Shown one piece after another: positions 1-64,000 of a stretch of DNA of 64,000 bases (the stretch's first letter is position 1; every line of letters starts with the position of its first letter). The notes under the pieces were generated by a model, which ran no database searches, was not told the origin of the DNA, and saw nothing but the letters and a program-made list of their open reading frames with translations. Origin of the DNA: Lingula anatina (taxonomy: Eukaryota; Animalia; Brachiopoda). The stretch is taken from contig CM120643.1 in assembly GCA_051362555.1 (NCBI GenBank), forward strand, positions 16,992,848-17,056,847, given 5' to 3'. The position numbers and the translations under genes were made by a program.

Positions 1-3000
1 AGGTCACTCAAAAGTTCCCTGCACCAGAACAATAGAGCAGAAAGAAAACCGAGCCAGAAAGCACTTGCTGACTTTGCGGTCAGGTGACAACATTAGTGTA
101 GATTGTACCTGAAATATCAAAGTGTCAAGTTGCCCACAAGTTCAGTTTCCTAAATAAAGTATCAAAGGAAGTGTCATATCCAACACAGGATTTCACAGCG
201 GGGGAATCAAGTTTATGGTGTCCATCAAAGCAAACTTGTATTTGTCTTTCCATCGCTGCAACAACTAAGTGTCACAGGTTCCCCATTCCCGTGGAAGGAA
301 AGACAAAACAGTCATGGCAATACACATGCCTTTTCGCTAGAACCTACACATTTCCATTGTCGTGCACTACTGCAATTTTACGTTAACATGGGCAAGGCAT
401 GCCAACGGGAATACAACATGCATAAAGGACACCCGAGACCTTGACTTATATCAAATCTGCTTCATTAACCGCACCAATGGTTCCATTGGTCATACCTCTC
501 TCGGACCACTGACCAGTTGCTCTTGGATGGCCACTGGTTTCTTAAGGGTCATCCCACTTCGATGACCTCAGTAAAGAAGCTGAATTCCATCAGGGGGGGC
601 AGTAGTATATTCAACTTCTATCCAATACGCCACACTGATCAGCTATGCCCAACAGTTATGTTTCTAAGGTTTAAACTCTGCTGATCTGGATAAAATGGTC
701 TTTAAAGCCCCGTATTTATCAGCTTTTGTGACTCTTTGCCTGTTGGGCATATAAGGCACTTTAAGGGGGGTATATATGCGGTATATTCTCTCTGTATTAA
801 TTCGATGAAAAGAAGATGTAATTATCGTGAAATTCTCCACAGTCAAAGTCATAATAGTGTAACAGGCACCACAGTGCCCTAGAGAGTACCACCTGATACT
901 TCTTCTAATTTGTCAAAGAAACGTAATAAGCCAGAAATATTTAGAATTTCTATTGAGACCAATGGAAGGCATCTAGCATGGGCATAAGTGCCAATATGGT
1001 CTTTAACTGCTTTTAAATCACTGTTTAATATCTTTTCCTAATTAACTTATTGATTTCATAATGACAGATTAGATTTTAAATTTTGGACATTACTTACTTG
1101 CTGTTCATTCAGTTCTCACCATTCTGCTCAATACCATGACCAGATAATCTGCAACATTTCCAAAGACAATGACTAATATTCCGCAATGAAATATTCATTC
1201 AAACATGATGACTAGACAAGGGAAAAACTTCTTTCCCTTTCAAGTCTGTCACCAAAAAATGTTAAGAACTTGATGAATAACAAAAGAGACCCCAAGAGTC
1301 AGTTACAATCACACACACAAAAGCTACCTGCCTCAGGTATTAAACTGGGGAGATTGACATTTACGAGGTTCTGGGTTTATCCCACATTTGCCGACCTCTC
1401 AAAATTGGCAATTATGAGAGAGGGGTCAAGGACAAAGTCAACAAGCTGCAAACTTCTTGCTTGTTTTTCTCAAAAGATGAAGCCATGTCCGGGCAATTAA
1501 AACTCCCTTATCCAGACAGATGTTATATCAATAAATTTGCTATTAAATCTCAGGAGCTATTAGCCAAAGGTATAAAAGGATTCAAGAAATAGCGTCCAGA
1601 TTAAATTGTCCACATATAACCATGTCATGACTTTTAAACTGAAACTTTGCAGTGCCTAAAAATGTCAAATGTCACAGAGTTACTCAAATTTGCAATGTCA
1701 TTTTCACTACTCAGTCTTATGAGTGTTGAAAATTTCTGAAGTGCACCAAGTATGTTGCAAACCTAACTTTCAAGGTTTATAATTAAACAAATATCACTAT
1801 ATGTGTAAATTCTAGGCATCCATTTGAACAGCCCAGAGGGTTTTCTCAGGATTCAAGAGAGCCAAATGTTGCTATGGAAAGGGTTCACTGAAAATCAAAA
1901 TTTTAGCTCGGAACTTTGTCATTTCCCCAAGTTAGTAAAGTAAGGGGAATTAAGGTTGACTTTTTTCTTAACAAAAAGGTCCCTCTCCCCTTGGATTGCA
2001 GGCCTGCTGCCCAAGGGTTGACAAGTTACTATCAAATTGCATAAAAACTCACCTAAAAGGGATCTCAAAAATGTGCTAAAAATATTGAAATCCAGCAAGC
2101 CAGACCATCAATAAATTATTATTGCACTGGCTTGACTTATACCTATCTCCAGCATTGAGACCATTAAATCTTTTCTTATGAATTTACACCACAATAAGGA
2201 CCTGGCAAACATGAATGAAAGCTACTCAGTCTCTCCAATCATCTCAATGAATGCTCCTTAATTCCAATGCACATGAAGCTTTCACTACATGAAAGAAAAC
2301 ACCCTAAACAGTCCGTACTTGGATGGAACACCTACCTGCTCCTTCTCTCATATTCTGTCTCCACTAACTCAAAAGATGACCTTCCTTGTTGTAGCAGTAA
2401 TCCAGCATTTCCAACCGTCTGCTGTGTACACTGTGACCCCTACACTGTGACTGAAGGCAGTTCAATGAAAAGTGTAAATATATTATCTCGCCTAAAAGCC
2501 AAGAAATTTGTTTGCTGCCAAAAAAGTCTTTTTTTAATCAGCCTGCAGACAATCAGTAAACAGCAAACGATTGCTAATGAGAGATGTTTTTTCTCCCCCC
2601 AAAATGATGTTTTCAATCCATCACCTCAATCTCTGCCGAGTTGTAATTGTTCAAAATGCCTGAACACCAATCCCTTTCAATGCTAGGGGTCACCACTGAT
2701 CCCAAGGGTCGTGCCACCACTTTGTTCCCGCACAGAAAGGTAACAGTCCACGAGTATTTATCCTACCCCTTCATTTTTTTTCACAGCACACAACGACTTA
2801 AAACGCCTGCATATTTTTCTATTTGTCCCAAGCAAATACGGAGAATGGCTTCACATCTTGCTAAAAAGGGAGTCGGGTTGCTGAGGTATTACACACAGTC
2901 TTGTAAGATAACAACTTTGCTGATTTAATAGGCAGCGTAACTCCTAAAGCAAAATAACCCCAAAGTCACAGTTGGTAAATACAATTTATTTCAACTTGGT

Positions 3001-6000
3001 CCTGATGTGGTAAACTTTGCTCTGGCCAAACAATAGCCTAGTAAAGAAAAACAGCGTCTTTCTGCTGTCGTATCTCCGAACCAAGTCAGTTGGAAATTCT
3101 AACATCCTCGGTAAGCGATAAACAGGAAACTTAACAATAAATGGAGAGGAGATCCGAACTGAGAAAATATAGGCTGCATTAGATCCCTCTCTTGTTACAA
3201 GAGGGATGGGGAATTAATTTCAATTAACATGGATAATATCACAGATAGTGGCAGTGGGCAAATACACTTCCTCTAGGGGATGTTTACCTAATAAAACTAT
3301 GTCAACAACCATCCAAGTTTTTAGGACCAGTTTGCATGCAGAGTTCGAGGATGATTTTCAATTAAGGTTTAAACCAAGACACTACCTTTTTTTTTTCAGA
3401 CAAAAAAGTTTAACTGATGCTTTTTCTTTCAGCCATTCTGGATCATTAAAATGCCTAAAAATGCATCAACTTTATTAAATTTTCTAGCAAAACTGTAAAT
3501 CCTACATTTAAGGAGTAAGTCACTTCATTGTCAACTTTGCTTACATCAAACCTTGCCTTTTGTTATACAGAAAAACATAAATGTGCCACACAAGTTGTCA
3601 ACTATACACATAAAAACAAATGAACCATCTAGACCTACTGCTCACACAGGTACTCTGACCTCCTTGTCACCCTGTATCAACATATCATTACAAAGTCCTT
3701 ACAATACAATATAGATGACAATAACAACACCAAGGGGGTTATAACGATACAATACAAGTGGCTCACATCCATTCTGCAGTCAAGTGATATACAGGAGCCT
3801 GTATTAACTGGGTCATTTAAAGACTCATTTACTTCTCATTATAGGTTTTCCAAACATGTAATTTTCTTTACCTGAAAGGTATCACTTTTAACAGTAAGAT
3901 GTAATAAGAGATGGATATGCAGGTACTTTTAAAAGTTTGGATTAGAAAATGATGGTCATGATATACTTATAATAATGCAGATGATTTGCCTCTTATTCAA
4001 GCAAACACAGTACAGTACAATATAATATAATAAAGACATGTACAATGAACAAATGACATGGATTTTTCGTTTAATTTCCAAACAAGATCACTTCGATTTG
4101 ACAACCTTCCCACTGCATAAATATTTTTGTGGCAATGATAAAAGTGTACTGGATTAGCACCAACTTCAAAACTACCTTTTGAAATCTGTTTTGATGTGGT
4201 AAGCCAATTTTCACAGTTGAATTTTTGAGGTGTGACTTGAACACTTTTACGATAGCCAATCCCTTTTTTTCTTCAGGCTATACCCTGTCAAACACAACAA
4301 ATGAGTGGTTCTCCAGGTTGGTTGCTTATTAGGCAAACTATTTCAGACAGGGAATTTTTTTTTTTTAAAGCCGAGTTTGTCTTGAGAAAAACCTCGAAAT
4401 TTTCACTTGGCTCAAAAGTGAAATGGCCCTTGCTGTTATAAGTGACTTAAACCTCCAGAAGACAGTCTCCAAACCTGTGTGGTATATTAACTGAATAAAT
4501 ACCCCCTGCACGTGTAATTCTAATACATATTCAGCCTTAATTTATATGACATTGTACTCAACAAATAGCAAATCTCATGCAGCGGTTTAAAATGTTCATC
4601 CAAACGTGCTCTTCATCAAAGGTATAATAATAGATCATTCCCATTGTATCCCACAGTTCCTTTCATCTATCCCATAACAACAAACCACCAGAGCAAAAAT
4701 GATATCATTCTACCCATTCCCTTATCTTAATGTGGGCTACGCCTTTCAAAATCAATCGAGCTTCGAGATCAATGACTTTGACAGCCCTGAGAGTAATATT
4801 TGTGTTTGGTTTCAAAACATTTCTCAGGAAGCCCATCTCACAGGGAGCTGAGCGGTTGGAGAGAGAAAGAGTGAGTGACAGCGCAAAAATAAAATCACAG
4901 GTGTGGAAGTTGAAGGACCCTAAAGAACGCCCCACTACAAGATATCGCCACCCATGTACTCTGAAATGAGGTTTCTATAGCAGACCCACGTGCGTACACA
5001 GAAGCTGTTAATAGAAAGCAATTAGTTTTAAAATAGCAGTATCAGATGGTTACTGAATATATACTAGTACAGTTTCAAGTGCACTTGTAGTTTATGCAAA
5101 TAGAAAAATGTATGAAAAAAAAAACATTTTATCGTTGCTATATAAAGCACTGACTTCATAGTGCAGCTGCAGCTCATGCATAATTAGAATAATGGGATGC
5201 TATAAATATATAGCATACCTTCTTTTTCATGGTACATAAACCACTTCCTCTATCTGACCGAATTATACTCCTAGGTGAACTTTTCTTAAAGCACTTGTTC
5301 ATCACAAAACATAAATAATACATAAGAAAACATTAATTCAAATGCCAAAGAACCTCCTCACGCCAGATAATGTAAATTCTTTGATCCTTAAATCTGTGTA
5401 TTGCTAACAATTACAAATGTATGTGTAACCAAATTACTGAACATCTAACGCAATGGGTTTCTCTGCTCTCACAGTTCTAACAAGACCACCAACAGGGAAA
5501 ACAAATATACTCAACTACTAACACAGATGCCTGCCAGCATAAAAAATGACATCGAATGAAAAAATGCATGTTATAACATGATATCACATTCCTTTTTTCA
5601 TTTTAAGTAAACTACCTTATGTTACATCTATATTGCTAGTCACTTGGAAGTCTCACAGTTACAGCAAATGTTTTAGTTCCTTCTCCAAGTATCAATTATG
5701 TGGTACTCTCAGTCTAACAATACATTTCCTTTAGCCCAAGAGCTACACAACTTCAGCCTATGTAATAATCAACTTCTTGAATCACTTGTTTTTACAACAC
5801 TTTTATACCACAGTCTACTTTAACTGCTAAGGACAATAATTTCAAGTACTCAATATAATAAAACTTACCATAAAGCATCCTTTCTTGCCACAAATACTCC
5901 GTGAGACGTTCAAGAAAATCAGACATATATTTCACAAATCACATGTGCTTGTAAAAACTACTACTCAGGAAGAAGGTTTGGTGCATAGTACTCTATTAAA

Positions 6001-7029
6001 TCACTCTTCTAAAACATCTGAGTGACTCAACATTTCCTGGCTTTAAGGATTTCAGCTCTTACTCACTTCAGTGAACCGTCATCCTACAATAAAATCTCCG
6101 AGTAACTGAAGCTCAAGCTATATATCTGTGTAAATTAAGGCCCTAAAATTTTGTCATCAGAATTAAATTTCTGTTCAGCTGCAATAAAGTCAATTGTTAC
6201 CTGTTTGTCAATGTTGTACTGCTAACAAAAGGAGATGAGAACCTCCCAATAGGGCATAAAACATGCAGTTTGAAGCAACTGAGTTCATCTATTAATTGTC
6301 TGTTGCACAAGCATTCGATATTTTGTCAACAGAAGGGCCCAGATGATACCTCTATTAAAATGTCAACAGTTGTAATTGCAAACCCCTGTAAATGTCATAA
6401 AACATGCTGCCTATTGTGGTAGCAATTTATGAAACTGTCTTGTGAATAGTTTTGCTAGTATGTTGATTTGGATGACATTGCACCTTTATAGTCTCAAAAT
6501 TTTATTGTTTGACGTACCGGAATTATCTGCATATATGTAATAATTAAACAAACAATGGCTTTCTTAACATTAAGTTTCTTAATCACTATAAAAACATTAC
6601 CTTTACAAAATTAGTAATTGATCACATCTATGCATGTCTATCTTCCTAGATAAAACCATAAGGAACATGAAACCCCTAATTTACATGAAAAATTAGGAAA
6701 AAAAGTATAAATTATATTTTGAATTTACAGTAAGTTTGCATATAAGTTTGTATGAACTACCTCAATCATATGAATATTTATGAGTTTGCAAGAAGCTCAT
6801 TTATTTAACAACCAACCTTAATATATATATTTTTTAATACAGCAAGAAAAAGGTATGTTTTGCATCACTTTTTTTATTGCCTCAACACTGGTTCCTAAAA
6901 AAAATACTAGCACCAGCCTTCAGTAGGTTATAATTAGACAGGTAGGCTATCTTTAGACTGATGCTTGATGCACTCTCTGCTAAATATCACAGACAGTGGG
7001 CTTCACTTGAAGATGTCAACCACACCTTA

Positions 7030-7090
7030 TTATATCATAAGTCTGTTATTGCACTAACAGACTTATGATATAAGTCTGTTATTGCACTAA
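7030..7090. repeat. Perfect 19-bp-stem hairpin overlapped by a 21-bp direct duplication
   Basis: Stem 7030-7048 / 7055-7073 with loop TTGCAC. ATAAGTCTGTTATTGCACTAA occurs at 7037-7057 and 7070-7090. Confidence 0.9.
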
Positions 7091-9941
7091 GAAACCAAGA
7101 AGATCATCAACATCTGAAAATCCATACGCATGTACATGTGAACAAGAAATTATTGAAATGAATCAATCTACAAATCAGTCCTCCCCCCCTTTTTTGGGGG
7201 ATACGCTGTTCTGCCAAAACCTATTTCTCACATCTGAGTTCACCTTGATAAGGTATATCTACACAGTCATCTGTGAGCTGTACACTTGCCCTGTCTGTAC
7301 AGCTATACAGAGTCAACTACGAGCTGTACATTTGTTCCGTCTCTAGAGCTTTGCAACCACTTACAAGTGCTGTATATAAATATGCCCTCTGAACTCACAC
7401 CCTTCCACTGAGGCTGACAAAAGCAATCCCAAAGTCTCATCACCAAATTTTTGCATTATAAACACCCCTCTCCAGAAACTTTCCATTTTCACTTACACCT
7501 GAAGAGATCTAGATCTAGCCCTTCAGAAAAATCAGATTAAATCCCATGTCCATCAAAATTAACAAAATTATCTAAAACAAGCTCTAAATTAGCGTTTACC
7601 TGATTTTCTTTCACATCATGATATTTTGATTTTCAGTGTATAGGTCTATGGCTTATTGCTGCTACACCACATCTCTCCACTTCCATACATAATGAGTCAT
7701 ATATAAATATATATATAGAACAGTTACCTGACCAAAGTGCCCCTATTCTCAATGACAAATTCATGAAAAATTAACACCGTTGCAACTTATTAATAGGTCA
7801 ATACTGTAAAAACATGGTTAACCTGCAGTATCACATTGCTTCCTTATACCATCATAAACATTTACATCAATCAAATGAAAGGGCATTAAAAAACATAATT
7901 GGTTTAATCTAACATGTCACTGGGTTAGATAATGTATTCAACAAGAGAAGACAACTTTCCTCTGAGTCCAAGTATTTATTTGGCACAATTTGACTGTTTT
8001 TTCTTCTTTTTACCAAAAAAAAAAAAATAATAAAATAAAATAAATAAATAAATAAAAATAAATTACTAATTTTTAATACAAAATTGTCATCAATCTTTCA
8101 AAAAGCTAAAAAGTTTTTCAAAAGAGGCTTTGATAGCAAAGTCCCCTTATGCCAGGTTCAACAAGAAACTGGTGGATGTCAGACTACTTCAGAGAAATTC
8201 CGTACTTCAGCCACAATGCAGCCCTTTCCAAGCCACCTGCTGTCCCTGTTAACACACATTACATAATACACATTTCCACCTGTGACTAAATATTTATACT
8301 TAAAGGTGAAACTGAAAATCTAAAGAGTTAATCCCTCTGTAACTACCCAAGGCACACTTATGAACCCCTTTCCCCAAATTAGCTGTTGAAATAATGCCAA
8401 TTATCCTACAGGAATACTGATAGGCAATCACTTGTGTTTGAATATCTGAAATGACCGACAATATTTTTCAAAGTTTTTCTCAATCAATTTTCTCTGATGT
8501 GTAATATACAAACCCAACCTTATGTTCAACAACCCATGGGCAATTTAATCCAAAAACAAACACAATGCAAGCAATATTCATCCAAGCTCTAATATCTATA
8601 TAATTATTACATGATCAGAAACTAATACAACATCTATTGTTTGTGTAATTGAAATTATATGTAGTAGCTGTTAATTTAATCTTCTAGGATAATTTCCTTC
8701 CAAAATTATTAAACAAAAGTAATTATTTCTGACCTGAAACATACCATTCATTTAACTTAATTCCTGCCTCCAGAACCACTCAGCAATCTGGTCCACTTTC
8801 CCTCTTAACCTGCAATTAAGGATACTACAACACCTGGTCACTTAAATACCCCCACCTCACCTTACCCCTCCCCCACCAACTGACCTCACAGGGTCATTTC
8901 AACTGATGGTGAATTAGGCAACAATAGCACATTATGGCCACCTCCCCCCCCCCCATTTCCCTAAAACCCTTTGAATATTGATGAATAGCGTATTAAGAAG
9001 ATGATTATTGTTACATTACTTGCTGATAATTTCATTTGTGTAATGATATGAGAGTGCAAATGGTCTCATTATCCCCCTTTGCTTTCATTGACATTGCACA
9101 TGTTATGTGCCATTGTGAACGACCAGACCTTGGATTACTTTGGTAGATATAGTGTACTAATCAGACGTCTGTCTCTTAGACCTTATGACCTCTTTTCTCT
9201 CCCTCCCCACACATGCACTCACTGACTTTATAACAGACACCTTTTCTTACTTTCATTCCCCTCACAGGTTAAAAAGGACTCATTTTGTTATTGTTGTTTC
9301 TGCTTACAACACATCATTAACAACTATATACTTCCTGAATGCTACACTTGTGTTTTCACGAATATTACTTAATATTTTGGTAAAAATAAGTGGCATTAGT
9401 GCAAACCTTCTGCTATAATCTCCTTGAAGAGAGTTGTTTTACACTTTTATGACAAGGATATTCTATTTACAATGAGTAAGTCCTTGACACTGTAACAACA
9501 TATTTTGAAGATTTTAAAAATGTCATTCCACGTAATATGTTGTGCAAATAAATTCTCTGCCTCACTTGTTGTAAACCTACCACCCTGAAGTGCACCCTCA
9601 CAGAACAATACCCCAGCTAGTGACAATTACACTATAACCTTCTATGACCTCAAACATTGTTACAGTATCTATGGAGGATTTCATCACAATAATGTCACAT
9701 AATGACTTTTCCAAACGAATCAGTCCCCTGCATCTAAGACCCATTAACCTTGTATTAAGGACATCAATTCTCTTCCCCCAAGGGTGTTAAAGACAGCGCC
9801 TTAATAATGCTCCATTTGGTAACAATATACCACCTGTTGCGTAAACTTCATTATATTTTTGCTCTTTAATCTTTAAATTTTGGGTGGGCAACTATATCTA
9901 GGTCATTCAGGCCAACAGTTAGTCCCTAAAGGTTAAAAGGC

Positions 9942-9967
9942 GGGGGGGGGGGGGGGGGGGGGGGGGG
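9942..9967 (+). repeat. Poly-G run (26 nt)
   Basis: Read directly from the sequence. Confidence 0.95.
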
Positions 9968-10322
9968 TCTGCACTTTATCATATACTTTTAAAACAGTTA
10001 TCAATACATCAAACTGGTAAGCAATCACATATAAGTTATTATACAGGTAACAAAATGCATGCGTCTCATGATGGAATTTGGCTTCAGTTCATCTTATTAA
10101 GGAAGCACAGAGACTTCCCACCTCGACACCCCTACCCCTCAATTTTTTTGCAATACATTTTTACATCTGGCAAAGATAAACACCAGAACATAACTGTCAC
10201 AATGTGAAATCATATTCTGTTCCTAACTGAGGCATACTTATGAAACCCTTTCCCTGTTTACCATGGTAGCAAAATTTATTTGTATTGAATCTCACTCTGA
10301 GTTTAAGAGAATACTGATAACA

Positions 10323-10331
10323 CCCCCCCCC

Positions 10332-10368
<37 letters not shown>
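10323..10368 (+). repeat. C10-A36 compound homopolymer
   Basis: Read directly from the sequence. Confidence 0.95.
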
Positions 10369-10370
<2 letters not shown>

Positions 10371-11602
10371 AGCAAAGTTTTGTCATAACCAGTAACTATA
10401 ACAGTTCAACAGCAATCTAAGAAACTAAAAAAATCTGGTGCTTACTTTACCTAACAAATGCTGTACAAGCCTTTACATGTGTTCCAATGAGATGACCTGA
10501 TGCATGACTTTAATGACAGACCGCCATACCTAGCTAGCATGCAGACAAACTTCCTACCAGCAGTAAATTAGTTTTTATAGCTACATACAATGTCAGTTCA
10601 TATATACCTATGTGTTGAAAGTATGAAGCCACTGGCATCTTCACTGCTATACCTATCTCCACTGAAGGTTAACTTAAATTTGGCAGACCTTTCTGTGCTG
10701 CAGGATCAGTTCTGGCAGAGGATCAGAGACGTCTTCAGGTTCTTTGAAGCCAAAACAGTCTCTTTCCGCATAGTAAATGGAGCATCTTGTTCCCCAGAAA
10801 TGAGCCAATGTTAATTTATACATGAATAAAAATTGAACTTGGTTTCATTCACTAGACCTTAAAATAACATAATTAAACTGAGTTTCAGACTATAACTTAT
10901 AGTAAGTTAGAAGATGACATCATAGTTGAAGACAATCCTTTTACATCTGAAATCCTTTAAAACTGGATTAAAATTCTTTATAATGAACAACATACTATAC
11001 TAAAGAAATCAAGGCGACATGATTCAACATGATTTTGACTTGGACACCTACATAATTTGACCAAACTATATATGACAATATATCTTGATAGCATATATAA
11101 AGTTTCAGCAAGACCACAAAATCACAACTATGATTCAAATCTCTTCTGTACAGGTAAGTACTTCGTAAATTCTATGGGATATTTCATTAATCATAAACAA
11201 TTTGATTGCCCAAAGAGCTTATCCAACAAAACATAGTTAGTATCATACCTTGCTTCTAAGGAATCTTTTTTCCTTTAAAGAAATTCTGGTGCCATCACAG
11301 ATTTCTTCTACCAGCCAGCAGAAAGAACTACACCACCCCAGCTTCAAGTGTGAAATAACCTTTGTGAATTATTACAACCTTTGCTCTCTTTGCCATAATA
11401 TTGTCAAACATAAAACATTCTCTGCACATTTTTTTGGGGAAATAATTTTTTTACAACCACCACCTTTCAGTGGGCCTTCAGGTACAAAGCGATATTAACC
11501 TTCTTCTAAGGAGACTGGGGCCTCTACTAAAATTGACAACTTTGTAAAATTTGTTGCCGTTATGTTGGTGAAAATCAGGAACTCCCTCCATGAACAATGT
11601 AA

Positions 11603-11951
11603 GAACGCATTCAGAACAGCAGACTAACATATACTGGGATCAAATATGGTCAGGGGCGGATTTAGGCCGTCTTCTGGAAGATGGTCAGATTTTAAAGTTA
11701 ACATTGACGGGTATCTAATTTGTTCTGTAGGAAGACTGTCAAAAAATGGAGGATGGATCAACAAAGATAATTTGGAAGACATACAGAAAATATCTCTGGA
11801 TCTGCCCCTGATGGTGACCCACTAAAAAGCTTGCCGATTAATGCCAATTATACACTGAATACATTCTCTGCAGGGATTATCCAACAAGCATTCAAGTGGG
11901 TAGGCCATATGTGATCTGCGAATCTGTTACTCTGCTGTTCTAAATGCACTC
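11603..11951. mobile_element. Harbinger/PIF-type palindromic MITE, family B (interrupted by a 160-bp insertion)
   Basis: TAA TSD (11600-11602, 11952-11954). Ends GAACGCATTCAGAACAGC...GCTGTTCTAAATGCACTC. Homologous to copies at 17.7, 33.4, 35.5 and 56.6 kb. Confidence 0.8.
11651..11810. mobile_element. 160-bp MITE with 5-bp TSD (possibly hAT5-like) nested in family B
   Basis: TIRs CAGGGGCGGAT...ATCTGCCCCTG and TSD ATGGT (11646-11650, 11811-11815). Removing it restores the family-B sequence. Superfamily is tentative. Confidence 0.75.
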
Positions 11952-11954
11952 TAA

Positions 11955-12169
11955 GGCTCTGTTCTCACAACTTTTAGATCGATCTATCACCGCGGGGAGT
12001 CTCACTAGATTACTGTCAGATAATCCCCCTTAAGTGTCCGTCCCCGCCTACTACAAGCTTTAAGGGGTAATTAACTTTCGTGTCCGCCCGGCTGACAGCT
12101 ATTTAGCGTGAACCCCCAGGGAGTTAGGTCGATCCAATGTAGGTCGATCTAATCTATGAGAATGGGGTG
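11955..12169 (+). mobile_element. Harbinger/PIF-type MITE, family A copy 1
   Basis: TAA TSD shared with the adjacent B copy, repeated at 12170-12172. Conserved core GATCGATCTATC..CG.GGGGAGTCTCACTAGATTACTGTCAG...GTGAACCCCCAGGGAGTTAGGTCGATC. Confidence 0.85.
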
Positions 12170-15100
12170 TAAGACCCTGAAAAAAATCCTTCTGGTCGTG
12201 GTTTATCGATTAAAACTATCTGGAAAAATACTGGTAATAAACTTAAACATAAATGGAGAAAAAAAATCAGCGTCAGGAATGTACTAAATTTGTGGCAAGA
12301 AATCAAATTGGACACCAATAGAGAGAGAGAAAAAAAAAGTGCATTTCTTTTCACAAAAGTGACATGGATAAGTCATTTGGCAGCACCAAACTCTGCATGG
12401 GAAGTTTATATAGCCTAGATGACAACTCTCAAAATTGTTCAGTCAGACCAAGAGCCATTTTGCCTGCCCTGAAACATACATAAATCCTTGAAAAGTCATG
12501 GTAACACATTTGTAAATCTTATGAAATGACAGTTTCCTGAAGTCTGCTTTCAACACACACACACAAGGAGTACAGTGACCGCGTGTCTTCAGTCAAGTAC
12601 AACTGCCATTAAGGCACCCAGAGTTAGGATTCTATTCTTTCTGTTGCTTAGAAAAGCACATATCAAAGACCTAAGTACAAATGAATATACAAGCTTGAAA
12701 TATGTTCTAGCAGATCGTATAAGATTTCTAGTTTTTTTGTTTTTTTTTTTTTTGCTATTTGACAATGGAAACTCTCCCATCTGGTGCTGTAGCATAGTAA
12801 TCATTAGGCACACAGAAGAGAATTCTACCTTGGCCAAAGAAAATATTCCAATTTCATAACTTTTCCAAAAGTTATCATTGCCATTTAGTGATAAAGTTGG
12901 AAAATATGATGTGGAGTTCAGGGGGCACCTAAGCCAATGATATTTCTGCCTCCCAAAAAGTTGGAAATCCTCTGATAGACAGAAAAAATCTCATCCCATA
13001 TCAAATTTCATTCAAGTTTTCACTTTGACAAAAGTCATCCAGCCATTTGGATTAAAGATATTTCATCCTAGAGAGAGCCAGTTATCAATCAACTGAAGTC
13101 TTATTTGTTCTTTCCATTCCACCATTCCTGACATCAAGTGCATTATACCTAAAATCTTACCAGTTAATCAGGACCTGATGGGTGGCTATCTGTCTCTCTT
13201 ATCTAAATCAAAACAAAAATCTAATCAAATTATTCTAATATCAACACAGTAACTGCAGTGCCTTGTCAACCCTTCCCCTCTCCAACCTCAACACATTCTC
13301 TCCTTATAAGATAAACATCACAACATTCCGTCTCCTCTGTAATTTTACCTTCAATTTTCATGAAAATGCCACACCACCAGCAAAGGGCGAAGCAGAAAAA
13401 AGTACTTGATGCATGATAGCGCTACCCAAAATTCCAGGCCTCCAAGCTAGTCCGCCATACTGGTAATGAATTTTCTATCAATCTTTCATCTGTTATATAA
13501 AATGTAGATTATCTATAAGCCATTAGTGAGTCATTCTGTTGGGCACTTATGTGTGTCCTAGTTTTCTCTGCTTCTTCTCAACTCCCAATGAATACAACAT
13601 TTAAAGTTCTTACTTAAGAGATTCCTCAATTCAAACAAATTTGATCATTATGTTTCTAAAAAAAAAGGCCTCATAAGTCAAACCAGAAGGGGATTTAAAA
13701 GATCTGAAAAGTTGAATTAAGGCAACAAAATATCTTTATGAGAGTAAATAATATTATTTACTTATTTATTTATTTATCATATTTGATAAAGATTAGAATT
13801 GAAGAAGAAGGGGTACCATCAATATAGAATACTGCCATTAATAATAATATCTTCTTGAATGAAAGATAAACAAATTAACTTGGTACTGATCTATTTCAGG
13901 GTTTAAAACAAAAAAGATAGCTGACCCATTCCATACCCCCCTTACCTTTGATTTTCACCTATGTCTTATCAAGCAATATACTATATTTATCACTGGCCTG
14001 GCTATCACTTCTCAAACCCCCAAACATGTCAGTCAGAGTCTCATCCCTAGATAAGTGATGTTTTAGAAATAAAACCAAGGGGTTCTTAATCAAATGAAAA
14101 CCTGGCAAAGATGACTTCCAAAAATAGTGCCCCAGATGTAGATTCACAGACCATGTTTATTCAAAAATAATGTAATCAGACTGCCAAGTTTCTCTAAACA
14201 ATATTTTATCGGAATGATCATCTCCCTAAAGAAATGAAACTGCTTCCCTTAGTGTCTGAAATTCCTCCATCTGATTCCCTTTTGCCAACTTTCCACAAGT
14301 ACAAAAATATGAAACAATCATCATTGTGTCATTTGCTTTCAGGCCCTTTACTTGAAACACTATTTTTATAAATTCTTATTCTTTCTTTTTTATTTGAAAT
14401 CAATCTAATAAACTGTACTGACAAATGCAAAAAACCCTCCATTTACCACCCTGTCTGTCTTCTACCAACAAAACCTTATGCCTATCCCAACACATGACAC
14501 ACCTGACCAGAAACTATCCAATCAGAAGCCTACTATCAAAACACTCTGGACACAAACATTGGGAACACTCCTCTCCAGATGGCCAGAAAACCAGCTTTCC
14601 CTGATAGAGGCTGGCATGTTTAGAGAGTAATGACTTGCCCCATTGGCAACAAATTAAAAACAAATGTACTGATTAAGGGTATCATTTCTCAGTTGGCAGC
14701 CATTAAATAAGGATACTGTAAGATACATATTAAGGTCTCTCAAAGATACCAATGTTTTCAATTTCCGTGCCACACCATGTACTGTCAGCCTTAAAAGCAC
14801 ACAGGAAAACAAGTGCAAAAAGATCTGTATGCTTCGTTTTCAAATTCAGGACAGAAATGGCAAAGATCCTACAATTTTTTTAATAGAAAACAGTGTGAAA
14901 GACTTTTGAAGAATTTTTTTCCTCGTCTCTCAGAAAAAAAAATAGTCCTGATACCTGAATCAATACCAAAGGCAAAGAGAAAAAAAACCATTCCAAACAA
15001 AAATGTTGCCCCTCTCCGTTGAACTAGGAGACAGTAGCATCTTGCAGACCTTATAACAATATTAATTCTAAACTGAGTGGTATTTGACATGCCACAAGAA

Positions 15101-17688
15101 TGCTAGAAAAAACATTTTGAATCAACAGATGAAGACATGTATTAGAAGTAACTGCCAGATAAATAGTAGGCTTTGTTGTTTTTTTACACAGTTTTACAAA
15201 ACGGTGTAACATGTTCGAAGGAGAGTGGGGGTTAGGATAGGAGAGGCTTTTTTTTGCAGAAAGATGGAATGCAAGTAACAACAAAGTTGGCAATATTCCT
15301 GGTCTAACACATTATTATTATTATTATTTTTTTTTTTTTTGGGGGGGGGGGGGGGAGGATTATTAGAAGACAGAATTTAAAAAAGATTGAAGAAAAAAGT
15401 TTCTTGGCTCTGCACGTACCACCTCCTACTTATCTACATCTCAAATGCTTCGTTTGGGTTAAAAATTTCAAGTGATTCAAAGATCCATAACTCGCACCTA
15501 CAGTTCCACTAATTTGAGAATAATTAATTTACCTTGTTACAATCAAAGTTTGCAGAACTTCTTAACTGGAGCTATTTAAAGCACCAATCCAAGAGATTCC
15601 TTTGATGTTCCTTATAGGCCTTATCATGTTATCATGTATTGGCCCAAACAACAAGGGCAGGCAGTGACTTGTAACTTCCATGCCAATACTGCACTATTCT
15701 ATGAGCCTAAAAGATATAAACTCACATTAAAACTGGAATCAATTAGCATCCAAACACTGATCAAAGCTTAATTTGATTCTATGAAGAACAATCAATATGC
15801 AATCAAAGTTTAAAGCTGCATGTCAAATTATCGAAGCAAAACTTAAAGATTTTGGGGTTTGGGGACTAACTCTACAAACTTTTAGCTCCAATTTTGCCTC
15901 ACATATAAACAATGGTATCACAGAGTCTCAAATGGTCAGCCAAACCATCACAATAAAGACAAAAAAGGTACATCATTATACAGAATAAAAAGCAAAGAAC
16001 AATACTCTACAGATAGGTGAGTAGGCCCCTCAGAGGACAGGAAAGAACACAAACTCCCTGATCAGGAAATAATGAGGCAAAGAAGATCAAACACAAATAC
16101 CCCTGGACCTATGATTGCAACTCAATCATTTCAATATCACTTAATCATTTCTATATTGTCATTTCTCTATCTTAATACAACTGACCAATGCCCAATCTGG
16201 CCACAACTGGAATTTGTCAACTAATACTCTAATGCTGTAATATATGGCAACAAACAGATGTGAGCCTCATACTGTCATTGATACTGTATCCCCAGAGATT
16301 ACCCTAAGCCCAGAGATTAGCTTAATAAGCATGGCAAACAAACAGGCGTGGTGGGGCCTAAAGACGGGTGGAGAAAACAGGTTATCAGAAAGAGGAGAAG
16401 AGTTCAGGAGATGGAAAGAATGAAAAGAAAAGAAAAGAAAGTTGGCTGTGGAAAGAGAGAATGGAAAAGAACAAGTGAAGAGTGGAGATGGAACAGTAGG
16501 TTTAAAATCAAGCACCCACCCTCTGTAAATTCAAACTGTGCTAACCGACTAGATAAGCAGTATTTGTAAATGAAATGGAGGGTCTCCATTAAACCCCCAA
16601 AAATGACTTGATAAAACGATAAGAATCACATACATCTCTACCTGAAGCCTATTAAAATTCACTCAAGGAAATCTATTTGTAAATCACACAACTTAGTCTA
16701 AATAGAAATGTCCAATGACCCTTTCTCTTCCTTACCTTACAACCTTCCCTCCGTGGTCACTAGAAGCACACTGACCCCCTGTTCACCGGACCATGTGTCT
16801 CACTTGACCACAAGCCACAGACTGACCCAACTGAACCCAGGCTAATGACAGGATACAAGGAGTTCACCAATGGCCAAAATGTACCGATATGTTTTCACCA
16901 AGAATATTAAGATTATTTTTTCTTTTTATAACTTATTAAAGTGGCTGAAAACCAATTTTCTAATTTCAAATTTTTCTAGTGAACTGATTGAAGTAACTAA
17001 TGGTTGATTAAGTTCTGGCTATATTTATCATTATACTTGGTTGATGGGTCTAAGATTTATCAGAAAAAGCAAGAAAAAAATTATACAAAAAAGTTGTTTT
17101 CCTTTTATTGGACTTAATGTGTTACAGACTGCTAAATCAAGATTTCAAATTTTGAAATTTTCAACCTTCAAGGAAAAAGATGACACTTTTATTAAATATC
17201 TGTGCATGGGGTGGGTGGGGGGGGGGGAGGGGCAGCAAAAGGCTTAGCTTGACCAATCTCTGACCATCTATAAGGATGTTTAAAATCATACCCATCTAAT
17301 GCCAAAAAGAACAACTTGAACATCATCTTCTTCATGTAAACCACTCAGCTCTTAACAATCAACTCCTATTAATCCTGCCTCAGAACAACTTTAAGTGGTA
17401 CGTGAAGACCACTATCCCAGGTAGATTATGATGCCCAGTACACTCATTAAGGCTGTGGTCCCATGTTGCTTAAACGATAATGTTTCTTAATGTTAGGGTT
17501 GAACAGCAAGTGTATCAGGTCATCCTGTTAAATCAAAGTCAGCTTTCAACTTGTAGATATTAAATAGCTTCAGTCATGTTAAATGTCTATGATAGAAACA
17601 GGGTTAAATATATCTACAATCTGTGTTATTAATTTTTCATTAACAATATTGTATGGCCATGTTAACAACCAATTTGAAAGTTCATCTG

Positions 17689-17855
17689 TGGACTAACAGA
17701 TCCGCAGATCAAATATGACCGACTCACTTGAAACTATCCCCATGGGAATATATTCAATGTCTATTGGAGGATTATGCAGCAAGCTTTCAAGTGGGTCAGC
17801 CATATTTGATCTGCAGACCTGTTAGTCCCTGGACCAACGTATTCTGAATACCCCC
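17689..17855. mobile_element. Family B palindromic MITE, partial copy
   Basis: Inverted arms GGACTAACAGATCCGCAGATCAAATATG...CATATTTGATCTGCAGACCTGTTAGTCC. The left tip is missing. Confidence 0.7.
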
Positions 17856-17868
17856 TATTATAGACTAA

Positions 17869-18083
17869 GAGGGCATTCCCAGAGATTTAGATCGATCTTA
17901 CTAGATTGACTTAACTCCCTGGGGGTTCACGCTAAATTGCAGTCAGCCGACCGCGCACGGAAGTTAATTACCCCCTTACAGCTTGTAGTAGGCGGGACGT
18001 ACATTTAAGCCGGATTATCTGACAGTAATCTAGTGAGATTCCCCACGGGGATAGATCGATCTAAAATCTACGGGAATGCGCCC
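17869..18083 (-). mobile_element. Family A MITE copy 2 (inverted orientation)
   Basis: TAA TSD (17866-17868, 18084-18086). Ends GAGGGCATTCCC...GGGAATGCGCCC. The interior is the reverse complement of the other A copies. Confidence 0.88.
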
Positions 18084-20313
18084 TAAGCTTACATGCTCTC
18101 TCTCTCTCTCATATAATTTCAGTTAATCACTTAAACAAATTTATTCCATCTATACAAAAAATTACTACAAAGGTGAAGAAAGGGTCAGAGGAGTATTTGC
18201 AATTCCATTCAGCACTGTGTCTATTTTGGGATTGTTATCTGTTGCTTTTGACTATATTTACAGACCTAACACCTCACATGCAGGTCATATATAAAATGTG
18301 CTTCCATCCAAATAAACATTATCTTTATCATATTTGTTACTAAAAATAGGGCATTTGAATTAGGCTGGCTTTAACCTATTTTTTCTTTATTGGCCTAAAT
18401 TGTGAGATCTCATTTTCAAAAGATAACTACTCTTCAAAATACAGTATTTTTCCTTATACAGTAAACAAGACCACAAATGGACTTTTTGCATGATCACAAG
18501 AAATCATGACTGCACCCATGGTATTCAGCCAAAGCTCCTGAACTTCTGTGCGTGTTAAACATAGCACCCATCCTGTCCAGTCTGTGACCACACCTTGCCT
18601 AGTGGACATGACACAGTCATGAATTTAACAGATCTGTCACGCGTATAATGGAGTTTCTCTCTTCCAAAAGTGATGTCTGCAAATCCTTCTCAATAACTCA
18701 CCCAAACTGTTGATCTGCATGGTGTCATTTGTTTTTCCAGTTTTGTCTGTAGAAGTCTTCCATCTGCCCTCCCCCCTCCACCTCTTTAAAAAACACCTCT
18801 AGTGTACAAATACTGTACCTTCCCCATCCCACTACTAAATACTCTCATCACTGCAAATGCGAGAATCTTCAAGAACTCTGCTTGCTTTTTATTGAACTTT
18901 ATTCCTGGATGGAACTACTATTAATATTGATATGGAAAATATAAAATAAGTCACAGATGGTGCTCAAAATTTGGAAACCGGAAAACTCTAAGGCAAATCA
19001 TTGCCAAATGTTGTCTCTTCATTTATCAAGCCTATGAAATATTTTGGGTACAACTGCTTTGTTGACACTAATGAAAAAATCAGTGATAAATGAGGATTTA
19101 ATGTTCTCCCTTTGGTTAAATTTTAGAAGAAGAGGAAAAAAACGATGGGAAGCAATGGGTATTAATACTGCACAAGATATATGCTGTATTCTGTTTGCAA
19201 AGGGTGGGCGAGGATAAATCAAAATCTACTGTAATTACTGTCAAAACATAAATCAAAATCTACAGTAATTACAACAAAACTAACATGATAGACACATATA
19301 AAATACTTTTCAAGAATAAAAGGATTGATTGTCTGCATGTTACTGGCCAGAACTGCTTTGTTTTATCAACTGACCTATTAAAATGGTCAAGTTACAAGGG
19401 GAAAATGGCAAAGAAAAAGGGACTGAAAAAGGAATAAATCAAAACAATTAACTGACACATTTCACTATGAGACAAGAAAAAACAAATGTTGATGTACTGC
19501 TTCAGTACATGTGAGCTGAATGGAAGTACTTTTTCAAGGCAAACATCAGAAATACAGCCGTTGCATTCTCACGTTTCAAATTGCTCTAGTTGACACAAAT
19601 TTATGAGTTTTAATCCAGAACAAATTTCTCTCCTTTGTTCCATTTTTTCCCCTTCATCAATTCCTGTCCCAACTCCATAAAAGTCAGGACTTTGTTGGCT
19701 ATTGCTCGACCTCCCCAGGACGACTATTTTTTCGACATACATCTGTCAAACGCGCGCCTTGCATCTCTGTCCAAACTTGTTCACTTTTGCTCTCTAATCT
19801 CAATCACCTTGGTGTGATACAAGTTTAGATTTACAGTATAAATACAGCTCCCGATAACATCCAGTTGCCCAGCAATTTGGCTAAAACCTGTAGATCAAGC
19901 TAATCCCCCTTACCCAACATTGAGCTGATAATCGCAGTTTTGCTGCCAAGAATTAAGCCACAATTTTTTCATTTTTTTTACTATCTGGTTTAAGAAAGTC
20001 AACTTTATTGCCTTCAAGATTAGCCTTTTGTGCCTTCTATGGCCTCAATCTGGGGTATATCCAATATTAAAGCAGAGTATGGAGCTTTGGCATTTAACAA
20101 CCTTCCTCTTCCGCCATATTAAAAACCCTTCTACTTCAAACGTACTATGGCAGAATTTGCAACATCAAACTACATTTTTCTAAGAGGTACCATCTAGAAT
20201 ACATAGCTCTGATAAAGAAAACCTTTATTCTGAAAGCAGAAAGCATATCAATTATTGAATTATTCTTCATATAATTACTATTTGTGGGGGGGAAAGGTGT
20301 GGAAAATGCTCAC

Positions 20314-20502
20314 CCTGGCAGCGGCTTTGATTTTCCTTAAAAGCTCTACCGTGGGCCCAAGGAACTCGTGTCTAAACTGATCCCAGTTCCCATCAAACTG
20401 CTCATCAATGCACTGCTTCACTTGGCTGACCAAGACTCCCTCTACACTGGCATACGGGATGTAAAGTCCTTCTAAGGAGGCCCTTAAAGTGGTTTCCACG
20501 TT
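20314..20502 (-). CDS. Probable internal exon of the same host gene (NVETTLRASLEGLYIPYASVEGVLVSQVKQCIDEQFDGNWDQFRHEFLGPTVELLRKIKAAAR)
   Basis: 189 nt, phase 0/0. Acceptor cttattttaaatttcag| and donor AGG|gtgagc. GC-elevated helical protein-like frame, phase-compatible with the 26270-26362 exon. Gene not recognised. Confidence 0.7.
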
Positions 20503-21308
20503 CTGAAATTTAAAATAAGAGTTCAGATAATAAAAAAACATCCCCAGCTTCACCCCCCCCCAAAAAAAACCAATAAATGGAAAAACTGTTTTTCCAAGTA
20601 ACAATACCAAACAATGTTATATATCACAAAATTTCTGATATCAATAGGTAACTTCAGTACAAGTGCACAGATTCATTACAAAATGATCATCAAAGACAGC
20701 GCTGTGAAAATCTAATTGCAACAAGTTCAAATTACTGTCAAACTCAAATGCTAAAGTGGTTCAGAAAATTGCAATGTAACTACAAATCTTAGGCACTTTA
20801 ATTCTGCTAAATCTAATAAAGGAGGAGTAGCTGCACATGGTAAATAAAAATAAATATATGGCACCAACTGGGGGAGAAACCACTTTGGGGTAAGAGTTGC
20901 ACAGTGTGCTACATAATCACTGCATAAAAAACAAAATGGTGAAAACAGATAATTAACGGCTGTCAAGTTGACAAAAGAGGTATGAGGCCATAACAGAATT
21001 AATGTCGACTATAAAGTATTTTTTCGGTCACAGTACTGCCTTGGAGAAACACGTTTTATTTATGTTAAAAAGTCAAGCTGCGTGATTATTTTCTGGCAGG
21101 CCATGTCTTTGTCTTGTGACTTTTTTATCACGGGCACTGAAAGAGAACTTTCACATCATAATGAGAAACAACATTCTTAAATAAGTATTCCTTTCTATGA
21201 ATCTAAATATATACTATAGTACAGCTTTTCTGGCCCTGCTCCCCTCCCCAATATTTTTCCTTCAAATCCTCAAACTTCAAATCCTAAGCCAAACTAGCTT
21301 GAGACAAA

Positions 21309-21862
21309 TACCCCGTTCACACTACAGTTGCCAAAATGCGCATTTCTATAATTCGGATTTTTCGTAAGGAATCCGATTCGGTATTGCGTTCACACTCGCT
21401 AAGCGAATACGAATCCCACGTTGAAAATTTCAGGTTAAACTTCCTGTTTTGAACACTCGCGCATGCGCCGCACAGGAAATCTTAAAATATCAACAAAAAT
21501 TTGTGACGACAAATGCAACTCAAAAGACATTCCAGCATTCTTGAGAAGTATAAGGTGGCAAAATAAGTTTGTTTCCTCATGTTGTAGTGAGTGGTGACCG
21601 CCAAATACGTTTGGTGCAATCGCTAAAGTAATAAACCAGCGTTCATAGATACCTGCACTTATCTGCACACATGCGCAGTAAGATCTGTACAGGTGTCGAT
21701 TCCGGTAAGTTATCCGGATCGCGCTTAGAAATCCACCTCGCTTGCAGGATTTTGAAAATGCGCATTTTCAAAATCCTCTTGCGTTCACACTACTGCATTT
21801 ATTCGAATTGTGACCTAATTTCGCAACCTATCCGGATAACTGAGCGTAGTGTGAACGGGATA
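21309..21862. mobile_element. Harbinger-type non-autonomous element, family F (554 bp)
   Basis: TIRs TA(C/T)CCCGTTCACACTAC with 3-bp AAA flanks. Internal GCGTTCACACT repeats and a perfect 30-bp palindrome GGATTTTGAAAATGCGCATTTTCAAAATCC. CpG-rich relative to flanks. Confidence 0.78.
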
Positions 21863-23432
21863 AAAGTCTTTTACTTATTCCACTGACCTGACAAGAGAGA
21901 CACACATTTTTTTGCTGATGTTGAAATATAAACCCTATGCACTGATCAGCGTAATTCCACAGGGTGCAATTCACAAAAATGATTTTTCACATCTTTTTTT
22001 TTCTCTTGGGTCAATGGGTTTTGTTGTTCAAACATCCCCCAACTTAGTGGAATAATTTAACAGATTCAATAAATCAGCAGGGAGAATTGCATGGCTGGCT
22101 GAATGAAGATGGTGAATAATCAGTAAAATATCTCTCCGCCAGCTATGACGTAAGGAGCCTGCTGAGATTTTTCCTAAAGTGTGCATGTACGAGTCCATCT
22201 ACCACCCTGTGCTTTGTACTGTACTACTACCAGTATAATGATGTGAATGGGAAAACACATAACATCACTTTTTAAATTCATTCTAAATGGTGATGTTTAT
22301 ATATCATAAGAATTCGTCAGTAATGGTTTCATGATTTCATATTCTGAATGCAGATTTTAGTCCAGCCTTTCTTTTATATAATTACTAAGAATCAGCATTT
22401 CACTGTTTGTAGCAGTATATTAAGATGACGGAGTACCCAGGCATATTTTTTATCTTTTACATTTGATTTGATTTTTTATTCATTATTCTTTCATCTATTA
22501 GGGTGCTGTTGGGAGATTATAAATTTGGAAAGTTTGGAAAGTGGAAAGAGGAATTTAGGAAGTTCATTATCTGCTCAATTTCACTTACACAAATGAGATG
22601 TGCACTTTAAAAAATTGTCAAATGTAGATTAAGGGCAGCACTTCAGCAAAATGAAATATTAAGGTACTTATTTGTCTTAGAAAATAATACAGTCCCAGAA
22701 GTACATGAAACATACAGGCCCCACATGTTGTTATATTTATATACACAGCTCACACTGGCAATATAAATTTCTCTACACTGCAACCTCCATACCATCTATC
22801 TCCTAGCAACGGTAAACACAAAAATGCTTTCAGACCATTTTGTTCACTTTCTCTTTTGTGGAATGTTTCCTGCTTAACAGAAAATACAACATACAAAATT
22901 CTTAGGTACCATAAATTATGTCAGGGGTTCTTATGAATGATGAAAATGGAAAGGTCACGTTGGCAGACGGACTCTCTGTTGTGAAAAATAAACTGAGCAA
23001 GAAGTTTCTAAAAGGGAAGAGCTGCTAAAACTGATAATAAAAAGCACGGCCTTGAATGCGAAAAGAACTGAACTCTAACAAGTTATAAAGTGTTTAAATT
23101 AAGCAGCAAAAAATCTGTAACCCGTTTCTTAAATATCTATTTCACAATCTTGATAGAATTGTTCATTCTCAACAAACAACACAACTAATCCATTTAATGC
23201 AAAGTAAAAAAATCTTTATGAAAAGCAAAGCAAAACAATTTAGAGCTAAATATACCTTGCTGCACATACCTAGACAGATAGACAGACAGACAATACAGTT
23301 ACCCAAGTAAACCATTTATGCATAGATGTTTTCTAAGATAACTTGTTTTCAGTCGTTCTTTTATGTTTGTGAACACGTTAAATAACACGAGCACTTTCTG
23401 ATAACTACATACTGCCATTAAACTGGTGCCTG

Positions 23433-23434
<2 letters not shown>

Positions 23435-23474
<40 letters not shown>

Positions 23475-23500
23475 AAAAACAAACACACACACACACACAC
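23435..23500 (+). repeat. (AC)n microsatellite, interrupted
   Basis: Read directly from the sequence. Confidence 0.95.
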
Positions 23501-26269
23501 TATTTACCTTACTACAGCCAATATACAACTCCTTCACGCAGTATTCTTCCCACCACCCAGCCGGCTGATACTATCCAGTGTTATAGCTAATCATGAACTT
23601 CCCTGGGAGGTTAAAAAATATCCAAGAGGCAAGCGACTACTCAGCAGACAAGAATGTTCTAAGATTACTGCTAGTTTATCTCTCAGCAATGCCACAACTC
23701 AAAAAGAGTTGTCTGCAAATCGTGGAACATTAACACTCCTGTCAGAGAGAGGTGTAAACTACGGAGCGAGAGTGAGGGGAAAGGTTAAATCTGTTTGGTT
23801 AAAATAAATGTGTGGTAGAAGAGGCGGCTTGCAGTCTGACAGGCACCCTGAAGTTCTGGGCATGGGGGTAGCGCTAACAAATAATAAACCCCAAATGCAA
23901 TAAAAAAATGAAGACTGTTTTTGTTACAAAAGCTTTTAAAAAATACATGTAAATCCCCCTGTTGGATAGGGATAAAGAAAGAGATTGAGGTTGAGCAATC
24001 AAAAGTGACATTGGGGAATAAAGTGGTTCTTTGGGAAATGAGTCATCATTTTTAGGTCTGCAGTTGGGGTAGACAACTGTTGGAGATGGAAAGAGGGACA
24101 CTGATGTCTTTGTGAAATACTAGACCTCACTTAGACACAGCAGTGAGAACATTTGCACCAATCAAGATACTCTAATTAGATCAACGCTTGTTTCTCACAG
24201 AGACATGTTAAAAGTGTCCTCAGAACCTGTTGGCAAAGGCAAACAGGGTGTGTAAACCTTAATATAGCAAATAGAAAATTTGCCCAAATTTTTCTGGAAA
24301 TTTTAGCATTTTCCCATTAATCACCAAGGTATACCTTGTCCAAAATTATCACGGAAATTACCATTTACAGCTCTCAATTTTTAATTTTTACCATCACAAA
24401 CAAAATTTGAATACCATTTTCAATATGCAAGTTGATCAAAACTTAGAAACTTAGGGTGAGAAGAAGTCTACATAGTTATTTGTAAATATTTTGTGATTGT
24501 CATGCCTTAATTGGTGACAAAGGAAAAATTGCTAAAATTAAAGAAAATAATTTCCTGAGCGCAATGAAGGCAGGAATCAATTGTGAAGGGCATGCCTTAT
24601 TTGATCTGTGGACTAATTAGTTAGCGTATCAACTAGTTGTGAACTCGGCCTAACACTCACTGTGTGACTTAAATTTCCATCTATTCACATCTAACTGATG
24701 AAATATTTAGCTGCAACTCTATTTTTATTGCCACTCTGACACTCTTATGTCTAACAAGAGACAATCATCAGAGAATAAAGCCATAGGTGTTATGGTAGCC
24801 ACTAATACAGCTGATAAAATTCTTTGCCAAGTATGAAAAGATTCCCTGGCCCCTCACAGCGAGGTCACCAAGTACCTCTCTTATTTCTCAATAAGACTCT
24901 AGTAAATGAAGGCGTTATTCAATCACTGCAATTAAATTTAATGGGATCAAATCTAGAAGCGCATAATTCAAGTCAAAATCCCTTATTAAATAGTTTCAGG
25001 TGATTTCCCACATAGAGATATATATATAACCAAAATGAAGTTTTGACAGCAAAGTGTTCTTTTTCACTCATACAACTGCAATTTCCTCCCAATAAATGCT
25101 ACTTATAAACCATATGACCAATTTGTGACAGTTTTAAGTGTGCTTTTTAAAATCTTGTGTCCCTCTTAAATTATAATTCTTTGCAACATATGACCTGTGT
25201 TAAAAAAGACTTATACAAACCCCCTCAAGTCAAGAGGAGAAATCACGATGACTAAGTAAACACCCCTTCACATTTTCACAAAATCTACATTTTTTGTCAA
25301 CATCTTGAGAAATACTGTGATCAATAGCTAAGTGTCACTTCCACATGTATGCATCTTAAAAAACATGAAGTATATGGTTTTTTTGCAGAAAAAAAGACAT
25401 CACTATAACAGGTGCCTTGTGGGAAATCAGTCCGAATAGGGACATCCACCTTTGATATATGTGTGATGGGAGAGAACAAACATGCCTATATTCTTTTTAT
25501 ATCGACAATAAAATTTATTACTGCTGAGCCTGAGTAGCGGGTAATAGAATTCTGCGTTTCACAACTTACATACATATTAATAGGCTGGACTGGTAGCATA
25601 ACATGATTTAGAATTCTGCATTTATGTGGCAGACAGAGCTATTAGATTCACTGAGAAATGTTCAAGTTGTTCATGAACCTTTTATTATTATTATCTTATT
25701 ATATTTTTTTTTTGTTCTAACGTTCGATGCTATGTACTTTCGTTGATCTCTGAATTTCACATTTTGACCCATTTCTTGTATCAAAATCAACTTGTGGGTA
25801 ATCAATATTTTCTAGTTTTCCATACATTTGATAGGACCCAACAGTTTATAAACAGTGACAAGATGTTTGCTGGAGTGAAAATAATTCATCATAGAGTTGC
25901 AGCTTCTTCCTGGAAACAATGTGATAAATGTATTATCTATAATTTACATCTTCCTTATAGCTTCTCCACTGCTCTGATTGGTAAACTATTTCCCAGAGAA
26001 GCAATAATGACATGCACTTGTGAATCACCTGTGCAAAACGGAGAGAAAAGGGTATGTGGAATTTCTGATAAATGGCTGAAAAGATTAAATATAGGGCTCT
26101 TGGTAAAGTGTGTGTTTGTGGAGTAGGGGTTGGGGGATGTGCAATAAAACAGATAGGTACATAGTAAAAATATATGGCCTTGTCACTTACTTTGAAGAGG
26201 GGGTTACAACTTTTCACATAGTTTTTTTTGTACAGTATTTCCTTGAAAAAGATGAATTGCAAAACCCAC

Positions 26270-26362
26270 CTCCTCAGTTACAGCATCTTCTTCCTCCTCC
26301 TCTTCCTCCTCGTTGTCGTCTTCGTCAAGTTCTGCTATGCCAGGCAATCTGCCATACACACT
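26270..26362 (-). CDS. Probable internal exon of an unidentified host gene (SVYGRLPGIAELDEDDNEEEEEEEEDAVTEE)
   Basis: 93 nt, phase 0/0. Acceptor gtgttcttgttgttacag| and donor GAG|gtgggt. Open, acidic, protein-like frame, more GC-rich than its flanks. Confidence 0.6.
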
Positions 26363-26458
26363 CTGTAACAACAAGAACACTAACATCAGTGGTGCACTAT
26401 ACTCCATATCATTAAAGTTAACAGTACTGCAAGGGCCCTTAGGAGATATAACTGAGGC

Positions 26459-26497
26459 AAACAAACAAACAAACAAACAAACAAACAAACAAACAAA
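26459..26497 (+). repeat. (AAAC)n microsatellite
   Basis: Read directly from the sequence. Confidence 0.95.
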
Positions 26498-27821
26498 TAA
26501 ATTGATACAGCTTGACTGCCAGGCTGCATACTACCTCTGGACTACTATTGCCAATTTAAATCAATTTAAATTTTCTCACAGCTAAATGAAATAATTCTAG
26601 TCAAAAATGAAAGACTTTTTTATTGCCTTAGTTGTACTGGTCAAGAAGTCTATGCCTAAGGTAATATAGAGCATTGAACTATAAGCATTGTGTTAGGTGA
26701 CCTCTTGGTCACAACAGTACAATCAAACCAGAAACTAATCTCTACACTTAAATTTAAGACACATTCAATGGCAATTACACCTGAGATAACTGCCCTAACT
26801 GTTCAACACAATGACACTAGATTATTGAAAGACACGACTGTGGTAAATAAATTGAACTCCTCAGATGGAACTCGATAAATAATATACATAGTCAGTGAAG
26901 CACAAAATTTTTAATGCATTAATTGCCACAAACTGCATGCAGTTTCAAGAAATAACAAAAACCTCCAGTTCTGAAACCCTCGCTGTTTCTCAAAATGGCG
27001 AAAGTTGAAAACTGGCCACAGCAAAGACTTATAAGAATATCAGCCAACTAAGTTGCATTTCACTAAGAATCACCTGAAAGGACAATTAGCTCCTTTAGTC
27101 AGCCTTACTTAAATGACTTATTTTAAATGTCAGAGGAAATTGAATGGGGCCTCAGGATATTCTGTTTTATTCCAGGTCTATTTTTTGTGGCTTGCTAGTA
27201 TATACCAAAGAAATTTTCACAGTTGTCACCATAAGCCATACTTACATTTGTGACATTTGATATCTGAGATCTGCCTTGGGCGAGTGATGAGTCCATAACC
27301 GAGATAATTGAACTCTTGATTTCTTATAATGTTTTATATCTAATTCAGGTTTTGAATTCATACATATCAAAAAAAAAAAAAAAAGTCCTGGTAAATCCAA
27401 AAACCTCGAAATTAAGGGTACAGACCATTACTTTGCTATATGCCCTAAGCCCACACTCTCTATCACCCTGAGTTTCAGATTTCTCACCATGACTACGTTT
27501 TCCCCAGTTTATGCTCTCTAGCACCTTATATTATAGGGCACAAACTTTTCATTTATAAATAATTTGCTTCTAACCAGTACAATCTCTCTAACACTGCATC
27601 AGTCCTTGAGCTGACAAGAGAGGAGCCTCCAACAGACCCCGAAATTCAGGGTGTCAAGAAGAATTGTCCCTAAGGTCAGAGCCACCGTGGACATTTAAGG
27701 AATTCAGCAAATTAGTTTTATAAATTGACTGATAAATAAGGCTAGGGAAAACAAATCAATATAATTATAGGATGGTATGAAAATAGCTGCCTTTAATGCC
27801 AAGTCAGGTTACTATCTGATG

Positions 27822-27860
27822 GCGCGCGCGCGTGTGTGTGTGTGTGTGTGTGTGTGTACA
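27822..27860 (+). repeat. (GC)n(GT)n alternating purine-pyrimidine tract
   Basis: Read directly from the sequence. Confidence 0.9.
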
Positions 27861-30800
27861 AACAGAAGTGAACAACAACGTAATGACCACACTCATGATC
27901 AGTTTGTTATATATTCACACAACACAACTAACTTCTGAAGCAGACATGAAATCTGCATCAGTTGTATATTACTATGGTAACCCGTGTAAAATAATTTTTT
28001 AACTCTAAGCCTTATATTATCATAGACAGGAGAGTGTCCAAATGCCAATTAACCATTTCCTATAGGCAGTAACATTTGGGCAAATTCACTCGAAGTTTTA
28101 AAACTAACATTTGTTAAATCAAAATCAAATTTTACATCAAGTGCCTCAAAAAATGGCCTTTTCAACTGAAACCATTTCAAAACAATCTATAAGACTTAAT
28201 GGGTGGCTATTGTGTGCTAAATAACTGAAAACATTTTGCCCCATCAACCACAGATGAAAAAATCCACCACAAATCAATCATAAATACTCACTTGAATCCA
28301 GAAGCACAGCAATCCTGATCAAAACTGATCCAAAGGAGAAAAAAACTCGAGCGGGACAAAAACCAAAATCAATGAACAGCCTGATTGATTGAAGCTGACC
28401 CATTGACTGAGGGGGAAAGAAGGGAGTTATGAATGAAATATGCAGTGTTTATGTTTGCCTGACCCTCGTTCCTAATCTCTCACAATCGAGCTCAGCAAAT
28501 ATTGACCATTTGCTGCAATGGTCTGTACACATGAGGGAGTCGTTTGACGAATTGAGGCGAATTCCTTTTTAGATTAGAAAATGATTTGGAAGATATGGGG
28601 GCCATTTGAGATGATGGATAAATGTCGCTGGAATAATGTATTATAAGAGAATTCACTTTTAATGAATCATTTGGTGAATAAAGTATTATTGAATGGAATT
28701 GGATTCAGGAAATACTTCTTCATGGAAAAAATAAATCAGTTCTTTGGTGATTAGGAAAGAAATATTGCTACACTATATAAGTACAACAAACCACTTAAAA
28801 TTATTGCCTATTTTTAACATTTTTACAGATGATCACCATTCAACTTACTAACAACTTACTATCAAAGAAGGTCAACTTAAACTGGAACTGGCCCAAGGCC
28901 AAGCTGGCAAAATGTCAAAGTTCTAGCACATCCTTTTGCCATCCACTCAAAACTGAGGCAAAAATCGATTCGATCTTAAAGCAGGAAATCCAAATTGCAT
29001 AATCATGGCCTTAGATAACAGTTATATCTGATGGTCAAACAAAGCGGATAAAGGCTTGACCCAACATAAACTAAGACACAATAAACAAAAACTACAAAGA
29101 ATATCGGTCACTGTAATATCAGTTACCATCTCTTCACTGAGGAGGGGGAGGAGGGGGGGGGGGTAAATATTTGCTGCCATCGTATCTGAGGAGACAGAAA
29201 AACAAGGCTCGGCATTTGATCATCGAGCTGCTTTGCAAACTGAACAGTAAAATGACATTGTGTTATCTCAACACAATGCCTGACTTGATCTCATTACTGA
29301 AATAAAGATCAACAGAAGATGACAATTGCAAACTCAAAAAAGGGTAATCTGAGCTTCCTGCGTGGAGGCAGTCATTTTCTTAAACCAATACATGCCTGAG
29401 TGGTCTGTCAATAAAGTCAAGTAGGCAAGGGAATTTCAAAGTTAAAATTCATTCATCACTTTTGGATTTTTTAATCACCAGTTTTCAATACTTATATTTG
29501 TAAAAAGATATCAAGTTGATAACCTCATTTGCAGCGAAATTGCTATGTTAAACTTAATTCGCCAACACCTTTCATTACCCCCTTGTTTTCAAAATTCATT
29601 TGGTTATTTTTCTTTCTTCAATGTCCTCTCTTTCATTAATATATTTCAAATACTGGCTTCACTGAGTCCTCTAAAGTTTAATAAAATGCATATAACTTAC
29701 TGTGAAAAGTTATTTAAAAAACTTGCACAATTATACATCATACACACTTATATTGCCAGATATATGACCAATTCAAAGAATTCTCCAAGGACCAAAACAC
29801 ACCACACAAACCCTTCATCATCAATCAATCCATATATTATTCTTTCATATGCAATATATCACAGTTTCATTAAAAACCTATTCCCCTGCCTGATGTTTAC
29901 CACCCCAGCCAAGAACACCACTCTAGCCAATTTCATGCCCGAATTAATAATTCATAAATGGAAATAATTAACAGTCCCGCTATGCATCCTGTTACTGACC
30001 CATGTGCCTTATGGGATATTTAATGCCCAACTAGTTCACAAATTACGTCAATTAGGAAACACTAATTAACTGCGTCTGGCTGATTTGTTACAGTGTTTCT
30101 TAATCACTGCAGGCCTGTCAATCAATATGATGGAAGGCATGGGTTGATAAAGCAGCAGCAGCAACTCGACTCATTCTGCTTGCATACATCATACATGCAT
30201 GGTCAGTATCTTTAGGGTGTATGAAATGGCTTGTATTCAGTTGTCTTTGTTGAGATATGATAACCATTCATATGCTCCTATAGTTTGAAGGTGGCCTGTT
30301 ATATTTGTGTTAACTTTATTGTTATATATGTTTACTATTTTATCTTTCATAATTGTCTATTTGTTTTATGCTGTTTGTACATAATCCCCATTCCTGTGGT
30401 GCTTTCGACCACAAACAGGTACTAGTAACTAACTTATATGAACATTATTTGAAAGTAAAATTACCTGTATGTTTGTATTTGGAAAACTGTACCGTTCTTG
30501 GAAAACTGTACTGAGAAGCAATATTTCTTTCAGATGCCATACATTTGAAGGAAACAATACCAGCATAACTAAATGACCAAGCAACTGTTATAGTAAAAGT
30601 CAGCAGTGAAAATAGGAGCTTTATAAATATATTACAAAATATGTTACTGATAATTTTGGAACATTTCAGAATTTTTAAGTCTTTAAAATTATACAAAGCC
30701 AAAACCTGAATGAGGAACCTAGTTTTTACAAAGTGTTTATCATATATTATCCATTTTGCAATGTAAAATAGGTGCAGACATGCCATTAATAACCATACAT

Positions 30801-31494
30801 GAATATTCATACCGCAATACCTTCTTAAAACCAAAAGGAGCAAATTCAAGTGACCAGAAGTGGATCTGTTACTTAATCCAGTTTGTAAAGATAACAGCAG
30901 GAAGTATGGGAGTTGGGATAATAAGAGACTATATATCCACAAACAATGTCATCTCCATTCATCAGTACAAGACTTAACAACAATTCATCATAAATATAAA
31001 CAACACCTAAAGGTCTTCAAGCTTCAAGCCAAGGTGTTTTTGCACTCTTCATAAAGATAAAGCAGGAAGAAGTTTGTCACCTTGAGGTGGACTGGCACCT
31101 CACCTGTCTGGGGTCATGACCAATATCACCAAGCCAGCTATGCCAGGGAGGGGCACAGATGGTAACATGCTCTAGGGGCACTCTTCCCCCCCCCCCCCCC
31201 AGCAAATAAAATAAAATAAAATAAAATAAAATAAAATAAATAATAATAATAATAATAAATAAAAATAAAAAATGACAAAGTATAACAAAAACCTATAATG
31301 AACAACAAAATAGAAAATCAAGCAATTTCCCATCCATATGTTCTACAATTCTTTTTATTAGAATTAATTTGCCACATTTGAAATCCTTGACCATCACCCC
31401 CTCCCCCACCTCGTTTTACATGATAAGACATCTCAAAGTGTACCAGTTGTATCCCTAATATATTAGTATACTACTCAATGTGAAAAGGGTCTTA

Positions 31495-32060
31495 GGCCCC
31501 ATTCCCACATATGTTACTGATCTACATTGAACGATCCAACTCTGCGGAGACTCTCGCTGAGTGCATTAATCTTATTAATTAAAGTGAATGGCATTTCCTT
31601 CTGACATTGAGTAGAATACAGAAAAGCTGGTGATTATATGTAAAGTTGGAAACCAGAGGAGGCAGATCACTTAGGCCGCATATTCACATCGAGTTGAGCC
31701 ATGGCTCTATAAAGCCACGACCTAAATATGGCAGACGTACATAAAAGGAAAACCGCCTAATCTTTTAATAGTCTCTCCGCCTCTCACATGCCTCCCCATG
31801 TGTCGTCCCAATGGAGCCGAGATTTAATGACTGTACCCCCGCAGGGACGACGCATGGGGAGGCGTGTGAGAGGCAGAGAGACTATTAAAAGATTAGGCGG
31901 TTTTCCTTTCATGTACGTCTGCCATATTTAGGTCGTTTCTTTGTAGAGCCATGGCTCAACTCGATGTGAATGCGGCCTTAATTAAGCTGATTGCACTGAG
32001 CAAGTCTCTGCAGAGTTGGATCGATCTACATAGACTGGTGGAGTCTGTGGGAAAGGGGTC
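31495..32060. mobile_element. Harbinger/PIF-type MITE, family C, containing nested family D
   Basis: TTA TSD (31492-31494, 32061-32063). Ends GGCCCCATTCCCAC...GTGGGAAAGGGGTC. Inverted arms GATCCAACTCTGCGGAGAC / GTCTCTGCAGAGTTGGATC. Confidence 0.8.
31674..31977. mobile_element. Foldback MITE, family D (304 bp, ~135-bp near-perfect arms)
   Basis: TTA TSD (31671-31673, 31978-31980). Arms 31674-31809 and 31844-31977 surround a 34-nt loop. Confidence 0.9.
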
Positions 32061-33340
32061 TTAGACTGATCTCCTCACTGAAGATAGGGCAGAGATATCA
32101 GCCACAACATCAACAGGTTTAACTAAATCTGTCCTCAGACAACATTAAACACAGACTTTAGAAACCTAGATTATGTATTTCCTCATATCCCATTGTCTTC
32201 ATTATCACGTGGTTTACTTGGGATAAAAATTATGTCCAATTTTGTGTTTAAGTCAGATAATAAAGGGACTGTTCATATCATTGCTTTTGTTTTCATACAG
32301 AAAAAGAAATGCATGAAATGATTGTCATTGCGCTGCCTTTATTTGAACTTAACCAAGTCTTGAAGATATGGTCATAAAAATGTTCAAATTATTTTTCAAA
32401 CAATATTGGTGTTTAAAACTTGACACAGAGTAATGTCTTGAAAACACTAGAAACCATACAATGATGCCATGAAATGTGTTACATATGATCTTCCATTTGT
32501 GTTTCTCATTATTTCATATATTATGAGAACATATTGAATGGTTTAACTAACTCCTCCCCTCCCTAATGCCCACTGCTTTCAACTTTCATTCAAAAACTGT
32601 CCTTGAACATAATAACCATTTCGTGTTAAGAAGCACTTACTGCATATACCTATTAAACAACTATGAAATAAACAATTGGGTTGTTAATCAAAACAGTAAA
32701 AATTAAAATATCCCGATGTTGTCCAGTTATGTATGGAGTCTCAAGGAATGTGCTATTTCATACCCATTTTTCACTAAAATGGCACAGACCATTTCTCTTA
32801 TCTGTTTGATCATAGGAAGTCAACACATGGTCAATTTATTGACCAAATGAAACTGAATTTTTGCTGCAAAATATTAATTGTTGTTATTCATTCTAAAACT
32901 AAAATTACTGATTAAATGGTTTGGAAAATTAGTGCAGTAAAAAAGGTTTGTAGGCCATTTGTCTTAAACATTACTATGATGACAGTAAGAAGCATATTTG
33001 GAAATAGAAGACATGCAAAGAAAAGGCCCCACTCCTTTAAACACAGTTCTACAGCCAACCTTTCCCCAAGCAAAAGTGCCTACATCATCCTTATAATTAA
33101 AAAAAAAAAGGCCCCTTATTATAGAAAAAGAAATCCTCTCCTTAAAATTAAGGGTGTTTATGCACAGTTGCACACCTATCCTGTAAAAACAAAAATTTTT
33201 TTGCATGTTCTTTTAAAAAGCTGTAAATATTATATGCGAAGCATCAACCTGACACCTATGTTAACTGCCATCACAAAGGAATAAAATGAAAGTGTCAAGA
33301 AGTCCTAGCTATTTGGCCATGGATATCATGACAAATGCAT

Positions 33341-33530
33341 GCAGAACAAGCCGTGGACTAACAGATCTGCAGATCAAATATGGCCAAACCACTTGAAAGC
33401 TTGCTGCCTAATCCCCTAATATACACTGAATAGATTCCCAACGGACTATGCAAAAGCTTTCAAGTGGGTTGTCCACATGAGATCTATGGATCTGTTAGTC
33501 CATAGATCAGCTGCTGCTGTCCGAATGGAT
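33341..33530. mobile_element. Family B palindromic MITE, diverged copy
   Basis: TGGACTAACAGATCTGCAGATCAAATATGG...CTTTCAAGTGG...GGATCTGTTAGTCCA. The tips are degenerate, so boundaries are approximate. Confidence 0.7.
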
Positions 33531-34390
33531 ATAAGCATGCAAAAGAAAGGTTGAAGATCAAGTTCATCTCACTCCTCACCCCACCACACCCCACCACCCA
33601 GACACTGGCTATCTGTCTATAGGAGAGCTATGTATACAGACCACTGTTGTTAGCATATTATTAATAGACATGAGTAGAAATTAGTTCTGCATGATGTCTA
33701 GGGCAAATGTTGCCAAACTCAGCTCAGTAAATTTATTCTGCTGGTAGGTACAAAAAGCACTGATTCCCCCCCCCCCCCCCCCAACCCTAGCTCAAAGCAA
33801 AAAAGAAAAAAAAAAAGAGTATTAAAAACTGAATATAGTCCATAATTATAATATGTTCATAACAACTTGCCAATTTCTTTTCTAGGAATTAGCTAATAAT
33901 TTGACAAAACTAAGATTTGTTCCTGAACTTCTGACAAAAATATATTCCAATATATGGTAACTGAAACGAAATGGCTTAAATATGAATGAAAAACAGGCAA
34001 CCCATTTAAAAGACAAGGACAAATTGCAAGATGGATATTAAATGACAGTGATGCTGTACTCATGTCATGCAAAATCTCATCCAAAAACAATAAAAGAAAG
34101 TTGGTTTCCAGGCTTAGCTAATGGGTATGAAATTTAGACAGTATGCATTCATGTAAATTCAGATGGAGATGCAGTTATTCTTACCCATAAGGGGAATGGT
34201 TTCGGCAAAAATATATCAGGATTTTTCCACTTTTCAGGGATTCTAGATAATTTATAAGCACTTGCATGTCTTTGTGTTGCAAAAAAAAAAGGATCACTTT
34301 TCATTAAAATATGCAATGGACCTTCCAAAAATATGTTGAAGGCAGCCCTAAAGTTTGATAGAGTCAGCTATGCAGGAAGAAGCATGAGAA

Positions 34391-34392
<2 letters not shown>

Positions 34393-34448
<56 letters not shown>
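34393..34448 (+). repeat. (AT)n microsatellite
   Basis: Read directly from the sequence. Confidence 0.95.
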
Positions 34449-34451
<3 letters not shown>

Positions 34452-35267
34452 GTCCAGCCTGTATTATCAGTTTTCTGCAGCTGAGAGAGGATGCATACAA
34501 TGTGACAGCATGGTAAAAATGTTTATAGGAAGTAACATCATATCAAAATTATATATAATAGACCCAAATTACATATAATAGACATAACAATGCTATGAAA
34601 TAAATAAACTTGGAGTATTCCTATACAAACGTTTTTATAATGTTTGGGAATTAAATTAAGTACTCTATATTTTTACTCTAATAAAGTACTTAGTACTAAA
34701 ATTTTACTCAAGTACTAAAATTTTTAAATGCTTGGCCTGAACTGAAAGTTACATTATAATTATTATTATTTTTTTTATGTCCAGTCATTCAAGCAGGGTG
34801 TGTACTAGCAAATAATGACAATGTTAAAACCAAAAATCATTGGCTTGAAACTAGGACGTACGGTTTTGTATATCATAGCTTGAAATTAATTTCTAAAATG
34901 CTTCTTAAAGTAAAATAAAATACAGAAATAACCAAACATTACACTACAGGATGCAAGCATGTATTATAAGAATTTCATTTCTATTAGTCAATAAATCATT
35001 GTAATTATCTTCAAATTCAAAGATAACAAGAATTAATATATTCAACCAAAACCATTTGCACAATGGACGTTAGCACAATTAGCATCCGAGGACATGAAGT
35101 CATGTAAATGGATGTGTCATAATCATGAATTAAGTGTCACAGGCTACAATTCACCACCATCATCACTATTTTATTGACTCTAGTTGGAAGATCAGTTGAT
35201 CTCAATAAGACATAGGGGCCAGCTTTACAAAATGGCTAAAATAACCCAAAAATGCTCTAACTTTATT

Positions 35268-35895
35268 GACCCCATTCAATTATAGACATCAACTTAAATG
35301 GATCATCGGATACACCTCCTTTTGTTTCCAACATACTCGTACAATCACCTGCTTTTCTGTCATCAACCTAATGCCAGGAGGAGTTGTACCACTCAGTGAA
35401 GCTGATTGCCTTTAGCGCGAGTTTCTGGACAGTTGGGTTGATCCACAAAGACCAATGGTGGCCATGAATGCATTCAGAGCAGTGGACTAAGACCACATTT
35501 CCATAGATTTTAGATCGATCTATCCCTGTGGGGAGTCTCACTTGATTACTGTCAACTAAGCTGGCTTAAGCATCTGTCCCGCCTACTGAAAGCTGTAAGG
35601 GGGTAATTAACTATGGTGGGCGCTCGGCTGACTGCAATTTAGCGTGAACCCCCAGGGAGTTAGGTCGATCTAAATCTTAATCTCTGGATCGATCTTAATC
35701 TCTGGGAATACACCCTTACAGATCTGGGGATCATATATGGCGAACACTCTGAAAAGCGTGTTGCTTAATTCCCCAATTAGACACTGAATGGATACCCAGC
35801 TGGGATTACGCAACAAGCATTCAAGTGGGTTGGCCATATTTGATCCGCAGATCTGTTAGTCTGCTGTTCTGAATGTGCTCTCTGGGAATGGGGCC
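35268..35895. mobile_element. Nested MITE cluster: family C containing family B (35466-35880) containing family A (35491-35715)
   Basis: C left tip GACCCCATTC and right tip GGGAATGGGGCC-TAA. B ends GAATGCATTCAG...CTGAATGTGCTC. A sits at the TAA of B's GACTAACAG (TAA/TTA flanks). Confidence 0.78.
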
Positions 35896-37072
35896 TAAGA
35901 CCCAAAATTTGGTCCAGTGACTTCAGCTCCCAATAAACCTATCTGGTCTAAAACATTAGCTATGTCTTTTTTGTTAAAAAAAACTGGTATAGCAATATTT
36001 CATTTATGTGTACAGCTAGCAGTTTTATCACGAGTCAGGACAAAGTAGACTAAATTTGGACCTAAATGTAACAACTAATTTTTCAGCTCAAGTTCATTTT
36101 TTTAAACCGACCCATGAGCAGCATCCATTTCCACCTGCCATATTAGTATTCTCTGTCCATGTGTCTCTGTGCTTTAATTATTGTAGTAATGGGTAATAAA
36201 GGACCACATTAAGTACTAATAGTTCTGCCTCAGGTCACCTACTAATAGAACACTCCCTCATCTGATTAACAAACTGCTTCATGTTAAAACTATGACTCTA
36301 TCATGCAGAATCTCTCTTTTTTTTCGTCCACATATTTTTAAAGTTTATCAGTTTTTAGCTTTTATATATATATATATATATATTACACTATCAGTTTAAA
36401 TTTTTTCGTTATCTGTAACATGTTTAGAGCTCAATAAATCATTATTTTTGTTGTTGTTGTTCCTGGCTGCTCTTCAACCCAATAAAGACATACATACAGT
36501 TCTGCATTCCGAAAAATAAGACATATCACAAATATAAGATAGCAAATATGATACTATTCCCAATTAAATTCTTCCTTAATCTTTGCCACAGGATGATGAT
36601 CTTAGACAGAATGACCACAAGAAGGGGTTAATTCTAAACAAGGGGTCTCCTTAGTCAAAATTCCAAATTAATCATGTGAATGATTAAACAGTAATGGCCC
36701 AAAATTTATATTTACAGTATTTGTTTGTGTAAACCATGCCCCAAGTGTTAGGTTAAGGGGTTGTTTCGTCCAGTTATTAAATCAACTGACAAACCTGTCC
36801 TATATATTCAGGTGAAAATAAAGTTTGAAATCTCATTTCTAGTGTTTCAGAGCCAGTGTTTCACTTGATAAAAGATGGCTTTAAATTTTAATTGCTTATT
36901 AATTTCTACATAAAATTAATTTTAAACTGCAAATTTTATTGTGTCCATCCATCAGTATGCATATGATCAATAAATCTAATTACTTGCTGTTCAGTCTGTC
37001 TTACAGGAATGAGACTGATATTTAGCGAAAAAGAAAATATGGTGTGGGGTCCAGGGGGGCTGACTGCCAAGG

Positions 37073-37421
37073 TTAATGAAATATTTTGGCTCCAGAAAAG
37101 CCTATTTTAGCATTAAAAATCTCATCCCTGGTTTTAGCTTTGCAAGCGTGATTTTCGTTTTTCAGTCTTGTGTGTTCTAAAGCATGCATACTACATACAC
37201 CACAGATTCTTATATGATCTTTTTTAGATTTCCAAAAACTTGTGTGTACATGATTAAGATGTTTTAAAACGGCTGTTAGAAAAGATACTTTCAAGTCCAA
37301 GAGATAAACAACATATAGCGCTATCGAGTCAAATTCCATTGAACAAGATTGAACAGCTTTTCAGAGGGATATATATCATTACATTTTATCCAACAAATAC
37401 TTTGTCCGTGTATCTTTGCCT
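37073..37421. mobile_element. Possible one-ended remnant of a non-autonomous DNA transposon (Kolobok-like)
   Basis: Ends ...CAGCTTTTCAGAGGGATATATATC...GTATCTTTGCCTTGA, reminiscent of subterminal motifs of TTAA-targeting elements. No partner TIR found. Confidence 0.25.
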
Positions 37422-37698
37422 TGAGATCACTTATCTGACCTTATTAGTTCACACAGGTCACAGCAACAAATCTGACAAAAAACAGTGTCACATGCCCCAA
37501 TGATTCATTTCTTCACATCTTTGGCAACTGTGGACAATTTAGGTTGTTAACTGTCTGAGATCCCTTTTTTAACACACACATACAAACATACCTCAGTTTT
37601 GGGACAGATTACCACTGTTGACATACTATAGATTGAAACAAGGAAAGTGTTTTATATAAACTGTATTCATGAACCTTTTACGGCCAAAAGGTCTTCTC

Positions 37699-37740
<42 letters not shown>

Positions 37741-38687
37741 AGAAATTGGCCTAAACTTTTAACTTCTTATCAATGCAGGTGGCTAACTTTACAGACTTTA
37801 TCTGGGATTAAGTGAACTTAGACCTGATCAGTGATTACCAGGAAGATTTAGCCAGTGAGATAGATTGTAATCAAGGGAAAGCCTGAAGCATGTTCTTTAG
37901 TGGCATTCAGATCACCAAACTACTATCAACTTGTCAGGTAAAGTGTAGGAGGGAGGGGAGAGGGGGGATCCACACTATGCCCTTCATTTATCAAATGTCC
38001 ACAAACACCCATCAAGACATGAGGACAGTTTTACATTCTCTGCAGCAACTTGACCTCCAACACTGACAAGGCCATGAAGACAATGAACAATTGTTAGAAA
38101 ACCCCTCTGAAGTTGGGGGGGGGGGGGGGGGTGCATACATGGAAGTGCTGTCTCACAGGGTATCACAGATATAGCATGCTTGGTTTTGTGTCCTGAGAAT
38201 TTGTGATGATAAAAAGATAACAGTGGCTACAATAACAATTTATTCACTTAGACAATTCTTCATCTTTCTTTCTTTACTGTATACATTTTTTATTTTCTTT
38301 TGCTATTGTTTTGATTTTCACAAGTGTCTAGGATGCATCTACTCCTGTTGAAAAACATTTTTTTCTCTAAATACATGTTTTTCAATATCATTTAAAGCTA
38401 GAATGTACAGTTAGATTTATGTCTTTTCTATGCTGATGCTGATGAAATGAAATTTATATGCATTACAGAGGACTACAAATAATAATATGAAAAGACAGAA
38501 TAGTACCATAACACTTTTCCCACCCAAGTCATTACAAATTGTTTATGTAAACACAATGTACATCAATCATATATCAGTTTCTTAGAAAACCAAGCACTAT
38601 ATTCAACACAACTGACCATTAAAAATCCACTGACATTTGTCCAGTTTACTGAAATTAAGCAATCACTTTTGCAGAGAAAGAAACTAA

Positions 38688-38879
38688 GGGGCCGTTCACA
38701 TAGAAAATCTATTCTTTAAAAATCTATTTTCCATTCGCGGTATCTTGTGTTCACGGTCTGTGCCCTGAATATTCCGCGGCGTAATTACTGGCAGCGCGAG
38801 CCAGTTACTTCCGTGATCACAAGATACCGCGAATAGAAAATAGATTTTTAGAAAATAGACTTTCCATGTGAACGGTCCC
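38688..38879. mobile_element. Harbinger/PIF-type foldback MITE, family E (192 bp)
   Basis: TAA TSD (38685-38687, 38880-38882). About 69-bp inverted arms GGGGCCGTTCACAT...ATGTGAACGGTCCC. Confidence 0.88.
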
Positions 38880-41800
38880 TAATATGTTGCCCTTTCTTCA
38901 ACCAATCAAAAGACTAAATAAAATAATAATGACACAGTAAAAAAATTACAATTATAATCAATTTCTCTTAATTTTCATCAGTCAAGCAAGATATTTTAGC
39001 TGTTGTTAAAAATTCTTCATACTGAGAAAGATCCTACCCTCTACAAGGGCCACATATTGATATTTCATAAGATATTTCCAGATGTCTCAAATTTAATTGA
39101 TGGCTAATCTTTGTTCTGAGGCGACAGTGAAAATGTCCACATAATAATAACTGTGGCCCTGGTAGAAGGTAGCAAGACGTGATACATTATAACTGTCCTT
39201 TTTCCCACACCTGTACACACACCATTAAGGAACATAAGATGCAGCATCATTTTTCATCACCATGGCAACATCTCTCAACAACAACAGCAATCTCAAATCC
39301 ATTTCATTAGCATTTTTCACACAATACATTAGCATATGGTTTACTGAAAAAAATAAACCAGTTGCCCTGGTTGGGGAAACTTATAACGGCTATAATTCAA
39401 ATAACACATGGCATATAATGAATGCCTCTTTTGAAGTGAACTGAATACTGAAAAAAAATCTGCATGGGTCATGATTTTGAAAGGAATGGTAAAATAATAC
39501 TCTAACTGCCAGCCTGTCAAAAACCTTTTAACTATATATTAAACTGATGATATAGTATGTTCAGGCATCTTATTTATCATTATCTTAAGATTATCTCAAG
39601 GTAAAAATGTTAATTATCAGGTGTGTGGTTGTTTATAAATAAATAAGTAAATAATCAGCCAAATAAATAAATAAATAAATAAAAAATAAAATAAATAAAT
39701 CAGCCATTGAGTCATGGAAAAAATGATTTGAGAGAGAGCGAGGATAGGAGGGAAGGGAGGTGATTGAGCAAGGTAACTAATGATGAGTTGAAATATTAAA
39801 GATTTAAATTTCATTTTAGCACTACATCTTAAATTTCACTACCCTAAGCTTTCTTAAGGTTTTCCTGCCTCACTTCACCAATTCTATAGCTGCAATATGT
39901 ACACCAGCCTACGATGCATTTCACATGCAAATTTACCATGTCAGAAATCATTTCATGTAAAACATGTAGCATGAGAACTGCCTTCAGGTTTAAAATATAA
40001 CCAACATAGATATTTTATGAATACTAAAATATGATAAATTTTTGGGGTATGAATAGATCATTACAGTTGAGTTTTGAAGTTTTTATATTCTCTGAGTCAT
40101 ATATAGATAACTTCCTTTATTTCTATTATCATTATTAAAGATAAAATATGACATGAAATGACCTCTTTTTCTATTATGGCTGATATGATTCCGATAAAAG
40201 CAGCCATTAAATTAAAATCACAATTATTCAAAACTGGTCCAACAGTATCATCCAGGGGTTATTTTTCAGTGTTATTTCATCATCAAATTTTTAGTATCAC
40301 CTGGTGTATTTATTTTCAATAAATTCAATCCTATTCTATGTTTTTTCTTCATTCAACTCTCTCTCTTTCACTTATGAATCACTTGTCAATTCATGAACTA
40401 TCCAAACAAACAGGTAGATCCAGATGAATTTCCCTCCCTTCCTAAGAGAAAAGAAAAAGAAAGCACCATTAGGCCCACCAAAGCATGCTTCATATATTTT
40501 TTAATGCCCCAAACTTTTATTACTTTTCAGAAAACTTAAAGCAGGTGTCTTTATCTCTGCCATGAGGTTAGGATACTTTTAAGTAAAAACAAAGAGAAAA
40601 AGACCTACTTTAGGGAAAAAAAAAAAGAACTAAAACACTTAAAAACTATCCTTTTTAAAAATATCCCGGGTAGCCCCCCCCCCCCCCCCCCCCCCAGGGA
40701 AAAAAACACCTGTGGTGCTATCTGTGCATGATAGCTATGGTAAAACATGAGACATTTCACTCTATGTCAGGACAGGGGCATAAGGTAGGAGCTTTTTCAA
40801 GATAAAAGATGATAGCAAACATTAAATGTATTTTGTAATCTGCACTTCCCTGCCAAGCACACATGCAATACCAACAGACTTCGATGTTCAAGTAATTTTA
40901 TGAAAAAAAAGAGCAAAAGCAAGTTGTTATTTTGCAGCAATAGGCCAATTTAATCCAGTTTCTTTTTCCTCCACTGAACTGTCTCCTGACCTGAGTGCAG
41001 ATCATAACAAACCAAAATAATAAATAGAGATAATAATTTCACGACTTTCAAGGTAAGACCTTATTTAGATCTTTCTCGACAACAACCAGTCAAACAAGGT
41101 TTGAATTATTCTTGAAGTACCTGGATAAAAATGTACCCATTTCTACCACACAAATCTACTATCTTCATGCCAAACAAGCATTTGTTCCTCCATAAAATGT
41201 TCTAAATGTATGCACAAAAAAAAAAAAAAAAAAAAAAGAAAATTGAAGACAATGATCTAAACCACTTTTTTACCACAACTGCAAAGTGTGCATGATTAAA
41301 CAGAAAAACAACCATTCAAAAAAAAAAAAAAAAAAAAAAAAAATCCACAGCTACATTGAGTTAAATATATACAACAAACTGCAGAAAAGACCAAGGTTAC
41401 AAAGTACAGTCAATAAGCCACAAACATTAAGATCCTATCATGTCTTAAGACAATAAAGGAGGTCTTTGACAGTCCACATAACACCCATGTCCACTGGACA
41501 GTAATAATGGACACAATAAATCGTTCAGGGAGGTTTATTATGCTTTAATATATGTGACATCATGTATTCTGGATTCCGTATAATGTACCTGAGGAAAATA
41601 CCTTTGATGTTAATGGACTTAATGTTACGCCAGGTATTTACCCACTGTGCTGAAATGTATTCAGGTCACATACAATAAAAAAAAAAGAATATCAAATCAA
41701 ACCAAAGTCAGCTGACACAAGTACACGCAGCACTTGCTAAAAATAAATAAAATATCAGAATATGTTTGTATGTTGACAATGCAATAGCAGGCAGATTGAC

Positions 41801-44363
41801 TGTGGTGCAAGACGAACGAAAAAAAAAAACTTCAAAAAATCAAAAAGTTACTAGCAAATCAACTAACTAATTTTTGCTCTGTATAAATATGATTTCATGA
41901 TAAGTACAGTGTCAGACAAATTATATATGGTGCATATATATATTGGAGATGTAGCTGCAAGTTTGATAGCGGGAAAATGAAACATTTAACAGAAAGCTAA
42001 AATTTCTAGCAACAAGTTTAAACTGGTCTATGTTATAGAATACAAAGCTGTGGCCAGAAAAAAAACACAGGCTAGCTCTAGTTCCCCCTTGAAGTTAGAA
42101 ACTGTTATATACATCTAGGCCACATATATAAATACAAATATATCAATTTAATTAAAAGACCTGAATACAAAATAATCATGACTGTTACTATTTGTACCAA
42201 TATTACCACAATGATTCCCAGGGGCACCCTTGTATGGCATTAATCCTGATCTAAGTTAATCAAATCAGCAATAAAAACATCACCAATTGACCTTGTATTG
42301 ATGTGTCAGTACTTTCAAATGAATCATAATGCATTAATTATACTTTTGAATGTTACCAAGACTATCAGACTGAGTAAATGACATCCTGACCATTCTATGA
42401 TGATGGATACCAGAGGGTAAAATGATTTTAATGGGAAAAAAGAAACCAATAATGTAGAAAATATCTCTAGGGATGGAGTCATTACAAAGGTGTTCTGGAA
42501 ATAAGCCCTTACAGAAAAAAACAATGAAATGTTAAAAAAAAATACTGTGTTTTGTAGAACATCTCCATCAGTGTCATCTAACAAGCTAAAGATATAAAAA
42601 TCATTTACCAAGCCATAAGCAACCTACCCCAGCTCTGACACACACATGAAAAAGTGAAAATCAATTTCTGCTCTAAAAATTGGATTCTTTATATAATGCA
42701 TTCACAGAATAAATAAATAAACAAAAAATAAACAAATAAATAAATAAAATGACCCAACAATCTACTAAAGAAGAAAAAAAAAACCCAATGCATCACCTAC
42801 CTGTGAAAAGGTGTTCCATATATAACTTGCCAACCTAAAAGCCATGATGGTCTTATAGGACTGATATATATATACATTTATATTCCTACGTTATCATGGT
42901 AATGAGTATAAATCCAAACAGCTGCCACTTCAATAGTTATCACTTATTCTTGAATCATCCAGTTTTCACAAAGCTTTCTAAGAAAGGTGATGAAAAATGG
43001 ACGTATGGCACAAAAACAAAGACCCTGGTGTAAAATCCCACTGCTGCAATTATTCCAATTTCTTTTTCGCTTTCATTATCTTTTCATATCTATTGACAAC
43101 AATGGTGATTAAAAATACACCATTCTCGGTGCCAATCCTGGTCCCTGGGTACAAAATCTCACAGGTGCAGTGCCTCCTTTGGTTCTTTATTCCATCCAAG
43201 AGCAACAATGGACTACGGACTTCAGACTGGAGACAACCTACGTCCTTGGTCCACCCCAGTGGAACATAATGTATTCCTTGTCCGTCATGTCCAATGAAAT
43301 CTGACACACACTCCGAACTCCATGACTGTACCCCCCCTTAATGTGACCAGCGTCTGTTATCAGAATATGGTCAGTCTACTGATGAGGAGTGGACAGGACA
43401 CTAAAAGGGGTCAGTCAGTCTCCCTCAGGTGCAAAAGTGACCCTCTACTGTTGGTCAATGAACCACTGCCAGCTAAGAGCTGTCTCATTAAATCAAGGTG
43501 ACATTAACTACCTCTGGTACCATGATGAATTGGTAGCTGGTATATTACTTGGGTTTTTGAAAAAAAAAAATACGCCCTGAGTTTGTAGCTCTCTCAGCTA
43601 TGAATAAACGTCCATCTGTATCTCAATACCTACAGATTATGCCACGTTGTATCTCTTACATGTAAAGATGGCATGAATATGCCAGCAGCCTATGATTTCA
43701 AATCCTCAGCTCCCCTAGCTCTGATATATCTCCACGCACTATTTCAAAAATGCAGAGTTCATTGGTTTGAATTTTAAACATGTGTACTCGCAGACTGCAC
43801 TATGGTGTCTCAGTCATGTGAGAAGGTGGTTGAAAATAATACCTGTGTTAAGAAGCCGTTACGTTACACTAAAAAGTCCTTGTTCCTTGGAGCATGTCTG
43901 CCCCGTACAGGTAGATTTGTGTCAGCTGCTATGCAACATAACCTCACCTCCACTCAACCAGCATTATCTATGTTGAAATCAAAATAATGGCAGCATACCT
44001 TTTTTTTTTTTAGTCAAACAAAATATTCCCTCCTTTAGTGACAAGTATGAAGAAAAATCTAGAGATTTCATACAATTTTCTAGTCAAAATAATATTTTCA
44101 GATGCAGGGGATTTTTATTTTTCAAGTCATCCTGACCCTGATAACCTCATCTTCACCTGAACTGAAGAGTGGCAGACAACATCTAATGCGAGCAGACGAC
44201 ACTGACATGTCACATGGTGTTTTGCATCAATCATAACATACAAAATTTCTTCTGCTGTTAAATTCTTTACAAATCAGGTGAACTGCAGGAGGTCAATAGT
44301 AAATGAAAAAGTGACACAAGGATTTTTATTCAAACTTTCCTACTGTCTGTAAAAACTATATTC

Positions 44364-45262
44364 TACGGAGCTTTGTTAGTATCATATTAACTTTTTTTTA
44401 TTTTCATTTAAGTTTTATTTTATGGAATTTTCACCGCGGTGAAAATTATTTTCACCGCGGTGAAAATAATTTACACCGCGGTGGAAAATAATTTACACCG
44501 CGGTGGAAAATAATTTTCACCGCGGTGGAAAATAATTTTCACCGCGGTGGTAATTCCTGGCCATCTCGGCCCGGGTGATGCATACATGTAGTATATGCGA
44601 ATCCAAAATTTACCAGATGTCTGGGAAGGAAGTTGATTAAGACAAGCACATGCACATGCACGCGGTTTAACCGGTCTATGTGCCAATCATCCCAGGAATG
44701 TGGAGGAAGCGGGCAGTATTCGAATAGATTAAAAACCACCGAAATGCTGCAATGTTGTACGTCGTTTTTCCCTTTATAATAACTTGCGTATTATTGGGGA
44801 TATTGGTAGAAAGAAACCTCTCCGAAGAAACCGAGATTACATCTATTAAGATAAGATCTATGGGCAAACACATCACACGAATATTTAAAAATACATTGTC
44901 CAAAAATAACATTAAGTATTTAGTAATTACAATGGGATTCCCTTTGCATAAAACTGCAAGCGGGACTTTAATTATATAGGTGGTAAATATAGATGGGAAA
45001 CCTAAGTTAACGGCAGTGGCCCCACGAACAGATCCTCCAACCTTGTGTGTATGTAACAATAGTATGCACCGTGACGGCATCTGGCAAATGTAAGGTTCTC
45101 ATTAACTATTCATCACCCGGGCCGAGATGGCCAGGAATTACCACCGCGGTGAAAATTATTTTCCACCGCGGTGAAAATTATTTTCACCGCGGTGAAAATT
45201 CCATAAAATAAAACTTAAATGAAAATAAAAAAAAGTTAATATGATACTAACAAAGCTCCGTA
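44364..45262. mobile_element. Non-autonomous TIR DNA transposon, IS3EU-like (899 bp)
   Basis: Termini TACGGAGCTTTG...CAAAGCTCCGTA with a 6-bp TSD ATATTC (44358-44363, 45263-45268). Long near-perfect TIRs at 44364-44580 and 45111-45262. TAY..RTA ends with a 6-bp TSD match the Repbase IS3EU definition as recalled; the superfamily label is an inference. Confidence 0.85.
44428..44550. repeat. Subterminal tandem array of about 22-bp units with palindromic core CACCGCGGTG (6 copies)
   Basis: Six CACCGCGGTG cores in the left TIR and three in the right TIR (45142-45194). Confidence 0.9.
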
Positions 45263-45498
45263 ATATTCTCTCTCCCCTGATACCTTTATTCAAAATTCAA
45301 CCAAACCAAAATCACAAAATAAATAAATAAATAAAACAGCTTACAACAAAGGTACCCTGGTTAAAAAATAACACAGGTGGCAGTTTAGCATTCAGGCTTT
45401 TGTAAGCTCTGCTTCAAACCCATCCACACTAATACTTATATAATTAACTGAAATAAGACCTCACTTCACAGAGGAGTCTTGTTTCAGTCAATCACAAA

Positions 45499-45554
45499 GT
45501 GCACTGCCCTATCATTAACAGGTGCACTGCCCTATCATTAACAGGTGCACAGCC
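45499..45554 (+). repeat. 23-bp tandem duplication (about 2.4 copies)
   Basis: GTGCACTGCCCTATCATTAACAG twice, then GTGCACAGCC. Confidence 0.9.
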
Positions 45555-45914
45555 ACGTGTCCCACTGGTTTCCTATTTCAATTACTGACACCATAACCAG
45601 GGTAATCAGCATTTCATTAAAGCTGGCAAACCTCTACTATACCTAACAGAGTTCACCCATGTGACATTTAGAGCACTGGAGTCTTGCTTCCGTTCCCATC
45701 TTATAACTTGACTTGCACAAGGGGTGTGTGGTGATGAAGGGGAGAGGGGGGGTATCAAACCTATAAAAATGACTGTTTTCAAAACTTTCAGTTAATGCCC
45801 AATCTTTTCCTTTGCTTGTCGTTCAAAATTATGTATCAGTCATTAACTCCTCTTACTTCAAATTTATTATTTGGCTTTGCATGAATATGAAATTAAATTA
45901 AATAAATGCTATAT

Positions 45915-46025
45915 AATTCAAAAATTAAACGAAACTTACCTGTAAGTTGATGTTTGATTGTAATTCTATGAGACAATTATAGGTGAGGAGATGAAATGAG
46001 AATGCACAGTGCGCATGCGCGTCAG
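45915..46025. repeat. DIRS 3' terminus: terminal extension plus 35-bp ITR core
   Basis: 45991-46025 ATGAAATGAGAATGCACAGTGCGCATGCGCGTCAG is the reverse complement of 50469-50503. Confidence 0.9.
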
Positions 46026-46140
46026 GTTTTTAAAGCATTTTTGCATGATTTCTACAGAAGTTTAATATTAAACTTCATTCCCTAATAATAGTCTGCATCA
46101 GTATTATCATAAGGTACACAATTAGGGAGGGTGGGAGAGG

Positions 46141-46263
46141 CATTTCATCTCCTCACCTATAATTGTCTCATAGAATTACAATCAAACATCAACTTACAGG
46201 TAAGTTTCGTTTAATTTTTGAATTCTATATCGAACAATTATATTGGTTCGTCATGAAATGAGA
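46141..46263. repeat. DIRS internal complementary region (ICR)
   Basis: 46141-46224 is the exact reverse complement of 45915-45998 (84 bp). 46222-46263 is the exact reverse complement of 50493-50534 (42 bp). The two halves overlap at ATT (46222-46224). Confidence 0.95.
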
Positions 46264-46377
46264 CTTTAAAGCACAAATCATGCAAAAATAACAACGTAAA
46301 ATCACGTTTAAATTCGAACAAGAAAACTTTATTGGTTATCAAACAGATAAGTACTAGCAGTTAATAAATGAACTGAC

Positions 46378-47598
46378 TTAAGACCTTTGCTTATCCAATT
46401 CAAGTACAGCTTTCACTACTGTGTCATTTTTGACTATTTCTTTGTCATAAAATCTTGTAAATGTACTCTTATTTGACCAACCAGCATGTTTCATTATATC
46501 CGCAAGAGGGACATCCATCAGTTTAGCTTTAGAGGTTGTTGCTGCTCTCACACTATGAGCACCATACTTCACAGTATCTATTCCTGATCTTATTAAGACC
46601 ACTTTAATCCACCGTGCAACAGTGTCCTTTGACACTGCTTTATGTGGTTTTCTGAAACTTATCAACAACCTGTTTTCTTTACTGTCTCTCAACATTTTAG
46701 TACGTTTCAAGTACTCTTTCATGACAGTGTACACACAGAGTCTCCTATCAGGAGGGTAAGCTCTTAAATGAACTTTGGAAAAATGAACTCCTGGTCTACT
46801 TTGCTTAATCAAACCATCACAACAGAAAACATATTCAGACGTTAACTTTTTAAAATTCTTAACAGTCAACAAGTGTACAGTCTGAATCCTGGCAGCATTT
46901 ACTAATGCAATAAGCATAGCAAGTTTCAAAGTCAAGTCTTTCAAACTAATATTACGCACAGGTGACAATTTGCGCAAATAACATAAAACTTGATCAACAT
47001 CCCAAATATCCATATATCTACTTGTAGATGGGCGTAGATTAAATACACCTTTCATAAAACGGATAACTTGTGGGTGCGATCCTGCTGTATACTGTTCCAG
47101 TAAAATTCCAAGTGATGACAGGGCACTCCTGGCTGTGTTCAAGGAACTATATCCTAAGCCCTTGTTATACAGTTCAGTCAAAAACTCAATAACATCATTT
47201 ACAGAAACATAAAATGAATTAATACTCCGTTCGCAACAGAACTGAAACCATTTTGATAAATATGTCTTGTACTGACATTTAGTCTTTGCTCTCCATGATG
47301 CCATAAAAATGTTGATTGATTGTTCTGAAAATCCACGGTCTCTAAAAGACTTCCTGATAACTTGCATGCAATCAAGGTCATTTGATTGGATAGAGGATGA
47401 ACTTTCTCTGAAAACTGCAGCATTAAAGTTTCTTCCACTGGTGGTAAAATCAAAGGAGCTTTCACCAGCATTTGCATCAACATTGGCCACCATATTTGTG
47501 TTGTCCACAGTGGTACCACCATAAGAGCTCTTGCTTTGTCTGTTTTTATTTTCTGCAGACACCTTGTTATAAGGCTGAAAGGAGGAAAAATATAACAA
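46378..47598 (-). CDS. DIRS tyrosine recombinase (YR)
   Basis: 406-aa ORF with a core-binding region (SWR..T..QY....KW..FC...LGYSSLNTARSALS). Catalytic set: R (NAAR), K (LIKQSRPG), HxxR (HSVR), W (AGW), Y (TRFY). Overlaps the 3' end of pol by 400 nt. The start is uncertain (TTG; first ATG at codon 37, or spliced). Confidence 0.95.
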   Translation of the reverse strand: MLYFSSFQPYNKVSAENKNRQSKSSYGGTTVDNTNMVANVDANAGESSFDFTTSGRNFNAAVFRESSSSIQSNDLDCMQVIRKSFRDRGFSEQSINIFMASWRAKTKCQYKTYLSKWFQFCCERSINSFYVSVNDVIEFLTELYNKGLGYSSLNTARSALSSLGILLEQYTAGSHPQVIRFMKGVFNLRPSTSRYMDIWDVDQVLCYLRKLSPVRNISLKDLTLKLAMLIALVNAARIQTVHLLTVKNFKKLTSEYVFCCDGLIKQSRPGVHFSKVHLRAYPPDRRLCVYTVMKEYLKRTKMLRDSKENRLLISFRKPHKAVSKDTVARWIKVVLIRSGIDTVKYGAHSVRAATTSKAKLMDVPLADIMKHAGWSNKSTFTRFYDKEIVKNDTVVKAVLELDKQRS

Positions 47599-49265
47599 AG
47601 TTCAAAATTTTTCCAATTTAAACTGAATGCATCAATAAATGTGGCATCAGGATCTGGTGTCCAAGAACAAAATTGTTCTACTTTTTTGTTTATTCTTGTT
47701 GCAAATAAGTCAACTGTAGGCTGACCATAATGTTCACATATCTTAGTGAATATAACATTTTGTAATTCCCACTCAATATTATCGTTAAATCTTCGTGAAG
47801 GCTCATCTGCTTCATTCTGAATACCTGGTATATGTGAACATATAATCCAAATGTTATGTTTTATACACATATTCCAAATTTGTTTGCTGAGTTCATCACA
47901 ACTTGGAGATTTAATTCCCCCAAAGTTATTTATGTATGCAACAGCAGTAGAGGAATCAGTTAATATTTTTATATATTTTCCCTCTATCTGTGACAAAAAG
48001 GACTTCAAAGCAAACAAAACAGCACGTAATTCTAGGACATTTATGTGACTTCTTGACTCAAAATTAGTCCATCTGCCACCTATTTTAATGTCATTCATGA
48101 CTGCACCCCAGCCAAGCATACTGCTATCAGTCTGTATAGTAAGCTCGGGATTTTCTCTACGAATAACCCGTACCTGTGTTTCAATATTTTCTATCCACCA
48201 CTGAAGTTCTGATTTCATATCAATTGTGATATGCATCTTAGCATTAAAATTGCATTTATTTAGTTTCAATGCATTTATTTTTGCCTTTTCCAGTACTCTG
48301 TAATGAAGTTTTCCTAACTCAACTGCTGAGAAGGAGGCAACTAAAAGTCCAATAACTTTAGCCACTTGTCTGATCGTTTCAAATTCACAACAATGCAATT
48401 TTAAACATGCATCCTTTATTTTATTCTTTCTTTCATTTGGTAAATATACCAACATCTTTTCAGAGTCAATTATATTCCCCAAGTAGGTAATCTGCCTAGA
48501 TGGCAAGAGCATACTTTTTTCAAAATTTATCATAAATCCTAGCTTGGATAGCAGACTGATAGTAGCATGTGCATTTCTCACACAAAGCTCACTAGTCTCA
48601 GCACCTAACAGAGTATCATCAATGTATGAGGTGCTAATGTAACCTTTATTACGTAACCAAGCATACACAGGTTTCATTAACTTGGTAAAAAGGCGCGGAC
48701 CTGGGCCAACCCCATTTGGCATTGCCCTGTACTGATATATTTGTCCTCTCCATTTAAAACAAAAATATTTTTGTTGTTCAACTGCCAGAGGTATTGAATA
48801 ATATGCCATACGTATATCTACTGAACAAAAATACATATTTTTTGAAACAATATGCAGTGCACTTTCAAAATTTTCCATCTTAAAATGATGATATGGAAGA
48901 AACATGTTTAATTTCTTCAAATTTAGAATCATTCTAAATTCTCCATTTTTCTTCTTGGTTAAGAAAATAGGTGAAAGATACTGGTCAGTTTGATAGCTCA
49001 CAGGCATAATAACTTTATCTCTGACCAATTTAGCTATTTCATTATCAATTACTTCACTCTCAAGTCTGTTAAAACTAGATTGAGAGAAACTATGTTGCAT
49101 AGGCAGAGCACTTTCACTAAAATCAAAGTGGCAATGTTTCACTATGTCAAGAATATTTTCGTCATGTGTAATGGTTTCCCATTGAGAGGAAAAATATTTC
49201 AATCTACCTCCAACTTTATAATCTACTAGGGTACTTACCCTATTTATTTTGGGTCCTTGCGCCAA
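47199..49265 (-). CDS. DIRS pol: reverse transcriptase + RNase H + Dam-like N6-adenine methyltransferase domain
   Basis: 688-aa ORF. RT motifs VGGRL..F...W, SPIFL..KK.G.FRMILNLK.LN, HFKME, D...AYY, MPNG and YIDD. RNase H motifs TDSSMLGWGA, HINVLELRAV, TDS.TAVAYIN and HIPG.QN.AD..SR. MT motifs VDLFAT, DAFSLNW, YIFPPFS and VPLW..Q.WWP. The track start is TTG, not ATG. Confidence 0.96.
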   Translation of the reverse strand: MAQGPKINRVSTLVDYKVGGRLKYFSSQWETITHDENILDIVKHCHFDFSESALPMQHSFSQSSFNRLESEVIDNEIAKLVRDKVIMPVSYQTDQYLSPIFLTKKKNGEFRMILNLKKLNMFLPYHHFKMENFESALHIVSKNMYFCSVDIRMAYYSIPLAVEQQKYFCFKWRGQIYQYRAMPNGVGPGPRLFTKLMKPVYAWLRNKGYISTSYIDDTLLGAETSELCVRNAHATISLLSKLGFMINFEKSMLLPSRQITYLGNIIDSEKMLVYLPNERKNKIKDACLKLHCCEFETIRQVAKVIGLLVASFSAVELGKLHYRVLEKAKINALKLNKCNFNAKMHITIDMKSELQWWIENIETQVRVIRRENPELTIQTDSSMLGWGAVMNDIKIGGRWTNFESRSHINVLELRAVLFALKSFLSQIEGKYIKILTDSSTAVAYINNFGGIKSPSCDELSKQIWNMCIKHNIWIICSHIPGIQNEADEPSRRFNDNIEWELQNVIFTKICEHYGQPTVDLFATRINKKVEQFCSWTPDPDATFIDAFSLNWKNFELCYIFPPFSLITRCLQKIKTDKARALMVVPLWTTQIWWPMLMQMLVKAPLILPPVEETLMLQFSEKVHPLSNQMTLIACKLSGSLLETVDFQNNQSTFLWHHGEQRLNVSTRHIYQNGFSSVANGVLIHFMFL

Positions 49266-50347
49266 ACTCCCTTTTTTGGCTCACTGCCACGGGTCGTCTG
49301 ATACCCTGAGAACTTTTCAGTGTACCTGCCTTGCTGTTTTCCAGCATACTTGGCTTGCCCGGTATAAAAAGTCTTGTTTTTACCGAGTCTATAGTTTCCT
49401 TTATAGACCTCTCTTTTGCCTTGAATTTTATTGCCTATTTTGGCTGAGTATTCCAACTCTCTGGCCGTTTGTGAGACATCATCGCCAAACAGTTCAGTGG
49501 TAAATGGTACAGCAGGATTACACAAATGACTGTACTCCTTACTGATGATAGGCTTAATGCAATTTCTCCTGATCATACACATCTGTTGATTACAGTGTCC
49601 AAAGAGAGCCAATGCATCTTTGCATAAATCCAATACACTATTAGCTTCCCCTTGAATGTCATACTCTGACTCCGAGCCTGACTGAAAACCAGAAAAATCA
49701 AGTTCAGCGATCTTACTTGCTGCTTGTGCAATAAGTATGGAGCCTTTCACCAGAGAGGTGCCCACTGTCTGCAGCGTTCTGTCTGTGTGTCTGATTTGCG
49801 GTGTGCATAGCTTCCAAATTAGCTTATTGCAACGTACGGTGGTAAGTGCTTGGCAATTGTCTGGCCTAGCAATACTGTCAGTCAACTTTTCAAACTGAGT
49901 CTCCTCCAATCCCTGGCGAAACAAATCATTAATATTTGCTGCCAGTGTTTCATCCAAGGGAGGGCCCACAACGTCTTCCCCTTTAAACCGCTTGGCCATA
50001 TCCGCAAATTTGCTTTGGGGATCTACCTCATTCTCAAGAGGTCGCTTAGCATCAGAACACCGACTATCGTTGTCAAAGTCGTAGTCAAAAGACGTGCCAG
50101 GTAAAACGTCCCTGTTCACAGTTTCTTCAATATCCGTTATCCTAGAGGATAACACGTCTAATTTGGCATCATTAGACGTCAGTTTTTCATTCAGACTTTG
50201 CAAGTATTCTAGAATCTTAGAATCTTGGTTAGTTGCGGTTTTCGCAGCAACACCAGTGGTCTTTACAACAGCACTAGTTGATTTCTTATTTCTAGCGACT
50301 TGTTTCTCTTTCAAGTCTTTCTCCGCTGTCTCATTTTTCTCCGACAT
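49244..50347 (-). CDS. DIRS ORF1 gag-like protein (about 367 aa from MSEKNE)
   Basis: ORF-track 49244..50485 is open. Best ATG is at 50347 (context CCAACATGT); the upstream extension overlaps the ITR. Motifs RPDNC..L....N..IW, DALALFGH.N....RR..IKP....Y..LC and ELFGDD are typical of DIRS gag. Confidence 0.85.
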   Translation of the reverse strand: MSEKNETAEKDLKEKQVARNKKSTSAVVKTTGVAAKTATNQDSKILEYLQSLNEKLTSNDAKLDVLSSRITDIEETVNRDVLPGTSFDYDFDNDSRCSDAKRPLENEVDPQSKFADMAKRFKGEDVVGPPLDETLAANINDLFRQGLEETQFEKLTDSIARPDNCQALTTVRCNKLIWKLCTPQIRHTDRTLQTVGTSLVKGSILIAQAASKIAELDFSGFQSGSESEYDIQGEANSVLDLCKDALALFGHCNQQMCMIRRNCIKPIISKEYSHLCNPAVPFTTELFGDDVSQTARELEYSAKIGNKIQGKREVYKGNYRLGKNKTFYTGQAKYAGKQQGRYTEKFSGYQTTRGSEPKKGVWRKDPK

Positions 50348-50468
50348 GTTGGAGAAAAGATGTATTGTCAGAAAAACGACAAAATACACCAATGTATAGA
50401 CAAAAAAGTCAAAATCCATACACAGAAGAAAATTTTCTTCTGAACCACGCGCTTCTCGCCTCGTGCTA

Positions 50469-50534
50469 CTGACGCGCATGCGCACTGTGCATTCTCATTT
50501 CATGACGAACCAATATAATTGTTCGATATAGAAT
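50469..50534. repeat. DIRS 5' terminus: ITR core plus terminal segment
   Basis: Inverted match to 45991-46025 and to ICR 46222-46263. Contains CGCGCATGCGCA, an NRF1-type motif. Confidence 0.9.
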
Positions 50535-52841
50535 CCAATCATGACTAGCCTAGCTGATTGGAATCAGTCAATGTGGATTCACTCACTGCTTAATGAGGTA
50601 TGCCGAGAAGACATAAGAACAACTAGAACTAATGCAAAGCAAAACAATAAGTCTGATATACTGACTCCAAAAGCCCTTGAATCAGAAGCTCTTTCGAATA
50701 AGGTGAAACAAAAAACCTGATAAATCCAAAATAATTCAATTTTTACAGGCATATGCCGACTTTCTATGGCAAAAGATTTTATCTAGCAAATTTTGTATTG
50801 CATTCCAATCCATCTCCTTCATCTAATTAACTTAAGATTACCTTATGATGAACTTTTGATTACATGAAATCCTAATTAAGATTTGAGTTAATTTCCAGAA
50901 TAAAAGATGAGACCTAATGGAATCATTCACTAAACAATATTGTATTGAGTAAAATTCATTTATATAACATTTTTAAAAGCCACAATATCTTATACATATA
51001 AAACTAAAATATAAGAATGTCCAGTGATATCAAACACTCCAAGAGAAAATTACAGACTGCATGGATTTCTAAAATTTCTCCAAAACCGTGATAAGAATTT
51101 CTTAATATAAATTACATCTTTTTACTATTATACAAGTGTTAGAGAGTACACAAGTAACCTGAATGTACTGTGTAATATTACCCTTAGTATGCTTAAGGCT
51201 TTCAAACTTAAGTGATGAAACTAGCTCAACCTGTTTGGTAAATAGAATTGGTAGTTTTATTTTTCCATGCCAGCCAAGCACAAAGACAACCCTGGGACTA
51301 ATGGGGAAAATGATTTAAAAAATTGGTGAACCTGTTTTTGGACACAGGTAAAATTTTTTTTTTATTATCATTATTTTTTTCTAACCAGTTTTGCTTTAAT
51401 TTCTCTCTCTTATTTTGGGCAATTATCTGAGATATAATTCCCTTAGGAGTGCAATTTCTCATGAGTAGCAATGAATAAAAAGAAATAGTGACTGTCACCA
51501 TTTTGTGAACATTTCTGAAATGTTTTATCAACACTTCATTGGTTTTGTAAATTTTGCTAATGTTAAAATTTTGAACTTTTTGGCAAAGACAAAATCTTAA
51601 GTAGAACATAGTCCACTCAGCTTTGAACATAACATGTGGGTAACCAAAGAGTACAACCCCATCCAACACTTGATACACGGGGTGGTCCTATCACAAAATC
51701 ATTAGGTACTTATCTGTAACCTGACTCTACCTATATAGCTGGGTACTTAATTCACTACTTAAGTACTGATATTATGACTACCTTCTGTGTAGTACATTAA
51801 GAAAGAGAGAGAGGGAGAAAGAGACAGAGAATTTAACTGAATGCCCTGTTATAGTTTCAATCATTGTGCATTATCCCACTTCTTCAATATCATATGTTTG
51901 CTGGAAATAACAGAGATATGCTGATCATTCAGTAAGTTTCCAGTAATCTATGAATCTTGGAATGCAATTTCATCTTTAACTTCAATTCTACTACTGTAGC
52001 AGTACTTGTAGTACATTTGTACCTGTAATAATAGGGAAATTTATATTACTCTGTTTTTCCAATATATCCACTGGTGTTTTTAAAATCAACAACAATGTTA
52101 TTCAATGCACCTATGTATCAGATCAATAATTACAAGTATAATTGGTTTTGTAAAACTAAATACTCTTGGAATCTTCTGATTTCACCACTTTTCAAACCAC
52201 TGCAGATTAAGGAACAGTCTCCGATATTCAGCGGACTTTATAGAACCAGTGAAATAAAATATACCATTCTTCTGTTTTGGACTCCCTTAGTGTCTCTAAC
52301 ACACCCTTTAAATTTGGACAGATTACTTTACACTGGATGGATCATCTTCCTTTTGTGTTCAGTCTTCTGCGCTATGACCACAGGTCAGGCTTCTCAAATG
52401 GTCACTGCATGTGGCTAAGGAGGTCAGAATGACCACACAAAATCAATTATTGTAATAAATAGAAGAATGGCTAGAGTTTCACTAACTGCTACATAATGAT
52501 GACTATTTTATCTAAGATAAGACTTCATGTAGAACTGTCTTGCAACATGACACCTGGTGGAAAATGTGAAAAATTAAGATCAAATGTAATACCTTTCCAA
52601 ATATCAAGAAATGATACTAGCATATCACTGATAACTGTTTCAGTGCATTCATCTAACTCTAAATGAATATTTGACAAGATATAGTTTTGTGAGTATCACC
52701 AATAACTCATAAGAAAAAGAAAAGAAAAGAAACTATTCTTCTCATAAAATAGCATCACCCAAAGGAAAAAAATAGTTTTTCTTAAAAGTGAACTAATTAA
52801 GCTTGTCACAAAGACAGTTACAGATTTCCAGTCTTTTCAAA

Positions 52842-52938
52842 CAAATACCACTTAACACAGTTATTCACAGGGAAATAAAAAAGCATTCAAAATACCACTA
52901 AACACAGTTATTTTCCTTGGAAATAAAAAAGCCCTCAA
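52842..52938 (+). repeat. About 47-bp imperfect tandem duplication
   Basis: AAATACCACT.AACACAGTTATT...GGAAATAAAAAAGC..TCAAA occurs twice. Confidence 0.8.
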
Positions 52939-55892
52939 ATTATCTTAATTCACCAAAACTTACCCAATGTGAAACTGACCCTGCAGGAGGCAGCTTACAG
53001 ACTGAGAGTCAAGATGAAGTTAAATGTGTTAATATTATGTGTGTTCAGAAGTATTACCACACTTATCATAATTTTTAACAATGTCATTATTTCATACCAA
53101 GGGCTGTTAATCTTGTGATAGTTGCTCGTTTCCTAAACAACTTAATTCTCAGAAGTTTTCATAAGAACTTTTTCTTTTTTAAAAAGTCAGATTTCAATAC
53201 ATTTACAAAGTAATCTGGTCACATTTGTCAATTTTATTGTCTAAATTTCTCATCCTCCTTGAATAAGTACAAATTTGGGAAACAGAAAATTAACACAGTT
53301 TGGCCTCCAACTGCTCGTTTCTACCCTGTCACCCCCCTGCACGTGACAAAGTGTGACGATCACGTGCAGCCAGGCACACGTGTACACATTCCTGAAGTCC
53401 AAGTTCGTACCAAACCCATTTAAGCGGAATGGCAGAAGACATCAGATATTTTCATTCCATGTTTTGGCTTCAACACCCACAGCAAAGAACAAATGCAGTC
53501 AAGGTATAAAATCAAGTTTTAATATATCAAAATAAATTTGGCGAGAGAAAATTTTACCTAAAATGGATTAAAATCTTTACCTGTACTTCTCCCTTAGTAC
53601 CCCCCTCCCCTTGCTATAGCTAAAAATCAACATACCCCAAGGCTACTACCAAGTTAGAACCCCCTCGACACTCTAATAATAGCATAATTAAAACTCAAAT
53701 TTCCACTCTGTCACACTTATTCTAAGGAAATTTTCACTTTCTGAATTCTGACTGCTATGATAACATATTACAGCAGCTGTTTGTTTATTAAGGAACTGCT
53801 GAGGACAAAAGAATCAGTACATTACAAAGGCAATGTTTTGTGTGTGTGCATTGTAATGCGTATTGTCCAACTAATTTGACTGTTCTTGTAATAACACATT
53901 GATTAACTCAGGTCAAACCACACATGGTTTATCTCACCTACAATCTAAGCTCTAAAATTCTTTATTGATATAATAACCCTTTGTGTTATCTTAGCTTTGT
54001 ATTATGAAATGGCTTGATTCCTGCTCTATGCAAACATTTGTATAGCCACTCTTCATTGTTTAATACTTGTAATATTATTTTATTTCTAATAAAAAATTTT
54101 AAAAAAAATCACATACATTCATAATAATCATTATGAAATAATTAGGTATCACACAGAATATCTCGTAAAAATAGATTGATTTCTGATACTTAAAAACAGC
54201 TGAAGTTGCTTTTTCCCTTTTTTTTTCTTAAAATCAATTTCAACTGATAAGTGGCATCCTTAGATATGTTAGTCTCACCTCATAAAAATAAACTTCATTA
54301 AAAACTTGCTTTAATAATTTCTTTACTTAAAAATATTAAATTTCTTTCGTTCAATACCACATCTTTCCTGTCCTCCTAAATATAATAATTAATATAATAA
54401 TTAATCACCTCTGTTACAACAGAAACACATCAATTAAAAAAAAAATACAAGTTGATGTTTTTTCATTTATGAACAGGTTAATTCTAAGTCAGTAAGTGCA
54501 ATAATTGAACCAATCAGTCAATGAATTTCTTGCAATGCCAGGTGTGCATTCATTAGCCAGAAATAAGGTGAAAATCACCCAAGGCAAAACAGGTTACCAC
54601 GCCTCAACAAACCAATAACGTTGTACTGGGGCCAAATATAGATATACTGCACCAAAAATACCTGAAGTGTTAAGTAACTTTATAAAATGTACAGATCCTA
54701 GGTGTGATATATATCACAAATACCTGCAGGCTAAAAAGTGTGACAATTCTTCTAAAGAACCTGATGCCCACTGGTAACATAACAATCTACAAGAAACAAT
54801 TCATCAGTCCCAAACCCTGAAAACCAAGCAGGAGGTCTCCTTGACTGCTTCATTTTGTTACATCATCATTTTAAATAGATATATTATAAATGATATTCAA
54901 ACAACTTCCTTTTACTCACCCTTTTACATTATCACATTTTCACATTAACGTGTTAAATCAAGAATGAGCCAAAAGGTTCCCTTTACATGGTTCTGCAGGC
55001 ATACAGGCCTTGGACTGATGTAATGCCTTGGGGAAGAAGCAGACTTTTTTAACAGCAGACAAAAATTTCAAGAAAATGGCATAGGTGGTAATATCAGTAT
55101 GATATCAAAAAGAAAAGACTTATCACATATTTGGAAAATGGCTATTTGTTCCCTTTGCACTTTGAGCACAAGATACAGAACATGGGAAAAGATGAATTTA
55201 AGACACACTTGAAACTCTCTAGTTACTCTTTGTTTTAATGCATGTCACTACTAGTGAGGAAAACATGTAAGACACTATATAATCCAAGTGTTAAGAGGTA
55301 TTTTTAACATTTCACATTTTTTAAATCATCCAACCCTACCTCACAATAAATAAATGACTAAATAAATAAATAAATAATTCTTGTTGGTCACTTTCACCTG
55401 ACCTATTAAATGACCTTCGTTTGAGTACTTTTTTACAACAGAGACTAATGATCAAAATATACCATGCAATTAAAATATATATAATTCATCCTTTAATGAA
55501 AGCTTTGTTGTTATTTTGATCGAAGCATTTAGAAAATGTCAACAAAATGTTGCATTTAGAGAAGAACACTTGTATTTTTACAGCGTAGTGTACCCACTTA
55601 TGACTTGTTTACAAACCCTGTGACATTTTTCATCATGCTACCTCTCAAAAACGAGCTGGATTACCCCCAATTCTTTAAAAAAACCTTTTTACTCACATGG
55701 TGAGTTGATTTTGTTTTACAATTTTTATCAAACTCACCAGGCCAGGTGTTTCTGAAAATATGAGAGAGCCTCATTAAGTGAAATGACTACCCACCTGCCA
55801 CAGCCTCCTCCACCATGGGTACACCACCATCCACAGCATCCCCTGGAGCCGGCCACTCATGATACATAGAGAAACCTGGCTGCAATATACAC

Positions 55893-56035
55893 CAACTGTG
55901 GTAAAGAACTGTGGTACAGATTAATATATACCAACAGCAGTTGTCACACCAGAGTACAGATATTACCATATACCATCTGTGGTACAGATATCTGTGGTAC
56001 AGAAGTGTGGTACAGATCGTCCCAACTGTTGCACA
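55893..56035 (+). repeat. Degenerate minisatellite with CTGTGGTACAGA core
   Basis: (C)TGTGGTACAGA and variants recur at least five times. Confidence 0.7.
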
Positions 56036-56626
56036 GTTACACCATACTAGTGTGTGAATTATGGAGTCCAGCAATTTTTCACTTTGTGATTTGCATCATG
56101 AGTCTGCCATGACGTCTACGGCTTCATTTGCTCTGACAAAATTTCCCAAAAATGTAAAATGGTTCACAAATGTACATGTAATATTTAGTAATCCACAACA
56201 CAGTGCCATAATTGTAGTATCACTCTACATCTACACTGGGGAAACACAGATTAGTTAATGAAATAATCCAGTACAAAGTTGACTCACAATGTATGGGCCT
56301 TTGGGTTTTCATCATCTGTTCATTACGTGTTAACTTGCTCTTGCTGGTTAATCACAAAAATGTGTCTATTATCACAACTTGCAGCAGCTCTATCCTCTGA
56401 ACAACCACAAAACCATGTCCCCCTTTAAAACACAGAAGATATCTTGTTTTAAATGATACTCCAGTCCTCTCTCTATCTTCAGTTGATTGTGTGAATTCTT
56501 CCACAGCATACTTGTGGTGACATTGCTTGAGGACAGATTGCACTGTGACACTTTGAACAGCATGTCCTCTGTACAGCAAAAAGAACAAAAAATCCTTTTT
56601 ATCATTCATTTGTATCATTCCTGTTA

Positions 56627-57221
56627 GAGCGCATTCAGAACAGCAAACTAAGGGTGCATTCCCATAGATTTTAGATCGATCTATCCCCGTGGGGAGTCTC
56701 ACTAGATTCAGATAATCCGGCTTAAATGTCCGTCCCGCCTACTACAAGCTGTAAGGGGGTAATTAACTTTCGTGTCCGCTCGGCTGACAGCAATTTAGCG
56801 TGAACCCCCAGGGAGTTAGGTCGATCTAGTAAGATCTAGTAAGGCTGTATTCCCAGAGCTTTTAGATCAATCTATCCCCGTGGGGAGTCTCACTAGATTA
56901 CTGTCAGATAATCCGGCTTAAATGTCCGTCCCGCCTACTACAAGCTGTAAGGGGGTAATTAACTTTCGTGTCCGCTCAGCTGACAGCTATTTAGGTCGAT
57001 CTAAAGTAGATCGATCTAATCTCTGGAAATGGGGTCTAAATCTCTGGAAATGCCCTCTAACAGTTCTGCGAATCAAATATGGCAACCCACAAAAAAGTTT
57101 GCCACTTAATTTCCGATAAGATACTGAATAAATTCCCAGCAGGGATTATACAACAAGCATTCAAGTGGGTTGGCCATATCTGATCTGCGGATTTGTTTTT
57201 TCTTCTGTTTAGAATGCGCTC
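56627..57221. mobile_element. Nested MITE cluster: family B containing A (56652-57057) containing a second A (56843-57036)
   Basis: B ends GAGCGCATTCAG...GAATGCGCTC. Outer A is flanked by TAA (56649-56651, 57058-57060). Inner A is flanked by TAA (56840-56842, 57037-57039) and splits the right arm of the outer A. Confidence 0.85.
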
Positions 57222-59300
57222 TTCTACTATGACTACCCTAGCTGTCATTTCCATGAATGTTTTTTTAGATTTGGGTTTATCTGAGTATGAAGTATGAACC
57301 ATTTTATGATCACTAAGTATCCCCTTAAAGTCACTTGTTTAAATTGTAAAAATGGTCTTGTTAACTAATAAAATGTGTTTTTTACTTTATGAAAAAAAAA
57401 TTGGAATTTTAGAAAAAATACCGAAAGACATTTGATCAGAAACAGTTAAAGCAATGCAATTCCCCTTACCTCTGTTCTTTTTAAATATCATAATGCTTCC
57501 CGTTGTTAAAAGAAGTAACAGAATGCAGTTTTCACCCACTTTGAAACAATCGATTCCTCATCAAATTTAGAGTCATTTGCTAGTTAATTTCAAGAAATCT
57601 CATCTACCAGTGTCTCAAAATCCTAAATGTTTCCCATGTAAACATTTGGTATTCCAGTGATTGAATAATGTATTTGACACTTTTTTCAAAATTTCAGAAA
57701 AAAAATCTTACCTAAATACAGTCTCAAGCACATGGAGATATCCACTTTATAAAATTTTAAATTAGCCCCTAGCTTCAGCAAGAAAAGATTCTCCTGGTTT
57801 TGTTGAAAAAAGTTACTACTTAACTTGGTGTTGGGTTGTTATTGATGTCCCAATGGTGTCAAAGTATACCACACTGCACAGCGCTGCACTTCAAATAACG
57901 GATGGATGGCTGCATCAGTTCTTATAAACAACAATGGCAGAAGACCAGAAAGTAACCATTCTCCGAATCAATCACTCATCCGGTTCAGTAATCAGACTCT
58001 GTTTAAACTGATACATTTTCCACTGGCCAAGCACAACTAATTGTTTTAAATAAATGATTTGCATGCATATTATTCCTCAGAAGCAGTCCAGTCTACATTC
58101 ATCCATAAATTGTTAACTGAATTTTCTAAAGAAAAAAAGGATTAATTGCAGTCCAACATGTTACACTGTGACGACACACATTATGCTACCGTGGCAACAG
58201 AAGTTAGTCACCACCTTCATAAAAAGCAAACTTTTCATTCTGCCATCTGTTTTTTACTATAGTAAGTGCATTTTGATTTAAGTGCAAGCATAAGCAATTC
58301 AGCAATCAATCTTTTTAAAATGTTCTTTGTTAAATGCCATTAACATCTTTACAATAAAACCTCTACTTAAATGTTGTTATTTCCAACACGCAACAACATG
58401 CACATTAAAATTGTGGTAAAACACTTCACTCTAAGCTGAATAGTTATATGCAAAGAAGTTTCTTTTATAAAATAATCAAAACTGATAATTTACTTTTGTT
58501 TTTGAATATGTATTGTTTGTTGCCTTACAATGGACACTTGCCACTACCTGTTATAAGAAGATTAAACAACTCTACTTAACAATTGCAACTTGAAAGGCAT
58601 TCTTTGATTTACTGTTATCATATCCTTCAGTTTCACAAGTGACTATTTCAACTGTTCTCTATTTCTGTTGATAAGTTTACTGTATTTCTTACAAACTGAT
58701 ACAACTTTTCTGACTTGTTTTATTGGAAAAGATATATTTCTCAAATCTATCCTGTTAATCTCTTTGATAAGTTTATGGCTATTTCCATCAATTAAGTCTC
58801 AACAAAAACATTTTACTTCACCAAATTTAAAAAAAAAAAACAAATTTCTCTTGTCTATCCTGTTCATTTCTCTCTCAAATAGTTGGCCAATTCTTGTTCC
58901 CATTACAATACACTACAAAATTCAATACTTTCAGTTTCAATATGACTATCTTAACACGACTTCACCTTCAGAATATACTGAGTATGTCTTACATTGCATG
59001 TGCCCATCCTTAAATACAAACACGCTATCTCCTCCAGTCAGACCTTCAGTTCAGCATATCGTGACAAATTTTAAAACTTCATCAGCAGCTGTCAATATAC
59101 ATGACACACATAACATCTTCATGGCTTTGAATCTTCAAGCACATCTGTGAACTGATCAGTTCATTTCTTAACTTCAATCTTTTTAAATAAGCAGCTTCTT
59201 CCATGTACTTCCAGTAGACAGCGAGTAGGAAACGTAAAATCTGAATTTATTTGTAACCAAATCTGGTTTCCAATGGTTTTTAACCACCACCATGATAATA

Positions 59301-61111
59301 CTCTGAAGTGCCAAATAAACGTGCCGGCACGTTTATTTTTTTTCCGGAAATTTTCCACCCGGCACGATCTTATTCTCCCCGGCACGATTAATAATTTTCC
59401 ACACGGCACGGTTATTTGGCACTCACTGTGCCGGTTGGAAATGCTGTTGATCGTTTCGGAAATGTTGATGATCGTTTCATTGGACAAGTTAATAATTATT
59501 AATGACCTGTCGCAAGCACTACACTCGAACTTGTTTTTAGCGTAAATAAAAGCCAGTGTTTCTCCAGCATATAACTATGTAAAGAGCGAGGCGCCGCGCT
59601 TATATTTGTCAAAAGCACCGCCTCGCTGGGCTGAATGGAACAAAAAAGTATATTTTCACTCATGTTAACTGAAATTTATATTTATTTCTAAGCAAATATG
59701 GCATTCTATTTACATACTGTAGGTAATCCCATGCTTCTGAGCACTTGATTTAGTAGTAACGAAAATACGCATGCGCGTATGCTATCTCCTTGTGAGTGCC
59801 TCGTTTTCGCAGTTCTGTGCTTTATTTGAAGTATACGAGACAGAGCAAAACGAGGCAACTCCTCTCGACAACATTTAGTCACATGTCACAAATACACTTT
59901 CTCTGTCACTTCGTCATGTTCCGAAATTAAGACCGCCTGTTGTGTGTTTTTATAGTTTACGTTTATTCACTGATAAAAATGGAGAAAATTAAGTGGATTT
60001 TGTTGATTTTATAAATTTGGAGAAGATTTTCTACTGATTTACGGGTTAGTTTTGTGAAAGCAGTAGCGTTGTAAAACTGGGTCACGTCAGTATTTCGCGT
60101 GCATTGAATATGAATTTCCATGAATAGAATCATATAAATGAACAAACGAAGAACTCAAATTGGCGATAAGTGTGATTTAAATCTCTTTAATTCTGAAAAA
60201 TTCATTTCACGGTGTTTGAAGTTGTTGATTATAAATTACATCTCAAACTACGTATAATTAGTAGCGGGAGTCGCTTTGCGCTGAACGACAGGAAAGAGAA
60301 CATTTTTGCGGCAGTTTTATTTAAGGATGAAGCGCTCCCACACGCAAAGTCAATTGACCAGTTACTTTCAGAAAGGTGAAAAATGGTAAGAAAAACATAT
60401 TATATCACTTTTTTGGTCAATCCAAAAATAATTCAATATAGGAAGCCCTTTTTCTTGATTCCGGTAAGTATTAAAGTAGTAATTTTTTTTTTTTTTTTTT
60501 GAAATAGTATGTTCTATAATTTTTGAAAGTTTAAATTAGCATTATAGGAACTGCTGCTGCTGAACCTTAAACTTCAAGATTGACTAAACTGACTGAATGC
60601 ATAGACAGGAAAATAAATTTTGTCTAAACCTTTGTTATGTCATTACTAAATTAATTCCTCAAAACATCTAAAACAAGACAATTCAGTGACACATAAGATG
60701 TAAAAAAAATTACATAAATACCCTAAAATGCACCAAATTGCACCTCGATTGAAAAAAATTTCCAGGGGAGCTTGGTAATAGAGATTACTCTAAATAGTTA
60801 AACTATGTTAAACTATGTGTATAAAATCAAAGGTTAATTTGTCTAGATATTGTGTTTTTTATGTTTAATAGTCAAAACATAATTTTCCCAGATTGGAATA
60901 TAATTTAAAATTGCCATTACAATTATTCATTTAAATTATTAAAATTGATAAAATTTTCCGGGGGGCACAGTTATTCCGCTAGGCACTGTTATTAAATATC
61001 GGGAAATTTTCCAGGGGGCACAGTTATTCCGCTAGGCACTGTTATTAATTTTGGAAAATTTTCCGGGGGGCACTGTTATTCCGGTAGGCACTCTTATTCG
61101 GCACTTCAGAG
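59301..61111. mobile_element. Non-autonomous TA-flanked TIR element (Tc1/mariner/pogo-like), 1811 bp
   Basis: TA at 59299-59300 and 61112-61113. 25-bp TIRs CTCTGAAGTGCCRAATAA..GTGCC with 3 mismatches. Subterminal GGCAC..TTATT repeats at both ends, CpG-rich interior, no transposase ORF. Confidence 0.8.
60951..61105 (+). repeat. Three ~53-bp subterminal tandem units
   Basis: Unit AAATTTTCC.GGGGGCAC.GTTATTCCG.TAGGCACT.TTATT starts at 60951, 61004 and 61056. Confidence 0.85.
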
Positions 61112-62566
61112 TAGATCCACACTATAAGCAGCTGACTAAGGTTTAACTTTCAAGATTCCTGCTTGGCTTCTCTCCTCAAGAACGTTTACCCTTTGCATTG
61201 TAAATCACAAAACAAATCAGTTTAGGTTACTTCACATTCTTACCCCTGTATTATACAGTGTAAGGATCATGAATAAGAATATTTGTTTTCATTGTAATGC
61301 CCGGCCACTTTCACTTCCTCAACAAATTTCACTGACACACTTCAGCTTGGTAGTAATACAATACAGTGGTATTCACATAAAGATAAAAGCAAACTGGTTT
61401 AGGTATATATGACATCATCTAAAAGTGTATCCATCTGTGATATAGCTGTCAGAGCCAAGTGGGACTTCACCACAGAAGCTGAACTGAGCTGGATAAACTG
61501 TTAAAAATGTTTAGAAGCATTAATCTATGCTTGGATTTTCAACTTGCATTTAAGACGATTACTGATTTGGACTCCCTGTTGTAATCCATGATAAAATGCT
61601 ACACTAGCTGTTATCATTTTACATTATATACTGAAAGAATTTAGTATATGACAAGTGTTTTTTTCAATGTTTTTATAATATACTATCAACATTTCAGGAA
61701 ACTTGTCCTAATGTACAGAAACAAATCACACTTTTAAGAAAATCACACTTTAAGAAATTAAATCAATGCTTGTAATCCCTGCTTAATACACACACGCACA
61801 CATTTTAAGAATAATGTATCCTGCACTCATACTACCCCATTTAACACTTCAACAAGTACTTTGGATTATTTACCTTAACCAAATAGAAATTTAAAATACT
61901 TGACTTTTTGCAACCACTACTTTCATCTCATTTGACGTAAAAAAATAGCTTTTTTTTATTAAAAAGAAACAAAGAGTAAATAAACTATCAAAATAATCAC
62001 TGGTTCAATCCACCCAAGCCAAGACAGTATAAACAGTAAAGTACTTACACATGCTACCACATAAACCTACACAAAAGCATAGTAAAATACCCCTGCAATA
62101 TGTGTTCTCAGTACAAATACGCTATACCTAGGACTGAAATATTACGCAGTACTCGCATAAAATATAGGGTAAGCTCCTATTTGCTATGTGGAATCTTATA
62201 AATAATGCAGGGACTACAGTATTACATTACTGTAAAACTTGGGACAGACTTTGCATACAACTTAATAAACAAACAACAAGATATATGAAGAATTTTGCCT
62301 TCCTTAAAAAATTCTTATATATATTGAATTATAGAGACCATGTATTGTTCATCATGTAAAACATACTCAAAATAGCAATTGGGCTCACTTCCAGAAAATA
62401 TTTGGTTTTGCAAAATAAACTATTCACTTCAATTCTATGACAAATTGGTGAAGCAGAAAATGAATACTGACATTTTCTTCCCTCTTATGGAATTCCTTAA
62501 CTTTAATCATTCAAATAAAATGTAGATTCTAGCACAAGTCTAGGTACATGTACTAATCCCTAATTA

Positions 62567-62746
62567 TGGCCCATTCTCATAGACACCCATGGGCCTACGT
62601 GCCTCCTCTTGGCGTTGGTTTTTATGTATATAAATGTTGGAAACAAGAGGAGGTGTGTCATTTAGTTAAACTGATTGTACTCAGCAAGAGTCTCTACAGA
62701 GTTGGGTCAATCTATGTAGACTGACCGTGTCTATTGGACTGGGGTC
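62567..62746. mobile_element. Family C MITE, internally deleted copy
   Basis: Right arm CTGATTGTACTCAGCAAGAGTCTCTACAGAGTTGGGTCAATCTA...GGGGTC-TAA resembles 31985-32060. Left tip GGCCCATTCTC. Confidence 0.7.
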
Positions 62747-62749
62747 TAA

Positions 62750-62959
62750 GGGCGTATTCCCAGACATTTAGATCGATCTATCCCCGTGGGGAGTCTCACT
62801 AGATTACTGTCAGATAATCTGGCTTAAATGTCCATCCCGCCTACTACAAGCTGTAAGGGGGTAATTAACTTTCGTGTCTGCTCGGCTGACAGCTATTTAG
62901 CGTGAACCCCCAGTTAGGTCAATCTAGTTTGGATCGATCTGATCTCTGGGAATGGGGTC
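62750..62959 (+). mobile_element. Family A MITE copy abutting family C
   Basis: TAA TSD (62747-62749, 62960-62962). Ends GGGCGTATTCCC...GGGAATGGGGTC with the conserved A core. Confidence 0.88.
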
Positions 62960-63721
62960 TAAGTGATGGGCTTATATGCTTGTGTTAACTCCTTGCTCAT
63001 AAGGGGTAGGTGCTTCCTATAGCTGTGAGTATTAACCCCTTTGTCTTCCGTCTTATAACTTTGCGTGGGTTACATTGTGTCCAATACGAAAGCACCTATT
63101 CATCAGGAAGGGGGCAGATGGTAATCTTACGAGGATTAAAACAGTTGTTGGGCTTATGGTTATGCATGGTTGTCTGTCTGGAGACTTACCAACTGGACAG
63201 TAGCTGCAAGAATTAAGAAGTTGCCTGGACCAGAAAACCCAGTCGGTTTTGCCAATGTGTTTTACTGTCTTCTCTAACACATTTCCCAACTTCTCCAACT
63301 GCAATCTGTTCAAGTTGTTGGTTCTGTAAGAACAATTTGTAACTTATAAACGTATCCATACCACAAATTACAATGTTATTGTCATTAATATTAACCTTTT
63401 GAAAACAACAAATATTGCATGTCTTATATGGTGAAAAAATGATTACACAATACAGATCTTTCTAAACTGATAAATAACATGCAAGATGTCTATTAGAATG
63501 CAAATCATCAATTTTCCACTAAAAATGACTGTAAGCCAGAAGACTTCAAAGTCCACATTTATCCTAGCTTTTCAAATTCCACTTGTTATCTTGTATTCTA
63601 ACACTATTTTGAATACATCCCCATTTTTCTAAGGAGTTACTCTTCAAAGTACAACAATCCCAGTTTCGAGATGTTAACATGTGAAGTCAACAAAGAAAAA
63701 GAATCAGTTCTAAGAAAGAGA

Positions 63722-64000
63722 CAGACATGCTGAAACTGTCGGTCCGATCGGTCATGACCGAAAAAATTTGTCTGGACCGGTAAAAATTTGGATTTGGTCG
63801 GTCCAAAGGACCGCCAAGAGTTTTAAGAGCCGCAATTTTGAATTTACAGAGATCATTCAACATACTTCACTAATAAAATTATATAAAACCCAAAGCGTTT
63901 TTCCCTTCCATTTAAAACCTATCACATTCACAAACAAAGTAAGCTCTCCTAATCGTATCTGTCTCAAACGAATAGGGTTATTTTTGGTCCGACAAAAATC
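63722..64000. mobile_element. Probable end of a DNA transposon, cut off by the window edge
   Basis: Abrupt CpG-rich stretch with repeated (C/T)GGTCC(G) / GGACCG motifs in both orientations, like subterminal repeats. The other end is not visible. Confidence 0.45.

Follow-up and report, generated by a model that had tools for sequence, protein, structure and literature searches.

DIRS1-like retrotransposons carry gag, a pol frame for reverse transcriptase, RNase H and a methyltransferase (RT/RH/MT), and an overlapping tyrosine recombinase (YR) frame, together with inverted termini and an internal complementary region (ICR) (PMC3266345, PMC9210276, PMC7192593); ATT ends with an AAT circular junction are given for many DIRS elements in PMC3266345. 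The accessible sections of these three papers give no mechanism for translating the overlapping YR frame, and splicing goes unmentioned in those of PMC3266345 and PMC9210276 and in that of PMC7192593 refers to a marker intron. Likewise, no splice or frameshift of the kind reported below is described for DIRS1-like elements in the accessible sections of PMC8547959, PMC3783388, PMC6681497 and bioRxiv 10.64898/2026.05.21.726589, nor did we find one in the full-text literature searched, a scope outside which lie Poulter and Goodwin 2005, Poulter and Butler 2015, the Repbase reports and supplements.

The element analyzed here lies in a 64-kb stretch of Lingula anatina DNA (the window). It resembles the published DIRS1-like elements in its gag, pol and overlapping YR and in its inverted termini, ICR, ATT ends and AAT junction, and is unlike their accessible descriptions in having a conserved internal intron and a predicted slippery site. 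Three other systems invite comparison. For Ngaro elements, Poulter and Butler 2015, as quoted in the accessible part of PMC13003380, proposed that YR is produced by a programmed frameshift in the RT/RH-YR overlap; a recoding step is thus invoked there for the YR ORF, whereas here the frameshift signal is at the gag/pol boundary and YR is reached by removal of a pol intron, not by a pol/YR slip. In Drosophila gypsy and the retroviruses, a frameshift from gag gives access to pol, and a spliced RNA to env, the third ORF, but the env mRNA lacks gag and pol (PMC4276936, in the part accessible), and the third ORF here is predicted to be expressed as a Gag fusion. Since our donor lies 3' of the gag stop, the spliced DIRS1-like RNA retains all of gag and the frameshift site, unlike an env mRNA. 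Finally, the plant Ty1/Copia shGAG RNA is, according to the accessible part of PMC5580714, a conserved alternative splice that balances structural and catalytic proteins; there, splicing is coupled to premature termination and yields Gag only, whereas here one enzyme would be swapped for another in frame.

An intron in the pol gene of a DIRS1-like element

The element, of which the window holds one copy, is DIRS1-like: it has a gag-like ORF, a pol with RT, RNase H and methyltransferase, an overlapping YR, inverted terminal repeats, an ICR complementary to both ends and a 3-bp circular junction (Table 1). Assignment to the PAT-like or Ngaro-like class was considered and rejected, as split direct repeats are absent and the repeats present are inverted termini and an ICR, the ends being free of any long direct repeat. 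Pfam matches RVT_1 (E 1e-19) on pol, where RNase H (E 3e-4) and Dam (E 9e-6) both fall below the curated cut-off, and Phage_int_SAM_1 (E 4e-5) and Phage_integrase (E 6e-6) on YR; it finds no match for the gag ORF and no DDE integrase or protease family anywhere in the element. The gag ORF does resemble the N-terminal part of P0061, a natural gag-pol fusion (E 2e-22), and the gag parts of related elements, and the protein matches include named relatives from Mytilus, Mya, Exaiptasia and Montipora. The YR ORF opens at 47601 and overlaps pol over 47601-47199. The ORFs are intact and the family is transcribed, with mobilization putatively by reverse transcription and YR integration; loose read ends occur at the element borders, at 50534 (run X1) and at 45912/45913 (run X6).

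Table 1. Coordinates of the element and its features, as window positions; a slash in a motif marks the splice junction.
Feature	Positions	Strand	Basis or remark
Intact DIRS1-like retrotransposon, 4620 bp, ATT at both ends	45915..50534	(-)	repeats; ends from ICR complementarity
Left terminus	50469..50534	(-)	outer part complements left ICR; inner part inverted to 45991-46025
gag ORF, 367 aa	49244..50347	(-)	ATG 50347, TAA 49246-49244
pol ORF, 693 codons stop to stop	47199..49280	(-)	RT (YIDD), RNase H, Dam-like methyltransferase
pol-frame stub common to both RNA forms; 14 codons, without ATG	49239..49280	(-)	ORF translation
Predicted -1 slippery heptamer A_AAA_AAG, gag frame	49271..49277	(-)	equivalents in relatives; frameshifting predicted
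Weak predicted hairpin, possible frameshift stimulator	49251..49270	(-)	z -1.13, 50 nt after heptamer
5' splice site AGG/GTAAGT	49233..49241	(-)	intron start 49238; pol phase 0
GT-AG intron, 1664 nt	47575..49238	(-)	junction reads, low depth; holds RT, RNase H, first methyltransferase part
Polypyrimidine tract and CAG acceptor	47575..47595	(-)	encoded by pol-frame codons of methyltransferase motif FPPFS
Recombinase exon, 398 codons	46378..47574	(-)	SAM-like domain and tyrosine recombinase, R/HxxR/W/Y motifs
ICR, circular junction AAT at 46224-46222	46141..46263	(-)	repeats
Right terminus	45915..46025	(-)	repeats; second donor-like motif CAG/GTAAGT at 45939

The sequence-only reading of this DNA had proposed that an intron with a donor 5 nt past the gag stop and an acceptor at the start of YR, each on a codon boundary, joins the pol-frame stub in frame to YR once its 1664 nt are removed. 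The coordinates hold on every point: the donor lies 5 nt past the gag TAA, the acceptor (TATATTTTTCCTCCTTTCAG/) ends at 47575 behind a zone free of AG back to 47624, and both junctions are in phase 0, the first of pol and the second of YR. GTAAGT occurs once in the coding body and twice more in the 3' terminal repeats, and AGGTAAGT occurs 3 times in the 64-kb window, counting both strands. A predicted short hairpin (49233-49244) contains the donor; its conservation in relatives is not evident.

The same reading had called for a junction search in RNA, and the intron proved real. Eight of nine RNA runs from the same species were aligned at 90% likeness, with 6-30% of each run read, and 5 reads in 2 of the 8 runs skip exactly from 47574 to 49239. 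The ends of the skip are CT..AC on the plus strand, that is GT..AG on the minus strand, and the first mate lies on the plus strand, so that, given the usual stranded library, the reads represent sense RNA. Run X4 contributes 1 junction read, with 72 letters on its short side, and run X5 contributes 4 reads with 4 starts, which may be 2 fragments. Runs X1 and X7 have 0 reads of this skip, and in runs X6, X2, X3 and X9 it is not listed, where 1-2 reads may be present, since a joint is listed from 3 reads at 2 starts upward. GT-AG splicing from 49238 to 47575 thus occurs in RNA, and the locus has a GT donor, polypyrimidine tract, YAG acceptor and removal from RNA, as a GT-AG spliceosomal intron should. 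Depth is low throughout, and at 90% likeness reads may derive from further members of the family. The summed sense depth of the intron (2.33) is below that of gag (7.36) and of YR (16.21); the YR value may be raised partly by 3' bias and truncated copies. In run X5, the intron has zero depth and both flanks about 2.3.

Two further kinds of read were seen. Foreign upstream sequence is joined at the YR acceptor (window 47577) in 4 reads of X4 and 6 reads of X6, which suggests that in some copy a different donor is spliced to this acceptor as well; the foreign sequence is probably a host exon or other donor spliced into a diverged copy. In addition, 3 reads of X4 skip 452 nt (46427-46878) with GT..AA ends, removing the YR catalytic region, and likely reflect either a copy with a deletion or minor splicing of a diverged copy.

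Conservation of donor, acceptor and YR frame

Related elements were collected with an alignment query made of the window pol and 64 of 120 listed homologues. The best 80 of 366 metagenome loci and 8 contigs from genome bins were retrieved and grouped into 50 families at 80% nucleotide identity, with a median pairwise pol identity of 46% (48 representatives and the window); because the families are related, p-values from such counts overstate independence. Viral contigs gave no relatives by either single protein or alignment query. The genome-bin contigs (L081-L088) are DIRS elements in bacterial bins labelled Sedimenticola and Anaerolineae, probably mis-binned host DNA.

Splice donors follow the consensus MAG/GTRAGT, and we scored matches to it 160-30 nt upstream of a conserved pol Trp. 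A donor with at least 7 of 9 matches is present in 44 of 48 families (2 families could not be mapped), and in all 44 a top-scoring site falls in pol phase 0. The background in the pol body is 0.08 sites per 130 nt. A CAG/GTAGAT-type site 26 nt before the Trp was set aside: it is written by A-G-R codons and lies in phase 1, within the last 30 nt omitted from scoring. Four of the 48 families (L046, L064, L075 and L084) have no 7/9 donor near the pol start, two of them with gag and pol in one frame. The families of this in-frame type are three (L026, L064 and L084), of which L026 retains a phase-0 donor near the pol start; in L064 and L084 the only candidate phase-0 donors lie farther from the anchor, 384 and 552 nt upstream. 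Together with P0061, these three families imply that a Gag-Pol fusion is tolerated.

At the other end of the intron, 46 families reach the methyltransferase motif and 4 end short of it. A YAG is found at the Ser codon following PPF in 40 of the 46, where the ratio of AGY to TCN codons is 39:2, versus 584:1618 for the other serines of pol, with AGG in one family. Among the 6 families that lack this acceptor, 4 carry, 12 nt downstream, a YAG in the same phase (versus 6 of the 40 that have it); in the remaining two, which look decayed, the YR frame is interrupted by stops. After exclusion of 4 families in which YR could not be mapped and 2 with a frameshift, 40 families have YR in frame, and in 37 of these the YR frame is free of stops from the junction to the SAM-like domain, about 101 codons; the third frame is stop-free in 0/40, and so is the YR frame ahead of the junction. 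The opening of the YR frame precedes the acceptor by a median of 9 codons. To judge from sequence comparison, then, the splice is conserved in related families, with its donor, its acceptor and its phase match, as the sequence-only reading had asked of a functional intron.

Entry into the stub and a proposed expression plan

That reading had also assigned RT-RNase H-MT to unspliced and YR to spliced RNA through one shared upstream entry. The RNA splice and its conservation support the assignment, with translation still predicted, but the stub has no ATG and the entry route was left unstated; in its place we propose a frameshift from gag. In nearly all loci, pol is in the -1 frame of gag. A -1 frameshift signal is an X_XXY_YYZ heptamer in the zero frame within the -1 overlap, and the window copy has one, A_AAA_AAG, 3 nt past the opening of the pol frame and 39 nt before the donor. 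Among the 44 families with a separate gag of at least 50 codons, 39 have, within the overlap, a homopolymer slippery heptamer that is in the gag frame (versus 1.4 expected from the rest of gag), and 41 have some X_XXY_YYZ. The commonest types, A_AAA_AAC (22) and T_TTT_TTA (13), are both scattered over the tree. The window heptamer ends in G, and its two nearest relatives have C; A_AAA_AAG is the weaker slippery site in eukaryotes. Single-sequence folding of the relatives gave a modest shift, with a mean z of -1.12 after the heptamer versus -0.19 (21/41 below -1 versus 9/40), and showed no conserved stimulatory structure. Overall, the conserved features suggest that ribosomes enter the stub from gag by a -1 frameshift at A_AAA_AAG, in which case both enzymes would be Gag fusions.

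Consider ribosomes that translate gag on either RNA. The majority would halt at the gag TAA and release Gag (367 aa). A minority would slip by -1 at the heptamer into the 14-codon stub, and then, on unspliced RNA, read on into RT-RNase H-methyltransferase to give a Gag-Pol of about 1049 aa (359+690) or, on spliced RNA, into the recombinase to give a Gag-YR of about 768 aa (359+11+398). How often the RNA is spliced would determine the ratio of RT to YR as well as the amount of full-length template available, and fusion to Gag would carry both enzymes into the particle. We believe it quite probable that the intron is spliced from part of the RNA in this manner, with a -1 frameshift likely feeding both forms, Gag-Pol and Gag-recombinase. 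A search for longer YR-containing proteins returned 15 matches, mostly RT-YR gene models or frameshifted copies; among them, the Daphnia magna RefSeq model XP_045023289.1 (P0132) is a fusion of YR with a gag-like part (HMM E 3e-7) and has no RT match. Such a model agrees with Gag-YR, although the element is distant and its annotation automatic.

In 41 of 41 families, the gag stop sits downstream of the heptamer and upstream of the donor, at a distance of 2-44 nt from the junction; this is inside the 50-55 nt limit beyond which a stop ahead of a junction invites nonsense-mediated decay (NMD). A control on the position of the stop was not significant (0 stops in 331 gag-frame codons versus 3 in 331 of the third frame, p 0.25), so that protection of the spliced RNA from NMD stands as a suggestion. 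We lean, with more reserve, toward the broader view that the animal DIRS1-like plan is ancient: a single -1 frameshift where gag ends, followed by an alternative intron, with PPF serving as acceptor and a gag stop less than 50 nt from the junction guarding against NMD.

If the plan is correct, the integration enzyme would be a Gag fusion of about 770 aa, which bears on DIRS recombinase expression and on DIRS-based integration assays, and splicing would be a possible point of host control over DIRS elements. The splice acceptor would add a second reason for the conservation of the methyltransferase PPF-S codons. In this context, the model offers a concrete, RNA-supported mechanism for a start-less overlapping YR ORF, and names the bases to mutate.

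Alternative explanations and motifs at the element ends

The splice could be functional and YR still a free protein, translated by reinitiation after gag or by internal entry at a Met in the stub or the YR exon. Splicing does place YR just behind the gag stop, and some YR-frame ATG precedes the SAM domain in 35 of 40 families, often near codons 69 and 90 (here, a good-context ATG at 47493); a pol-frame ATG precedes the donor in only 6 of 41 families and is absent in the window copy. We nonetheless think a free YR improbable, for it leaves unexplained the fixed donor phase (44/48) and a YR frame open from the junction (37/40), 5 of 40 families lack any ATG ahead of the SAM domain, and in the window copy the first ATG past the junction (47522) is out of frame, with 20 ATGs upstream. 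The spliced RNA might instead serve mainly to make excess Gag, or be a host silencing or cryptic product, with YR made otherwise, for example by a second frameshift in the pol/YR overlap such as the Ngaro proposal quoted in the accessible part of PMC13003380. The spliced RNA encodes full Gag, splicing for surplus Gag is known from plant Ty1/Copia shGAG (PMC5580714, part accessible), the pyrimidine tract of the acceptor is a by-product of the FPPF codons, and the foreign sequence found at the YR acceptor would suit a cryptic product. At the same time, the protein does not demand the AG choice at the Ser codon (39:2), a lost acceptor moves in phase, the donor phase is kept where the protein sequence is not conserved, and the YR frame opens just ahead of the acceptor. 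Such an explanation seems to us still less probable than a free YR; excess Gag and Gag-YR are in any case compatible, both probably being made from the spliced RNA.

The junction reads could also come from a genomic copy without the 1664 nt, a deletion or retro-copy, the intact copies being unspliced now. All junction evidence is from RNA runs at 90% likeness, and reads of diverged or rearranged copies are indeed present (other letters, loose ends, the 452-nt non-canonical skip). But the skip falls exactly at a GT and an AG predicted beforehand and conserved across families of 46% median identity, and a copy lacking precisely the intron would be a trace of earlier splicing; we consider this source very unlikely. 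Splicing of intact copies with frameshift entry from gag is the reading that we retain.

A second donor-like motif, G/GTAAGT, lies on the minus strand at 45933-45942, about 25 nt inside the right end, and is mirrored in the ICR near 46197-46205. Motif and mirror are found in 17 of 23 families with a 3' tail of at least 400 nt, window included, and no splice from the right-end motif appears among the RNA reads. It could bind U1 snRNP for 3' end control, or form part of the recombinase site. The flanks of the element (50535-50540 and 45909-45914) resemble its own circular junction, with TTG before and TATA after ATT, which suggests a target preference beyond 3 bp. Elsewhere in the window, at 44364-45262, a foldback- or MITE-like element spans about 900 bp, and its inverted arms of 103 nt consist of palindromic tandem units 21-22 nt long.
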